Assembly: GCA_965218095.1 (NCBI GenBank)
Contig: OZ244587.1
Span: forward strand, 2,208,001 to 2,272,000
DNA: 64,000 nt
Source: Candidatus Poribacteria bacterium
Lineage (GTDB): Bacteria > Poribacteria > WGA-4E > PCPOR2b
Direction of reading: 5' to 3'
Below the pieces are notes generated by a model. The model was not told the origin of the DNA, did not search any database, and was given only the letters and a program-made list of their open reading frames with translations. The position numbers and the translations under genes are program-made. Below, one piece after another: positions 1 through 64,000 of this stretch (position 1 is its first letter; each line of letters begins with the position of its first letter).

Positions 1-2
1 AG

Positions 3-698
3 CAGAAACACATCCCGGTGGATCGCTTTGCCTTGCGCGATCCCCTCCACACGATCAAAGAAATCTCTCGTGATCAGACCTACAAGTGGCAGTTCAGGCT
101 AGCCGATGGCGCCAGAATCTCTGCGATCGATTTGCAGCGAAAATATCTCGCGTTAGCCCAAGAGTACCTGAGCGCACAAAGCGACGATACCGATTGGGTG
201 CTCCTCGAATGGGAGTCCATCCTTGATGAACTCGAAAAGGATCCGATGAATCTCACGGATCGATTGGATTGGGTCGCCAAGAAGTGGCTGCTCGAAGAAT
301 TCATTAAGGAGGAAGGACTCACCTGGGATGATCCGTGGCTTCAGAGCCTCGATCTCGAATATCACAACATCAATCAGGAGGTGGGATTATATTATGGGCT
401 TGAAGCGCAGGGACTGATGCGCCGGCTCGTCACCGATCAGCAAATCGACTATGCCATCCACAATCCGCCCGCTGATACTCGCGCGTACTTTCGCGGTAAA
501 TCACTGGACAAATTCCGTCCTCAGGTTAAATCGGTCCAGTGGGATAATATCACATTTGATGTAAAAGGAAGAAGTCCCGTTTCGGTTAGTATGAATCAAC
601 TCGCAGATGCGAAAATTGCAGAAAAATACAATCGCATCCTCGATCAGTCCCAGACGGTTGAGGCGTTGGTTGAAGGTTTGGGGCTTAGGAATGGATAG
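3..698 (+). CDS. dop: Depupylase/deamidase Dop (PafA2 family), 5'-truncated by window edge
   Basis: Motifs DRLDWVAKK, LDLEYHNI and PPADTRAYFRG..SVQWD are typical of the Dop C-terminus. The frame is open from the window start and the gene lies upstream of ubact/prcBA. Confidence 0.85.
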   Translation, partial: QKHIPVDRFALRDPLHTIKEISRDQTYKWQFRLADGARISAIDLQRKYLALAQEYLSAQSDDTDWVLLEWESILDELEKDPMNLTDRLDWVAKKWLLEEFIKEEGLTWDDPWLQSLDLEYHNINQEVGLYYGLEAQGLMRRLVTDQQIDYAIHNPPADTRAYFRGKSLDKFRPQVKSVQWDNITFDVKGRSPVSVSMNQLADAKIAEKYNRILDQSQTVEALVEGLGLRNG

Positions 699-727
699 AG
701 GTGAGCCTTAGGATGGAGGTGAGCCTT

Positions 728-979
728 ATGAGAACGAGACTAAAATTTTCCTCAAAGGCTAAAGCGGTTACAGATCGATTAGCTCGCTCTAAAGATTCAG
801 AAAAAGCTGGCTCTATCGCTGCAGTTGACCCACAAACCGGAGAGATTTGTTACGGCAAAACCGTCGCAGAAGCTGCAAAGGAAGGAAACTCAAAAACGAC
901 ATATTCCTCGCGCGGCGTCGTGTATGTTAGGAACAATAAGGTTAACAAAGATAATGTCTTCGTTGCTATCACGCAGTAA
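728..979 (+). CDS. Small hypothetical protein, possibly a degenerate DUF5678-like antitoxin-type protein
   Basis: GGAGG RBS before ATG 728. GSIAAVDPQTGEICYGKTVAEAAKEG resembles DUF5678-like small proteins; the C-terminus looks unrelated. Confidence 0.3.
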   Translation: MRTRLKFSSKAKAVTDRLARSKDSEKAGSIAAVDPQTGEICYGKTVAEAAKEGNSKTTYSSRGVVYVRNNKVNKDNVFVAITQ

Positions 980-1037
980 GGTGATAGAAGAATCTCACAC
1001 TTTGAGTGAGCAAATTCCTTTACAGGAGGTCATTACC

Positions 1038-1235
1038 ATGACAGCACAGCATTTGATTTATCTCCGGGATCGCATTCAGAGACCTGTGAAACCGGTTGAG
1101 CCCGGTGGTGGTGGGGACGATGATGGCCCCAAGCGCCCAGATGTTACGAGACCCGATACGAGAAATCTGGTTCGGCGGATGAGGCGCGTTGATAAAGACC
1201 AATCCAGGCGTTATCGCCAACGAACAGGTGAATAG
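1038..1235 (+). CDS. ubact: UBact, ubiquitin-like protein modifier (Pup analogue), 65 aa
   Basis: AGGAGG RBS before ATG 1038. Disordered Gly/Pro-rich N-half, then ...LVRRMRRVDKDQSRRYRQRTGE with the R[ST]G[EQ] C-terminus characteristic of UBact. Lies directly before the proteasome beta gene. Confidence 0.92.
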   Translation: MTAQHLIYLRDRIQRPVKPVEPGGGGDDDGPKRPDVTRPDTRNLVRRMRRVDKDQSRRYRQRTGE

Positions 1236-1238
1236 CCA

Positions 1239-2048
1239 ATGACAAATCACAAGGGGAATTTCCTCGACCTCTTGAAGGTGCGCGATTATCAGATCCAATT
1301 CAATTTACCCGCGACGCCTGCAAATGAGACTTCGTCTCATATCCAGACAACAGAAGGAACAACTGTCGTCGCTGTACGTTATAAGGACGGCGTCATCATT
1401 GGCGGTGACCGGCGGGCGACGGCGGGAAATGTTGTCATGTACGACCGTGCCGAGAAACTGCTGCAGATCGACGAATACTCTGTCCTAGCGATCGCCGGGT
1501 CTCCTGCAATCGCTTATGAAATGGCGCGGGTGCTTGAACATTCGTTCCAATATTTTCGGCGGAGCCAACTTCAGGAATTGAGCCTCGAAGGTAAACTGCG
1601 CACGCTCTCTCGCCTCATCCGAGAAAACCTACCCATGGCATTGCAAGGCATCGGCGGCGTTATCCCAATCTTCGCCGTCTACGATCTACAGGATGGGGAA
1701 GAAGATAGCGGCAAGATCTTCTTTTACGATGCGATGGGTGCCCATTTTGAGAGTGCCGACTTTGCAACGTCCGGATCTGGCTCTGTGTGGATTCGTGGGG
1801 TGTTGTATTATCAGAATTGTTGGGGAGAAACGCAACTTGCCAATATGGATAGGCAGGAAGCAACCATTACCGTCTTGCGGTTGTTCGATGCAGCTTCGGA
1901 GTACGACACGGCGACAAGTGGCTATAACCCGAAATCAAACATTTTTCCAACCGTTAAAACAATTACGAAAGACGGAATTCAGGACCTCTCTGCCGAAGGG
2001 CTCGGGGAGATTTACGCTGAGTTTGTAGAGACAACCTATGCTAGATGA
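1239..2048 (+). CDS. prcB: 20S proteasome beta subunit
   Basis: 40-aa propeptide then G|TTVVAVRYKDGVIIGGDRRATAG (catalytic Thr1); GSGS motif. Confidence 0.93.
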   Translation: MTNHKGNFLDLLKVRDYQIQFNLPATPANETSSHIQTTEGTTVVAVRYKDGVIIGGDRRATAGNVVMYDRAEKLLQIDEYSVLAIAGSPAIAYEMARVLEHSFQYFRRSQLQELSLEGKLRTLSRLIRENLPMALQGIGGVIPIFAVYDLQDGEEDSGKIFFYDAMGAHFESADFATSGSGSVWIRGVLYYQNCWGETQLANMDRQEATITVLRLFDAASEYDTATSGYNPKSNIFPTVKTITKDGIQDLSAEGLGEIYAEFVETTYAR

Positions 2049-2832
2049 ACCTTATCGATGGCTCGAAGCTATCAGTAATCGGCGTGACTACATTGAGGAT
2101 CAACTACGCGGAGGTAGTCCCGTCGTTGGACTGAAATATGATGATGGGCTGTTGCTTGTGACAATTGGACGCGGACAGCGTAAGATTTTTGAAGTGCATA
2201 ATCGAATTGCGCTCTCCGCCATTGGGCATACCGCCGACGTTGAACGGCTGCGTATGGTGGCGACTGACACAGCGTCCGTACAGGGTTTTCAGAGTTCGGT
2301 CGATGATGTGACCCTTCACCGCTTGACAAACTTTGTCCTTGGGCCCATTATCAAACAAGCTTTTGAAGCAATTTTCGGTTCGGCGTACATCATCAAAATG
2401 TTGTTGGCTGAACTTGGTGCGCGCGGTCAAGAAGACCAATTTATCTCCCTAAACTACGATGGCACAATCAAAGCGAATCATCGCGCTGAAGTTATCGGCG
2501 GGACCGATGAAGCCGAGACGGTGATGCAGAACTATTTGGCCGCTGCCGACGCCCCTGCCCTCTCGCTTGCTGCTGCCTTACGGTTGACTTTGGAAACCTG
2601 GGCAGTTGGTTGGGAGTTGAGTTTACAGTCAGCGGATGCCGATTCAAATGAAGTAGAAAATGAGAACTTAGAATTGACGATAAATAGAGAGCGGCTGCAC
2701 GAAGTCCTTCGAGATGAACTGAAGGCGGGAGAGGTTGAAGCGGGAATATTGCAGGTTTCTCGTCAAAGCAACAGCAAGTTCCGCTTTCTCACTTCAGAAG
2801 AGATCCGCGCAGCAACCGCGGACTGGCTCTAA
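2038..2832 (+). CDS. prcA: 20S proteasome alpha subunit
   Basis: RRDYIEDQLRGGSPVVGLKYDDGLLLV..RKIFEVHNRI is actinobacterial-type PrcA; overlaps prcB. Confidence 0.88.
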   Translation: MLDEPYRWLEAISNRRDYIEDQLRGGSPVVGLKYDDGLLLVTIGRGQRKIFEVHNRIALSAIGHTADVERLRMVATDTASVQGFQSSVDDVTLHRLTNFVLGPIIKQAFEAIFGSAYIIKMLLAELGARGQEDQFISLNYDGTIKANHRAEVIGGTDEAETVMQNYLAAADAPALSLAAALRLTLETWAVGWELSLQSADADSNEVENENLELTINRERLHEVLRDELKAGEVEAGILQVSRQSNSKFRFLTSEEIRAATADWL

Positions 2833-2873
2833 TTAATAACCAAGACCTCACACCTGAATACTTGAGGAAAACG

Positions 2874-4334
2874 GTGAGCAGACGTATTTTTGGAATTGAA
2901 ACCGAATTTGGATGTATGACAGAGACGGATGGTTCTTTGGGCTCCTCTGAAGGTACCGCTGCCCTCGTGAGGGATTATATTTTTCACGAACTGAGGCTCG
3001 GGATGTCTGATATGCACTACCGTGATTGGGGTGAACCGCCGGGCAATGGAGGATTCCTGTTCAACGGTGGACGCCTCTATATCGATATGGGACATCTGGA
3101 GTATGCAACCCCCGAGTGCGTGAGGCTCTTCGATCTGATCGCCTATGACAAAGCCATCGATCAACTGATTATCACAATTCTTAACGACGTCGGTTTGAGC
3201 GAGGATATCTCCTTTTTCAAAAACAACATCGATCACTTCACAGGAGCCACTTTTGGCTGCCATGAAAACTATCAACTGCGACGGGACATTCCCTTCTACA
3301 AAGTCGTTATTCCCACGCTGATACCGTTCTTTGTCACCCGGCAGATTTACGCGGGAGCCGGTCGCGTTGGTGGGCATGAAGAGATTCTAGAATTCGGGGA
3401 TTCCCATCATCGGCAGGATGACTTCGTCGGCTTCCAAATCTCTCAGCGCGCTGACCATATCGTCACGGAAATCTACGAGTGGATACAGTTCAGTCGGGCA
3501 ATTATTAACACGCGGGATGAACCACTCGGCGACTATACCAAATACCGACGCCTTCATCTGCTTGTCGGCGATTCAAACATGTCCGAATTTGCAACCGCTT
3601 TGAAGGTTGGGACAACCTCTCTGGTGTTAGATCTCCTTGAGGCGGGGCATCGCCCCCGTGACTTAAGCTTGAGCAATCCGGTTCAAGCCATCAAAGATAT
3701 CTCGCGAGATCAGACCTTTCAGTGGATTGTCGAGCGTGAGTCCGGCGCAACAATCTTGGCAATAGACCTGCAACGCGAATACCTTAACCTCGCGCAGAAA
3801 ATCCTGAAAGGACGGGATGAAGATACGGATTGGGTCCTAACCGAGTGGGAATCGGTGTTAGATGATTTGGAAACAGAACCGGAACGTTTAACCGATCGCG
3901 TTGATTGGGCAGCGAAAAAATGGCTGCTTGAGACTTTCATGGAAGAGGAGGGGCTGGACTGGGATGACCCGTGGCTCGAAAGTCTCGACCTTGAATATCA
4001 CCACCTCAACCAACAAAAGGGCTTGTATTACGAACTGGAAAATCAAGGGCATGTGAGACGGGTCACAACGGATGAACGGATTGAAACAGCCATCCACAAT
4101 GCCCCCGGAAATACAAGGGCAAAAGCCCGGTCATACGTGATGCGTTATCTGTTTCAAAACCGCTTGCCGTGTATCATTGATTGGAATCAGATCTATTTCA
4201 CGCATGAAGAGCCCTTTGACATGAAAGATCCCTTTGAGACATACGATGCCGAAGTGGAAATACTGCTGAAGCGGTTAAGCCAGCAGCCGTGCCCGGTTTC
4301 AAGGCAGAAGCGCATCCGGTTAAGGCGAGAATGA
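2874..4334 (+). CDS. pafA: Pup/UBact-protein ligase PafA
   Basis: RRIFGIETEFG, FLFNGGRLYIDMGHLEYATPEC, GCHENY, INTRDEP, YRRLHLLVGDSNMSE. GTG start at 2874 after GAGGA. Confidence 0.88.
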   Translation: MSRRIFGIETEFGCMTETDGSLGSSEGTAALVRDYIFHELRLGMSDMHYRDWGEPPGNGGFLFNGGRLYIDMGHLEYATPECVRLFDLIAYDKAIDQLIITILNDVGLSEDISFFKNNIDHFTGATFGCHENYQLRRDIPFYKVVIPTLIPFFVTRQIYAGAGRVGGHEEILEFGDSHHRQDDFVGFQISQRADHIVTEIYEWIQFSRAIINTRDEPLGDYTKYRRLHLLVGDSNMSEFATALKVGTTSLVLDLLEAGHRPRDLSLSNPVQAIKDISRDQTFQWIVERESGATILAIDLQREYLNLAQKILKGRDEDTDWVLTEWESVLDDLETEPERLTDRVDWAAKKWLLETFMEEEGLDWDDPWLESLDLEYHHLNQQKGLYYELENQGHVRRVTTDERIETAIHNAPGNTRAKARSYVMRYLFQNRLPCIIDWNQIYFTHEEPFDMKDPFETYDAEVEILLKRLSQQPCPVSRQKRIRLRRE

Positions 4335-4489
4335 CAGTGTTTCGCAGGCTTAACCCGGCGTTTGCAATGTTGGCTAGCGTTAGTGCAATTTCTCGATTCT
4401 TATGGAGTACAGACCGCTTGCGTACTATTTTTCGGGGAAAACTTGGGGTGTGATCAAGAATATTCTTAAAATCAATAGCAGAGGTGTTG

Positions 4490-7400
4490 ATGTCAGGTTA
4501 CTATCAATTTCCAACAATTTGTGGCGATACGATTGTGTTTGTGTGCGAAGACGATTTGTGGACGGTCCCGGTCGGCGGTGGCATTGCGTGGCGGCTCACG
4601 TCGAATCTCGGCACCGTCAGCACGCCACGCTTATCGCCTGATGGATTGTTGCTCGTGTTTATGGGGCATGAGGAGGGACCGCGGGAGGTTTACACGATGC
4701 CCGCGCTCGGTGGCGAGGCGAAGCGATTGACGTATCAAGGGAGTTTTGCCGAAGTCGTCGACTGGAATCGAGATGAAACGGAGGTGCTCTATTCGAGTGA
4801 CGCAGGTTCGGCGTTTGATTCATGGCTGTGGTGCGTCTCCGCGGAAGGCGGTGAACCGCAACGGTTCCCGTATGGACCGGCGAACCACATCGCGTTCGGC
4901 GATTTAGGTGGCGTCGTTATCGGTCGTTTGACGCGAGACCCGGCGCGGTGGAAACGGTATCGCGGTGGCACGGCAGGTCAACTCTGGATTGACCGTGATG
5001 GTAACAGCGAATTTCAGCCACTCGTCCCCGCCGACGGCAATTTCACAACCCCGATGTGGATTGGCGACCGGGGCTATTTCATCTCCGACCACGAGAGCGT
5101 CGGTAATATCTACTCCTGCCTCCCATCCGGCGAGGACTTGCAACGCCACACACACCAAGACGCCTACTACTCCCGTTCGGCACAGACCGATGGCCGGCAC
5201 ATCGTCTACCACGCCGGTGCCGACCTTTACGTTTATGATATCGACAACGACGCGAACCGTCACGTCGAAGTTGAGTTCTGAAGCCCGCGAATCCAGCGAC
5301 AACGTAAGTTCGTGGAGTCATCACGTTATTTGCAAGCGTATGCCCCGCACCCCAATGGCCACGCCCTTGCGCTAACGGTACGCGGCAAATCGTTTACAAT
5401 GGCGAATTGGGAAGAGGCTGTCCTTCAACACGGTGTGTGTGATGGCGTGCGCTATCGTCTAACGCAGTGGCTCAACGACGGGAAGCACCTTGTGACCGTC
5501 TCCGATGCCGACGGCGAGGAGGCAATTGAAATCCACACCCGCGATGGCAGCGCAGACCCTGTCCGCCTCGCCGCACTCGACATCGGTCGCCCGATAGCAC
5601 TTTTAGTCTCACCTAAAAAAGACCAAATCATCGTCCTCAATCACCGCTTTGAACTCCTGTTCATCGATCTGGAGTCACAGAAACTTCGGCAACTTGACAA
5701 GAGTCAACATGACCAGATCCGGAGTGCGGCGTGGTCACCCGATGGACGCTGGATCGCCTACGATTTCCCATCAACAGAGACGACGCGCTCGATTCAGATC
5801 TGCAAGGTTGAGACAGGGGAGACGTGGCTGGTGACACCCCCTGAATTTACTGATGTTGCGCCCGCATGGGACCCCGAAGGGAAGTACCTTTATTTCCTCT
5901 CCTTTCGAGAATTTAATCCCGTTTACGACAGCTTCTATTTCGACCTTGGCTTTCTGCAGGCGATGCGTCTGCTGCTCGTGACGTTGCAAAAAGACCAACT
6001 GAATCCGTTTATTCCCGAACCCCGCCCGTTGAATGACGAGAAAACAGAATTGAAGGAAAATGAGAGCGATAAGGAAGCCGAGAAAACCAAGAAATCGGAG
6101 AAACAGATCGAAATCGATTTTGAAGACATCACGCACCGGGTCGTTGCCTTTCCGTATCCACAGGGAAGTTATAAGCAAATTGCTGGCATCGAAGGCAAAG
6201 CGATTTTCACATCGTTTCCAATGGAACACAGCCTCCGCTCGTCGGGCGATAATGACAATAGGGGACCGAAGGGCACGCTCCACGTCTGCGATTTCAAGGA
6301 GCAGAAGAAGGACACGCTGGTTTCGGGAATTGATGAGTTTGAGTTGTCGCGGGATAATAAAACCCTCGTCTATCGCGCTGGAGACCGCCTCCGCGCCATC
6401 AAAGCGGGCGCGAAGCCGGATGACCAGAATAAATCGGAGGGCGATGGCGGCCCAAACCGTCGGAGTGGCTGGCTCGACCTGAATCGTGTGAAAACTTCCG
6501 TCGTCCCAACCGCGGAGTGGCGTCAGATGTATCAAGAGGCGTGGCGGCTTCAGCGGGATTACTTCTGGACAGCAGATATGTCCGGCGTGAATTGGGAGCA
6601 GGTTTATCAACGTTATCTGCCGTTGCTTGAACGGATTGCGACCCGGGCGGAGTTTTCTGACCTCATGTGGGAGATGCAGGGCGAACTTGGGACATCGCAC
6701 GCCTACGAATCTGGGGGAGATTATCGGGCATCGCCAAACTACGCGCAAGGTTTTCTGGGCGCAGATTTCGCCTACGATGCGAAAAGCGATGGCTACCGTA
6801 TCACACATATCGTTCACGGCGACGCTTGGGAGGAGATGAGCAATTCGCCCCTCAACGAGCCGGGGCTAAACATCCACGAGGGGGGACATTCTCCTTGCAA
6901 TTGGTGGGCATCGCGTTGGTCGAGCAACCTCTCCCGGCCAACTGCTGGTCAACCTCTCAGGGCAGGAGGTCCAAGCCACTTTCCAGCGAGCCGAAGATGG
7001 TGAGAAACGCACGGTCACCTTCAAAGTGCTCCGGAGCGAACGGGAGTTGCGCTATCGGGAATGGGTTAGCCAAAATCGTCAGTATGTCTATGAAAAGACG
7101 AGCGGAAAAGTCGGCTACGTCCACATCCCCGACATGATGGGGCGCGGGTACGCCGAGTTTCATCGCGGCTTCCTCGCCGAAGTCAGCTCTCCCGGCTTGC
7201 TCATTGACGTGCGCTACAACAGCGGTGAGCATGTCTCACAACTGATTTTGGAGAAACTCTCTCGCCGGCGCATCGGATATAACGTCCGACGCTGGGGGAC
7301 ACCGTCACCGTATCCCGATGCTTCGGTGCTGGGCCCGATGGTCGCCGTTACGAACGAGAACGCTGGCTCCGATGGCGATATTTTCTCGCACTGTTTCAAA

Positions 7401-7745
7401 CTGATGAAGTTAGGGAAACTCATCGGGAAGCGAACGTGGGGCGGGGTTATCGGTATCTCACCGCATCAGGCATTTGTGGATGGCGGCTTGACGACGCAGC
7501 CCGAACACCCGTACTGGTTCGTTGACGCCGGCTGGTGGGTTGAGAACTACGGCACCGACCCGGACATTGAGGTTGATTACCGCCCACAAGATTACGCCGC
7601 ACCGGGGGACCCACAACTCGACCGGGCGATTGAGGAACTCCTTCAAGAGATGGAGGAAAATCCACCGCAATTGCCCGACTTTGGCGAACGTCCCCGTTTG
7701 ACGTTGCCGACTTTGCCCAAACAAACAGGAAACATGGATGAATGA
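4490..7745 (+). pseudogene. Tricorn protease (S41 family), disrupted
   Basis: Beta-propeller N-terminus with WKRYRGGTAG, a PDZ region, and catalytic NENAGSDGD/GKRTWGG. In-frame TGA at 5279-5281; +1 frameshift in the G6 run at 6880-6885, after which GDILLAIGG.. joins the 7026 frame. Confidence 0.88.
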
Positions 7746-7995
7746 CGCGAAATGATGTCATCAATTTAATCTGTGAAATCGCTGGCGAAACGGACGCGTT
7801 TGACGTTTTAGAAAGGGCATTAGCTGGGATGACAAAGCCTATCTTTGCCGATGGCTTATTGTAGTGTGACATTATTCCTGAATGCTTTGAACACGATTCT
7901 TCTGAAGAAAAATAGTGGGCGAAATATTGCGATATTCTTTTAGCGCATACATGGACGTATCTAGCGATTCCTTCAGAAGTTTTTAGGGAAAGCCC
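7742..7995 (+). pseudogene. N-terminal remnant of a HindIII-family type II restriction endonuclease
   Basis: Reads MTRNDVINLICEIAG...LL*CDIIPECFEHDSSEEK*WAKYCDILLAH, with TAG at 7862 and 7913. IPE.F.HDSSEEK(L)WAKY.D.LL matches HindIII-like enzymes from memory. Confidence 0.55.
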
Positions 7996-8022
7996 CACAA
8001 ACTCTCGACCGATGACTACGTA

Positions 8023-8260
8023 ATGTGCTACGATGTGCAGGTTTCGGGCTTTCCTTCCTCGCACGCTGGACATCTCTCGTTGCTGCGGCTCACTGAGGAC
8101 GACTACAGAGGTGTCGAACGCATTGAGGAGTGGCCCAGTTGGGACCTACTCGTCCTCCAGTGGGCGAAGGAACAGGGCGCGGTGACGGGCTTCAGCCACA
8201 GCGGTTGGGGCTTGAAAGTGCCTGGAGACGAACTCCCCAATTACAATATGCCCCCCTTTG
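8023..8260 (+). pseudogene. Internal fragment of a CehA/McbA-like metallohydrolase
   Basis: YDV.VSGFPSSHAGHL.LLRL...WAKEQGAVTGFSHSGWGL; truncated at both ends, at the 3' end by the IS630 relic. Confidence 0.5.
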
Positions 8261-8484
8261 CTCTTAGGGAAGAGTGCATTTTCTCCTTCTTTGAGATATT
8301 GAGCGTGGATTTTCTTGACCGGGTGATAGCCGGTCATCTGAGCGATAGTCTGTGAAGTGTAGCCGGACTCGGCTCTCAGATAAACCACCTGTATAGGTTT
8401 ATACGCCTTGTTATCTTCTGTTTCTTTTAACAGACGAGCGAATTGTTCGGCGGTTCCATCTGGCAAAGGGGTTTGAGGTCGCAT
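8254..8484 (-). mobile_element. IS630-family transposase N-terminal (HTH) fragment
   Basis: IQVVYLRAESGYTSQTIAQMTGY..VKKIHAQYLKEGENAL.PK.KGG; no DDE domain. Confidence 0.55.
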
Positions 8485-8542
8485 GATTCCCTCACGAAAA
8501 ATAGGATTGAAATTCGAGTGGCAACCCATTGACTAGGGATTA

Positions 8543-9326
8543 GGTTCTGTTGACATTTCATCGTAACCAGATAATCGCAGCAACGAAACTCAGAAACCCC
8601 AAATAGCGACCCGCCAACTTATCAAAACGACTGAAGATACGCCTATAGTGCTTGATTTTGTTGATGAAGCATTCCACCCGATGTCTCTCTCGGTACAGAT
8701 GCGTATCATAGTCTCGTGACTCACGGCGGTTGATACGGGGACGAATCACTGGCTCTGCACCCATACGGGTTATCAACTGCCCCAATGAATCCGCGTCATA
8801 CGCTGAGTCGGCTATCACATACTCACTGCTATACCCTTCCGCACAAGTCATGGCGTGGCGTTGTCCAGCCGTCAGCGCAAAACGTAATGGATTGCCTAAG
8901 CCATCAACCGTGATGTGAATTTTGGTTGAAAATCCACCCGCATTACGTCTGAGTGCCTGTGAGGCTTGACCGCCACTTGTTTTCAAACCCCCTGCAGCAC
9001 AGGGGTGAGCGCGGCAGATGGTACTGTCACCATATCTGGGTCGTTGACAAAGTGTTGATGCAGCCGTTGGAAGATGCCTTTATCGCACCAGCGAGCGAAT
9101 CGTTTATAGACGCTGTTCCAACTGCCGTACTCTTTTGGTAGGAGTCGCCATTGACTACCACTACAAGTTATCCAAAGCACTGCTTGGACAAAACGTTTTA
9201 AGTTCGCTTGCTGTCTGGTGTAGACATCGGAACAGGTTTGCAGGAATGCTGCTATTTTTGACCATTGATTATCGGATAAGGTAAGTGTTGACATATCGTT
9301 ATTATGCCATAAATGTCAACACGTCC
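8543..9326 (-). mobile_element. IS5-family (IS427-like) insertion sequence, degenerate transposase split into 8983-9294 and 8558-8986
   Basis: Terminal IRs GGTTCTGTTGACATTT / AAATGTCAACACGTCC flanked by TA. Motifs LSDNQW, QWRLLP.EYG.W.SVYKRF.RW, DSTICRAHPCAAG, GGFSTKIH, ADSAYDAD, YRERHRVECFINKIKHYRRI. A deletion frameshift lies just before DST. Confidence 0.9.
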
Positions 9327-9458
9327 TAGCCATATTATACACCTATTAGTAGCTGGTAGATCTAGAACTGGTATGAGGTTATCAAAGCGATGTCAAAACA
9401 TCGCTTTTTTTATGCCATTGGACCAAAACTCTCAGTTAGGTAGGTACAGAATCCTCAA

Positions 9459-10355
9459 ATGCAAGAACAAAACCTATTCAAATCCGGCTACGTTAGCATC
9501 ATTGGTGAGCCAAACGTCGGTAAATCGACATTGTTGAATGCAATGATGGGGGAGAAACTCGCAATCGTCACACCGAAGCCGCAGACGACGCGCAACCGGA
9601 TCACAGGGATTGTCACAGCCGATCCGTATCAAATTATCTTCTTAGACACGCCTGGCGTGCTTGCCCCCAAATATCGCTTGCACGACCAGATGGTCAAGGC
9701 CGCATATAACGCGATCAAGGACGCAGACCTTGTTCTTTACATGATCGATGGGAGCCTGCTAACCTCCGGCATTGAGGAAAAAATCCTTGACGAACTTAAA
9801 AAGGCGTCGCAGAAAGTCATGCTCGTCATTAACAAAATCGACCTGATACCCAAACTCACACTCTTGCCAATTATTGACGGATATCAGGAAAAGTTCCCCT
9901 TCGTCGAAATCATTCCAATCTCGGCAACAAAAGGGGATGGGGTGTCCCAACTTCACGAGTTCATCGTCAAACACCTTCCCGAAGGCCCGCCCTATTTTCC
10001 TGAAGACCAACTCAGCGATCTGCCAGAGCGTTTCTTCGTCGCGGAAACGATACGGGAGAAGATTTTCCTCAGAACCAATCAGGAGGTTCCCTACGCCTCC
10101 AGCGTCATGGTTGAAGAGTTCAAAGAACGTCCAAACGGAAAAATCTATATCAGTGCGATGCTTTATGTCGAACGACAATCGCAAAAAGGCATCCTAGTCG
10201 GGAAAGGTGGTAAAACAATCAAAAAGATCGGTCAGCTTGCCCGCGCCGAGATCGAGCGGTTCTTGAATGCGCCTGTATTTTTGGATTTGCGTGTGTCAAT
10301 CAAGGAAGATTGGCGGCGTGATGAGCGAAAACTGAAAGGTATGGGTTATTCGTGA
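9459..10355 (+). CDS. era: GTPase Era
   Basis: GEPNVGKST, PQTTR, DTPG, NKID and a C-terminal KH domain (VERQSQKGILVGKGG). Confidence 0.97.
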   Translation: MQEQNLFKSGYVSIIGEPNVGKSTLLNAMMGEKLAIVTPKPQTTRNRITGIVTADPYQIIFLDTPGVLAPKYRLHDQMVKAAYNAIKDADLVLYMIDGSLLTSGIEEKILDELKKASQKVMLVINKIDLIPKLTLLPIIDGYQEKFPFVEIIPISATKGDGVSQLHEFIVKHLPEGPPYFPEDQLSDLPERFFVAETIREKIFLRTNQEVPYASSVMVEEFKERPNGKIYISAMLYVERQSQKGILVGKGGKTIKKIGQLARAEIERFLNAPVFLDLRVSIKEDWRRDERKLKGMGYS

Positions 10356-10377
10356 AACGCAAAACGTAATGTGCAAC

Positions 10378-10409
10378 AGAAACCGAGTTTCTCCAAGAAC
10401 TCGGTTTCT
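10378..10409. repeat. Palindromic REP-like hairpin / possible terminator after era
   Basis: AGAAACCGAGTT...AACTCGGTTTCT inverted repeat. Confidence 0.6.
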
Positions 10410-10451
10410 CTTCGCTACTTTGCACTTATTTTTTACATGAGCCAATAAAAT

Positions 10452-10575
10452 GAGGGTAGAGTATAATTATCCACAGATTCGCTTGTAGCCCAACTTTCTA
10501 AGTTGGCCCATCGCCCAATGCCAAGTTAGAAACTTGGGCTACATGGTCATCCTTTCTGAATTATGCACCTCCCTC
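10452..10575. mobile_element. 124-bp MITE with 8-bp target-site duplication
   Basis: Imperfect TIRs GAGGGTAGAGTATAATT / AATTATGCACCTCCCTC; AATAAAAT directly repeated at 10444-10451 and 10576-10583. Internal 24-bp near-perfect IR TGTAGCCCAA...TTGGGCTACA; contains TTATCCACA at 10467-10475. Confidence 0.75.
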
Positions 10576-10734
10576 AATAAAATTAGTTCCGATATTCGAA
10601 AAAAATGCTTGATCTCATTTTGATTTTTTGATAGAATATTGTCTGAGCCAGATTGTCTCCTTCTTCTGCATTGTTACAGAGGAAAACGGAATCTCAGCAG
10701 ATATGTTCAATTCCCAACCACAAGGAAGATGGTA

Positions 10735-11883
10735 ATGAACCACTCGAATGGAGTCAGTGATGATCGCCCCACCCGATCTTTAAACTCTGAGTCATCCAAA
10801 TTGCCGACTTGTGCGCCAACCTCAGCTCCACGAACACCTGCCAATTCAGGACTGAATCCAGCCTTAACTTTCGACCGATTTGTCGTTGGGCAAAGCAATC
10901 GAGAGGTTTATGAAGCGGCAATAGGCGTCAGTAATCAGACAAGAAAGATGAATAACCCGTTAGTCATACACGGGGCGGTTGGGCTAGGCAAAACCCATTT
11001 GTTGCATGCAATTGGAAACCAATTCCGCCAAAGGCAACTGAATCGCACAGTGTACTGCCTCTCGGCGGAGAAATTCGTGCGTGAATGGATTTGGTCTATT
11101 GCAAACCCACAGAAAGCTGCTGCATTGCGGCGGCAATATCAGTACATCGATTTGCTGCTGATTGACGACGTTCACTTCTTGTCACAAGAGGTAAGAATTC
11201 AAGAAGAGTTTTTCCACTTACTAAACTGTTTGAGTGAACGAGATCAATGGTTGGTATGCACCTGTGATCGTTTGCCTCAGTTTCTGGGGGATTTTTGGAA
11301 CTCGTCCGATGGCCTTGAGCAGGGGGGAATCGTCGAAATTCGTTCGCCTGAATTTGATTTGCGGGTTTCAATTCTGAGGGAGAAGCTGAAAGAACGGGAT
11401 TCGGGGCCAGTGCCTTTGAAAGTGCTGCGTTACCTGGCAAGGCATCTCACCAATCATATCCGTCAACTCGAAGGCGCATTAAACCGATTAATGGCGGAAG
11501 CGCGTTTGGGGTCGCCCCTGACCCTCCAGGTCGCTCGCCACGTGCTAGAGGGAAGAAGCCCAGAGGCGCTATCAGATACAATCACCCTCGAAGATATTCA
11601 GGAAGCAGTTGCCAGATATTTCCACCTTACCTTATCAGAATTATGTTCTCGAAAGCGCGGAAGACGGTTCGTGTTACCTCGACAAGTTGGGATGTATCTT
11701 GCCCGCCAATTGACCTCTCTTTCGTTGACACAGATCAGTCAAGGGTTTGGGCAGAGCCACCGGACAACGGTCGGCCGAAGCTACAAACGAATTGAGACGC
11801 TACTCAAAGAAGACTTGGTACTGAGTCAATCGATCGAAGCGCTGACAACCGAACTGACTCGTCTTCAACACTCGCGTCATTAA
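10735..11883 (+). CDS. DnaA-like AAA+ protein (atypical paralog lacking domain I)
   Basis: LNPALTFDRFVVG.SN, Walker A GAVGLGKT, Walker B LLLIDDVH, IRQLEGAL, domain IV PRQVGMYLARQLT.LSL. No dnaN downstream. Confidence 0.85.
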   Translation: MNHSNGVSDDRPTRSLNSESSKLPTCAPTSAPRTPANSGLNPALTFDRFVVGQSNREVYEAAIGVSNQTRKMNNPLVIHGAVGLGKTHLLHAIGNQFRQRQLNRTVYCLSAEKFVREWIWSIANPQKAAALRRQYQYIDLLLIDDVHFLSQEVRIQEEFFHLLNCLSERDQWLVCTCDRLPQFLGDFWNSSDGLEQGGIVEIRSPEFDLRVSILREKLKERDSGPVPLKVLRYLARHLTNHIRQLEGALNRLMAEARLGSPLTLQVARHVLEGRSPEALSDTITLEDIQEAVARYFHLTLSELCSRKRGRRFVLPRQVGMYLARQLTSLSLTQISQGFGQSHRTTVGRSYKRIETLLKEDLVLSQSIEALTTELTRLQHSRH

Positions 11884-11958
11884 CCGAAAAATTGACCAAT
11901 TCATCTCTGAATACAGGTCGCATAAGACACCGGCCCTTAATATAAGTGGCTGCAAACT

Positions 11959-11996
11959 AAAAGCACCGGCCCTCATAACACGACCGGTGCTTTTTT
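11959..11996. terminator. Intrinsic terminator, likely bidirectional, between the dnaA-like gene and yraN
   Basis: AAAAGCACCGG...CCGGTGCTTTTTT between convergent genes. Confidence 0.75.
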
Positions 11997-12005
11997 ATTG
12001 CGTCA

Positions 12006-12386
12006 TCACTCATCAGCACAAAATGCAAACGCATTCTCAATCTGGTGGAGTTTGATTAGTTCAGATTGCGGGGATAGAAATATTGCGATGACATCGAATC
12101 GGCAAGGGGCATGTAGGAGCCCATGGGTTTGCAGGTAATCGAGGGCGATCTTGGAAATCTGCTTCTGTTTGGTGGGCGTCACAGCCGCCTGCGGTATGCC
12201 AAATTTGAGGTTGCGCCGCGTCTTGACTTCAACGAACACAATCTGTTTTCCCTGTTGAGCGATCAGGTCAATCTCGCCGAAACGGGTACGGTAATTCTGG
12301 GCGCGAATCTCGTATCTCTGCGCTTTGAGGTGTTCAACTGCGAATGCTTCGCCGATTTTCCCGATCTGTATTCTCGAGTTGCTCAT
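12006..12386 (-). CDS. yraN: YraN family (UPF0102) endonuclease-like protein
   Basis: GKIGEAFA..HL...Y, NYRTRFGEIDLIA, VFVEVKTR, CRFDVIAI; follows rnhB. Confidence 0.92.
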   Translation of the reverse strand: MSNSRIQIGKIGEAFAVEHLKAQRYEIRAQNYRTRFGEIDLIAQQGKQIVFVEVKTRRNLKFGIPQAAVTPTKQKQISKIALDYLQTHGLLHAPCRFDVIAIFLSPQSELIKLHQIENAFAFCADE

Positions 12387-12387
12387 T

Positions 12388-12972
12388 TCACTGAAGTTTA
12401 AAACTACGCCGATGAATCGGGCAGCGCCCAAATTGGGCGATTGCCTGCCGATGATGAAGCGTGCCATACCCTTTGTGGCGTTGGAAGTCGTAGCGCGGAT
12501 AGACCTCGTCGAGTTCAATCATCAAGCGATCTCGAGTGACTTTTGCAATAATGGAGGCGGCCGCAATGGATTGGATGAGGGAATCCCCCTTTGGAATGGC
12601 TTGGGCAGGAAAGTCAATTGGAGGAAGGTGTGTACCATCAACGAAGACATAATCAGGGGGCGGACTGATTTGCGCGATGGCTTGACGCATAGCGCCCATT
12701 GTCGCCTGGAGGATATTAACCCGATCAATCTCCTCGTTATTGATACGACCAACACCAATAGCCATCGCGGCGCCGTAAATCTCATCAAACAACCGATTCC
12801 GCTGCCTGGGGGTCAACTGCTTTGAGTCCGTCAATCCTGAAATTCGGCAGTTGGCTGGAAGAATAACGGCTGATGCGACAACGGGGCCTGCTAATGCGCC
12901 TCGTCCGGCTTCATCGACCCCTGCAATACGCTGATACCCCTGCTGTTGCAGAGCAAGTTCAAACTGTTGTAT
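12388..12972 (-). CDS. rnhB: Ribonuclease HII (apparent ATA start)
   Basis: The frame extends upstream of the listed ORF through IAGVDEAGRGALAGPVVASAVIL; also DSK.L, SIAAASIIAKVTRD, HKGYGT, IHRRSF. No ATG/GTG/TTG between the upstream stop and the catalytic motif. Confidence 0.9.
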   Translation of the reverse strand: MQQFELALQQQGYQRIAGVDEAGRGALAGPVVASAVILPANCRISGLTDSKQLTPRQRNRLFDEIYGAAMAIGVGRINNEEIDRVNILQATMGAMRQAIAQISPPPDYVFVDGTHLPPIDFPAQAIPKGDSLIQSIAAASIIAKVTRDRLMIELDEVYPRYDFQRHKGYGTLHHRQAIAQFGRCPIHRRSFKLQ

Positions 12973-12991
12973 GTCTGCTGGGCGTGTCCCT

Positions 12992-13351
12992 CTATTTCTT
13001 ATCGGTCATGCGCCTCCTCTCGCGGATTCGTATGGCTTTTCCTGTTCGATTTCGTAGATAGTACAATTTGGCTCGGCGTACTGCTCCATACCGAATCACC
13101 TGAATACTTTCAATGTTTGGAGAATGCAGCGGAAAAGTCCTTTCGCTTCCCTCTCCATAAGCAACCCGGCGAACCGTAAAAGTCTCACGCAACCCACTAT
13201 GCGATCGCTGAATGACGGTTCCTTCATAAGCCTGAACACGTTCTTTTGTACCCTCTCGGATGCGGGTGTTGACCCTCACAAGATCCCCAGGACCAAAATC
13301 TGGAATATTAGTTTTTGTATACTGGCTTTCAACGGATTCTAGCAAGTTCAT
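12992..13351 (-). CDS. rplS: 50S ribosomal protein L19
   Basis: [34 protein letters not shown]. Confidence 0.97.
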
Positions 13352-13426
13352 CGTATTGTTCCTCCCTTCCTAAGATGTGATGCCTGTCGCACTAAAACGT
13401 AATGCGTAAAAGGTTCTTCTTACGTT

Positions 13427-14170
13427 TTATGCATTACTTCTTACGTTTTGATTTTTCAGTGAGTTCAGGTAAACGATATCCTCCTCTGAGAGTTCGATCT
13501 TTTTGAGTAAGTCGGGACGTCGTTCAGCAGTGCGCTTGAGCGACTGTTCGTACTGCCAACGCGCAATTTTTTCATGGTGTCCACTCAACAGGATTTCGGG
13601 AACTTTCATCCCTTCAAACTCCGCCGGGCGCGTGTAATGCGGATGATCTAGCAGGCTCTGGCTAAACGAGTCCTCTTGCGCCGATTCATAATTTCCCAAC
13701 GCACGCGGCAAAACTCGCCCAATCGCATCAATGAGTACGAGCGCTGGAATCTCCCCGCCACTGAGGACGTAATCGCCAATGGAAATCTCATCCGTGACCA
13801 GCTTTATGCGCACCCTTTCATCAATGCCTTTGTAACGTCCACAAATCAGGATGAGGTGAGATTCAAGAGAAAAGGCTTCGGCAAGCGACTGATGAAAGGG
13901 AATCCCTTGTGCAGTGAGGTAAATAACACGGGCCGTTGCGTTTGGATTCAGCGCTCTGATTGTGGCAAAAAGCGGCTCCGGCTTCATAATCATCCCAGCG
14001 CTGCCACCGTAAGGATAATCATCTACTGATTGATGGCGATCTGTTGTAAAATCCCGCACGTTGTGAACATTGACGGTCAACACGTTGGCATCTTGCGCAC
14101 GCTTTAAGATGCCAAATTTCAAGGCTGGCAGTATGATTTCTGGAAAAATCGTAATGATATCAATTTTCAT
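13427..14170 (-). CDS. trmD: tRNA (guanine-N1)-methyltransferase
   Basis: [35 protein letters not shown]. Confidence 0.97.
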
Positions 14171-14574
14171 TCAATGATCCGGACGACAACTCCATCTTTG
14201 ACGATAATTTCTGCCTGAGAAAGTTTGGCCCGAATGTCATCCCCAACCTCAATTTTGACGGGGGCATCATACGTCCCACTGACAAAAATATCATTATTTT
14301 CGAGTTGCTTGACCTGCTCTAACTTCTGCTCAAAATTGCTTTTGACCTGTTCCTGTTTTTCTCGTTCCTGCTTGATTTCCTCGCGAAATTGATTGACGTG
14401 ACGCGGGTCCCGCTTTTGCGCTTCTGCAATCAGACGTCGGCTTTGAAATTCCTCTTGTTGGAGCCATGTCTCAACCTGGCGAATTGCGTACTCAAGCTCT
14501 TTCGTGAGTTGTTCCTTGAAAGCGGGTGTAACGATATTTTTTAAAATAACAGGTCGTTTGACAATAACAGCCAT
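14167..14574 (-). CDS. ylqD: YlqD family protein
   Basis: [15 protein letters not shown] coiled coil and [11 protein letters not shown]; conserved position between khpA and trmD. Confidence 0.8.
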
Positions 14575-14624
14575 TATCTATCCCACTTGTGACTCACAGT
14601 AAGTAGAAATGGTTCGGAGGGACG

Positions 14625-14846
14625 TACTATCACTAAATGCGTGAGAAAATCCGGCGGTCGTGCTTTCATCAGCCAAGAGCGTATTGCGTACTGTGTCAGA
14701 GGCAAGACGTTTCAGGCATCACAGCTCCGTTCCGAGAGTCCGCTACGCGAGACCAGACTCTGCCCCGATTTACCGGGGTTTCACTTTTTCGTTTTCATGG
14801 CACGAGAAAGTCACGGCGTAGATTTCTCAAAGGTTTAGTGATAGAA
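14625..14846. mobile_element. ~220-bp MITE-like repeat, copy 1
   Basis: TIR TACTATCACTAAA / TTTAGTGATAGAA; similar along its whole length to the inverted copy at 62297-62532 and the partial copy at 63921-64000. Confidence 0.85.
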
Positions 14847-14860
14847 CACCACCCCAAAAC

Positions 14861-15100
14861 TTAACGATGTTCAACAATCTCAAGTATCGCCTTTTTGCGT
14901 GCCTTGACTCCCGCGGCAAGTAGTACTGCTCGCATTGCTTTTGCTGTGCGCCCTTGTTTGCCAATGACTTTTCCTAAATCTTCAGGTGCAACGCTCAGTT
15001 CTAAAATGGTCACCGTCTTTCCTTCGACTTCGTCAACAGTGACCTGATCTGGGTAATCAACTAGAGATTTTGCAAGATATTCGATCAAATCTTTGAGCAT
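14861..15100 (-). CDS. khpA: KH-domain RNA-binding protein KhpA (YlqC)
   Basis: LVDYPDQV, DLGKVIGKQGRTAKAMR; directly after rpsP. Confidence 0.93.
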   Translation of the reverse strand: MLKDLIEYLAKSLVDYPDQVTVDEVEGKTVTILELSVAPEDLGKVIGKQGRTAKAMRAVLLAAGVKARKKAILEIVEHR

Positions 15101-15190
15101 CAGCTCCCCCTAAAAACGTGGTTATTCGCTATACGGCTTCAAGTAAACTGTGGTATAAAGTCACAGATTGAATCCGTATCTTGAGACAGA

Positions 15191-15619
15191 TCAATTATCT
15201 TCTTCTGAGGGTGTCTCCGGTCCATTATCCTCCGTTGCTTCTTCCGTTACTTCTACTTCCTCTTCAGCAGTAGAAATCGATTCTTCCGCTGCTGCATCAG
15301 AGGTAGCTTGTGAAGAAGACGTCGATTTTGCCTCTGAACCGGGGATTGACTCTCCTTGTTTTTCATGTATAAATTTTTCCCAAATTCCGGCTTTCGACAT
15401 GAGACTCCTAGCTGTATCGGAAGGCTGTGCGCCACTTTTCAACCATTTCAACGCCTTTTCTTCGTCAATGACGATTTGGGCCGGATCCGTCATTGGATCA
15501 TAATACCCGAGCCGTTCGATAAAACGTCCATCCCTCTGGCTTCGTGAATCAACAGCCACCAGCCGATAAAAAGGACGTCTTTTCTTTCCATGTCGCTGAA
15601 GTCTAATTCTTACTGCCAA
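15191..15619 (-). CDS. rpsP: 30S ribosomal protein S16 with acidic C-terminal extension
   Basis: TTG start after GGAGG; [43 protein letters not shown]. Confidence 0.96.
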
Positions 15620-15667
15620 ATACGACCTCCTATTCCATAAGGCTTCGCGCAAATTCTTTGAGTGAAC

Positions 15668-17068
15668 TTAGCGTGATCTACGCCTTTTCTTTTTCCTTTT
15701 GCGCTGCTTTGGTTTTCTCTTAACCTGCCCCGTGATTCCCTTAGCTGGACCTATGAGTTGCGGTATTTCCATCATCGGATGTTGCTTCATCATGCGGTTC
15801 ATGAATCTGAGTTGATCAACCAATTGGTTGACTTGACGAACTGTTGTGCCGCTTCCCTTAGCAATGCGTATGCGGCGACTGCTATCAAGGATGCGTGCAT
15901 CCCTGCGTTCTTCCGGCGTCATCGACTGAATCATCGCTTTGGTGTATTTCAGTTGCGTTTCGTCAACTTCCATTCCCTTAATCGGGAGCTTATTGAAGCC
16001 GGGGATCATATCGACCAGTTGATCCAATGAGCCCATATTCTTGATTTGTTCAAGCTGCATAAGCAGATCATCGAAATCCAAACCTTGTTGCTCAATCAGC
16101 TTGCGCTCGAATTCTTTGGCTTGATCTTCGCTAAAAACAGTCTCAGCCCTTTCGAGTAAGGTTGCGAAGTCGCCTTCCCCAAGTATCCGCGAAGCCATCC
16201 GATCTGGATGGAATTCTTCCAATGTCGTGGGGCTGATTTTTTCGCCAACGCCAACGAACTTAATCGGCTTCTGCGTCACCGCACGAATGGAGAGCGCCGC
16301 ACCACCACGCGCATCACCATCCAGCTTGGTCAGAATGACGCCGTCAATGTCCAGATTGTCGTTGAAATGCTCGGCAACATTGACCGCGTCTTGCCCTGTC
16401 ATGGAATCAACGACGAGCAGAATTTCGGTTGTATTGACTGCGGATTTAATCTCCCGCAATTCTTCCATTAATTCTTCGTTGATATGTAACCGACCTGCCG
16501 TGTCGATGATGACGAAATTATGTCCACGATTCAATGCCTGATTGACGGCGGCTTGAGTGATTGCAGCAGGGGAAACTTCGGCGCCCATCGAAAACACAGG
16601 CACATCAATTTGTTCTCCAAGCACTTGAAGCTGTTTAATCGCTGCTGGGCGATAAATATCTGCTGCTACCAAAAGCGGACTTCGCCCCTCTGATTTGAAT
16701 TTCAGCGCAAGTTTCGCAGAAACTGTTGTTTTCCCACCGCCCTGCAAGCCGACCATCAGGATAATCGTTGGACCGCTTGGTGCTATCGTGATTTTGGCTG
16801 TTTTCTCCCCCATTAACTTCGTCAGTTCATCGCCGATAATCTTCGCAATCTGAAGCTCTGGGGTTAAGCTACCAAGCACTTCCTGACCGATTGATCGATC
16901 CTTAACACTGTTGATAAATTCGCGGACGGTTTTGTAATTTACATCCGCCTCAAGCAGTGCAAGACGAACCTCCCGCAGTGCATCAGACACATTTTTTTCG
17001 GTTAGTTTGCCTTGACTACTCAGCTTTTTGAGAACGCCTTGCAATTTGTCAGTCAAGCTTTCAAACAT
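15668..17068 (-). CDS. ffh: Signal recognition particle protein Ffh
   Basis: ALLEADV, GLQGGGKTT, DTAGR, TKLDGDARGGAALS and an M domain. Confidence 0.98.
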   Translation of the reverse strand: MFESLTDKLQGVLKKLSSQGKLTEKNVSDALREVRLALLEADVNYKTVREFINSVKDRSIGQEVLGSLTPELQIAKIIGDELTKLMGEKTAKITIAPSGPTIILMVGLQGGGKTTVSAKLALKFKSEGRSPLLVAADIYRPAAIKQLQVLGEQIDVPVFSMGAEVSPAAITQAAVNQALNRGHNFVIIDTAGRLHINEELMEELREIKSAVNTTEILLVVDSMTGQDAVNVAEHFNDNLDIDGVILTKLDGDARGGAALSIRAVTQKPIKFVGVGEKISPTTLEEFHPDRMASRILGEGDFATLLERAETVFSEDQAKEFERKLIEQQGLDFDDLLMQLEQIKNMGSLDQLVDMIPGFNKLPIKGMEVDETQLKYTKAMIQSMTPEERRDARILDSSRRIRIAKGSGTTVRQVNQLVDQLRFMNRMMKQHPMMEIPQLIGPAKGITGQVKRKPKQRKRKKKRRRSR

Positions 17069-17232
17069 GACATTTCCTTTGCGTAATACGTAATGCGTAA
17101 ATGAACTTAGAAATTACGCAGTTGATCTCAACGAATCTACGATTCATCTGCATCTTGATCAGGATTCAAGATACAGGCTTGTTCAAATGAAATGCGTGCC
17201 TCCCATCATTAGTTCATTTCCCGATTTGCAAA

Positions 17233-17601
17233 TCAATTCATCAATGCCTGAACCCGTTTTCTGATATATTGGACCGTGCGAATTTCTTCTGTACAATCGA
17301 GATTGGTTCCCAGGATTTGCAGGTGTTCCAAAATATCTGACAGCATTGCCTGTTGTCGTTGAAATGCAGCCAACAAACCCAGCTTTTCCTCATATCGTTC
17401 GAGGGCAAGTTCTGCAGATTTCACCGAATCGTGGACAGCTTGGCGGGTAAGCCCAAAGCGTTCAGCAATTTCCCCATACGACAAATCATTCTCATAGTGC
17501 AGCTTGAGGAATTTCTGCTGTTTTTCGGTCAAGAGATTGCCATAAAAATCGGAGAGAAGAACAACCCTCAGTTTTTCAAGAGACAAACCTGCTGCCCTCA
17601 T
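17233..17601 (-). CDS. ylxM: YlxM family DNA-binding protein
   Basis: DFYGNLLTEKQ, DLSYGEIAE..G.TRQAVHD, YEEKLGL; upstream of ffh. Confidence 0.92.
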   Translation of the reverse strand: MRAAGLSLEKLRVVLLSDFYGNLLTEKQQKFLKLHYENDLSYGEIAERFGLTRQAVHDSVKSAELALERYEEKLGLLAAFQRQQAMLSDILEHLQILGTNLDCTEEIRTVQYIRKRVQALMN

Positions 17602-17697
17602 ATTTGCAAATCTATGAACTGTCAGGTAATCCGGCTTGATAGCGCCTCTAAGATACCCTATTCACCTGCGAATTGTCAACGGAAAAATGAAAAACCC

Positions 17698-17726
17698 TTG
17701 ACACGCATGCCAAGTATCGCTATAAT
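17698..17726 (+). promoter_or_regulatory. Consensus sigma70 promoter for cutA
   Basis: TTGACA-N17-TATAAT. Confidence 0.8.
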
Positions 17727-17783
17727 CTAGCGGATGCTTATGAATTAACGAATCAACTCATAATAGCACCGAGGAAATATGCA

Positions 17784-18110
17784 ATGGAATATGTAATCGG
17801 TTTCGTGAACACAGGAAGCATGAAGGAAGCAAAGAAGATTGCCAAAGCGTTGGTTGAACGTAAACTGGCGGCGGGCATCAACGTTATCCCGGTAGTGCAC
17901 TCATACTACTGGTGGAAAGGGAAAGTTGAATCCGGTGCGGAAGCCAAGCTGGTGATCAAGACAAAATCGGAGCAAATGGATGCCATAATCGAAGCCGTTA
18001 AGGAACTACATAGCTACGAAGTCTGCGAAGTTACGTTTGTTCCAATAGTGGATGGAAACGCGGATTACCTCAGGTGGATTGATGATTCCGTGAGCCAGGG
18101 AAATCTTTGA
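17784..18110 (+). CDS. cutA: Divalent-cation tolerance protein CutA
   Basis: EAKKIAKALVERKLAA, SYYWWKGKVE, IKT, LHSYEV.E, GNADYLRW. Confidence 0.93.
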   Translation: MEYVIGFVNTGSMKEAKKIAKALVERKLAAGINVIPVVHSYYWWKGKVESGAEAKLVIKTKSEQMDAIIEAVKELHSYEVCEVTFVPIVDGNADYLRWIDDSVSQGNL

Positions 18111-18125
18111 TTTGGAGCGGGAAGC

Positions 18126-19232
18126 GTGAGAAAAAATAGATTGAGTAACTACAAACGAAATGAAATAAGCGTGGCGCTGTTTCCACCACTGCCGGTGCAA
18201 TCGACCCCTTTGTCGCAACCTCGAACAACGACCCCGATTTCCCTGATAATCGGGGTCATTGTGAGCCTTGGGCTAATTGCCCTCCTGATCTTTGTCGTGC
18301 CCTGGCAGTCAGTGTCGCAGACATTTACGGGAACTTTGGGCTCACTGTATGTCCAGGCCAAACAGATCAAGCTTCCTCAGATTAAACTGCCTCAAAAGGA
18401 AAAGCCTGGCACGGAAGTTTCAACAGCGGAAACACCAGCGATTGAAGTTTCCTCGCCGCCACCGATCCCTGAGCCGGACCCAAACCTGCTTGTCGGACGT
18501 TATCCGGTGAGAAAGTACATGGATATTCGGTACACAGTCTCCCACGGCGACTGGCTCTATCACATCCTTCGGCAGTATCGTAACCGGATCTTTCCTAAAA
18601 AATATCGCAATTGGCAACTGTTGGCTCAGTATAACCGAATACGCTCGTCACAGTACATATTGAAACCAGGCGAAGAATTTCTCATCCCAACATTAGCGCA
18701 CATCGCGCTGCCGAAAACAGGCTATGAAACCGAGCTTCAACAGATCCAATCTAAACTTGCGAATCAGCCCGAAGATCCGGTGCTGCTGAATCGACTGGCG
18801 ATTATCCATTTCAAACGCTACAAATTAAATGAGTCACGGTCAACACTGCAACAGGGCATCAAGCTATCGCCACACAACGGTGTGTTACACAACAATCTCG
18901 GTTTCATTTACCTGATCGTCGAAGAGGACGCGAAAGCCCAGCACGAATTAGAGCTTGCAATTGCACATTCCGAGAAACCTGCGATTCCACATTGCAATCT
19001 GGGTGCGCTGTACATGACAATGGGCAAACTCGACTTGGCAATCGAGGCTCTTGAAAGTGCTTTGGAAGCGGATGCAAACCTGCTTGATGCAAAGTATAAC
19101 CTCGCCCTCGCTTATGAAAAAGTCGGGCAGATCAATCCGGCGAAGGAATATCTTCGCGATCTTGCCCAGATTCTGCTGGATGATGCTGAGGTGAAGTCTG
19201 CACTTGAGCGCTTGAACACGGCCAATGAGTAG
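18126..19232 (+). CDS. Membrane-anchored LysM + TPR protein
   Basis: Single N-terminal TM; YTVSHGDWLYHI...LAQYN..LKPGEEFLIP (LysM); C-terminal TPRs. Confidence 0.75.
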   Translation: MRKNRLSNYKRNEISVALFPPLPVQSTPLSQPRTTTPISLIIGVIVSLGLIALLIFVVPWQSVSQTFTGTLGSLYVQAKQIKLPQIKLPQKEKPGTEVSTAETPAIEVSSPPPIPEPDPNLLVGRYPVRKYMDIRYTVSHGDWLYHILRQYRNRIFPKKYRNWQLLAQYNRIRSSQYILKPGEEFLIPTLAHIALPKTGYETELQQIQSKLANQPEDPVLLNRLAIIHFKRYKLNESRSTLQQGIKLSPHNGVLHNNLGFIYLIVEEDAKAQHELELAIAHSEKPAIPHCNLGALYMTMGKLDLAIEALESALEADANLLDAKYNLALAYEKVGQINPAKEYLRDLAQILLDDAEVKSALERLNTANE

Positions 19233-19283
19233 GTTCAGAACGTGGTAGCCTATGCGATGTGTCAGGATGAATGGAGAAAAACC

Positions 19284-20279
19284 ATGAACCGCAGAGAATT
19301 CATTAAGATCGCCGCAATGAGCGCAGCGGGAACGATGGGGCCACTGCGCTATCTTGATGCGGGAAGTGACTTTGCTAAAACAGTACTGAAGCCCGCTTCG
19401 ATGATTACGCCAAATGACAAGTTCTACGTTCTTCAGATTGGGAGGGCGCCGCTCGTTAAGGCTGAACACTGGCGGTTGGCGATTAGGGGGTTGGTCGAAA
19501 AACCGATCATGTTGAACTACGCAGATATGACGAGTATGGAGTCTGTCACGACGATGCGGACGCTCAAGTGTATTGGTGATCTAATCGGCACAGAGCAGAT
19601 GAGCAATGCAAGGTGGACAGGTGTACTGCTGCGGAATATTCTTGAAAAAGCGGGCGTCAATGATGAAGCAGAGGTCGTCGTGTTCCACTGTGCTGATGGC
19701 TATCATACGGCCGTCCCGATTGATCGCGCGCTCCGTGAGGAGGTGCTCTTAGCGTACAAAATGAACGGTGAGGTCCTTCCCCGCGAGCACGGCTTTCCTG
19801 TCCGTTTGCTCAACCCCGGTCACTATGGCACGAAGAATCCGAAATGGATCATAAACCTCATACTGGCGAAATCGCACGAGGGCTATTGGGAAAAGCGGGG
19901 TTGGGACCCAGTTGCGCGTGTCAAGCTCGCAACCTTGGTCGGCAGACCTGAAGATGATGAAGGAATTCAAGCCGGCACGAAATATACAATCAGTGGCGCT
20001 GCGTTTGACAGCGGAAATCATGGAGGGATTGCGAGCGTTGAAGTGAGCGTTGATGGCGGTGACACATGGGCGGAGGCGGAGATCTGGGCAAGTGATTCGT
20101 CGCTTGCGTGGTACCTCTGGAAATATACATGGCAGGTATCTGAGAATCCGGGGATAGTCGAGATCTATGCGAGAGCAATTGCGAATGATGGGTTGACGCA
20201 ACGAGAGATCGGCTTCAATGCCGGGCATGCGGGTGCCGTCGGCTATCACACAATCCGTGCAGAAATCGTGAAGAGATAG
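19284..20279 (+). CDS. Tat-exported molybdopterin-dependent oxidoreductase (sulfite oxidase family)
   Basis: MNRREFIK twin-Arg signal; TLKCIG Mo-ligand Cys; MNGE.LPREHGFPVRL; VEVSVDGGDTW. Confidence 0.9.
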   Translation: MNRREFIKIAAMSAAGTMGPLRYLDAGSDFAKTVLKPASMITPNDKFYVLQIGRAPLVKAEHWRLAIRGLVEKPIMLNYADMTSMESVTTMRTLKCIGDLIGTEQMSNARWTGVLLRNILEKAGVNDEAEVVVFHCADGYHTAVPIDRALREEVLLAYKMNGEVLPREHGFPVRLLNPGHYGTKNPKWIINLILAKSHEGYWEKRGWDPVARVKLATLVGRPEDDEGIQAGTKYTISGAAFDSGNHGGIASVEVSVDGGDTWAEAEIWASDSSLAWYLWKYTWQVSENPGIVEIYARAIANDGLTQREIGFNAGHAGAVGYHTIRAEIVKR

Positions 20280-20494
20280 CCACAGATTTTTCTGATGATC
20301 CCTAAGCTCGTGTATGAAAAGTCCTACGAAACCTTCCGAAGGTTAGCAAAGAACTACTTTTCACACACCCTCTAAATTTTGCCATTGATTTTGTACCTGA
20401 ATTATGGTAAAGTACCAGTGTAAATCTGTTTTAAGATTTCGTAAAAGTGAGAGATGGCCAAACTCTCAAACAAAGACCAAAAGGGAGAAAGCAA

Positions 20495-20842
20495 ATGGCA
20501 AAGAGAATTGTTCTGCTCGGTTTTTGTATAGCGATAGGCTGCATCGTTTCTGCATCAATGTGGTCAATACCAGCCAATGCGCAAGGGGCTAGTGGCGATG
20601 CCCCAACAACCGGCTCAACACTCATCGACTTCAAGCATCTCGCGCTTCTCATCATTGAAAGCATTGTTTTCAGCATCGTCGGGATGATTGTCCTGGTGGT
20701 CGGATATAAGATTTTTGATGCCGTAACACCTTACGATCTGAATCATCAGATTGCCGAAGATAATAATGCAGCCGCGGGGGTTGCCGTTGCGGGCATGTTA
20801 ATCGCTCTGGGGTTAATTGTGGCTTCAGCGATTTCGGGCTAA
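20495..20842 (+). CDS. DUF350 family membrane protein
   Basis: YKIFDAVTPYDL..QIAEDNN.AAGV.VAG..IALGLIVA. Confidence 0.8.
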   Translation: MAKRIVLLGFCIAIGCIVSASMWSIPANAQGASGDAPTTGSTLIDFKHLALLIIESIVFSIVGMIVLVVGYKIFDAVTPYDLNHQIAEDNNAAAGVAVAGMLIALGLIVASAISG

Positions 20843-21053
20843 TTGCTGTATGAGGTTATCAGCTATATCGAGAAAAAGGCAATTCATGTTTGACGTGGAT
20901 TGCCTTTTTTATGCGAAATCGCCGATGGAAAATTGTTTCTATCCGTTCCAACAACAACTGTCGCGCCTATTGATGCCAAAGACAACATCATTCGGTTGGA
21001 TAAGAGAAAAATTATTGTCCGGTTGAAACCTGCCAATTCGATTCAATAATAGA

Positions 21054-22313
21054 ATGGAAAAGACTCATAAATTCTTACTCATCTCAATTGATTGCTGGCG
21101 TTACAACGCCCTGAGTCGAACAAATCCATTATTCAACACTCCGAAATTTGATTTGTCGACCCAAGACTTCTCGTTGGCGGAACGATTCTTCGTCACCGCG
21201 CCCGCAACCCGTCCGTCTCACACCTCGCTTTTCACCGGGCTGTACCCATTTGAGCACGGGCTTTACGGGCAGACCTACCTCAAGATGTTCGCCGGCATCC
21301 CAAATCTGTTCCAGCTTTTCGCCGATGCGGGCTATGATGTGATGGGCAAATCTGAGCGTTCCGACGTCTTCCGCTTTCTTGACTTTGAGTCGTTCATCAT
21401 GTCAATAGATTTGCGGGCAAAAGATCAACACATCGGATCGCTGGAAAGCCTGATTGCGTGGATTGACCAACCTTCAGCGCCGCATCAGTTTGGCTTCATC
21501 CACTTCTGGCACACACATGGCGGCTACGGTCTGGGCGGCATCCAAAACGCGCCGAATTTGAGAGAATGGGTACATCAAGGCAGGACCGAAGAAGCGTTGC
21601 GATTTTATTACGCCGCCGTTACGCACGTTTTGGAGTTTGCTATCGTCGAAATCCTCAAGCGCGTTTCGCTTGAGGATTGGGCGGTCTTTATCTTCGGAGA
21701 TCACGGAGAGGGTTTCTGCGAGGAAATCATGGCGCACGGAGACACACTCCACCAGAATGTCCTCCATGTACCACTCCTCGCGCATATTCCCGGCAGGGAT
21801 GCGATCCGGTTTCCTGAAGGCCCAACCTCAATAATCGATCTCTTCCCGACCATTACGAGGCTCGCTGGAATCAACGTTGATTATCAGGGATATGGACGGG
21901 ATCTGCTCGGTTCGTCGGATGGGTTTGAAGAGCGGTGGGTTTTGTCGGAATTGGATAGTCTGTACGGGATTGGTTTCCTGACACCTAGCAACCTGCAAAC
22001 TGACCCCAGCCGTGTGACTTCCAGAGTTTCGATGGATGGGGTGGAGCTCGACAGGTATCCGGAAGGTGTGAGGTTATGGGCGATTACCGATGGTTGGCGC
22101 CTCTACCGGGAAAATGAAGAAACTGGTGACTTTGTTCAACGTGATGTGATGAGCGGCGCAGATCTCCCGTGTGACCATCCGGATAAATTCAGATCAATAT
22201 ACAATCAAATACGAGCGAACTCCCGCTATCAAAATCCTGAAATGCAGGAGACGACTGCTGAAGAAGGGGCGCTTTTGGAAGAGCGGTTGCGCGACCTCGG
22301 ATATATTGAGTAG
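21054..22313 (+). CDS. Sulfatase-like hydrolase (alkaline phosphatase superfamily)
   Basis: LLISIDCWR, PATRPSHTSLFTGLYPFEHG, GDHGE, HVPL, C-terminal ERLRDLGYIE. Confidence 0.85.
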   Translation: MEKTHKFLLISIDCWRYNALSRTNPLFNTPKFDLSTQDFSLAERFFVTAPATRPSHTSLFTGLYPFEHGLYGQTYLKMFAGIPNLFQLFADAGYDVMGKSERSDVFRFLDFESFIMSIDLRAKDQHIGSLESLIAWIDQPSAPHQFGFIHFWHTHGGYGLGGIQNAPNLREWVHQGRTEEALRFYYAAVTHVLEFAIVEILKRVSLEDWAVFIFGDHGEGFCEEIMAHGDTLHQNVLHVPLLAHIPGRDAIRFPEGPTSIIDLFPTITRLAGINVDYQGYGRDLLGSSDGFEERWVLSELDSLYGIGFLTPSNLQTDPSRVTSRVSMDGVELDRYPEGVRLWAITDGWRLYRENEETGDFVQRDVMSGADLPCDHPDKFRSIYNQIRANSRYQNPEMQETTAEEGALLEERLRDLGYIE

Positions 22314-22547
22314 TCTGAGCCCATAATGACGTGGGGGACAATATTCAATAGTCAATCTTATTGACTCACAAATTGGCTATCAATACGAATGAGATTTGGG
22401 AAGAATTTCGGGATGCGCTCAAACGATGGACTTTCGAGAAAGCCAATGCGATTCCTGCGGTGGGCGCTGTGGATGTGTTGAGGAGGTGTCGTGCTGCGAG
22501 TGGGAACATCTAATTTGCAGCGGTGTAAACTATCATGCGCCCATTAT

Positions 22548-22585
22548 AAGCACCGGTAGTCGTTTGACTGCCGGTGCTTTTTTTT
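22548..22585 (+). terminator. Intrinsic terminator
   Basis: AAGCACCGGTAGTC-GTTT-GACTGCCGGTGCTT followed by a T run. Confidence 0.8.
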
Positions 22586-22766
22586 GCAACAGAGTGGACA
22601 TCAAAGTATTCCGCGATCATGTTTTCCGGATTGACTTCCTATTGCATGTGTGATAGGATAGGCTGCCGTATCGGGTGTCTGCACGTTGGCATTCAGCGTG
22701 CAGATTGCGGGTATTCCGTGTAACTGGCTGCGATGGCGGTCATCAAAATGAAAGGATATCAGAACC

Positions 22767-23561
22767 ATGATCAAAATTGGTTGTAACTACCTGAGTTTAC
22801 GCGATACAGACGTTGAGACGTTCATCCGGACGGCTTACGATTTAAGGCTCGATATTGTTGACTTTCACCGACGGGCCTTCACCTCGACGGAGCCAGACTA
22901 TCTCGGCAATATCAAGCTGCTGTGCCTCAAATATGGACTGCCCATCGGCTACATCGGTGTGAGTGGCTTGTTCGTGGGGCCGGAGCAGGAACGGCGGGAG
23001 CACGCTGAACAGTGCAAAGAAGCCATTGACGTGGCTGCATTCCTCGGATCGCCGATAATTCGCGTGTTCTGTGCGTCAGTACCGGAGAAGAACGCGGATG
23101 ACGAATCTCCGTGGCCCGCAATGGTTCAAGGGTACCAGGAGGTCGCTGATTACGCTGCCTCCAAGGGTATCGCCGTTGGGTTGCAGAATCACCCGTCCAC
23201 TGGCGATGAAATGCTGCGAATCTGGCGCGAAACTGATCGGGAGAACTTCACTTTTATCATGGACACGGGCCAGTGGGTTGGGTCGCCTGGATCGTATCCA
23301 CGCGGGGAATTGGCTCCGGACATCGACTTTTACCGCTTCATGGAGCAGACCGCACCGCATGCCATGTATGTCCGCACCAAATTCTACAAAATCGAGAGCG
23401 GCAAGGAGGAGTGGCTGGATTATGAGCGGATTGTGAACATCTTGAAAAAGGTCAACTACAATGGCTGTATATCCATTGTTTACGAAGGCGAAGCAGAAGA
23501 CCGCGTTGAGCAGGTGCGGAAAGCTGCTAACTACCTGCGTGAACTACTGTCAGGTTATTGA
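22767..23561 (+). CDS. Sugar phosphate isomerase/epimerase (xylose isomerase-like TIM barrel)
   Basis: IDVAAFLGSPIIRVF, GLQNH, MDTG, YNGCISIVYEG. Confidence 0.85.
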   Translation: MIKIGCNYLSLRDTDVETFIRTAYDLRLDIVDFHRRAFTSTEPDYLGNIKLLCLKYGLPIGYIGVSGLFVGPEQERREHAEQCKEAIDVAAFLGSPIIRVFCASVPEKNADDESPWPAMVQGYQEVADYAASKGIAVGLQNHPSTGDEMLRIWRETDRENFTFIMDTGQWVGSPGSYPRGELAPDIDFYRFMEQTAPHAMYVRTKFYKIESGKEEWLDYERIVNILKKVNYNGCISIVYEGEAEDRVEQVRKAANYLRELLSGY

Positions 23562-23654
23562 TTTGACCTGTATGAAGTGAGAAAGCGAAAAGAATCTATC
23601 TGCGCATGCCCTGATGGATCGGGATCTCGCTTCACTAGAGACCTGAATTTGTCC

Positions 23655-23984
23655 ATGAAGGCGTACGACGCGCCCCTTTTCCATTGGACGATCATTATCG
23701 CCAGCCTCGCATTTTTTGCCCTTGCGCTTCTGGGAATCGCCGCTTTTATGTTGTCCGTCATTGAGGCATCAAGGCTACCCGTAGGAGAGGGATATTTTAT
23801 CGCGTTCATCTGTCAGATCCTGATTTTCCTGTCTCTGTTCCTCTTTCTGTATCGCGGTTTCCAGAGATTTCACACGATACTTCTCTACACATCAGGTTGG
23901 TTGGTTTTCGGATGGCTTTCAATCCTCACGCGATTTCCCAGCGGCTCTGTGATTCTACTGACGGCGCTATACGCGGCGCTGTAG
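23655..23984 (+). CDS. Hypothetical membrane protein, possibly truncated next to IS982
   Basis: Several hydrophobic segments; ends just before the IS982 left end. Start uncertain. Confidence 0.4.
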   Translation: MKAYDAPLFHWTIIIASLAFFALALLGIAAFMLSVIEASRLPVGEGYFIAFICQILIFLSLFLFLYRGFQRFHTILLYTSGWLVFGWLSILTRFPSGSVILLTALYAAL

Positions 23985-23997
23985 TACACGCTTATTA

Positions 23998-24956
23998 ACC
24001 AATGGTGCTAGTTTGGAATTTGGAAGTCAATGAACATAACAGAACACCCTGGCTTTGCTTTGGTTCTTGTTGGATTAGGGTCATGAGACGGTTTCCTCGA
24101 TTCTACCGTTAATCTAAGTGTTAGACAATTCTTGATTAACGGTAGGAAATCCAGACTCATGACCATTATAGATTTTATCACACAATTGTTCTGTTGTGTA
24201 GATGATAAACTCACACAACACCAGAAAAACCAAGAGCATACCCAAGCCAATTTCTATCCTTCTGAAGGGGTTACCATCGCCTTACTCTTTGCACTCAAAG
24301 GCGTCGGCAACCGAGCCTTCTATCGATGGATGGAAAACAATTACAAACCCTTGTTCCCCAATTTACCCGAGCGAACCCGCTTGTTCAACACCCATTAACA
24401 TCTCACTGATGTTTTCGATGTTTTCATGGCGAATCCTTCACTCATCGGTGTGATTGACACTTATGGTGTCGAACTGATTCACCCCCGCCGAGAAGGTCGC
24501 TCTGAGCAGCAAATCGGTCCAACCAACGCTGGATTGTGGGGGGAAAGTTTTGTCTGCTGCTCAATCATCTTGGACTGATTATTGACTGGGATTGTGATAC
24601 TGCCAATGTCTACGATGGAAGTCGTTTCCAACATCTCGTTGATGGAGTCTGCGATAGATGGTTGTTTTTGCCGATGAAGGGTTTGCCAAAGCCGATGGGT
24701 TCGCTCCTAACTTACGTCTGTGCCGACGGGGGGAATGGAATTGTCGGATGCTGATAGAGACCGTTTTATCGATGTTGACGTTAGTGTGCCATTTTAAGAA
24801 AGTGATGCCTCGCTGTTGGGCTTATTTCAAAACGCGACTCGGTTTCACGATGGCGTTGTTTAATCTCTTGGTGCAGTGGGATGGTTTGCCGGTTGATGAA
24901 GACGGGTTTGTGCCTTTATCGATTGCTCAATTTAGTCTCTAACTAGCACCAAAGGT
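23998..24956 (+). mobile_element. IS982-like insertion sequence with frameshifted transposase pseudogene
   Basis: TIRs ACCAATGGTGCTAGTT / AACTAGCACCAAAGGT with TATTA on both flanks. Fragments DFITQLFCCVDD, LPERTRLF, IDTYGVELIHP.REGRS, ADEGF, RMLIETVLSML in different frames. Confidence 0.8.
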
Positions 24957-24961
24957 TATTA

Positions 24962-25083
24962 ACCTTTGGTGCTAGTTGGTAAGGATGTAGTCTCCACAAG
25001 GGTTGTAGAATTTACATATTCGACCTCGCAAAGAATAATCGTTGCTATGACTGGATCTCTGGCTCCAAACTAGCACCATTAGT
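24962..25083 (-). mobile_element. MITE built from the same IS982 ends, inverted and adjacent to the IS
   Basis: Starts ACCTTTGGTGCTAGTT and ends TCCAAACTAGCACCATTAGT; no ORF. Confidence 0.75.
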
Positions 25084-25252
25084 TGAATATTAGGAGGATG
25101 CAAAATGTTAAGTCAACTGTTTCACCGAAGGTGGATATTTGGGAGAATCGTCATAGCAATAATACTGCTGGATCTCATCTATGTTTTGGTAGCGTTACTG
25201 CCGCCGGTGCGCCCGAAGCATACGACCCTGAGCTGGATCCGTAATGTAATGC

Positions 25253-26671
25253 TTATGAAATTATGTCCAGGGGCGGTCGTTTCTCCGTCCAAGAGGCAAG
25301 AGCCTCAAAGGCAGCGGAGGCACGGAGGACAGTTATATCATCGCGCCAGCGCCCAATAATCTGGAGTCCAACGGGCAGACCATTGTTTGCCAAGCCGCAC
25401 GGAACTGTAGCTGCCGGCTGTCCAGTGATGTTAAATGGATAGGTAAATGCGGTCCACCCCAAATAGGTGGTGGGCTGCCCTTCGATTTGTCCCGGGTGAT
25501 CGTCGCCAGCCGGAAACGCCGTCACGGGAAGCGTGGGCGTCAGCAGCAGGTCGTAGTTTTCCATGAATGCACGCCATCTATGATAATAATCGTTCCGTCG
25601 GGCGTACGCCGCAGCCAATTCTGCTGCAGAAAACTTAAGCCCCTGTTCAATCACTGCTGCAAGGCCAGGGTCAAGCAACTCCCGGACCTTGTCTAGGTCA
25701 TGTCGATAGATACTGGCAAATGCGGACGACCAGATTATATTGATAATATCCTCCCACGGATCTGGTATCCCGGGATGCGCTTCCTCAAGGTGACAACCCA
25801 GTTCACCGAAGCGTGCGGCGGCCGTGGCAGCGAGCTCACGCACCTCCGCCTCGATTGGCGCATAGCCCAAATCACCTGACCAGGCGACACGCAGACCGGC
25901 AATACTTCCTTCCATCCCTTCGAGGAAATCAATTTGAGTGGGGAGCGAAAGACGGTCACGCGGATCAGTCCCGGCCATGACGGTGAGCATGAGCGCCGCA
26001 TCTCGCACAGTTCGTGTGATTGGACCGACGTGCGAAAACAACTCGACAGCGCTGGCTGGATACTGTGGGACGAGTCCCCACGATGGCTTCAAGCCGTAGA
26101 GTCCACAAAAGGCCGCTGGAATGCGGATGGAACCTGCGCCGTCCGTCCCCTGGGCAAGCGCCCCCATCCCCGCGGCAACGGCAGCCGCCGGACCGCCACT
26201 TGACCCACCGGCGGTGCGACCATGCTGCCACGGATTATGTGTCGGACCCACGATGCGGTTTCCCGAGTCACCTTTCCAGCCCAATTCAGGCGTATTTGTC
26301 TTACCAAGCATCACCATGCCGGCTGCGTAGAGACGCTCAACAATGGGGGCGTCAAAGTCTGGCGCCCAATTTTTGTACAGGAGCGAGCCTCGAGTTGTGC
26401 GAATGCCCTTTGTTACGGTAAGATCCTTCAGCGAACCGGGTATGCCCGCTAGTGGCGGTATAGTTTCACGTTTTGTATACGCTTCTTCGGCGGCGCGTGC
26501 TTGCTTTTTGGCGAGTTCTGGAGTGACTGTGATGAAGGCGTTAATGCTCGGGTTGAGTTGGTCAATGCGGCTCAATACTGCCTCAGTTACCTCAACAGGC
26601 GACACTTCGCGTTTCTGATACAGCGTCCGTAACTGAAGGGCTGACAAGTCGTATAGATTCGTTGCATCCAT
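25253..26671 (-). CDS. Amidase (AS family, GatA-like)
   Basis: SLKDL, GKTNTPE, GGSSGG, GTDGAGSIRIPA, FNITGQPA. Confidence 0.93.
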   Translation of the reverse strand: MDATNLYDLSALQLRTLYQKREVSPVEVTEAVLSRIDQLNPSINAFITVTPELAKKQARAAEEAYTKRETIPPLAGIPGSLKDLTVTKGIRTTRGSLLYKNWAPDFDAPIVERLYAAGMVMLGKTNTPELGWKGDSGNRIVGPTHNPWQHGRTAGGSSGGPAAAVAAGMGALAQGTDGAGSIRIPAAFCGLYGLKPSWGLVPQYPASAVELFSHVGPITRTVRDAALMLTVMAGTDPRDRLSLPTQIDFLEGMEGSIAGLRVAWSGDLGYAPIEAEVRELAATAAARFGELGCHLEEAHPGIPDPWEDIINIIWSSAFASIYRHDLDKVRELLDPGLAAVIEQGLKFSAAELAAAYARRNDYYHRWRAFMENYDLLLTPTLPVTAFPAGDDHPGQIEGQPTTYLGWTAFTYPFNITGQPAATVPCGLANNGLPVGLQIIGRWRDDITVLRASAAFEALASWTEKRPPLDIIS

Positions 26672-26872
26672 ATCCTGACTCTCCTGTATTAACTTACTTT
26701 AACGTGAGTTCGACGTAAGAATTCTGCGTAAGTCCGAACATTGATGGCATGAGGGACAGAAAACATACAGCAAAGTCCACAGGAACTCCTTTTCAAACTA
26801 CTGCCTCAACTTCAATCGATCGCTCAAAGATTAACGAGCGATCGGCAGTTACAGGAGGATCTCCTACAAGAA

Positions 26873-27058
26873 ATGTCTTTACACCTGTGTCAGTTGATCA
26901 GGGAAAGGAACGCACCTGCTGATGATGTCGTCGCAGATGAGGGTGATAACCCACAGCGTACCCGTTGTCCTGTGTGTCAAGAGAGACTAACTGCCATTAC
27001 CGAAGACATTACAATATGCTTGAAATGCGGTACGGTCACAGACGAAACCGGAACATGA
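26873..27058 (+). CDS. Small zinc-ribbon protein (putative)
   Basis: AGGAGG upstream (long spacing); CPVC-x13-CLKC. Confidence 0.45.
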   Translation: MSLHLCQLIRERNAPADDVVADEGDNPQRTRCPVCQERLTAITEDITICLKCGTVTDETGT

Positions 27059-27292
27059 TTTCTGTTCGCGCCTCAAATTGATGACGCAAACTTATGACTG
27101 CCAGTGGGTTGAACCTTTTCTTTTTCAAACTCCTCATTTGGCTCAACCGGAGTCAACGCAATACCGGAAACTCATCCAGGCGCAACCCAAATGAAGCCTC
27201 CAGCATACTAATTATTCGTAATCACCGGGGCTTGTCTGCCCAAATAACCTGCCAACTCTCTTGCCCGTTTTTCATCTTCAAAACCTCAGTTT

Positions 27293-27481
27293 GAGATTTG
27301 TATCGTTCAAAATCACCCCATCTGCCGGCCTGCTGTGACCCCTGTATGAAATTCGGGATTTCGCTACGCTCAACTTGCGCCGTTGCGGATCACAAGTCGG
27401 GGGACCCCATGGATCGGGATGCAAGCACATGGGTTACTGGGCTTTCGTCTGAAATGTACGACGCACACAAAGTCAAATCCC
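27293..27481 (-). ncRNA. Candidate structured non-coding RNA (unassigned)
   Basis: Starts just after a perfect promoter; 5' GGGATTTG can pair with 3' CAAATCTC; internal stems; no ORF. Confidence 0.4.
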
Positions 27482-27485
27482 TTCC

Positions 27486-27513
27486 ATTATATTCATTAGC
27501 AAATTAGTGTCAA
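27486..27513 (-). promoter_or_regulatory. Consensus sigma70 promoter (minus strand)
   Basis: TTGACA-N16-TATAAT. Confidence 0.75.
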
Positions 27514-27560
27514 CAAAAAAAGCGCCGACTAGAAATTCTCCACGCCTCAAATCTGACGCC

Positions 27561-27589
27561 TTGACACCGCCCCGGATATGTGATAGCAT
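27561..27589 (+). promoter_or_regulatory. Sigma70 promoter for the M20 peptidase
   Basis: TTGACA-N17-TAGCAT with extended -10 TG. Confidence 0.6.
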
Positions 27590-27611
27590 AGCCAGGGGGA
27601 GCCGGAGATTT

Positions 27612-27730
27612 GTGATTATGAATAAACTTCTGTCATTCTGAGCAAGCGAAGAATCTCATCGGTGTTGAACAACGGAGATCCTTCACTGCGTTCAAGATGA
27701 CAAAAGTGTAAAGGATAATTTCATAATCAC
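27612..27730. mobile_element. MITE/REP-like element
   Basis: TIR GTGATTATGAA / TTCATAATCAC enclosing a TGTCATTCTGAGC..GAAGAATCT / AGATCCTTC..GTTCAAGATGACA palindrome. Confidence 0.65.
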
Positions 27731-27803
27731 TTTTGTGAAGACTTGTGACAAGATCTTATCCATTACGCAAGCCTAACCATCCACAAACCCGCAAAAGGAA
27801 GTT

Positions 27804-29051
27804 ATGAAGAAAATACACAACTATATCGAACAAGGCAGCACTTCTCTTTGTGAGTCGTTAAAAGAATTAGTGAGTATTCCGACCGTGAACCCGCCCGGCA
27901 CAAACTATGCGGAGATAGTAGGGCTGCTTCAGGAACGATGTGAAACGCTTGGGATGCAGACGCAAATCGCGCAAGTTCCCCAAGCTGAAGCGCAAGCGAT
28001 TGTGCCGCACGCCGATGTCTACCCACGCCTGAACCTGATTGCCCGGTGGGACGCTGGGGCGGAGAAGACCGTCCACTTCAACGCCCATTACGATGTCGTG
28101 CCTGTCTCTGGCGCCTGGAGAGCGGACCCATTTCAGCCCCAGGTTGTGGGGGATTGGCTTTACGGCAGAGGGTCGGACGATATGAAGGACTCAATGGCTG
28201 CATTGCTGTTTGCAATTACCGCGCTTCAGGAAAACGGTGTCCATCCGGCTTTCAATATCGAGTGCTCGTTCACCTGCGACGAGGAGATCGGTGGTGAGTT
28301 GGGGGCGGGGTACATCGTGCGCAAAGGGTTGGTTCAAGCCGATTATGTCGTTAATTGCGAAGGCGGGTCTGTTTTGAATGTGGGTCTGGGACACAACGGC
28401 GTGCTCTGGCTTGATGTGACGGTACATGGCAAAGCCGCGCACGCCTCTCGACCGCAAAAGGGGTTGAACGCTTTTGAAAAGATGGCCGCTTTCGTCACCG
28501 GACTACAACCCTTGAAACAGCAGTTGAATGCGCCGGAGCGTATTTTCAAAACTTTTTCGGGCGATGAACGGCGCCCTACGATTAACCTTGGCGGAGTCTT
28601 TCATGGCACGGATGGGGATAAGGTCAACACCGTCCCTGCGCAGGCGACCTTCTCCATAGACCGACGTGTTCTCCCCAACGAACGCTTGGCAGCAGCCGAG
28701 GGAGAGCTTCGCACAGCAATTCGGGAGGTCTGCCAATCCGATCCGGAGCTGAAGGTGGATGTAAATGCCACGTTGGGTATTGAGCCGTGCGTCGTTGAGC
28801 CAGAGCATCCATTCCCACAGGCGTTTGCACGGACAGTACGCAGCATACGCCGTCATCCAATTCAGTTCAGCACGACAACCGGCTTTACAGATCTACATTT
28901 CTTCGTCGAAGACGGTGGAATGCCCGGCGTTGGCTATGGCGCACACGGACAGGGAGCTCATGGCGTGGACGAACGGGTCAGTATATCCGATTTGGTTAAG
29001 ACGGCAAAAGTGTATGCAACATTTATGATGAGAGGCCTTTATGACGCATAA
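27804..29051 (+). CDS. M20 family metallopeptidase (ArgE/DapE-like)
   Basis: NAHYDVVP, YGRGSDDMK, DEE, GKAAHAS, AHGVDE. Confidence 0.92.
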   Translation: MKKIHNYIEQGSTSLCESLKELVSIPTVNPPGTNYAEIVGLLQERCETLGMQTQIAQVPQAEAQAIVPHADVYPRLNLIARWDAGAEKTVHFNAHYDVVPVSGAWRADPFQPQVVGDWLYGRGSDDMKDSMAALLFAITALQENGVHPAFNIECSFTCDEEIGGELGAGYIVRKGLVQADYVVNCEGGSVLNVGLGHNGVLWLDVTVHGKAAHASRPQKGLNAFEKMAAFVTGLQPLKQQLNAPERIFKTFSGDERRPTINLGGVFHGTDGDKVNTVPAQATFSIDRRVLPNERLAAAEGELRTAIREVCQSDPELKVDVNATLGIEPCVVEPEHPFPQAFARTVRSIRRHPIQFSTTTGFTDLHFFVEDGGMPGVGYGAHGQGAHGVDERVSISDLVKTAKVYATFMMRGLYDA

Positions 29052-29121
29052 ACGCCTAGACAAATCAGCGAAGAGTCTGTCATCCTTCATAATTTAGCGT
29101 GGTCAAGCGTTATTTCAGCAA

Positions 29122-30153
29122 TCACTTACTCGCCCGATACTCATCTAACAGGGTATTGACCTGGTCTAGCAATTCCTGAGAGTAGATTTGCCCTGCAAGT
29201 TCACCTTGCACCTGTACAGCGAATTTATCCCACTCCGCCCGATCTATGTTGTTGACAGAAACGATCTGAATTCCGTATTTCTTCAATGCCGTGACCGACT
29301 TATTATTATCCTCACGAATGCGATGGATGAGTTCCTTATGGTATTTGTGTGCGGTTTCGTTGAGGATTTGCTGGGATTTAGGAGACAGCTTATCGAATTT
29401 CTCTTTCGTAATAATCGTCGCGCCGACACCGATTCCCAACGGTATGTCCGTCATATATTTCAGCCTGGGATGCCACTGCAAAGCGATACACGCAAGCGGA
29501 GAGGCAATTAAGGTATTGATCTGTCCTGAATATAGCGATGGAAGTACCTGCGGCACGGACAGCGGTATCCCAATGCTTCCCATGGTTTTGGAAAAGTACA
29601 TTCTGACCGGATCATCAACACGCACCCACATCTTGACGTTTGGATTGCGGACATCCGCAATGGACTGAATTCGCCGATTGCTAAACAGATAGTAGTAACC
29701 GATGTCTCCCCAACCTAGCAGAATATATCCCGCGCTCTCAAACGCTTTATCGAGCTGTTCTCTCAGTCGGTCACGCACATGGTCAAGCTCGTCGTAGTTC
29801 TGAAAAAGCAGCGGGGTTTGAAAAATCAATACTGGTTTTTGAATCTCTCCCAAACCGACGCTTGTCATGGCCCCGGCGTGGAGCAGTCCTGCCCGCATCT
29901 TGCGAACCACATCGATCTCATCCCCTTGCACGCCATCTGGAAAAAATCGGATTTTGAGTTCGCCTCCGCTTTTCTTCTTGATCTCCCGTCCCATTTTGTA
30001 AAAGATCTTCATCCACGATGACGTTTTCGGTGCAAGCGTCGCCAGTTTAATCGATTCGCCAAACGTGGACGTTACGAAAATGATAGCAAAAAATGTCACA
30101 ATAAGGTAAAGTTTAATCACGCGAATCATGTTGTTCATCCTTGTTCTTGACAT
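29122..30153 (-). CDS. dctP: TRAP transporter substrate-binding protein (DctP family)
   Basis: Signal peptide; IKLATLAPK.S.W, GVQGDE.DVVRKMR.G; no DctQ/M nearby. Confidence 0.85.
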   Translation of the reverse strand: MSRTRMNNMIRVIKLYLIVTFFAIIFVTSTFGESIKLATLAPKTSSWMKIFYKMGREIKKKSGGELKIRFFPDGVQGDEIDVVRKMRAGLLHAGAMTSVGLGEIQKPVLIFQTPLLFQNYDELDHVRDRLREQLDKAFESAGYILLGWGDIGYYYLFSNRRIQSIADVRNPNVKMWVRVDDPVRMYFSKTMGSIGIPLSVPQVLPSLYSGQINTLIASPLACIALQWHPRLKYMTDIPLGIGVGATIITKEKFDKLSPKSQQILNETAHKYHKELIHRIREDNNKSVTALKKYGIQIVSVNNIDRAEWDKFAVQVQGELAGQIYSQELLDQVNTLLDEYRASK

Positions 30154-30222
30154 TGACTAAGGGTATTGAGTTCACCGAGATGATAACTATACTCCCAACG
30201 GTCATAACTTATACCAATTCGA

Positions 30223-30256
30223 TAACCTTGCGAAGGTTTGAAACCTTCGCAGGGTT
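30223..30256. repeat. REP-like palindrome
   Basis: AACCTTGCGAAGGTTT-G-AAACCTTCGCAGGGTT. Confidence 0.6.
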
Positions 30257-30276
30257 GAATACCTAATCCTGAGTAC

Positions 30277-30305
30277 ATTATAGTCGAGTGGCGCAGCAGT
30301 GTCAA
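30277..30305 (-). promoter_or_regulatory. Consensus sigma70 promoter for dctP
   Basis: TTGACA-N17-TATAAT on the minus strand. Confidence 0.75.
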
Positions 30306-30468
30306 GCGTAGATTTTGAGAAACCAAGACTGGGTTTTAGAACAAGGTAAAATCGTTGCGTCGAGTGCTGTTCTTAATCCTGAACCGTCAAATTCCGTCTT
30401 AGTTTGAAAATGGGACCGCAGAATGCGCTTCAAGCACCATACCATGCAAGGGATACGGGAAAAAATCA

Positions 30469-31704
30469 ATACAAATCATACAGAACTTTCTCATTGGGTT
30501 GGCCACCCTGAGACGGAATAAACTAAGGTCTCTACTAACAATGCTCGGCATCATCATCGGCATTTCTGCAGTTGTCGGCATGGTCTCCGTTGTCGGTGGG
30601 GCAAAATCTTTAGTGTTGGCTGAATTTGAACGGATGGGTGGGTCAAACTTAATTGTTTGTTTCCGTCCACGCTGGATCAAAGGAGATGATGGCGCCTGGA
30701 CTCAGAATAAGGCGCCTGTGTATCTCAAATATGAGGATATCGATGCCATTTTGACCACTTGCCCTTCGGTGAAAAGCATCACGGCGGACATCGACACGCT
30801 GGCGCGACCCATATCATACAGAGGAGAAACGAAACACTTTCGCTTTGAGGGCGTTACGCCACTTTACCCGGAGGTACACAACTAGTATGTCCAGTCTGGG
30901 CACTTTCTGCAGCAGGAGGACCTGGATCGGAACGAGTCAGTATGTGTGATTGGATGGCAGGTGCAGAAAGATCTGTTTGGCAAAACGCATCCAGTCGGTC
31001 AAGAATTGAAGATTGGCATGCAGCGATTTACCGTCATCGGGGTGATGGAGGAAAAGGGAAACAAAATGGCGACGGAGGGTTGGGATGAGAAGTTGATTAT
31101 TCCGTTTACGACGATGTGGACACGTTTCATCGGTAATCGGAAATGGGGTTTTGAATTGTGGATGCAAGCGGAGAGTTTTGAAGATGTTGATCAGGTGCTG
31201 GCAGAAGTTAAAATTGCCTTGCGTCGCCGGCACGGTTCTGAAGAGTATTTTCGATTTTACACGGCGAAGGAGGTCTTAGAGCAGGTTGGAAAAGTCAGCC
31301 GGGTTCTCAAGATTCTGCTCGGCGGGGTTGCGAGTATCTCACTATTTGTCGGCGGCATTGGCATCATGCTGGTTTCCGTTACGGAACGCACGAGAGAAAT
31401 CGGGCTGCGCAAAGCAGTCGGTGCGCGACGGCGCGATATTTTGCAGCAGTTCCTCGTCGAGTCGGTCGTTCTTAGCGTCTCTGGAGGACTGATTGGTATT
31501 CTCATCAGTGGCGGCATTACTTTTGGAACAGCATGGGTGGTAACAACATTCCTCATCAAAGAGACAGAATGGCCTGCGGTTGTATCATTATGGGCGGCGC
31601 TTGCGGCTTTCGGTTCTTCCGCCTTTATCGGTATCGTGTTTGGCATCCTTCCTGCGTATAAGGCGGTGCGGCTGACGCCAACGGAGGCTTTGCGGCATGA
31701 ATAG
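30469..31704 (+). pseudogene. MacB/FtsX-family ABC transporter permease, disrupted
   Basis: NKLRSLLTMLGIIIG; VTERTREIGLRKAVGA; PTEALRHE. In-frame TAG at 30883-30885, probable ATG>ATA at 30469, and GIGIM(NIM)LVSV shortened by 3 codons. Confidence 0.85.
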
Positions 31705-31823
31705 TGGGGCCTTCCAGTCGGATTGACTTTGAGGTCATCAGTTAGTGAAAACTGGTATGTTGAGTGAAAAGTGGCAACTCAGGTTAAAAATAAAACCGTC
31801 CGACGACTTATTTCGGCTTCCTG

Positions 31824-31851
31824 TTGACACAGATTTGAAAATGAGTATAAT
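31824..31851 (+). promoter_or_regulatory. Consensus sigma70 promoter
   Basis: TTGACA-N16-TATAAT upstream of the epimerase gene. Confidence 0.75.
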
Positions 31852-31944
31852 ATGTGGAATTCATTACGCCGGAATTGGTAAGGCAGCGTATATATGACTC
31901 ATGTGACTCAATAGAATGCGAAAGATATTACAGGAGGGATCGAT

Positions 31945-33039
31945 GTGATCAAATTATACGGAACGGAATACAATCGGCTGCAACTGCTTCGTCATGTCGG
32001 CGACATTTCTCAGATTGCCGGTGTGAAGCAGTATCAATTGGCGAGCGGAAATGAAAAGGGAGTTGATGGGGTTGATTTTCGGACGGGTTCCGGGTTAAAT
32101 TTTACTGTCTTGCCGGGCCGTGGATTGGACATCTCTTATGCGGAATACAACGGCATCCCGCTGTGCTGGCGGTCGAGCACCGGCGATGTCGCTCCAGCTT
32201 ATTATGAGCCAGAGGGAGAGGGATGGCTGCGTGGATTCTTTGGTGGGCTACTGACTACCTGTGGCATGACATACCTCGGATCGCCGGACGAAGATCAGGG
32301 TGAGCAGCTTGGACTGCACGGGCGTGTCTCTTACATCCCCGCCCAAAACCTATGGATTGATAACCGCTGGGAAGGCGATCGATACACGATGTGGGCCCAA
32401 GGTAAGGTGACGGAGACAACGGTTTTTGGCGAAAACCTCTGTCGAACACGTCGCATCTGGACAGAACTTGGCGCGACGAAGCTCCATATCGAAGATATTG
32501 TTGAAAATCTCGGCTATCAGGATACGCCTCACATGTACCTCTTCCATATCAATCCCGGATTCCCAATTGTCGCTGAAGGCTCCGAATTACTTGTCCCATC
32601 GACGCAAGTTATCCCGATGGATGAACACTCGGCGGAGAAGTTGAGTGCTCACGCGCGATGTGAACCACCGACCGTCGATTTTCGTGAAGAGGTGTATTAC
32701 CACGAGATGGAAGTTGATGAGGACAACCATATCTATGTTGCCCTCGTCAATCGGTCGTTTAACAATGGACAGGGACTTGGCTTGTACGTGAGATACCATA
32801 AAACGCAACTACCCAAATTCGTTCAATGGAAGATAAACAGCGAAGGGCTTTATGTCATTGGCTTGGAACCGGCAAACTGTTGGGTTGATGGGCGATCAAA
32901 GGAGAGAGAACGAGGGACACTGGAGTTTATCGAACCGGGTGGACGCAGGCATTATGAAGTTGAAATCGGCGTTCTGACTTCTAACGCAGAGATTGAAAGG
33001 CTAGCAGAAAAGATTGCGGCGACGAAGACGAACAACTGA
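31945..33039 (+). CDS. Aldose 1-epimerase family protein (DUF4432-like)
   Basis: RTGSGL.FTVLP.RGLDI, GGLLTTCG, LHGR, YVIGLEP. Confidence 0.85.
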   Translation: MIKLYGTEYNRLQLLRHVGDISQIAGVKQYQLASGNEKGVDGVDFRTGSGLNFTVLPGRGLDISYAEYNGIPLCWRSSTGDVAPAYYEPEGEGWLRGFFGGLLTTCGMTYLGSPDEDQGEQLGLHGRVSYIPAQNLWIDNRWEGDRYTMWAQGKVTETTVFGENLCRTRRIWTELGATKLHIEDIVENLGYQDTPHMYLFHINPGFPIVAEGSELLVPSTQVIPMDEHSAEKLSAHARCEPPTVDFREEVYYHEMEVDEDNHIYVALVNRSFNNGQGLGLYVRYHKTQLPKFVQWKINSEGLYVIGLEPANCWVDGRSKERERGTLEFIEPGGRRHYEVEIGVLTSNAEIERLAEKIAATKTNN

Positions 33040-33204
33040 CTTAGCGTTAAAACCCGATCCGAATTACGCATCCCACCTTTGCGCCCGAGGCGGTATATGT
33101 AAAAATCTTGCGCAAGCAATCATTTTTAAGGCTATCCGGGTATCCCCATTCAACGTTCTGACCGAGAAATCGTCGAAGTTGTCAAAGGAGGCACAGTTGC
33201 ACGA

Positions 33205-33450
33205 TTATGCATTACGTTCTACGCTTTGCGATTCACACTTTAGTTTTACTAGAAACCACTTCTGAAGTAGGATGTGAGTCCCTTGAAACAGCGTCTTTGC
33301 TAGCACATTGAAACTTGACTTACAATCGTGACAATTCCAACGCCCCACCAGCTTATTTTCTGCCTTACGCGCAACCTTGAGGCTGCCACAATGTGGGCAA
33401 TGCGGTTCATTGCCCCATCGGACTTTTTCAAGGGGTTCTATACAAGATTT
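33205..33450 (-). mobile_element. IS1595-family transposase N-terminal zinc-ribbon fragment
   Basis: LEKVRW..PHCPHCGS...RWNCHDCKSSFNVL..TLFQGTH..LQKWFL. Confidence 0.8.
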
Positions 33451-33529
33451 ATGGCCTGGAAAAAGAAAGCACCTGATGATTTCAGTTATGATTGACCAAT
33501 TGTTATCCCCTACGAAATGAGGAATCCTT

Positions 33530-35737
33530 ATGCCAGATATCCGCAAATCACCAGAATATCAACGGTGGAGACAAGAGGTCAAACAGCGCGATGAAAACGC
33601 CTGTCGTGTATGTGGAGTGCAGCGTAATATCCACGTACATCACATCAAACCTTTCAAAAAATACCCTGAATTTGCCACCGAACTGGACAACGGCATCACA
33701 CTCTGCGGAAACTGCCACACTCTTTTTAGAGGTGAAGAAGAAAGCACCAATCTTCAAACGATTATAGAAGCGGTTACCGGTCAACATGATATGCGAACCG
33801 CTGACCAGTTAAATCGGCTCAACGGTAAATTTTGCGCCTATCTGGAACCCCTGTTAAAATCAGGGGATCGATCCAGAAGGAATAACGCGGTTTATCATCT
33901 GTTTGTCCAACTCCAAATTTATCCCGATTCACTTGACCAATTTCTTCCCCTTATTCAACATCTTCTAGATAGTGAAAACGGGTCCGATGAGGGGCTTGCC
34001 AAACAGATAGCAGTCGAATTTCTTAAAGGCAGCTCAAGCGGGGCGGCGTTACAGATGCTTAGCGAATACGAAAGACGGATTGAAGCCGAAAGACAAAGAC
34101 GGGAAGCGGAACTGGAAGAACTAAAGCAATTGCGACTGCTCGCCGAGCAAGGCGATGCCAATGCACAGAATAACCTTGGCGTGAGATATGCGAATGGCAG
34201 GGGTGTTGAGCAGGACGATGGGGAGGCGGTCAAATGGTATCGCAAAGCCGCCAAACAGGGCGATGCCAATGCACAGAATAACCTTGGCTTGAGATATGCG
34301 AATGGCAGGGGTGTTGAGCAGGACGATGAGGAGGCGGTTAAGTGGTATCGCAAAGCCGTCCAACAGGGCAATGCCTATGCACAGAATAACCTTGGCTGGA
34401 TGTATGAAAAAGGCAGGGGCGTTGTTCAAGACGATGAGGAGGCGGTCAAATGGTATCGCAAAGCCGTCCAACAGGGCAATGCCTATGCACAGAATAACCT
34501 TGGCTGGATGTATGAAAAAGGCAGGGGCGTTGTTCAAGACGATGAGGAGGCGGTCAAGTGGTATCGCAAAGCTGCCCAACAGGGTAATGCCAAAGCACAG
34601 AATAACCTTGGCGTGAGGTATGAAAAAGGCAGGGGTGTTGAGCAGGACTATGAGGAGGCGGTTAAGTGGTATCGCAAAGCCGCCGAACAGGGTAATGCCA
34701 CAGCACAGTATAACCTTGGCTGGATGTATGAACATGGCAGGGGTGTTGTTCAGGACGATGGGGAGGCGGTCAAATGGTATCGAAAAGCCGCCAAACAGGG
34801 CGATGCCACAGCACAGAATAACCTTGGCTGGATGTATGAACATGGCAGGGGTGTTGTTCAAGACGATGGGGAGGCGGTCAAATGGTATCGAAAAGCCGCC
34901 AAACAGGGCGATGCCTATGCACAGAATAACCTTGGCTTGAGATATGCGAATGGCAGGGGTGTTGAGCAGGACGATGAGGAGGCGGTTAAGTGGTATCGCA
35001 AAGCCGTCCAACAGGGCAATGCCTATGCACAGAATAACCTTGGCTGGATGTATGAAAAAGGCAGGGGCGTTGTTCAAGACGATGAGGAGGCGGTCAAATG
35101 GTTTCGCAAAGCCGTCCAACAGGGTAATGCCACAGCACAGAATAACCTTGGCTGGATGTATGAAAAAGGCAGGGGCGTTGTTCAAGACGATGAGGAGGCG
35201 GTCAAGTGGTATCGCAAAGCTGCCCAACAGGGTAATGCCAAAGCACAGAATAACCTTGGCGTGAGGTATGAAAAAGGCAGGGGTGTTGAGCAGGACTATG
35301 AGGAGGCGGTTAAGTGGTATCGCAAAGCCGCCGAACAGGGTAATGCCACAGCACAGTATAACCTTGGCTGGATGTATGAACATGGCAGGGGTGTTGTTCA
35401 GGACGATGGGGAGGCAGTCAAATGGTTTCGCAATGCTACCGAACAAGGCGATGCCAATGCCCAGACCTACCTTGGCTGGATGTATGAACATGGCAGGGGT
35501 GTTGAGCAGGACTATGAGGAGGCGGTCAAATGGTATCGCAAAGCCGCCAAACAGGGCTATGCCCTAGCCCAGGAGAACCTTGGCGAGATGTATGACAATG
35601 GCAGGGGTGTTGATTGGGACGATGAGGCGACGGTCAAATGGTTTCGCGAAGCCGCTGAGCAAGGAAATGCCAAAGCCCAGTTCCTCCTTGGCGAGATGTA
35701 TGACAATGGCAGGGGCGGTGTTCAGGTTGAAGGTTAA
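33530..35737 (+). CDS. HNH endonuclease fused to Sel1-like repeat array
   Basis: YQRWRQEVKQRD..CRVC...HVHHIKP...NGITLCGNCH; 14 complete plus 1 partial 36-aa SLR (AQ.NLG..Y..GRGV.QD..EAVKWYRKAA.QG); no signal peptide. Confidence 0.9.
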   Translation: MPDIRKSPEYQRWRQEVKQRDENACRVCGVQRNIHVHHIKPFKKYPEFATELDNGITLCGNCHTLFRGEEESTNLQTIIEAVTGQHDMRTADQLNRLNGKFCAYLEPLLKSGDRSRRNNAVYHLFVQLQIYPDSLDQFLPLIQHLLDSENGSDEGLAKQIAVEFLKGSSSGAALQMLSEYERRIEAERQRREAELEELKQLRLLAEQGDANAQNNLGVRYANGRGVEQDDGEAVKWYRKAAKQGDANAQNNLGLRYANGRGVEQDDEEAVKWYRKAVQQGNAYAQNNLGWMYEKGRGVVQDDEEAVKWYRKAVQQGNAYAQNNLGWMYEKGRGVVQDDEEAVKWYRKAAQQGNAKAQNNLGVRYEKGRGVEQDYEEAVKWYRKAAEQGNATAQYNLGWMYEHGRGVVQDDGEAVKWYRKAAKQGDATAQNNLGWMYEHGRGVVQDDGEAVKWYRKAAKQGDAYAQNNLGLRYANGRGVEQDDEEAVKWYRKAVQQGNAYAQNNLGWMYEKGRGVVQDDEEAVKWFRKAVQQGNATAQNNLGWMYEKGRGVVQDDEEAVKWYRKAAQQGNAKAQNNLGVRYEKGRGVEQDYEEAVKWYRKAAEQGNATAQYNLGWMYEHGRGVVQDDGEAVKWFRNATEQGDANAQTYLGWMYEHGRGVEQDYEEAVKWYRKAAKQGYALAQENLGEMYDNGRGVDWDDEATVKWFREAAEQGNAKAQFLLGEMYDNGRGGVQVEG
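34145..35714 (+). repeat. 108-bp tandem repeat array (Sel1 repeats) with a 648-bp higher-order duplication
   Basis: Near-identical DNA units; the block starting at ~34296 recurs at ~34944. Confidence 0.95.
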
Positions 35738-36237
35738 GACTACCAAATCAGCGGCATCCCTAGAACTCTTGAAGGCGCACAAGACCTGTGGGGCGCGACA
35801 AGTACCACTTCCAAAAATGGGCGGTTGAAGAAGTCGAGGGGTTTGTAACTAGCCGACGAACCGCTGATGGTGGTATTTATGGACGACTTTATTTCTCAAT
35901 TCCTGATGAACGCGATTTGCAAAGCATGATATTGGAGGTCAAGGGCGGAAAGAAAGCCAGCATCAACGCCCTACGTGCTTTGCGGGGGGCCTTGACAGTG
36001 ATGACGCGCTTATGGCGGGTCTGATTGTCATGAACCCGCTCAGTGCTATCCAATCCCGCAACTTTCACGCATTCATGGCACAAGCGGGAGACTTAGAGGT
36101 AAACGGGTGCCTTACCCACGGATGCAAATGCTCTCTGTCTCTGAGATTTTAGAAGGCAAACGCTTTGTCACCCCGTCTGTAAGAGCCCAGCATTCAAGCG
36201 ATCAACAGTTAATCCCATTTAATCACAAAAGTCCCTA
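35716..36237 (+). pseudogene. C-terminal remnant of a DNA methyltransferase/restriction-endonuclease-like (PD-(D/E)xK) gene
   Basis: DYQISGIPRTLEGAQDLW / RDKYHFQKWAVE.VEGF...ADGGI.GRLYF...LEVKGG / YPRMQMLSVSEILEGKRF.TP, spread over frameshifted frames. Confidence 0.55.
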
Positions 36238-36294
36238 ACGACTCATTCTGTTTAGTTTTATACACCATCAACTCTTACGAAGGAGAAAATCATT

Positions 36295-38178
36295 ATGAAA
36301 AAGTACTGTTTTTGGACCACCGTAACCCTAATCTTGCTGACCTGCATCATAGTGTCGAATTGCAGCGGCAAAGAAATGGCAGCGACTCCCGATGTCGCTC
36401 CCGATAGCGTTTTGAATGTCATCCCCCAAGACACCGTTGGGGTGATTTACATCCCGAGCTTACTCGGACTCAATGACGAAATTAACGCACTCCTCGCAGA
36501 AATGATTCCTTCAGACCCACCGCAAGAACTGCCCGCTAAGATGTTGGCAGACACTTTTGGTGCGGGTTTTGAGACGCTGGCGGAATTGGAGGAACTGGGC
36601 TTGGATCTGCAGAAAAACTTCGCGGTGTTTCTCTCCGGTGTGAATCCACCCGTGCCTTCTGCCGCTGTTCACGTTAAAGATGTAGAAAGCGTCAAACAGT
36701 TAATCGAAATGGAATCGGAAGGCAGTAGTTCGGTCACCCATAACGGCGTGACATATTACACCACAGGGGAGGGCGGTGCGTTCGTTCTGATGGATGATGT
36801 GATGGTCTATTCAGGTTCAGTGGAGGTCTGCGAAAAAGCCATTGATACCCAGAAGAAGGAGATGCCATCGATTGTCGCCAATACCGATTTCCAATCGCTC
36901 AGGCTCGATACGACATCTGGCCTAAATGATCTGGTTGCTTACTTTGCAATGGATGCCATTGTGGAAGCCTTCCGCCCCATGCTGACTGAGAAATCGGAAA
37001 CATTAAAGGCAGAAATGGAAGAATTAAAGGCAGAAATGGAAGAAATGGAGGCAAGTGCAGAAATGGACCCACAACTCGATGTCGGTTTAGGGTATGTCGG
37101 GAATCTGGTTGACAGCGGTATATGGCTGCTGGAGCAGTCAAAAACCTTGGGCCTTACCGTTCAACTCAACGGCAGCGACTTACAAATTTCTCCATTCCTC
37201 AAATTTAAGCGGGATAGCGAGATTCAACCGTATATTCGCCAGTCACCAATGGAGCTGACACACCTCAAATACCTGCCGCAAAATGCGTTCCTCAATGGCG
37301 AGATGCAATTTCAGAAGGAGATGTTGGTCGATCTCACACACAAAATGATGCAGTTGTTTATCCCTTCGGATCCGAACGCGGATACAGAGGAGATCGAAAA
37401 AGCATCCGAGGCACTTACTGAAGCGACGACAAATTTCTACGGAGGCTTGGGAGATGAGGCCGCTTTTTCCGTCAATTTCAGCGAGAGCCTGATGCCTGAT
37501 ATATTATACGTCTACGATGTGACGGACGAAAAGCAGGTTAAGGCGTACATGGAGAAAGATTTCATCCTATATTTGGGAACCTCAATGGCACTGATCGAAG
37601 CACTGGGAGTGGGTCAGGCATACGCTGGCATGTACGCAGATGCGTCAGCAGGTTCCCCTGAGATATACAATGGTGTGGAGATTAAAAATTTCATTCTGCC
37701 AAATATCGCCGCCCTTTTTGCTCAACTTCCGCCCGAAATGGAAGGCGTCGCTCCAGAACAGTGGAATATCTACTATGCCATCAACGGCGGCAAACTGCTC
37801 TACGGAATAGCGGGTAATGCCCAGCCGATTAAAGACACCCTAGATCGAATGGCGGGTACGGGGGCAGGCTTTGATCAAGGGGAAGGCTACACCAAACTGA
37901 TCGGTGCGTTGACCGTGAAAAACAACATGTTCTTGGCAATTTCACCTATCACAGCGGTCAAAAGTCTCGTACAGATGTTTGCTCAAGCGGATCCGAACGT
38001 CGGCGTGGTCCAGATGCTTTTGATGGACATTCCCGAAACCTACAGCATCGGTATTGCTAGCCAAAATCGGGATGGCGGCGTTGAAGGGAAGCTATTTATC
38101 TCAATCGGCGACTTCAAGGAAATCATCAATAAGGTCGTCGGTATGCAGGGAATGGAGGGAATGGAGAGAATGCAGTGA
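36295..38178 (+). CDS. Large exported acidic protein, probable lipoprotein (DUF3352-like?)
   Basis: AAGGAG RBS; signal peptide with Cys (VSNCSG); LNVIPQDTVGVIYIP N-terminus; no catalytic motif recognised. Confidence 0.65.
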   Translation: MKKYCFWTTVTLILLTCIIVSNCSGKEMAATPDVAPDSVLNVIPQDTVGVIYIPSLLGLNDEINALLAEMIPSDPPQELPAKMLADTFGAGFETLAELEELGLDLQKNFAVFLSGVNPPVPSAAVHVKDVESVKQLIEMESEGSSSVTHNGVTYYTTGEGGAFVLMDDVMVYSGSVEVCEKAIDTQKKEMPSIVANTDFQSLRLDTTSGLNDLVAYFAMDAIVEAFRPMLTEKSETLKAEMEELKAEMEEMEASAEMDPQLDVGLGYVGNLVDSGIWLLEQSKTLGLTVQLNGSDLQISPFLKFKRDSEIQPYIRQSPMELTHLKYLPQNAFLNGEMQFQKEMLVDLTHKMMQLFIPSDPNADTEEIEKASEALTEATTNFYGGLGDEAAFSVNFSESLMPDILYVYDVTDEKQVKAYMEKDFILYLGTSMALIEALGVGQAYAGMYADASAGSPEIYNGVEIKNFILPNIAALFAQLPPEMEGVAPEQWNIYYAINGGKLLYGIAGNAQPIKDTLDRMAGTGAGFDQGEGYTKLIGALTVKNNMFLAISPITAVKSLVQMFAQADPNVGVVQMLLMDIPETYSIGIASQNRDGGVEGKLFISIGDFKEIINKVVGMQGMEGMERMQ

Positions 38179-38282
38179 TTCGATTGTGGCTTTATGGTGG
38201 GCGGCGTGCAAGATTTATTTCGCCAGGAAAGGCGAGGTGATAAATGTTGCACGCCTCATTCTGATATGAGATTAAGAAGAAA

Positions 38283-38648
38283 CTAATTTAGCGCCTCTGC
38301 GCTGAAACCAGCTTGCTTAACGGCATCGGTCAATTGGGCGGTGGTGGTTTTACCTTTTTCCAACTTGACGATTGCTTTACCATCTGAGAGAGAAACATCG
38401 GCGCTGATTACGCCGGGGACTTTAGTGAGTGCAGACTGCACATTTGCTTGGCAAGCCCCTCACGTCATTCCAGTAACAGCCAACGCGATCTCTTCGACAT
38501 CCGCTGCTGGCGCTTCAGCAGCAGCGGCAGGCTTTTCGGCCGCTTCTTGCGCTGTCTCGGCGGTCTTTTCCATCTTTTTCTCAGAAGCACAGCCAACAAC
38601 GAGAATTAGCGCCATGCAACAGATTAGCGAGAACTTCAGCATACACAT
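38283..38648 (-). CDS. Selenocysteine-containing heavy-metal-associated (HMA, CopZ/MerP-like) lipoprotein, 121 aa
   Basis: AAGGAGGT RBS; lipobox LVVGC; Ala-rich linker; LAVTGMT-TGA-GACQANVQSALTKVPGVISADVSLSDGKAIV...QLTDAVKQAGFSA, read through TGA 38460-38462 to TAG 38283-38285. SECIS-like hairpin downstream. Confidence 0.85.
38429..38441 (-). promoter_or_regulatory. Putative bacterial SECIS apical stem-loop
   Basis: GTGCA-GTC-TGCAC begins 18 nt after the UGA and closely resembles the E. coli fdhF SECIS upper stem (UGCAGGUCUGCAC). Confidence 0.65.
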
Positions 38649-38690
38649 CTGGTAGACACCTCCTTTTCAGGAAAAATAAAACTGCCTTCT

Positions 38691-38726
38691 ATTATATGTG
38701 ACAGTACAGGTTTTGTCAAATATAAT
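38691..38726. promoter_or_regulatory. Symmetric overlapping divergent sigma70 promoters
   Basis: Minus strand: TTGACA(38714-19)-N17-TATAAT(38691-96). Plus strand: GTGACA(38698-703)-N17-TATAAT(38721-26). Confidence 0.75.
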
Positions 38727-38799
38727 CTGTAGCAGTGGTAGATTTGTGGTCGCAAGAAAAGTTGATGGAAGTACCGTAAGGAATCAACACCCCAGCCTA

Positions 38800-41244
38800 A
38801 TGATGAAGCGATTTTACTGGATCTTCGCCTTACTCACTGTATTGAGCGTCACGATCTTCAGTGTGAACTCCCAGAGAAATTCCGAGGAAACAATTCCCGC
38901 CCGAGCTCATCAAAACACCCACCCACTTGCCCGAGATGTTCGCGTGATTCCTCCGTCTGCTACAGAGTCAATACCCACAACGCATAAATCCAGAGACTGG
39001 CAGTCCATTATCAAATCCGTCGGCATTGAGTCGGATTCAGAGAAATGTGTCAACTGTCACTTTGAAGGACAACCCCCAACACAGGCGCATCCGGAAAATC
39101 ATCTGAACCTCCATGAACCGGAGACATTCGGCTGTGTCCTTTGTCACGGCGGCAATCCACGGGCAACCGAGAAGCAGGCTGCGCATTCCACCACAGAAAC
39201 GTTGCCGTTCCTGAGCGGACGCCAAATTGAAGCGAGTTGTGGAAAGTGCCATACTGAGCCTGCGGTGCCGGGCGCCCATTCGCTCTCCGGCGGACGATTT
39301 GTGTTGAACAGATATGGCTGTGTGACCTGTCACAACCTGCCGGTAGAAATTCCCATCGCACGGTATGCGCCTCACCTAGACACAATTGGCAATAAAGTCA
39401 CCAGAGAATGGCTGGGGCAGTGGCTTGAAGACCCGACGGTTTATCTTCCAGAATCGAAGATGCCTGAAATCGAGATGACGGAGCGTGAGCGTGAAGCCAT
39501 CATCGAATTTCTCCTGACCTTGCGGGCTGATACGCTCTTCCGACCAATCCCCGGGGAAGGCAATCCCGAAAAAGGGGAAAAGATCTTCGTAGACTTTGAA
39601 TGCCAATCTTGTCATGTGGTACGCGGGGTGGGTGATAAAATCGGTCCTGCGCTTGATCAGGTCGGGACAAAGGTAAACCGCCTATGGCTCATGAACTATC
39701 TCCGCAAACCGGCAGCGTTTCATCCGAATACAAAGATGCCGGATTACGAGTTCCTGAACCAGGAGATCCTGGATGTCACCGAATATTTGCTGCGTAATTT
39801 TTCCGATGGGGCGACCGTTTTAGAAAGATTTCCGGATGATTCCCCCAATCCCACCCAAGCCCATGAGGGGTTTAAGCTCTACATCAGCAAGGGCTGCGCA
39901 CAGTGTCATGGAATCACGAAATACATGCGGGTGAATATCACCGATCAGTTGAAGCAGTGGGATATTGGCGGAGCCGTCGATCGGGTTCAAACGCATCGAG
40001 GAAAGCGAATCGAGGTCCCAGAAATCGACATGCCAGAATCGGACGCCGCATTGATGGAGATCGCTCTTTTAGCGATGCGACAAAATGACATCTATAAAGA
40101 TCTGGTGTACGATTTGGAAGAGGGAACGCTGGGACATACGGAGGGATTTTTAGAGGCATTCTGGCAGTTTCCTGTACCGCTTCAGGGAGAATTACCGGGC
40201 TATTACAATGAAACGAGCTCAAAACTCACCCCAGACTCGTGTGGAAGTTGCCATACCAAACAGTGGGAAGATTGGAAGACAACCCGCCATGCGGTTGCAA
40301 TGGGACCCGGAGTTTGGGGACAGTTAATCGGGCAGAGTCCGGGGTTCGTTGAAAACTGTTCTCAATGCCACGCGCCATTATCTGAACAACACGAATACTT
40401 GCCAACATCAGATGGCGACTACGCCGAAAATCAGCAGTATGACGCACAACTCCAAGCCCATGGGCTTACCTGTGCCGCCTGTCATGTTCGAGGCCATCAA
40501 CGCTTTGGACCTCCTTTCTCAGAAACCGCTGCTGCGGCAAATGTTTTTAGCGAAGGGCATCATGGGGGCGCAGTCGTGAGTCGAGCGTATGAAGATTCAG
40601 CTTTCTGTAAGCCGTGTCATCAATTTGAGGAAGGTGGGTTTAGTCTAAACGGGAAACTCTTGGAAAACACGTACAACGAATGGCTCGAAAGCCCCCATGC
40701 CAGGGATGGGAAAACATGTCAATCGTGTCATATGCCGGACCGCAGGCATCGGTGGCGAGGCATTCATGATCCGGAAACAGTGCGAAAGGCTCTAAAACTG
40801 AACGTCGAGATGAAGAATCAGCAGGAGAACATCGAAGCTGAAATTCGGCTGACAAACGTGGGGGCGGGGCATTACCTGCCGACCTACGTAACACCAGCGA
40901 TTTTTATCACAGTGCGGATGCTGAATTCCGCTGGAAACCCGGCGCCTGATACGGAGCAGGTGCGCGTAATTCAACGGCGAGTTCCCTTGACGCTGGACCG
41001 GGAAGTCTTTGACACCCGCATCCCCGCCGGAGGAACCTGGGCCTATACTTATCGAGCGTCTCGTCCCAAACAGGTAGACATCCTTGAAATCCGCCTTGAT
41101 GTGCATCCGGATCATTTTTACAATGGATTCTTCAAAGAATATCACGTAAACGATTGGAATGCGCAACAGCACATCGACAAAGCCTTTGAGATTACTGAAA
41201 ACAGCCCGTACCTGCTGTTGACCAAACAGATTGCTTTGGAATAA
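38800..41244 (+). CDS. Exported multiheme c-type cytochrome (11 CxxCH)
   Basis: Signal/anchor, then CVNCH, CVLCH, CGKCH, CVTCH, CQSCH, CAQCH, CGSCH, CSQCH, CAACH, CKPCH, CQSCH. C-terminal c554-like domain (TYNEW..S, NVGAGHYLPT). Confidence 0.92.
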   Translation: MMKRFYWIFALLTVLSVTIFSVNSQRNSEETIPARAHQNTHPLARDVRVIPPSATESIPTTHKSRDWQSIIKSVGIESDSEKCVNCHFEGQPPTQAHPENHLNLHEPETFGCVLCHGGNPRATEKQAAHSTTETLPFLSGRQIEASCGKCHTEPAVPGAHSLSGGRFVLNRYGCVTCHNLPVEIPIARYAPHLDTIGNKVTREWLGQWLEDPTVYLPESKMPEIEMTEREREAIIEFLLTLRADTLFRPIPGEGNPEKGEKIFVDFECQSCHVVRGVGDKIGPALDQVGTKVNRLWLMNYLRKPAAFHPNTKMPDYEFLNQEILDVTEYLLRNFSDGATVLERFPDDSPNPTQAHEGFKLYISKGCAQCHGITKYMRVNITDQLKQWDIGGAVDRVQTHRGKRIEVPEIDMPESDAALMEIALLAMRQNDIYKDLVYDLEEGTLGHTEGFLEAFWQFPVPLQGELPGYYNETSSKLTPDSCGSCHTKQWEDWKTTRHAVAMGPGVWGQLIGQSPGFVENCSQCHAPLSEQHEYLPTSDGDYAENQQYDAQLQAHGLTCAACHVRGHQRFGPPFSETAAAANVFSEGHHGGAVVSRAYEDSAFCKPCHQFEEGGFSLNGKLLENTYNEWLESPHARDGKTCQSCHMPDRRHRWRGIHDPETVRKALKLNVEMKNQQENIEAEIRLTNVGAGHYLPTYVTPAIFITVRMLNSAGNPAPDTEQVRVIQRRVPLTLDREVFDTRIPAGGTWAYTYRASRPKQVDILEIRLDVHPDHFYNGFFKEYHVNDWNAQQHIDKAFEITENSPYLLLTKQIALE

Positions 41245-41353
41245 AGACAGAAAACAAACAAGAAGATCAAGGAGGAGTAAGTGGAAGGAATGAAAAGAGG
41301 GAATTTTACGTTTCACGCCTTACATTTCACGCCTTACAGAGGAGGTAAGCTAG

Positions 41354-43000
41354 ATGATGCCTCGGCTTCTCATCCATCGGATAGCTTCCATCGCCCTTTG
41401 CCTGTGGCTGATCGCTGTTTGCTGGCAGCCCCCTGCCGTTCAAGCCCAAGATTCGTCTGAATTCACCGAGGCTGTTGAACGCTATCGCACTCGCATCCGT
41501 AAAGAACCGGAGAATCTTGAACTGCATCGGCAGATGATTGAACATGCCCGGCAAACCAATCGGTTAGCGGTCCCGCTGTACATCTACACGATCTCCTATG
41601 AGAAACAGCCCACGAACACAACTGTCCTCTATGTTTTGGGGTACAGCTATCTGATAGATGCTTCTGAAACCGCCCTGATGGAAGCTGAAAGACTTTTTCA
41701 AGCAGCAATCGCGGAGCACTCCCAGTTCGCTGAAGCTTATGTCGCTTTGGGCAGATGCTACATAGCGCAGGGGAAAACTGAGGCAGGGTTCGAGGCGTTT
41801 CAAAAAAGTCTCCAAATCAACCCCAACTTTTGGGAGGCCAACCTTGAACTTGGAAATTACTATCGTGATCAGAAGGACTATCGGTCAGCAATCGAGCATT
41901 ACATGCAGAGCCTTGCCCCACGTCCAAAAGCAGCCACCACGCACTTTAATCTCGGTACGGTGTACCGCATTATGGGCAAACTTGAGGCGGCGCGTCAAGC
42001 CTTTGCGCAGGCGAGCAAACATGATAAAAAATATGCCGATGCCTACTATCAGTTGGGGCAGATCTACGCTTTGCAGGGCAAACCGGACGATGCGCTAAAG
42101 CAGTATCGCAAGGGACAGAGGCTTGATCCAAACAACGCAAATGTTCGATACCAACTCGCGCATATCTTCCTGGACCAAAACGACGAGCGTCACGCCATCC
42201 TATCCGTGCGGAGTGCATTGGCAATAGACGCGAAATATGTGGAATATGTGGAAAGATTGGAAGATGTGAGCATATCCCGTGCTGCGGAGATAATCGCGCA
42301 AATCCTCCAGGAACACCCGGATAACGCAGACCTCCAACACTTCGCTGGTGAATTAATTCTGAAGATTGACCTTCCGGAAGGAACCCGACAATGCCTTGAG
42401 CGTTCGAAAGCCCTTGATCCGAACCTGGTGGATGCCCATTACGCGCGTGGGATTGCTTACGACCAAATGGGAGAGATGGAAAAAGCAATGGCTGAATTCC
42501 AGAAAGCGGCTGAACTCAATCCGAACGATCCAAGACCTCACCTTTATCTCGGGAAAAGATATGCGAATGGCGGACAACCCCGGAAGGCGATTTCCGCTTT
42601 TGCGAAAGCCATCGAAGCCGATCCGGAGAATGTCGAGGCGCTTAAAGACTACGCCTTCTTGTGCCTCGCCTACGATGAGAAAGGCGGATGGAAGCGGGCG
42701 AAACGCGCACTTGAGACGGCAATTCAAATTCGCCCCGGCGATCCGGAAATCTTGATGAATTACGGACACACGCTCTTAATGAGCCAGGAAAATCACGAGG
42801 CGATTATCTACTATTTGCGCGCAATTGAACTCAAACCCGATTGGGTATTGAGCCACTATAACTTGGCAATTGCTTATGAAACAATTGGGAAAAAAAAACT
42901 CGCCTTAGCGGAATACCAAAAGGTGATGCAACTCGATTTGGAGGGGAGTTACGGCGAAAAGGCGTCGGAACGCATCCGGGTTTTGGAGGAGGAGAAGTGA
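41354..43000 (+). CDS. Exported TPR-repeat protein
   Basis: GGAGG RBS; signal peptide (AVQA|Q); many TPRs. Confidence 0.88.
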   Translation: MMPRLLIHRIASIALCLWLIAVCWQPPAVQAQDSSEFTEAVERYRTRIRKEPENLELHRQMIEHARQTNRLAVPLYIYTISYEKQPTNTTVLYVLGYSYLIDASETALMEAERLFQAAIAEHSQFAEAYVALGRCYIAQGKTEAGFEAFQKSLQINPNFWEANLELGNYYRDQKDYRSAIEHYMQSLAPRPKAATTHFNLGTVYRIMGKLEAARQAFAQASKHDKKYADAYYQLGQIYALQGKPDDALKQYRKGQRLDPNNANVRYQLAHIFLDQNDERHAILSVRSALAIDAKYVEYVERLEDVSISRAAEIIAQILQEHPDNADLQHFAGELILKIDLPEGTRQCLERSKALDPNLVDAHYARGIAYDQMGEMEKAMAEFQKAAELNPNDPRPHLYLGKRYANGGQPRKAISAFAKAIEADPENVEALKDYAFLCLAYDEKGGWKRAKRALETAIQIRPGDPEILMNYGHTLLMSQENHEAIIYYLRAIELKPDWVLSHYNLAIAYETIGKKKLALAEYQKVMQLDLEGSYGEKASERIRVLEEEK

Positions 43001-43174
43001 CGTGATTTCTAATGTCCGTTTTGGAAGGCGGATGCAACACACTGATCAATCTCTGCGTGGTTTAAGACCCCTTAGAATCTGGCAAATTGAGTCCCCTAAT
43101 TAATTCAAAGGAGGGTCGTAATTCCCGGCAATCACATTGTAGGGTGGACGCCGGGATAGTACGCTATCCCTGAT

Positions 43175-43759
43175 TTATCGTGACGATTTCAGTTGACAGT
43201 CAAATTTCCAATCCGTTGTATTCACACGCTGAGATCTGCCGGATTGATCCGGAAATAGAAGATACCCATTTTGGCAAGCATACTCATGCAGCTGCCTGGT
43301 AATCTCGACATCTCTGCGACAGTATTCCGCAACCAGATCGACCCTGCCCGCTTTCCACCACCGCACAGACTGCAAGCCATCCGCTGATTTGGATTCTCGG
43401 AATGTTGCCTTTGCAAGCGCGTCAAGACTGACGCGAAAACCCAGTGTACGGCGGATGCGCTCTAGCATATCGAAAGTCGGCGCCTGCCACAAGTTGACCG
43501 ATGTATACGGCGCAAGGACAATGTAATCAAAAGCCTTGAGATTGAATCCGACGATGAGATCTGCTTTTGCGAGTTGATCTATTAGTGCGTCAACATCGGC
43601 TTCAAGGTAGGTGGTGTATTGCTGATCGGTCGTGCTGTATGTCACAGCGACCGCGAGCTTCAACCGATCGATGTTTGACCAACCCCCGACTTCTTGGGCT
43701 GTCTTCTGCGTCTCCAAATCGAAGTAGATTATGTTTGGTTTTCTATCATTGGCGTTCAT
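43175..43759 (-). CDS. RNase H-like DEDD exonuclease domain protein (RNase_H_2/YprB-like)
   Basis: YFDLETQK, VGFNL..FDY, SLDALA.AT, YCRRDV. Confidence 0.8.
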   Translation of the reverse strand: MNANDRKPNIIYFDLETQKTAQEVGGWSNIDRLKLAVAVTYSTTDQQYTTYLEADVDALIDQLAKADLIVGFNLKAFDYIVLAPYTSVNLWQAPTFDMLERIRRTLGFRVSLDALAKATFRESKSADGLQSVRWWKAGRVDLVAEYCRRDVEITRQLHEYACQNGYLLFPDQSGRSQRVNTTDWKFDCQLKSSR

Positions 43760-43937
43760 ATTGATGACCGGCAATTGAGAATTCCTAAATTGCATCACTC
43801 ACCCTTGACAAGGTTTACCTCTCGTGATAGGATAAATAGCGAGTCAGTGAATGAAGAAATGGGTTCATGGGTAAATGCCTAAACGAGTTCATTTACCTAT
43901 CGTTTCACGTTTTACGCATTACTTCTGGAGGCCGATA

Positions 43938-45080
43938 ATGAAAATCGTTATTGCCCCTGATTCGTTTAAAGGAAGCCTGACCGCGCTGCAAGCGGCGGAA
44001 GCAATGGAAATTGGGTTACGCCATGTGTTCCCTGATGCCGACATCGAAAAAGTACCGATGGCAGATGGCGGTGAAGGCACGCTGCAATCCCTCGTTGACG
44101 CAACGAACGGAGAAATCTTGACTGAGCGGGTGCTTGATCCGCTCGGCAGTACGATTGATGCCCGGTATGGTGTCCTCGGCGACAGTGTTACAGCGGCGAT
44201 CGAAATAGCGGCAGCTTCCGGCTTAACGCTCGTTCCCTCCGATAAACGCAACCCGCTCGTCACGACAACCTGCGGCACAGGACAGCTCATCCAGGCTGCC
44301 TTAGAACACGGCTGCCGAAAGCTAATCATCGGAATCGGGGGCAGCGCGACAAACGATGGCGGCGCCGGAATGGCACAAGCGCTTGGCGCAAAGTTGCTGA
44401 CAGCGGATAGCGCGCAGATAAAACCGGGAGGGGGCTATTTGAATGAACTCAGTTCAATTGACCTTTCTGCATTAGATCCGCGCATCGCCGAAACTGAGAT
44501 AGTTGTTGCCTGTGATGTCAACAATCCACTGACGGGTGAACATGGCGCTTCCCACGTCTACGGACCTCAGAAGGGGGCAACTCCGGAAATGGTCAAGGTG
44601 TTGGACGCGAACTTGGTACATTTTGATAAGATCTTGCAGCGCGATCTTCGTAAATCTGTCGGCGACATCCCCGGTGCGGGGGCAGCCGGTGGGTTAGGTG
44701 CAGGTTTACTCGCTTTCCTTGATGCGGAGTTAAAATCAGGTGTTGAGATTGTCATCGAAACGATTCAACTCGCCAAGTGGCTTGCGGATGCAGATCTCGT
44801 CATCACCGGCGAAGGACAGATTAACTTCCAAACGGTTTTCGGCAAAACACCGGTTGGCGTCGCGAGAGCGGCGAAAACGCACGATATTCCTGTGATTGCA
44901 ATCGCCGGCAGCGTTGCTGATGGTTCTGATGGTGTTTACGATGCCGGAATTGATGCGATGATCGATATTGTGCCTGAACCGATGTCCTTAGAAATTGCAA
45001 TCGAAAACGCAGCTGTACTCATCGCTACTGCTGCCGAGCGTGCTGCGCGTTTGGTCGCAACTGGAATGAAAATGAAGTAA
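43938..45080 (+). CDS. glxK: Glycerate kinase (class I)
   Basis: MKIVIAPDSFKGSL, MADGGEG, GIGGSATNDGG, GPQKGA, GAGAAGG, ITGEG. Confidence 0.93.
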   Translation: MKIVIAPDSFKGSLTALQAAEAMEIGLRHVFPDADIEKVPMADGGEGTLQSLVDATNGEILTERVLDPLGSTIDARYGVLGDSVTAAIEIAAASGLTLVPSDKRNPLVTTTCGTGQLIQAALEHGCRKLIIGIGGSATNDGGAGMAQALGAKLLTADSAQIKPGGGYLNELSSIDLSALDPRIAETEIVVACDVNNPLTGEHGASHVYGPQKGATPEMVKVLDANLVHFDKILQRDLRKSVGDIPGAGAAGGLGAGLLAFLDAELKSGVEIVIETIQLAKWLADADLVITGEGQINFQTVFGKTPVGVARAAKTHDIPVIAIAGSVADGSDGVYDAGIDAMIDIVPEPMSLEIAIENAAVLIATAAERAARLVATGMKMK

Positions 45081-45269
45081 AACGTAATGTGTAAAATGTA
45101 TTTTATACATCCTCGTGGTTCATGTCAATTTTTTTCACTGACCTGGAAGTAACCCATGCCAGGGCTGGAGCAAGCCGAGCCTCTATAAATAAATATGACG
45201 AAAGATTTGTGTTGATTAAGCAACAAAAGATTTCATGGACGAACTTGTTGAGATCTGCGCCGGTTGGTT

Positions 45270-45330
45270 CCCCTCTCCATTTCGGTGCTTGCATCCCGAT
45301 TTATCGGGGAGAGGGGCTGGAGGAGAGGTC
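45270..45330. repeat. REP-like palindrome with CCCGAT-ATCGGG core
   Basis: CCCCTCTCC...GTGCTTGCATCCCGATTTATCGGGG..GGAGAGGGG. Confidence 0.6.
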
Positions 45331-45413
45331 AAGAAGCCAGCCACAATGGGCTCGAATTGAGAAAATCGTATCACTTACCATAGATTCTACAAAAGACATC
45401 CCCGTGCAAAAAT

Positions 45414-46364
45414 ATGACCAAATTGAAATTCGCCATCAGTGCGATTGGACTGCTAATCCTGCACACCGGAGGTACGTTTGCTGCATTTAATGACACCGGT
45501 GTAGGCGCGAGGCCGCTCGGAATGGGCGGGGCGTTCGTTGCTCTGGCTGACGATGGCGACGCGGCAAGTTACAACGCCGCGGGAATCGGCTATATTGACG
45601 CGGCCCGGATCAGTTTAACGACTGCGCAGCGGTTTAAAGGACTCATCAATTATAATTATATCGGCGGCGTATTGCCGCTTGAATCCGCTGGTTCGTTGGG
45701 CGCAAGCATCGGGATTCTCACTGAAGATTCGGAGATTTATAAAGAACAGACAATCACAGTATCTTACGGGAGAACCGTTTCGCCCAACCTTGCATTTGGA
45801 ATTAATTTCAAATTCCTCGGCGCCAACTTCGATGAACATAATGAATCCGTTCGGACCAACCCGTACTTTGCTGGCGCCTCCGCCGCTGCGATTTCGTTCG
45901 ATCTGGGTGTAATGGCGAAGCCGGTGACAGGTCTAACATTGGGGCTTTCGGCGGAAAACCTCCTCCCTGCCGACGTCAGTATCTCCGAGTCAAGCGAAGA
46001 TGATGTCCCTGCAAATATTCGCGTCGGCCTGGCGTACAGTCTCGCTTCGATTGCTGAGAGCACGCAACAGGAATCCTTACGTGAAGTACTCAAATCTGGT
46101 TTGGGACTCATTGAAGTTGCCTTTCGAGATGGAGATCGGCAGATTCACGCCGGGGCGGAAGTGTGGTTAAACAGGTCAATTGGCCTCCGGGGAGGCTATT
46201 CGCTAAAAAGCAGCGTGAATAGTGCTACCAGTATCGCTCTTGGTGGAAGCGCCAGGATTCCAATCGCCGCACTCAGCCTGCAACTGGATTACGCATTTCA
46301 GATTCTCACGGGGGATTTAGAGGACAACACAACCCAACGCTTGTCGTTGAACCTCATATTTTAG
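45414..46364 (+). CDS. PorV/PorQ-like outer-membrane beta-barrel (T9SS-associated family)
   Basis: Signal peptide; GARPLGMGGAFVALADD..A..YN.AG; alternating beta-strands; LDYA; C-terminal Phe. Confidence 0.75.
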   Translation: MTKLKFAISAIGLLILHTGGTFAAFNDTGVGARPLGMGGAFVALADDGDAASYNAAGIGYIDAARISLTTAQRFKGLINYNYIGGVLPLESAGSLGASIGILTEDSEIYKEQTITVSYGRTVSPNLAFGINFKFLGANFDEHNESVRTNPYFAGASAAAISFDLGVMAKPVTGLTLGLSAENLLPADVSISESSEDDVPANIRVGLAYSLASIAESTQQESLREVLKSGLGLIEVAFRDGDRQIHAGAEVWLNRSIGLRGGYSLKSSVNSATSIALGGSARIPIAALSLQLDYAFQILTGDLEDNTTQRLSLNLIF

Positions 46365-46373
46365 GGAAAGTGA

Positions 46374-47822
46374 ATGAAAAAGAGACAACGCTATCTCATC
46401 GTTGGGCTAATTCCGTTTTTTGCCCTGCTTTCCGGGATTGATGGTGACGCTGCTGTCACATCAACAGGCGAAATCAACGTCAAAGATGACGATCAAGGTC
46501 TTCTTCACGCAGACTCGACCGTGACGTTGATTGTTACACTCCTGATTGATCGGTCGCTTGCCAGACCTGTTGAGGAAGACATTAGGACAATCGAAATCCT
46601 ACTGCCAAATGGATTCGTTGTCGAGCAATCAAATTTTGGAACTTTTTCTCGTGATAGTCGGCAAGTTGGCGCGATGGCGGAAATCCCGGGAACCTCTCGG
46701 AATCGTCTGCGGGTTCGTTTAGACGAGGCAATCACGGATTTTGAGAACACAGTCAATGAAATTATCTTCGATACTATCTTCGATACCAGGACGCCCGATA
46801 CCATTGCCGAAGAGGTCACCTTTAGAGTGCGCCTCAGAAACTGGGAGGATCAACCAATTGGTGAGTTTATCAAACCGGGCAATGTGGATGGAATATCGAA
46901 TAATGACGACTTTACCCTGCAAGTCATCCCAAATGTTCCGCCCGAGCCCGTCGAGGGGTTTACTGTTGAGCGAGATCCGAATGGCGAAAACGACGCCATC
47001 CTCACATGGCAAAAGTCAGATGACCCGGATGTGAGCGGATATCTAATTTATCGTGATGCGGAGGAAGCAATTGACGTCAAAGTTGATAGTGGCTCAACCC
47101 GAGAAACCGAGCTCTTTATCGACGTGAATGTCACACCGGGGAACCATACCTATGCAATCGAGGCGTACAAGGGTACAAAAAGTCTGAAATCGAGCCGTTC
47201 AGAAGTCATTCCTTTTGATATTCCCAAGGACATCACATCACCTGACCCTCCCGAGAGATTGATCGTCGGCGCCTCCAGCGACGGGGTTAAAGTAACATGG
47301 GATCGTAGTTCCACTCGTGATGTCGAAAAATATAAACTCTTCTTCGGAACATTGGGGGAACCATTGACCCCTTTGAAAGACATCGACGGAAATGAGGTGG
47401 AGATTTCTGTCGAATCCAATGGGGCAGGATATCTTGATGCGAGGAGGCTTGGAGTTGGAGTTTTCATCTATGCCGTCGAAGCTATCGATGAAGCTAGTAA
47501 CAGATCGAAACGGATTACCCAAACCCTGCGAATCCTCGACAAACCGTTCCCTAATCCGTTCACTCCACTTTCAGATAACCCCGATTTCAACCGTGTTGTG
47601 TTTCCTGCCCGCGCTATTGAAGGCGTTGAAGGCGAGTTTATTGTCCTGATTTTTGACATTAACGGCGTACTTGTCAGGGAATTAAAAGCCGATCCGGACG
47701 TGCGTGAACTGGAATGGGACGGCAAAGATGAAAATGGCGATCTCGTCGAAAGCGGGGTGTACGTTTATCAGATCCAAATGGGCGAAAGTTTCGATACAGG
47801 CACGGTGATTGTTGCAAAATAG
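46374..47822 (+). CDS. Exported fibronectin-III protein with T9SS-type/FlgD-Ig C-terminal domain
   Basis: Two FN3-like units (LTWQKS.D.DVSGYLIYR; VTWDRS..DVEKY); PNPFTP...IFDING.LVREL...WDGKDENG.LVESGVYVYQI...GTVIVAK. Confidence 0.8.
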   Translation: MKKRQRYLIVGLIPFFALLSGIDGDAAVTSTGEINVKDDDQGLLHADSTVTLIVTLLIDRSLARPVEEDIRTIEILLPNGFVVEQSNFGTFSRDSRQVGAMAEIPGTSRNRLRVRLDEAITDFENTVNEIIFDTIFDTRTPDTIAEEVTFRVRLRNWEDQPIGEFIKPGNVDGISNNDDFTLQVIPNVPPEPVEGFTVERDPNGENDAILTWQKSDDPDVSGYLIYRDAEEAIDVKVDSGSTRETELFIDVNVTPGNHTYAIEAYKGTKSLKSSRSEVIPFDIPKDITSPDPPERLIVGASSDGVKVTWDRSSTRDVEKYKLFFGTLGEPLTPLKDIDGNEVEISVESNGAGYLDARRLGVGVFIYAVEAIDEASNRSKRITQTLRILDKPFPNPFTPLSDNPDFNRVVFPARAIEGVEGEFIVLIFDINGVLVRELKADPDVRELEWDGKDENGDLVESGVYVYQIQMGESFDTGTVIVAK

Positions 47823-47881
47823 TGAAACGTAAAATGTAAGAAGCACATATTCCCTTACGCAATATGCAGGAGGCGATCCAA

Positions 47882-49657
47882 ATGAACCTCAAAACAACAC
47901 TTATTATTCTTGCTGTGTTTGTCTTACTCGCGGGGACATATTTTCTTTTCTGGCAACCAGCCCCCGATGCAGAAAAGTTGAAGGCAGACCAGCAGAAGAT
48001 TCGCGAGGTTTACGCGCTCGATAAAGAGGGCATCCGGCAGATTCGCTTGTCATTCAATGACGAATCCTATCAACCCCTGACATTGGCGAAAAGCACGGAC
48101 GGTATGTGGCAGTTGACACATCCGCTTGCCGCCGATGCTGACCAATCCAGAATCGACGAAATGCTGCGATACCTGCTGGAAAAGAAGGTCAAGCAGACTC
48201 TTGAAGCGACAGATCTGGCACAATACGGACTCCAACCGCCCAATATCCAAATTGAGTTGTGGATGGAGGGAAAAAGTCCAGCAAAAACCTTCCTGATCGG
48301 CAATAAAACCGTCAACTATTCCGTCTACACGAAGGAGAAGTCTGAGCCACATATCTTTCTCATCGAATCGAGTGCGCTTGATGATTTCACCAAATCCCCT
48401 TCAGATCTGCGTGCCCGAAACGTCTTTAAATTTTCACCGGATGCGGCTGCAGAGATCTCAATCCAAGTTTCCAGTCAGGCAGACGTTCACTGCCGCAAGC
48501 AGGATGAGGGTCAATGGGAGATGATTGAGCCGGTGAGGGCGAAAGCGGATGCTGGGGAAATCGAGGGCATTCTGTCTGCGCTCAATGCACTGAAGGTCAC
48601 TGTCTTTGAAGCAGATGGACAGATCGAGTTCGCCGGGTATGGGCTTGATAAACCGAGAGTTTTTGTAAGCCTCCAACTCATGGATAACAGCATGCAGGAA
48701 TTGGTGATAGGCAGCGAAACTGGCACAACCGGACGGGTTTACGTCAAACGTCCAAAGATCCCTTCAGTCTACTCCGTCAATAAAGAAATTTATGCGCAAT
48801 TGAATAAAACCGTTTTTGATCTCCGCGATAAACATGTCATCGAGTTTCAGCGGACACAAGCGCGTCGGTTCGAGCTCCGTCAAGGGGATAGCAAAATTGT
48901 CTGTGAGAAAAACACGGATGGCGAATGGGAGCTCAAGGCGCCCGTTGCGCTGAAAGCAGATGGAACCGCAGTCGATGATCTCCTGTTTGGCGTGGATGCG
49001 TTAAAGGCGGTTGAGTTCGTCGATGATCATCCCGAGAGCCTTCAGCCTTACGGCTTAGATGCGCCTTCGATCCAGGTTTCGTTCATCGCCCCCAATGCCG
49101 AGCCCGCCATCCTGCTTGTTGGAGAACTGAAAGGCGATAATGTCTATGTAAAATCCCAAAACGCTGAACCTGTCTTTTTGGTCAAGCAAGATCTCCTCGA
49201 CCTCGTTGGGATGGGAGTCGCAGGACTACGGGATAAACAGATTCTTGATTTCAACAGCGATGCAGCCGCTAAAATTGTTTTGAAGCATGGAGATGTCGAT
49301 CTGACTTGTCAAAAACAGGGGACGAATTGGCGACTCACACATCCTGTGCAAGAGGATGCGAAAAACGGAGCGGTCAACAGTATCATCTATCAGATTAACA
49401 AACTGATAGTCGAAAAGTTCTTAGCGAGGTCGCCCAACATAGCGACGACGGGGCTTGGTGCGCCGGCGATTCAGCTCACCGTCACGTTGAAAGATCGGGC
49501 AGAGCACACGTTACAAATCGGCAAGCTCGCTGACGACGAACATCACTATGGCCGCTTGCGTAGTTCACCGGATACGGTTTTCCTCATCAAGGTAGAAGTT
49601 GCTGAAAAACTCAAGAAGACAGTGGAGGATCTGCGGGAAACGGTAGACGGGGCGTGA
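47882..49657 (+). CDS. DUF4340 domain-containing protein (repeated domains)
   Basis: N-terminal TM; repeated W.L..P...AD / YGL..P / LR motifs. Confidence 0.8.
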   Translation: MNLKTTLIILAVFVLLAGTYFLFWQPAPDAEKLKADQQKIREVYALDKEGIRQIRLSFNDESYQPLTLAKSTDGMWQLTHPLAADADQSRIDEMLRYLLEKKVKQTLEATDLAQYGLQPPNIQIELWMEGKSPAKTFLIGNKTVNYSVYTKEKSEPHIFLIESSALDDFTKSPSDLRARNVFKFSPDAAAEISIQVSSQADVHCRKQDEGQWEMIEPVRAKADAGEIEGILSALNALKVTVFEADGQIEFAGYGLDKPRVFVSLQLMDNSMQELVIGSETGTTGRVYVKRPKIPSVYSVNKEIYAQLNKTVFDLRDKHVIEFQRTQARRFELRQGDSKIVCEKNTDGEWELKAPVALKADGTAVDDLLFGVDALKAVEFVDDHPESLQPYGLDAPSIQVSFIAPNAEPAILLVGELKGDNVYVKSQNAEPVFLVKQDLLDLVGMGVAGLRDKQILDFNSDAAAKIVLKHGDVDLTCQKQGTNWRLTHPVQEDAKNGAVNSIIYQINKLIVEKFLARSPNIATTGLGAPAIQLTVTLKDRAEHTLQIGKLADDEHHYGRLRSSPDTVFLIKVEVAEKLKKTVEDLRETVDGA

Positions 49658-49787
49658 ATTGATTTCGGATTGCGGTCCTGGCTTCACCGAGGATTTCACT
49701 TCGTGGAAATTGCGGATTGTTTATCGGTATGATGCAGGCGTCGAATCCTTCCAGAACCCTTTGCGGAACTGCATAAGTCTTAAATAA

Positions 49788-49827
49788 AAAGGGGTAGAGA
49801 TGGCGACTAACCATCCCTACCCCTTTG
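49788..49827. terminator. Bidirectional hairpin terminator between the DUF4340 gene and tRNA-Leu
   Basis: AAAGGGGTAGAGATGG-loop-CCATCCCTACCCCTTT. Confidence 0.7.
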
Positions 49828-49881
49828 TTATATGTTGGAAGATAAGGAGAAAAGGAATTGAAAGGGAAGAAAAGCTATGTA

Positions 49882-49964
<83 letters not shown>

Positions 49965-49985
49965 GTCTTACCCATCAACGGTAAA

Positions 49986-50015
49986 ATTATACCAAGCGAT
50001 AAATGGAGTTGTCAA
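49986..50015 (-). promoter_or_regulatory. Sigma70 promoter for tRNA-Leu
   Basis: TTGACA-N18-TATAAT. Confidence 0.75.
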
Positions 50016-50209
50016 GAATATATTGTAGCATGGCACTGCCCACAAGATGTACCGTGCCGATCTGGCGGACGACGCCCTATACCGCCTGCTCGGAGGCAGA
50101 GAGACACAGACGCTGACCCGTAGAGACTCCTAGCGAACCTCAAACTTTTTCTCCCTTTATTTTCGGTCGGCAAGCTCGCCTTCATAGATGTGAACACAAT
50201 GCGGCTACT

Positions 50210-51187
50210 CGTCAAAGGAAAGTTCGGCGGGCGGATTCAGATTCAAGATTTCGATGACCCGACGGATTGGAATGCCGTGCCTGATGTTGTCGTCACGACC
50301 GACAATGGTGCATGACTTGAGCAGCGAGTTGATGATCGATTCTTCGGTCGCTTCAATCACAGCGCGGAAGAATTGAGTAAGCGCGCCTTCGTCATGAAAC
50401 GTCCGACGCTCAACTTCTGCTCCTCGCGCAGAGGCGTCAATGTGGTTCGTCGAAAACGCAATGACGAAATCGCCGCTGCTGTGCGCCGCAATCGCTCCGG
50501 TTCAGGCAAGTCCAAACGCGGCGCGTTTTGAAATACGGGTGAGTTGTCGATGGGAGAGGGGAGCATCCGCCCCAACGATAATCATACCATTTTAACCACA
50601 CGCGAAGCTGTCCCAATCCCCCCTTTCCAGCCAAAACCGCTCATGCCCACGCTGGCGCCAACCGCGCCTTCCTCGACATTTGTGTGACTGGCAATCTTTA
50701 GCGCCTCGAATATATGCTCCCGCCGAACATGCCGTCCCAAAATATCGTTAAGAAAGCTGTCATTGCATTCGCCGACAATGGGGTTAAACGAGTAGACGTT
50801 TGGGTTTTGCGCCGAGACATAGACCACAAGGGCGTCGGCAGCGATCCAGGCGTTGAGGGTGTTCGTCAGGAGGATGGGGGTCTCAATATTACCCAATTCA
50901 AGTAGTTGCGCCAAACCAATCGATTTGCCGAAGGCGTTGATGATATGCGCTGTTGCTGTGACTTTTTCACGAAAGATATTGCTGCCGTGCGGTAAGATGG
51001 CTGTAACGCCCGTGCGAATTGGCCCTTTACCGGATTCGAGTTTTCCTTCACCTGAAATGAGCGTGACGTGGCCCACTTTGACGCCAGGGACATCGGTCAT
51101 CGCGTTGCGTTTGCCGGTCGGCAGATGACCGATTTGAATACCGATTTCGCGGGCGCGAGGTCGATTGGGTTTAACAGATGTTTGCAT
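50210..51187 (-). pseudogene. DmpA-like L-aminopeptidase/D-esterase (peptidase P1/S58), disrupted
   Basis: NAMTDVPGVKVGH, RTGVTAI, ECNDSFLND, KGGIGTASR. An internal deletion/frameshift removes the G|S autoprocessing site; resumes IIVGADAPLSHRQL.R..KRAAFGLA*TG..HSSGDF.IAFST with TGA at 50502-50504. Confidence 0.85.
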
Positions 51188-52350
51188 CAGGGAGATCTTC
51201 CTTTTACGCAAGGGTTCTTATGTTGCGCCATGTCCGCGATGTACCGTTCCCTGCCGTATACCTCCTTCTTGTATAGCCAACGTGACCTGACGGGATACAT
51301 CGCAAGGCTTCGGTCCTGTAGAGGCAACTTAACGGGGGAATGGTTTTGGCGATGCGACTCCCGTAACGCGATGCATATCTCCAGCGACTTGCGCAGGTCG
51401 TCCCCGCTGCACCTGGGCACCACGCCCGTTTCCAACGAGTCAACGACCCACTGCACGGTGGCTATCAGGCGTTTGCCGGAGGTCAGCCAGCCTTCCTCAT
51501 CACGGTATCTTTCATCGACGTCGGGAAACAGACCTTCGACCTCCTTGTAATCAGCCATGAACCGTCCCGTGGTGCCTGCTTTCACTTTCCACAGGTGGAA
51601 GGCCAGCCAGTCGGCAGCGAATTTCCCGCGGCTCCCCGCCACCTCGATTCCTCCTTTGGTGGTGTTGTTGTGGCTGAAGCACTCGATGCCGTTTTTGAAC
51701 CGGATGTAGCCGCCAATCCGTTTGAACCCTACGTCACCTTCCACCTCACTGAAGGCGTCTCCCTCCACATCGCTGAACGGGTTTCCCGACACCCAGCCAA
51801 CGACCCAGTCCGGGTCAGCATCTCGCGCAAACATGCGTACCACACTCATGGAGTGGCAGCCTCCCTGGCCGTTCCCATCGTACAGGTCTATGCTTTGAAC
51901 CTCCCCAATTTCGCCAGCCTCAATCAGCTTTCGTGCGTCCTGAAGCTGCGGCATATTCCGGTAAGTATGTCCTCCGAAGAAGTAGATTCCCCGAGAGCGA
52001 CACACTTCAACCATCCGGTCGGCATCCTCCAGGCTGGCGCAAAGCGGCTTCTCACAGAAGATGGCTTTGACCTCTGCTCGCGCTGAGGCAACGACAGCAT
52101 CAGGATTTACGCTGACCGGGAGGATAGGCGCGGCGATATCGATTCGCTCTTTTCCGAGCATCTCCTCGTAGCTGCTGTAGCCCGGCACATTGAACCGCTT
52201 GCAGAACAATTCCAGATTTTCGGGGTCCGTATCGGCTCCAGCCACAACCTTACAGAAAGGGTTGAGGTTGTAAGCGCGTGCATGGTGTGTTCCCTGCCTT
52301 CCGCAGCCGATAACGCCTACCCGGTATTTCGCCTTTGTGGATTCGGCCAT
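51187..52350 (-). CDS. Gfo/Idh/MocA family oxidoreductase
   Basis: VGVIGCG, AIFCEKP, GEIGEV. Confidence 0.9.
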   Translation of the reverse strand: MAESTKAKYRVGVIGCGRQGTHHARAYNLNPFCKVVAGADTDPENLELFCKRFNVPGYSSYEEMLGKERIDIAAPILPVSVNPDAVVASARAEVKAIFCEKPLCASLEDADRMVEVCRSRGIYFFGGHTYRNMPQLQDARKLIEAGEIGEVQSIDLYDGNGQGGCHSMSVVRMFARDADPDWVVGWVSGNPFSDVEGDAFSEVEGDVGFKRIGGYIRFKNGIECFSHNNTTKGGIEVAGSRGKFAADWLAFHLWKVKAGTTGRFMADYKEVEGLFPDVDERYRDEEGWLTSGKRLIATVQWVVDSLETGVVPRCSGDDLRKSLEICIALRESHRQNHSPVKLPLQDRSLAMYPVRSRWLYKKEVYGRERYIADMAQHKNPCVKGRSP

Positions 52351-52414
52351 ATTTGTTTCTCCTCAAGAATTCCTGTTTGTGAACAGCCTGTCGAGGCAGT
52401 TACCCGGTTGAAAA

Positions 52415-53605
52415 TTACTTAAAACTCATTAGGGATCGCAAAGCCGTACCGATAAACCCTAACTGTTCCTCGCGCAGCAGCCCATAGTTGTAGAATGTCG
52501 CTCCTGCTGCGCCTGCGTCTGCGACAGCCTTCAACTGTTCTGCCAGGGCGCCGGATTCAGTCAATCTGCCACCCCCAATCGGAATAAACACTTCGCCTCC
52601 CGGAGCGATTCGGCGGATAAGGTCTTTCACCTGTTCAGATGCCTTCTCGCCGGTTTCCGTGAGGGTGAAGCTCAGTCGATCTATACTTTTATTGATGACC
52701 GGATTCAAATCATTTCTCCGAGCAGTGGTCGCATCCGCCAGGTTCGCTTGAACCTTGGCTCCACCCTGGTGGATGACCTCGGCGACCTTGAGCCAAAGCG
52801 CCGTTGTGTGCCTCCGGCTGATCTCCAGGTACTGTTTTAGTTGGCCGCTAAAGGCTTCGGCTATCCACACCTCAGTGACTGGTGCCTCGTCTTCCTCGGT
52901 GGGCAATCGAGCAAGTCGAGGTCGCAGCCAGTCAACCACCTGCTGTTGAAAGCGTTCCCCATCCATCCCGCCCGCGTTGGCATTCGCTGCGGAAACGGGA
53001 TTAAAGCAGAGACTCAAGAGAAACTGACAACGTGGCGAGAGCCCCGCACGTCGTTTTGAAGGAGCGCAAAACCCACGCCGCATCAGTGATTCAACCCATA
53101 CCGTAGCTGGTTTATACCGCTCGATAACTTCAGTCGTCAAAGCCAGAAAATATTCTTGTACATCGGGCGGCACTGTACTGAGTTCCCCAACATAAGGATT
53201 TCCGAAGGCATCGTGTTTCGCGAATTCAGGATACTGTTCCGATAGGTAATCCTGAAATGTATACACCATCCATGCGGAAAACGTTAACCCACGCTTTTCA
53301 ATTGCCTCAACGATCCGATCAAAATACGCAGCGTCTGTCACCTCCTTGCTGACGTGGGGCCGTATGCGGGTATTCGCGTACCGGGAAAGATCGGGCGAGA
53401 AATAGATTGCTCCATTTTCCCCGAAGTAAATGGGGCGCCTGGGGTTGTGAGGCAAAAAGTAAGTTGAACGATGATAGCACGGTGTCAACAAGAGCTCCGG
53501 ACAACCTGTCAAATCGATGATTCGACTCAGCGCAGAATCCAGTCCTTCATCCATCAAATCCCACGGATAGGTATATAATGCACCGACAAATGGTTGATTC
53601 GGCAT
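52415..53605 (-). CDS. Hypothetical TIM-barrel, glycoside-hydrolase-like protein
   Basis: LYTYPWDL, YH...FLPHNP, C-terminal FYNYGL; GGAGG RBS. Confidence 0.6.
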   Translation of the reverse strand: MPNQPFVGALYTYPWDLMDEGLDSALSRIIDLTGCPELLLTPCYHRSTYFLPHNPRRPIYFGENGAIYFSPDLSRYANTRIRPHVSKEVTDAAYFDRIVEAIEKRGLTFSAWMVYTFQDYLSEQYPEFAKHDAFGNPYVGELSTVPPDVQEYFLALTTEVIERYKPATVWVESLMRRGFCAPSKRRAGLSPRCQFLLSLCFNPVSAANANAGGMDGERFQQQVVDWLRPRLARLPTEEDEAPVTEVWIAEAFSGQLKQYLEISRRHTTALWLKVAEVIHQGGAKVQANLADATTARRNDLNPVINKSIDRLSFTLTETGEKASEQVKDLIRRIAPGGEVFIPIGGGRLTESGALAEQLKAVADAGAAGATFYNYGLLREEQLGFIGTALRSLMSFK

Positions 53606-53625
53606 TTCAGGAACCTCCGCTTTTT

Positions 53626-55254
53626 TCACGCGTTATAGTTGACGTAGATTTCCACATGCTGAACCACGAGCGGAACCTTGAGCCGAGGGTTGCGCTCCAC
53701 CAAACACACCTGAATCTCATGTGGCCCCCAATCCCCCCCGATAAGATTGGGATTCAGAGCAACCTGCTCTGGCGAAAGTTCCCACACGAGCCAACTATTC
53801 TCGGACACGTCAGAGGGGTCGTTGGGGTCCTCGGCGGCGGCGTTGTAGGCGACTGGAGGACCGAGATCCTGCCCATCTAGCCCCACCACTACCTTGTCCG
53901 CGGGCGAAAAATGCGCGAATTCAATCTGCAGCACCACGCTTTCTAATCTGCCCCCTTTTGCCTCCTCGACGACGTTATCGTGGACGGGAACGTGGAACGT
54001 GGGACCATCTCCGCTGAGCGTACGGTAGAGCGTCACGGGCGTCTCGCCATAGATGCGGTCATCTCGCTCTGCATCGCCCCGCAAGCCTCCCTTTGATGCG
54101 ATGCTACGATGGACAGCGGCATAGATCTTGTTCCTTCCTTCCAGCGTCTTGGGCGCACCAATCGTGGTCAAGAGGGCGCGCCGCGTCTTATCATTCGCAT
54201 GCCAGTTAAAGACATAGATGCCGTCGGCACCGCGATCAAAATAACCCTTGGCGACAGCGCGAAACCATGCCTCCCGCCACGCGGAGACGGAAACCAGACG
54301 TTGTGCCTGCTGCCTCCCATCGCTGTCAAAACCGCCATACAACTTTATCCCGGTAGCCTTGAGCACCTCCGCAAACGCCTCCACCTCAATTCCGGGATCG
54401 GTGCCGGAGTTCCCCGCAGGAATGACGATATCACAAAGCCCCTCCTTCGCCCATGTCTCAACATCGTATCCAATTCGCCGACATGCCTCCATCGTCGTGC
54501 CGATTCGCACTGCTACATAGAAGGGTCTGCCGCGCGCTTGAGCGATTTCGTCTGTCATCTGTCGCACGGCACGCTGCAGGTCGGTGAGCACATAACGGAG
54601 TCGGTAAGCGTCATTTTCGGGGAGGTGGAAGGCGTGTCGCTGCCAGTCCAATTCCACCCCATCCCAGTCAGCCAATCTGCAAGCTTCGGTGATGTGCTGT
54701 AGTCGGTGCGCTCTGACTTCGGGAACTGCCATATTCCACGAGGTAGTGCACCAACCAGGGGCTTCATCCCCAAGGCACCATTCGGGGTGGGCTTTGCGCA
54801 TCTGCATCAGACCACCTCTGACCACCTTCGTCATTTCTTCAAGGTTCTGGATGTCCCAGAAGTGCTGATCGTTCATCCTGATGGAGGTGAAGACATCAAT
54901 CTCCATGTCATGCCCGCGCTGCACCATTGCCGCATAAGGGTTCTCGCCGCGCTCAAACATAGCGCGAATGTTCTCGGCATGCCGCATACCGTTCACCGAG
55001 TCGTACACCCGATTGACCGAGTCACCCACCACCTCCATCGTTTCTGAGGGCCATTCTGCTTCGTGGACGCCGATGCACCAAAAAAGCGCCCCTACTTGTG
55101 TGTCCTTTATCGGAGCGTAGACCTTTTCCAGAAACTGTTCCTCCGACTGCGGGTATTCCGAGTAGCCGAGTGGTGCGCCGTCCCAGTTGTAGATAATCTT
55201 GTAGGGGGGAGGCGACGCCCTTTTGACGTAAGATTTAATGGGATACTCTTTCAT
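53626..55254 (-). CDS. GHL10-like (family 10 glycosylhydrolase-like) protein
   Basis: IIYNWDG, SIRMND.H, HPEW, DWDGVELDWQRH, GADGIYVFN and a C-terminal beta domain. Confidence 0.75.
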   Translation of the reverse strand: MKEYPIKSYVKRASPPPYKIIYNWDGAPLGYSEYPQSEEQFLEKVYAPIKDTQVGALFWCIGVHEAEWPSETMEVVGDSVNRVYDSVNGMRHAENIRAMFERGENPYAAMVQRGHDMEIDVFTSIRMNDQHFWDIQNLEEMTKVVRGGLMQMRKAHPEWCLGDEAPGWCTTSWNMAVPEVRAHRLQHITEACRLADWDGVELDWQRHAFHLPENDAYRLRYVLTDLQRAVRQMTDEIAQARGRPFYVAVRIGTTMEACRRIGYDVETWAKEGLCDIVIPAGNSGTDPGIEVEAFAEVLKATGIKLYGGFDSDGRQQAQRLVSVSAWREAWFRAVAKGYFDRGADGIYVFNWHANDKTRRALLTTIGAPKTLEGRNKIYAAVHRSIASKGGLRGDAERDDRIYGETPVTLYRTLSGDGPTFHVPVHDNVVEEAKGGRLESVVLQIEFAHFSPADKVVVGLDGQDLGPPVAYNAAAEDPNDPSDVSENSWLVWELSPEQVALNPNLIGGDWGPHEIQVCLVERNPRLKVPLVVQHVEIYVNYNA

Positions 55255-55302
55255 TTGGATCGTCTCCTAATTTTTACGGTGTAGTTGAATTATAATCCAA
55301 AA

Positions 55303-55550
55303 TTACTCTTTTGCGCCATCCAAGCCTATCTCAGCAATAGAATTGGCATGAATCAGTTCTCACAACAATTGGTCTAACTCCTCAATAGATTCAATGGCTT
55401 GTACCTACCCATTGATAGTTTGGGGAAGTGTGCTAAATTTTCATTCAACAGGGATAGCAAGACTTCACGCCATGATCTCAATGCCTCTTCAGTGCATCCC
55501 TGTTCAATCCCCTTTCATTCCCAAGACGTGATGAATTCTATGACTGTCAT
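55303..55550 (-). pseudogene. DUF4351 / Rpn C-terminal-like remnant
   Basis: MTVIEFITSWE*KGIEQG..E...LL.LLNEKF.TLP...VQAIESIEELDQLL*ELIHANSI, with stops and a frameshift. Confidence 0.55.
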
Positions 55551-55673
55551 CTCCTCTCGTTAAATCAGGAGAAATTGGAAAAGGGAAAGTGATTGGTAAA
55601 ATACAAGCCCAAACACATAAGGAATGCATCAGAATACTTTCCACTTTCCATTTCCCACTTTTGGTGACAAGCG

Positions 55674-57245
55674 CTACCCTCCCGACGGTGCAATGCGTTC
55701 CACCTCAAGCCCCTCCGGGCGCACAAAGTCCTTGTAGCGCGTCTTTATCTCGACGCCGTTCACACTCCGGGTAAAACCCGCCGTCTTCGTAAACCGCTTG
55801 GATTCGATCTCCAGCGTGTTCTCGCCTCGTCTGAGGTCGTCCAGTTCCAGCTTGTATCGGAACCAGTGGGCAGACATCCCTAGCGGCGCCTGGATGTGCA
55901 TCGAACCAGCGAGTTTTACCTGGATGGTCAGAGCACGCTCGTCGGTGATTTCGGCGTTCTCCCAGGGCAGAACCCTACCATTGAAGCGGAACTCAATGTC
56001 GTCTTCAATGCAGAAAAAGGAAAACCGGATCGTGAGCATCGGTTTCCGCATCTCTCCATCTTTCTTCGCGCTTTCAATGTCATCGGCAACCCAGATGTTG
56101 AGAGTAGCGGTCTCTCCCTCCTCAAGAGCCAATGGCAACTGGCGCTCTGGGGTAGTTGTTGGTTTACCTTCTTCTCCTTCTCGCGGCTGGAGTATATAAC
56201 ACTTGTCACACCTGGCGTGGACTTCGGGATACGCCACTTCGCGCAAAATCTGGTACTCTCTGTCGCTGAAGGGCCAGGGTAGGTATCCGTGATACATGCC
56301 GGACCATCCATCCCAATGAAGCGTCTGCCCCAACGCATGGTACATTTCAATACTCGGCAGGCCGACCCGTTCATCGTACACGCGCCTCGGAGGACGGTAG
56401 TAAGCCGCGCCTCCGGCCGCGTTTGCTGCATCCGGCAACCATCGTGGCTTTGGTCCTATTTCGGTAAGTACATACTCGTCCTGTCCGACGACATAATCGA
56501 TGCTTCGCTCCTTGAGCCACGTCTCCACATCAAGTCCAATTGCCAGATTATACTCTTTGTTGAGACCGACACGCGCCATGATGGGAATTTCCTTTCCTTG
56601 CTGCTTCCCAATCTCGTTTGCCATCTGCCGGATCTCGGCGATGAAACGGTTCATCAACGGCGTGTTTTTTTCTATCTCAGCGCTTTTGAAGTAGAAACGA
56701 TCGAACATAAAGTCCAGTTCGAGTCCATCAGCCTCGTAGTCCTCCAACATCTCCCGGAGCACGGCGAGTTTGTCCTGTTGCACCAGCTCATGGGCGAAGT
56801 CGTAGCACCACTCCGCGCGACCTTCCTCGCCGATGCAAACCTCTGCACCGTGCTCCCACTTCAGCAGTCCGCAGCGCTCGCCCCCAGGTGGCGTACTGGC
56901 CTGCAGCTTCAGGGAAGGAAATACAGTAAGCCCCATTTCCCACCCCCGCTTAATGACTTCGCGCACCTGATCGGTGCCCAGCTTCTGGGCTTCTTCCACC
57001 ATGCGCATGATGCGCCAGTCGATGTAGTTATCCCAAACTTCCTTCATTTGCCCGACAACACGTCCGACCTTGCTATTGTGGAAATAGACGTCAGCGTATC
57101 CTAAACCCAGCACCAGGAGATCCACGCCGGTGCCGAGTACTTCATCGACGGGCCATTGGAGCATGTGGATAGAAGCAGGTGGTTCTATCCGTTTTGCATT
57201 GAAGTGATGGGCGTCGTTGTAATAGATCAGTCTTGGTTTCTTCAT
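55674..57245 (-). CDS. GHL10-like glycoside-hydrolase-like protein (paralog)
   Basis: RLIYYND, YDFAH..V, YEADGLELDF, GLDVETW, LRRGENTLEI. Confidence 0.72.
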   Translation of the reverse strand: MKKPRLIYYNDAHHFNAKRIEPPASIHMLQWPVDEVLGTGVDLLVLGLGYADVYFHNSKVGRVVGQMKEVWDNYIDWRIMRMVEEAQKLGTDQVREVIKRGWEMGLTVFPSLKLQASTPPGGERCGLLKWEHGAEVCIGEEGRAEWCYDFAHELVQQDKLAVLREMLEDYEADGLELDFMFDRFYFKSAEIEKNTPLMNRFIAEIRQMANEIGKQQGKEIPIMARVGLNKEYNLAIGLDVETWLKERSIDYVVGQDEYVLTEIGPKPRWLPDAANAAGGAAYYRPPRRVYDERVGLPSIEMYHALGQTLHWDGWSGMYHGYLPWPFSDREYQILREVAYPEVHARCDKCYILQPREGEEGKPTTTPERQLPLALEEGETATLNIWVADDIESAKKDGEMRKPMLTIRFSFFCIEDDIEFRFNGRVLPWENAEITDERALTIQVKLAGSMHIQAPLGMSAHWFRYKLELDDLRRGENTLEIESKRFTKTAGFTRSVNGVEIKTRYKDFVRPEGLEVERIAPSGG

Positions 57246-57309
57246 AGCAGTTATTCCTCTCGGTAAAATTGAATTGGTATTGTTAAGTACCTGTTAAGTT
57301 TTGGTAGCT

Positions 57310-57342
57310 TAGACCGACAGGTTTCCAAAACCTGTCGGTCTA
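57310..57342. repeat. REP-like palindrome
   Basis: TAGACCGACAGGTTT-CCA-AAACCTGTCGGTCTA. Confidence 0.65.
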
Positions 57343-57480
57343 GCGGTGGAGAATTTGTGTCCATGTACTTAGTTGACAGGAATTCTTGACTGCCAGAATC
57401 CCTTTCTGCATCTCCCTCCCTTCGAAATTTCAGGAGCGGACAGCAGACATTTTTCTCCTGCGAATCATGGAAGCAAAAAA

Positions 57481-58473
57481 TTAGCTTCGTCCCGCCCGTA
57501 CCTGCTTGATGAACCGCATGGCATTCCCCGAGAAGTGATCCTCGATTTCCTCCCGGGTCAACCCCAGCATATCTGCCACCTGCCGTTCCTGGCGTAACTG
57601 CTCGTAGATCACAAACGTCGGTGTCGGATCACAGTGAAGAAGCTCCGGAAACCCCCCGAAAAAATCCCAGGCTTGACCGTAGGTGATATACTTGCCACGC
57701 CCACACCCAGCAGCGATGTTATCCGACCCAAACATCACACGTTTGCGCTCTTCGTGTCTCATTAGCAGATAGTGCGAGTAGATGTCGTTCACCGCTGAAG
57801 TGTCGTACCAGATATTCGGCATCTCCTTGAGGGTGTGAATTGCTTCCTCCAGCGTGAACGCATTGAAGCCCCGGGCACAGTGGGCAAGCACCCACTGGGC
57901 TTTGGGGTACTGCTTGGTATAGTGATGGAGGTCTTTCAGGTTTTCAGGATCAGCCGGCCCAGTTCTTTTGGAGAGGTGCATCGTGATCGCTAGCCCTATG
58001 TCGTGCGCCACCTCAATGAAAGACTCCGGCAAGAAATCGCAGATGCGTGCATTGGCGGGATCTGGAGCGAAAGTCCGATAGGGCTTTAATCCAAAGAAGT
58101 CGTGCTTTTTGACTTGTGCGGCGACATAGTCAGGCGTCATATCCGGCGTGACCATCATGTTGACTTCCGATTGGGGATCTGCCGCCATCTGAGCTGCCAT
58201 CCAATCGTTGTGTCCCTCTGCATCCATGCCCGGAATCGGAGTTCCCAGAACGAGATAGTGCATCTCGCGACCCGGGTATAACTTTGCCGCCCACGCCAGG
58301 TGATCCTGGTAATCAATCTCCCAACGTATCGCGGTAGGAGGATCTGTCAGTGTTCCCTTATGCGCCTCTGACCAGATGTGGGTATGCATGTCGTAGATCA
58401 CTGCGGGTACGAAATCCTCCAGTTCCTTTTCCCAGATCTCACGGTCGAAATCTCTGTAATCAATAGTTCCCAT
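57481..58473 (-). CDS. Amidohydrolase family protein
   Basis: DMHTH, GLKPY, MHL, LAHCAR, WYDTS, FGSD, GNA. Confidence 0.85.
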   Translation of the reverse strand: MGTIDYRDFDREIWEKELEDFVPAVIYDMHTHIWSEAHKGTLTDPPTAIRWEIDYQDHLAWAAKLYPGREMHYLVLGTPIPGMDAEGHNDWMAAQMAADPQSEVNMMVTPDMTPDYVAAQVKKHDFFGLKPYRTFAPDPANARICDFLPESFIEVAHDIGLAITMHLSKRTGPADPENLKDLHHYTKQYPKAQWVLAHCARGFNAFTLEEAIHTLKEMPNIWYDTSAVNDIYSHYLLMRHEERKRVMFGSDNIAAGCGRGKYITYGQAWDFFGGFPELLHCDPTPTFVIYEQLRQERQVADMLGLTREEIEDHFSGNAMRFIKQVRAGRS

Positions 58474-58487
58474 AGGTTTCACCTCTG

Positions 58488-58760
58488 TCAATCGTGATCT
58501 GCCTTAAGCGCGGCGATTGGTTCATCTTCACTATCGAAATGCCCAAGCGTGCTGATTAATCGGCTCCTGATAATGAGGTTCTTGATGTTATCGCCAACGT
58601 TGATGACAGCAAGCTGTCCGCCTCTGCGTGTAATCAATGTGTGTGCTGCCATTAAGGTGCCGAGCCCCGAACTGCCCATTATTGAGACCTCAGCAAAATC
58701 AACTAAAAGTTGGGGGATTCCAGAAACATTAGCAACATTGGTAAGTTGCTCATCTAGATT
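58488..58760 (-). pseudogene. STAS domain anti-sigma-factor antagonist, 5'-truncated
   Basis: LLVDFAEVSIMGSSGLGTL...GGQLAVINV; DSSG degenerate to GSSG; N-terminal strand missing. Confidence 0.65.
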
Positions 58761-58765
58761 TTCTC

Positions 58766-59102
58766 CTATCTTGACTTGTCCCCATTTTTGAGTTCTCCCC
58801 ATGTCAAAGGCCATTTTCCCGCCGGAGAAACAAACTGTCCAGTGTCAGGTCCCCAAATCGCGGCTTCTGCATCTCTAGCGGGATGATTTGTCAGGTTGCG
58901 GAGATTTCCTCCGTCTTTATCCATGAACTCATGTACGAAACGTAGGTGTTAAAAAAGATGCTATTTTCAGTTCCGCTTGCCGGCTTTGAGACCCAGGCTA
59001 CCCAAGCTGGTTGGGTGAATTATCGCAGGCTGCAAGCACAGCGAGGTACACCCCCATTGTTAGCAGGGAGATTATCAGGAAGCAGACAAATTTCTTACGC
59101 AT
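58766..59102 (-). pseudogene. Internally deleted secreted TolB/PD40-like protein with Poribacteria-type C-terminal motif
   Basis: AGGAG RBS + MRKKFVCFLIISLLTMGVYLAVLA signal peptide, an in-frame TAG, then (58766-58924) MDKDGGNLRNLTNHPARD....W.P...VSPAGKWPLTWGELK. Confidence 0.6.
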
Positions 59103-59209
59103 TTTGTTAATCTCCTTTTTTTGGCAATGTTAAGAAGGGAAATGTCCACTCCTCAAACTTCGGGTATTACTACAAGTAGCATGGTTCATTTTTCCCCAAT
59201 TTAACCTCC

Positions 59210-60148
59210 TCAAGGTCTAAAAGGTTCTCCCGTCCGGTGCAGTTCTTTGGTGATGGCAAGTTGACAGGTCACATAAGAACCATCCCGTTGGTATCCACGG
59301 CGATTCAAGGTGCCGGCGGCATACCCTGGTCGGGCGTCACCAATGGTCCCAACAATAAGGTTGGCGTGCTCAGCTGTGGTATCGTAGCGGTCGGCGAGCA
59401 GCCCTACCATGTTAGCCCAGGCGATTTTCAGCGCCTCTTCCCACGTAGCTCCCTTGCCAGAGGTGAGGATTTCATCGGGGGCCTCTACCACCCTAGTGGT
59501 CTCTACCACTGGATTGCCGGTCGGAAAGCCGGGCGAACGGTTCACCTTCAGGGTGATAGCAGAGTCGATTTCAACCCCGGTACCGGTCAACTCTCCGTCC
59601 CCCATCCGGGCGTGGACATCACCTAACGAAAGGTATCCTCCAGGTTTTTGGGCGTGGATGTGCAGGGTGCTGCCGGGTTGGACGGAATTGAAGTCCATAT
59701 TGCCGCCCAGGTCCAGGGCGCCGGCATGCGGGGCTACCGGTTCCAACTGAACGACCCCAATCATTGGTCTTATCGGCACGACAAAGTCCGGGGGAAAATA
59801 GATTAGCCCGTCGCGCACAGGAGCGATCAAGCGCACACTACCCCAGAAAGGCCCCCCGTTACGGTAAAAGCCGTAGGTCCCCACCTCGATGTCAATAATT
59901 TCTATCGCAACCCAATCGCCGGGCTCGATACCTTCGATCAGCAATGGACCTCCGGGACGGGACCCGCGTGGCGTCGTGATGTCCAAGGGTATACCCGGCT
60001 TGAGCTCACCGGTCAGGCTGATGTCCTGGTCGTGCCCGCCTACGGTTTCAATAACGACGGTCTCACCCAGTTTTAGCGTGCCTCTGACTTTGCCACGTTC
60101 CAGATCGTCTAGTCCAGTATAGCAGGGGGTTCGAGTGAAGCGTCGCAT
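59210..60148 (-). CDS. Acetamidase/formamidase family protein
   Basis: GP..IEGIEPGD, PMIGV, GGNMD, GDVHARMGDGE..GTGVE. Confidence 0.88.
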   Translation of the reverse strand: MRRFTRTPCYTGLDDLERGKVRGTLKLGETVVIETVGGHDQDISLTGELKPGIPLDITTPRGSRPGGPLLIEGIEPGDWVAIEIIDIEVGTYGFYRNGGPFWGSVRLIAPVRDGLIYFPPDFVVPIRPMIGVVQLEPVAPHAGALDLGGNMDFNSVQPGSTLHIHAQKPGGYLSLGDVHARMGDGELTGTGVEIDSAITLKVNRSPGFPTGNPVVETTRVVEAPDEILTSGKGATWEEALKIAWANMVGLLADRYDTTAEHANLIVGTIGDARPGYAAGTLNRRGYQRDGSYVTCQLAITKELHRTGEPFRP

Positions 60149-60214
60149 AGCCTTTTACCTCCTTTATGGCTTGTTATACTGATTTTGGATTGAAACTTAA
60201 TTTTGTCCGTTTAC

Positions 60215-61006
60215 TTATTTCCGCGTTTCTATGGTCAAATCGTCACTCGCTATCGTAGGGCACCAGAACTTTTCAATGTAACCAATGATGAGTCGCGTTC
60301 CTTCCTCGTGACTCACGTACGGTGGTTTGAACGGATTGTACATCGCGTCCGTGAGATCCCTCATCAACACCACATTGAACTGCTGTCGAACCATAGCCTT
60401 GATAGCAAAAGGTCTACGCAGGATGCACATATTGGTGTGGACCCCCATGTAGATTAAATTCTTGATGCCTTTTTGCACGAGGATGTTATAGACCTCTTGA
60501 CCGCTGTCGCTGATGGCATCTCCATCTTTGATCTCGATCGCCGGATGCTGACGATCCCATGCTTTGAATGTGTTTTCTTCACCCGTGTCTGAACCGCCAT
60601 CTGACGCATCAACCGGCTGGGGTGGATCTGGATGCTCAATAGGTTCGGGCATCTCGGCATGTGGTACATTGAGTACCCAAGATCTCGCCGGGTGTCCTTC
60701 GTAAAAATCCATTGTACCTGACGGCGCATGAATAATCTGTATTCCTTGATGTCTGGCAGCGTTGATCACGATATTCATTCGGGGGGCCATGAGATTAACA
60801 CGCTCTGTCGCTCCCCAGGACCAGTGCTTGTTCCACATATCTACGACAATGACTGCTGTTTCTGATGGGCGCCAGACGACTTCCTCTTCAACAACCCGCC
60901 ATCCGTTGCGTCCGGTTGTTTTGGGTGCCTGCCGAAGGGGCGTCAACCATAATTCTTCAACACCAGTGGACTCGTTTGAACCGATAAGTGGAATGGCGAA
61001 TATCAT
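60215..61006 (-). CDS. Isochorismatase-family cysteine hydrolase
   Basis: TAVIVVDMWNKHW, IHAPS, MGVHTNMC, RDLTDAMY. Confidence 0.82.
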   Translation of the reverse strand: MIFAIPLIGSNESTGVEELWLTPLRQAPKTTGRNGWRVVEEEVVWRPSETAVIVVDMWNKHWSWGATERVNLMAPRMNIVINAARHQGIQIIHAPSGTMDFYEGHPARSWVLNVPHAEMPEPIEHPDPPQPVDASDGGSDTGEENTFKAWDRQHPAIEIKDGDAISDSGQEVYNILVQKGIKNLIYMGVHTNMCILRRPFAIKAMVRQQFNVVLMRDLTDAMYNPFKPPYVSHEEGTRLIIGYIEKFWCPTIASDDLTIETRK

Positions 61007-61090
61007 TGTATTTCTCCTTGTTTTGGGGATGATTCAACTTCAAGACGGTTTAACTTATCGGGCAAAATGACGTTTTCTTTCGTGATTTTA

Positions 61091-62245
61091 TTAGAAGAGT
61101 TCATACTTCAGCAACCGACACTCAATCGGGCCATTATACAGCGTAAACCGCCTGGCAGTGCGTAGACCGATAAATTTCGCCAGTTTCAGATTGCCGGTGA
61201 AGAGGTAAGCCGTATAACCGGTGCATCGCTGTTTAAGCACATTGCCAAAACCTTTGTACAGAGATTTGAGTTCCTCCAATTTCCCTGTCCGTTCACCGTA
61301 GGGCAGATTGCAAACGACCATCCCTCTATTTCCACGCGGACTCAGATTCAGCGCGTCGCCTCTCGCAAAACGGATGTGTTTTCCCATCCCCGCCATTTTG
61401 GCATTCTGTGATGCAATTTCAATTGCCTGCCTTGAAATGTCGTATCCAAGCAGCCGCCCCGGGATTTTTTCACGAATCCCATCCAGCGCTTCATCAACCA
61501 GACGTTGCCACACCGTTCGATCAAATCCAGGCCACCGCTGAAATCCGAAGCCAGTCCGTCCGGAAGTTGTGCTGCAGCATCTTAAGAGTCCGGGTGCGTA
61601 ATTTATCGCTTTCAGCGCCGCTTCAATCAAGATTGTCCCTGAACCGCACATCGGATCAATAAACATCCCCTCATTATCCCACCCACCCAACTCTACAATG
61701 GCCGCGGCTAAGGTTTCTCGGAGAGGGGTGTCCGTTGCCTGACAACGGTATCCCCGCAAATGTAATCGATCGCCAGAAGCGTCAAGACTAAGCACGCACC
61801 AATCTTTCACGGTGTGAGCGTTAATCCGGAGATCGGGATTCCGTAGGTCTACGTTTGGGCGGCTTCCTGTCTTATCTCGAAACTGATCGACAATCGCATC
61901 TTTGATCTTCAGCGCGGCGTAATGGGCGTGAGAAATCTGCGAATCGCGGCAGGTGCAATCAACGGCGAGTGTCTGCCCAAGCGTCATCCAATCGCTCCAG
62001 CGAATTTGGCGGACGTTTTCATATAGAGATTGTGGCGTGGGAGAGGGAAATTCCGCAATCGGCATCAAAACACGATTCGCGGTTCGCAGCCAGAGATTCG
62101 CTCGATAAAGGGTTTCCATCGCTCCTTCAAAATGGACGCCGGCGGTGGTGAGCTGAATGTTCTGTGCATGAATTGCCGCCAACTCTTTTGCGACAAGGGG
62201 TTCAGTACCTTTGGCGGTTGTTGCAAAGAAGCGAGCGTTGGGCAT
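61091..62245 (-). CDS. THUMP-domain rRNA m2G methyltransferase (RlmL-like)
   Basis: ANLWLRTANRV, KDAIVD, LH.RGYR, PLRETLAA, DPMCGSGT, NLPYGER, LYNG.IEC. Confidence 0.9.
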   Translation of the reverse strand: MPNARFFATTAKGTEPLVAKELAAIHAQNIQLTTAGVHFEGAMETLYRANLWLRTANRVLMPIAEFPSPTPQSLYENVRQIRWSDWMTLGQTLAVDCTCRDSQISHAHYAALKIKDAIVDQFRDKTGSRPNVDLRNPDLRINAHTVKDWCVLSLDASGDRLHLRGYRCQATDTPLRETLAAAIVELGGWDNEGMFIDPMCGSGTILIEAALKAINYAPGLLRCCSTTSGRTGFGFQRWPGFDRTVWQRLVDEALDGIREKIPGRLLGYDISRQAIEIASQNAKMAGMGKHIRFARGDALNLSPRGNRGMVVCNLPYGERTGKLEELKSLYKGFGNVLKQRCTGYTAYLFTGNLKLAKFIGLRTARRFTLYNGPIECRLLKYELF

Positions 62246-62296
62246 TTTCGACTACCATCATGAATAACGGCCGATGATTACTCAATGGGGATGGTG

Positions 62297-62532
62297 TATT
62301 ATCACTAAACCTTTGACAAATCTGCGCCGTGACTTTCTCGTGCTATGAAAAGGAAAAAATGAAACTCCGATAGATCGCAGCAGAGCCTGGTCTCGCATAG
62401 CGGACTTCGATTCTCGGACTTCGGAACGGAGCTGCGATGCGTGAAACATGAAGCCTCTGACGCAATACACAGTACGCAATACGTTCTCGGCTGATGAAAA
62501 CAGTGCCGCCGGATTTTCTTTGAGTGATAGTA
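62297..62532. mobile_element. ~235-bp MITE-like repeat, copy 2 (inverted relative to copy 1)
   Basis: TIR TATTATCACTAAA / TTGAGTGATAGTA; homologous to 14625-14846; also flanked by an outer IR ATGGGGATGGT / ACCATCCCCA. Confidence 0.85.
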
Positions 62533-62566
62533 TAGGAAAATGAACCATCCCCAATGCAAATTGGTA

Positions 62567-64000
62567 TCAATCTTCTCGCAGGTGTTGGACCAGATCGTTC
62601 CGTGTCACCGGTTGGTCAAGGTACATCAAATAGATATGGAAAAGATCGCTGCGATCGGAAACAAACACTAGCTTTGTCCCATCTGGCGAAAAAGCAGGTT
62701 GTATAGAGGCCCCGATCCCGTTGGTAATGCGTCGCTCATTTGACCCATCTGCGTCCATCATGTAGATTTCGATGTCGCCATCTCGGGCGGATACAAACGC
62801 GATTGTTTTCCCGTCGGGCGAAACCACGGGGCTGTGGCAGTCATAGGGATTGGGATTCAGATGTCGTTTATCGCTTCCATCAATGTTAATGGTAAAGATC
62901 TGACGCACCTCATTTCTGCGGCTTGCGGGCTCTTTCGACCACGACGACACGAACGCAATCCGTTTCCCATCAGGGAAGAAAGCCGGGCTACCGTCATCCA
63001 CTTCGTTGTGGGTGATGCGTTTGGGTTCAATTGTACTTAGATCTATGTTTTCCAGGTCGATGTCGCTCAGATCGAGCATGTACAACTCCAAATTTCCTGC
63101 GCTGTTGGCTTCATAAACGACGCGCTGCCGATCTGGTGATACACGCGGCGCACGCACACCAAACCCGACAGGCAAGAGCTCCTGCGTCACTTTGCTATAA
63201 ATATGGGTCGCATAAAAGCCTGTGTAGATCGGTGTGGATCCGCTGCTCTGGAGGATGAGTTGGGGTTCACGGGAAGTTCTCGGTTCACGACTATAAATCA
63301 GATAAAGCGGATCGATGAGAAATGACGGGGTGCCTTCATTAAAGTCTGCCGTGAACGTTACCCGTCGGCGAATCCGTCCGTTCAGATCCATCAGATAGAT
63401 CTCACCATTATCCAGTCGAAACGACGAAAAGGCAATCTGCGAACCATCAGGCGAGAAGACGGGTGAATAGTTATCTTTCTTCCCTTTCGTGAGTTGTACG
63501 ACCTTATACGCATCGCTGACCAGCCCAGCGATCTCCTGCAACATCGCATTGTCTGATGTGGATCGAATAATCACCCGCAGTTCATTGAATCCCTCTTTCC
63601 AATTGCCCAGCTTCAGATAGATTTTCGCCAGATTGAGCCGCGCCATCGCCCGGTCTTCGGGTTGAGCGGCATAAAGATTAATCGCTTTTTTCAACTGGTT
63701 AATTGCTTCATCGTAGCTCCCCAATGCCTCATAAGCCTGCCCAAGCATAACCCGCGCTCTGGGATTTCGCTCATCTGTCGCAATGAGCTCCTCTAGCAGG
63801 TTGATCGCTTCGGGATGCATGCCTGAACGGATCAGTTCTTCGCTGTGCTGGAGGGATTTGTCTTTTTCACTGCAACCGATGGCGAACACGACTAGTGTGA
63901 ACAGCAGAGTAAGACGTGGGATGTGAAGCCCCGATAGATCGGGGCAGAGCCTGGGCTCGCGTAGCGGACTCCGATTCTCGGACTCTCGGAACGGAGCTGT
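62567..64000 (-). CDS. TPR + PD40 (TolB-like) lipoprotein, 5' end probably beyond the window
   Basis: Lipobox AIGC; TPRs; repeated P.FSPDG..IAF.S...G..EIY.M. Frame is open to position 64000. Confidence 0.85.
   Translation of the reverse strand, partial: TAPFRESENRSPLREPRLCPDLSGLHIPRLTLLFTLVVFAIGCSEKDKSLQHSEELIRSGMHPEAINLLEELIATDERNPRARVMLGQAYEALGSYDEAINQLKKAINLYAAQPEDRAMARLNLAKIYLKLGNWKEGFNELRVIIRSTSDNAMLQEIAGLVSDAYKVVQLTKGKKDNYSPVFSPDGSQIAFSSFRLDNGEIYLMDLNGRIRRRVTFTADFNEGTPSFLIDPLYLIYSREPRTSREPQLILQSSGSTPIYTGFYATHIYSKVTQELLPVGFGVRAPRVSPDRQRVVYEANSAGNLELYMLDLSDIDLENIDLSTIEPKRITHNEVDDGSPAFFPDGKRIAFVSSWSKEPASRRNEVRQIFTINIDGSDKRHLNPNPYDCHSPVVSPDGKTIAFVSARDGDIEIYMMDADGSNERRITNGIGASIQPAFSPDGTKLVFVSDRSDLFHIYLMYLDQPVTRNDLVQHLRED
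63921..64000. repeat. Partial copy 3 of the MITE internal sequence
   Basis: CCCCGATAGATCGGGGCAGAGCCTGGGCTCGCGTAGCGGACTCCGATTCTCGGACTCTCGGAACGGAGCTG matches ~62365-62435. Confidence 0.8.

Follow-up and report, generated by a model that had tools for sequence, protein, structure and literature searches.

The gene described here lies on the minus strand of the window, the 64,000-nt stretch of a Candidatus Poribacteria bacterium genome that was analysed as a whole. In the standard code its frame opens at the ATG at 38648 and ends after 62 residues at a TGA (38462-38460), at the position where the first Cys of an HMA metal-binding loop belongs. If this TGA is read as selenocysteine (Sec, U), the product has 121 residues, the TAG stop lies 58 residues beyond the Sec position, and the metal loop becomes G-M-T-U-G-A-C, in which U-G-A-C holds one Sec. 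The features of the locus, in the direction of transcription, are as follows.

38691..38719, minus strand: sigma-70-type promoter, TTGACA (38719..38714), a 17-nt spacer and TATAAT (38696..38691), with 12/12 consensus matches
38659..38665, minus strand: ribosome-binding site AAGGAGG, 10 nt 5' of the ATG, from direct reading of the sequence
38283..38648, minus strand: whole coding sequence, 121 codons including the predicted UGA-Sec at codon 63, plus the TAG stop at 38285..38283
38589..38648, minus strand: lipoprotein signal peptide, residues 1-19, with lipobox V-V-G-C at residues 17-20, from motif reading
38499..38588, minus strand: Ala/Glu/Pro-rich linker, residues 21-50, a predicted disordered tether
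38292..38498, minus strand: HMA domain, residues 51-119, ferredoxin-like beta-alpha-beta-beta-alpha-beta (Pfam PF00403, E 1.8e-11)
38460..38462, minus strand: in-frame TGA, codon 63, read here as Sec and predicted to be the first metal ligand of the G-M-T-U-G-A-C loop
38429..38441, minus strand: SECIS-type hairpin GUGCA-GUC-UGCAC, 18 nt 3' of the UGA, with a UGA-to-loop distance of 23 nt

A preliminary description of this DNA had reported the 62-aa frame interrupted at the HMA Cys, a perfect promoter, a strong ribosome-binding site with a lipobox, and a GTGCA-GTC-TGCAC hairpin 18 nt after the UGA, and each of these elements was found at the coordinates listed above. The signals upstream of the gene are shared with its orthologs. 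TTGACA-N17-TAnAAT is kept in all but one of 15 upstream regions compared across orthologs, with the window gene's own region among the 14 that have it, and its retention suggests strong, probably constitutive expression. The match starts 34-50 nt into the 110-nt upstream stretch (at 39-40 in nine regions and at 50 in L026), and the first promoter hexamer is degenerate in the upstream region of L031. A GGAGG-like sequence is present at an equal distance from the start in all 15 regions. The N-terminus, M-C-M-L-K-F-S-L-I-C-C-M-A-L-I-L-V-V-G-C, has a Lys at position 5 and a hydrophobic core followed by V17-V18-G19-C20. The lipobox consensus is [LVI][ASTVI][GAS]C, to which V-V-G-C conforms, and Cys20 is the predicted lipidated residue. 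G19, C20, A21, S22 and E23 are invariant in alignment A1, which holds 15 of the 20 family orthologs, and the linker that follows varies among orthologs in both length and sequence. A membrane-tethered, periplasmic location is predicted from the signal peptide and lipobox motif.

Residues 56-115 of the read-through protein match Pfam PF00403 with 44.7 bits against a cut-off of 24.8, which places the TGA inside the HMA domain. An AlphaFold2 model built from the alignment of 15 of the 20 family orthologs gave block-mean pLDDT values of 92-95 for residues 51-120 and below 50 for residues 19-47. Its secondary-structure elements are strand 51-59, helix 64-75, strands 80-86 and 91-97, helix 103-112 and strand 116-119, and position 63 falls immediately before helix 64-75. 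The closest solved folds are MerP (1osd, TM 0.92 on the target, r.m.s.d. 1.3), a plant HMA7 domain and CopZ (6ff2). There were 70 PDB fold matches at E <= 0.001, and the best 49 of the 70 are all HMA-type metal-binding domains. In alignment with solved HMA domains, Cu-ATPase ones among them, U63 takes the place of the first Cys in GMTCxxC. Both halves of the frame are needed for the domain, with strand 1 and the metal loop preceding or sitting at the TGA. The modelled domain is that of the complete CopZ/MerP fold previously proposed to end at the TAG.

Orthologs of the gene retain the TGA. When 40 relatives, drawn from four families of one order, were searched in six frames, every genome gave a match, and the top match carries exactly one in-frame TGA in 39 of these and none in genome G027. 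The TGA lies at G-x-x-U-G-x-C in all 20 loci fetched from this search and in all 24 Poribacteria loci of the named-genome collection, and ortholog architecture equals that of the window gene in both sets (20/20 and 24/24). L070, a Verrucomicrobiota locus at 41% identity, gave no row in the latter collection. Tandem pairs of the gene occur in relatives of other families, and the window's own genome holds a second copy, L044. An alignment of 46 distinct TGA-bearing homologs, from which identical stretches were removed and which includes L044 and tandem pairs from other families, has an invariant TGA (46/46), protein identities of 40-79% and an intact downstream frame in all members. The 52 codons after the TGA are under purifying selection, with dN/dS of 0.03-0.20 across 19 pairings that involve the window's gene and a median of 0.25 over 187 pairs.

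When the sample was widened to 151 genomes of the phylum, 141 matched at E <= 1e-12: all 139 from families f1-f4 and the single genome of f7, with no gene match at this threshold in the 10 genomes of f5, f6, f8 and f9. The Sec-HMA lipoprotein family is thus lineage-wide in one Poribacteria order. Among the matches listed, ten lack a stop and all others have one TGA, with 162 more matches lying beyond that listing; the ten comprise nine HMA domains that belong to longer frames (281-593 aa) and a single lipoprotein-type ortholog. A lost Sec trait does not explain the absence of the gene in the genomes checked, because selB is present in four of the five gene-less genomes examined.

Cys orthologs are found in G027 and in the metagenome proteins P0002 and P0003 (62-72% identical). 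Since Cys and TGA forms occur at one position, the family is a Cys/Sec pair. The JGI label for the Cys orthologs is 'copper chaperone CopZ'. In public gene calls P0004-P0006 the TGA is rendered as W, and public protein collections contain the family only as Cys forms or as W-translated TGA forms. Public gene calls therefore get the Sec forms of this family wrong.

Four sponge metatranscriptome libraries, all from a single study, yielded contigs that run across the TGA and leave it unchanged; the TGA is therefore not an assembly error. These contigs start at 38163, 38225, 38239 and 38259 and, extending to 38611 or 38561, reach neither the start codon nor the promoter. They are compatible with transcription through the TGA on either strand, with DNA carry-over as another possible source. 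Of the sampled words, 93-100% were present in six additional runs of unrecorded library kind.

Genes for Sec insertion are encoded in the same genome, a single contig of 6.35 Mb that is 93.9% complete. These comprise selA (605.7 bits), selB (353.7 bits, cut-off 242), a tRNA-Sec directly after selB (76.6 bits, anticodon TCA) and selD (371 bits), all above curated cut-offs. The selD gene itself holds one in-frame TGA, followed by a hairpin, CCAGUCC-AGUU-GGACUGG. TGA terminates 40% of open frames of at least 300 codons and is the commonest terminator in this genome, so it is a normal stop that has not been reassigned. The preliminary description had called for a search for selA, selB, selC and selD and for homologs with Cys or TGA at codon 63, and had offered a simple nonsense mutation, with TGY in close relatives and no conserved hairpin, as the alternative. 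The full set of Sec genes is present, homologs have TGA (46/46 in the alignment) or Cys (G027, P0002 and P0003), and relatives keep both the TGA and the hairpin. With the public forms limited to Cys or W, these results support its main proposal of a hidden selenoprotein that ordinary annotation truncates.

The hairpin downstream of the UGA can be drawn as 5 bp with a 3-nt loop or as 4 bp with the loop A-G-U-C-U. Folded alone, the 21-nt hairpin has an energy of -5.1 kcal/mol (z -1.77), a stability that 12 of 200 shuffles also attain. Single-sequence folding against shuffles gives z +0.43 for a 43-nt context and z -1.04 for a 76-nt context; the 43-nt context reaches -9.3 kcal/mol, but as a different, non-conserved structure that is no better than shuffles. 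These single-sequence folds are therefore useless alone, and the significance of the hairpin derives from comparative data only. No Rfam family matched at gathering thresholds anywhere in the window. A lower SECIS stem pairing GGGGC with GUCCC, seen in the centroid fold, was dropped, being not conserved in relatives.

Among the 46 homologs, 98.7% of the 230 cells that make up the five stem positions are paired, a value reached by none of 500 shuffles, and slid-partner controls paired in 8.7-70% of cells. The closing pair is A-U in 26 homologs, G-C in 15, G-U in 2 and other or unpaired in 3. The G-C and G-U closing pairs accompany a Gln-to-Arg change (CAG to CGG) together with T to C at the third position of the next codon, and this double-sided covariation may be a single event because all G-C cases come from one genus. 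The RNAalifold consensus extends the stem to 7 bp with a consensus fold of -7.5 kcal/mol, and relative L028 has a 7-bp stem at -14.1 kcal/mol.

Codon choice within the hairpin is nearly frozen. The hairpin Val is GTG in 46/46 homologs (29.5% of Val codons genome-wide), the Ala is GCA in 45/46 (23.6% genome-wide), the Gln is CAG in 29/29 and the Arg is CGG in 17/17. The equally invariant residues Gly55, Val58 and Leu40 use 4, 4 and 5 codons in the same 46-gene alignment. At the level of sequence comparison, these frozen synonymous sites are stronger evidence than covariation for selection on an RNA-level hairpin. Relatives supply a natural control in a protein of ~540-590 aa, whose C-terminal HMA domain has a near-identical K-V-Q-x-A peptide. 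This control drew on 16 regions, with L122, L123, L125, L126 and L129 falling outside the motif filter. The eight Cys versions have GCG for Ala (8/8), GTA for Val in 2/8 and CAA for Gln in 1/8, and in the three Sec versions of the same protein the codons are again GTG-CAG-NNT-GCA. The SECIS-type hairpin is thus kept at the RNA level only in TGA-bearing copies and relaxed in Cys paralogs.

The consensus bacterial SECIS model (bSECISearch), as summarised in PMC13188914, has a loop of 3-9 nt, a stem of at least 4 bp, a distance of 16-37 nt from the UGA, a G among the first two loop positions (N1-G-[G/U]-N-N2) and an energy of -7.5 kcal/mol or lower. Measured against this model, the window hairpin falls within the loop, stem and spacing limits (G-U-C or A-G-U-C-U, 5 bp and 23 nt), and at -5.1 kcal/mol it lies, when folded alone, above the energy limit. 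It resembles the modelled element in standing just 3' of the UGA within the coding region and in having an apical loop of 3-5 nt with G first, where A-G-U-C-U fits the pattern. It differs from the element described there in being very small and in having no conserved lower stem.

Taken together, UGA codon 63 is very probably decoded as selenocysteine. A true stop would leave a pseudogene, or else one small gene for a 62-aa lipopeptide and another, with its own start, for a 52-aa fragment from the GTG at 38441; mechanical ORF calling yields exactly these 62-aa and 52-aa frames. This explanation is extremely unlikely: the TGA and an intact downstream frame persist in 46/46 distinct homologs at 40-79% protein identity, the downstream dN/dS is 0.03-0.20, neither piece alone is a folded HMA domain, and no ribosome-binding site precedes the GTG at 38441. 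That the UGA is instead read as Trp, Cys, Gly or Arg by near-cognate or suppressor decoding is also very unlikely, although some public gene calls (P0004-P0006) do place W at the TGA. TGA is the commonest terminator in this genome and the Sec machinery is complete. In addition, the codon stands where a Cys would be the metal ligand, a replacement also seen in other Cys/Sec pairs, and the hairpin is retained at the RNA level only where the TGA is present.

Comparison with curated families places the Sec-HMA lipoprotein near several HMA proteins. The best NCBIfam match is NF047957 (68.9 bits, cut-off 85), followed by NF041115 over residues 50-120 (65 versus 95 bits); other scores are 53 versus 91 bits for NF033795, 50.8 versus 95 for NF033794, 54.4 versus 92.55 for the MerP model TIGR02052 and 29.8 versus 375 for NF045683, a MerT/CopZ fusion selenoprotein. 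The protein is below every curated HMA cut-off, among them those for CopZ (NF047957, NF033795 and NF033794), NF041115 and MerP, and is therefore not a member of these named families. Like MerP (TIGR02052; PDB 1osd and 1afi), it is an exported single HMA domain with a GMTCxxC-type loop; unlike MerP, it is encoded outside a mer operon, is predicted to be lipid-anchored rather than soluble, and has Sec for Cys. CopZ proteins are cytoplasmic and have no signal peptide. The window protein shares fold and loop with these and other Atx1-type copper chaperones (NF047957, NF033795; PDB 6ff2) and differs from CopZ in its lipoprotein signal peptide and its Sec.

Catalogued HMA-related selenoproteins comprise UxxC P-type ATPases, NF041115 and a GOS 'MerP' entry of two sequences, the last compared at the level of its catalogue entry. 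The window protein is of the same kind as these, being an HMA domain whose first ligand is Sec. The UxxC P-type ATPases, too, have Sec at the leading Cys position of the HMA CxxC loop, and their prediction was likewise made from an in-frame TGA together with a Cys/Sec pair. An example is L092, with G-L-D-U-P-D-C ahead of a 711-aa frame. The HMA domain of the ATPases is cytoplasmic and fused to the pump, whereas the window protein is a stand-alone, predicted exported lipoprotein on a long tether. The window's genome also encodes a 915-aa HMA-bearing frame without TGA, which is taken to be a putative P-type ATPase. NF041115 is likewise a small HMA-fold selenoprotein, but it is UxxU with two Sec, in contrast to the single Sec of the UxxC window protein, and its 74-position model has neither lipoprotein signal nor tether. 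The earlier statement that Sec-containing MerP/HMA-like proteins have been reported but are rare fits the selenoprotein catalogues consulted. No paper on a Sec-HMA lipoprotein of Poribacteria was found in a literature search of partial coverage; one 2026 paper places Poribacteria among the phyla with Sec-containing hydrogenases.

The genomic surroundings were examined for hints as to the metal. On the divergent side lies a multihaem cytochrome c with 11 CxxCH motifs, followed by a TPR protein, and the convergent neighbour is a 627-aa protein that matched no Pfam family and gave only unnamed clusters in the ESM Atlas. Synteny around the gene is only partial: of 24 orthologous loci, 20 have the 627-aa gene as an immediate neighbour and 4 the multihaem cytochrome. 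The second copy L044 is flanked by a BNR propeller and a transposase fragment. No metal-homeostasis genes were found among the neighbours of the window gene; the neighbourhood was rejected as a pointer to the metal, the cytochrome being seldom adjacent and the 627-aa protein having no Pfam family. A mer system was likewise set aside, since none was found in the window's genome (93.9% complete): MerT had 0 matches and MerA none above cut-off, the best match reaching 400 against 454 bits. In relatives, the Sec-HMA module is also fused C-terminally to a protein with haem-c (PSCyt1) and a WD40 propeller, a fusion absent from the window's genome. The module occurs free on a lipid tether, in tandem pairs, or behind a haem-c and WD40 propeller protein.

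We propose that this single Poribacteria gene encodes a 121-residue Sec lipoprotein that acts as a periplasmic soft-metal buffer or chaperone, a reading to which we assign a probability of roughly 0.8 as a whole. The conserved strong promoter and ribosome-binding site would give a monocistronic mRNA. At UGA codon 63, the hairpin 18 nt downstream would recruit SelB and Sec-tRNA(Sec), which would insert selenocysteine in place of termination. The product would then consist of the lipoprotein signal (VVGC), a disordered acidic and alanine-rich tether of ~30 residues and one CopZ/MerP-type HMA domain, which, after export and lipidation, would hang in the periplasm. There, the selenolate and Cys66 could between them hold a soft metal, namely Cu(I), Hg(II), Ag(I) or Cd(II), so that the protein would serve as a high-affinity metal buffer or hand-over chaperone. 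An always-ionised, more nucleophilic selenolate would bind tighter and faster than a thiol and may be less readily lost to oxidation outside the cytoplasm. Within this proposal, the metal-chaperone role is held with moderate confidence, as the probable function of the domain.

The same selenoprotein could instead use U-x-x-C as a redox centre, with a selenenylsulfide/selenol-thiol couple passing electrons, for example, from periplasmic c-type cytochromes to a metal, metalloid or disulfide. Most bacterial selenoproteins, UxxC ones included, are described as redox proteins in PMC1976440 and the catalogues consulted, and the fusion of the module behind PSCyt1 haem-c and a WD40 propeller in relatives, as well as the divergent 11-CxxCH cytochrome in the window and in 4/24 orthologous loci, points in this direction. 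The fold and loop, however, are those of metal-binding HMA domains and not of thioredoxin-fold oxidoreductases, the cytochrome neighbour is missing in 20/24 orthologous loci, and the window's genome has no cytochrome-WD40-HMA fusion; we regard a redox centre as unlikely but a live alternative. A more speculative version, which we consider decidedly unlikely, makes the Sec-HMA module the metal-handling end of a mer-independent periplasmic electron-transfer system of this Poribacteria order, in which soft metal or metalloid ions would be trapped on the selenolate and reduced there by c-type cytochromes. If true, metal-accumulating sponges would harbour a new way of detoxifying or using metals.

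The soft-metal lipoprotein opens no new category, as UxxC HMA selenoproteins were predicted almost twenty years ago. For annotation, this is a family that is systematically truncated, split or W-translated in an uncultivated sponge-symbiont phylum, and one that is present in 139/139 searched genomes from four families of one order; annotators should read through the TGA of the Sec-HMA lipoprotein gene. For chemistry, it would place selenium at a metal site outside the cytoplasm, a use already catalogued and, here, predicted from sequence. With its close Cys orthologs and paralogs, the family offers a compact natural Sec/Cys pair for gauging what a selenolate may contribute to an HMA metal site.

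The genome that holds the window (contig C1) encodes a second gene for a predicted Sec-containing HMA lipoprotein (Sec-HMA), as well as selD:
C1:3336210-3336566 (locus L044:1414-1770), plus strand, outside the window: second Sec-HMA lipoprotein gene, with lipobox, HMA loop and Pfam match
C1:5447425-5448348 (locus L013), minus strand: selD with an in-frame TGA

The second copy has the lipobox L-F-S-C, the HMA loop G-I-A-U-G-G-C and a Pfam HMA match (E = 2.9e-12); in its hairpin, GUGC-AGUUA-GCAC, the closing pair is an A.A mismatch, and the gene is flanked by a transposase fragment and a gene for a BNR propeller protein. In selD, the hairpin CCAGUCC-AGUU-GGACUGG starts ~11 nt 3' of the in-frame TGA, and this TGA makes the product itself a Sec-containing selenophosphate synthetase.

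Tandem pairs of Sec-HMA lipoprotein genes occur in other families of the order (L094-L098, L100, L101, L105 and L106), each gene with its own TGA and hairpin; the tandem pair of G027 (L109), a genome carrying Cys orthologs, has Cys in both copies. Three orthologs in public protein collections (P0004, P0005 and P0006) have W where Sec is expected, meaning that genes on Poribacteria contigs were called with a code in which TGA = Trp. HMA domains are also found in a larger protein of relatives:
L115:135-1859, plus strand (also L114-L121, L124, L127 and L128): PSCyt1-WD40-HMA fusion protein

In this protein (~540-590 aa), an N-terminal membrane segment is followed by a PSCyt1 haem-c domain (CQGCH) and a WD40 propeller, and the HMA domain lies at the C terminus. 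Two genera of the window's family contributed eight of the copies examined, all with Cys in the HMA loop; the three that come from a different family of the order have Sec there. A search for the fusion gene in the window's genome found none. At L112, in the relative G002, a WD40-like segment precedes two Sec-HMA domains. A Coriobacteriia MAG (L092) encodes a frame of P-type ATPase length with the HMA loop G-L-D-U-P-D-C, an instance of the catalogued UxxC cation-ATPase selenoprotein; it lacks a hairpin sequence of the Poribacteria type.

Within the window, the Sec-HMA gene (38648-38283, minus strand) lies among the following genes:
33530-35737, plus strand: HNH-Sel1 protein, 735 aa
36295-38178, plus strand: 627-aa protein with a signal-like N-terminal segment
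38698-41244, plus strand: multihaem cytochrome with 11 CxxCH haem-binding motifs
41354-43000: TPR protein, 548 aa, next after the cytochrome

In 20 of the 24 orthologous loci, the Sec-HMA gene has the 627-aa gene as its convergent neighbour; the 627-aa product matched no family in Pfam and only unnamed clusters in the ESM Atlas. In the HNH-Sel1 protein, 14 Sel1 repeats come after an HNH endonuclease motif at the N terminus, an unusual combination. The multihaem cytochrome (~815-848 aa; true start likely near 38800) matches FixO, MtrC/MtrF domain II/IV and cytochrome c7/c554 in Pfam, and adjoins the Sec-HMA gene in only 4/24 loci. Directed toward it, a near-consensus plus-strand promoter (GTGACA-17-TATAAT, 11/12 matches) overlaps the conserved minus-strand promoter of the Sec-HMA gene, the two together covering 38691-38726. 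The first hexamer of either promoter adjoins the second hexamer of the other, so RNA polymerase would probably be able to bind just one of the two at any moment.
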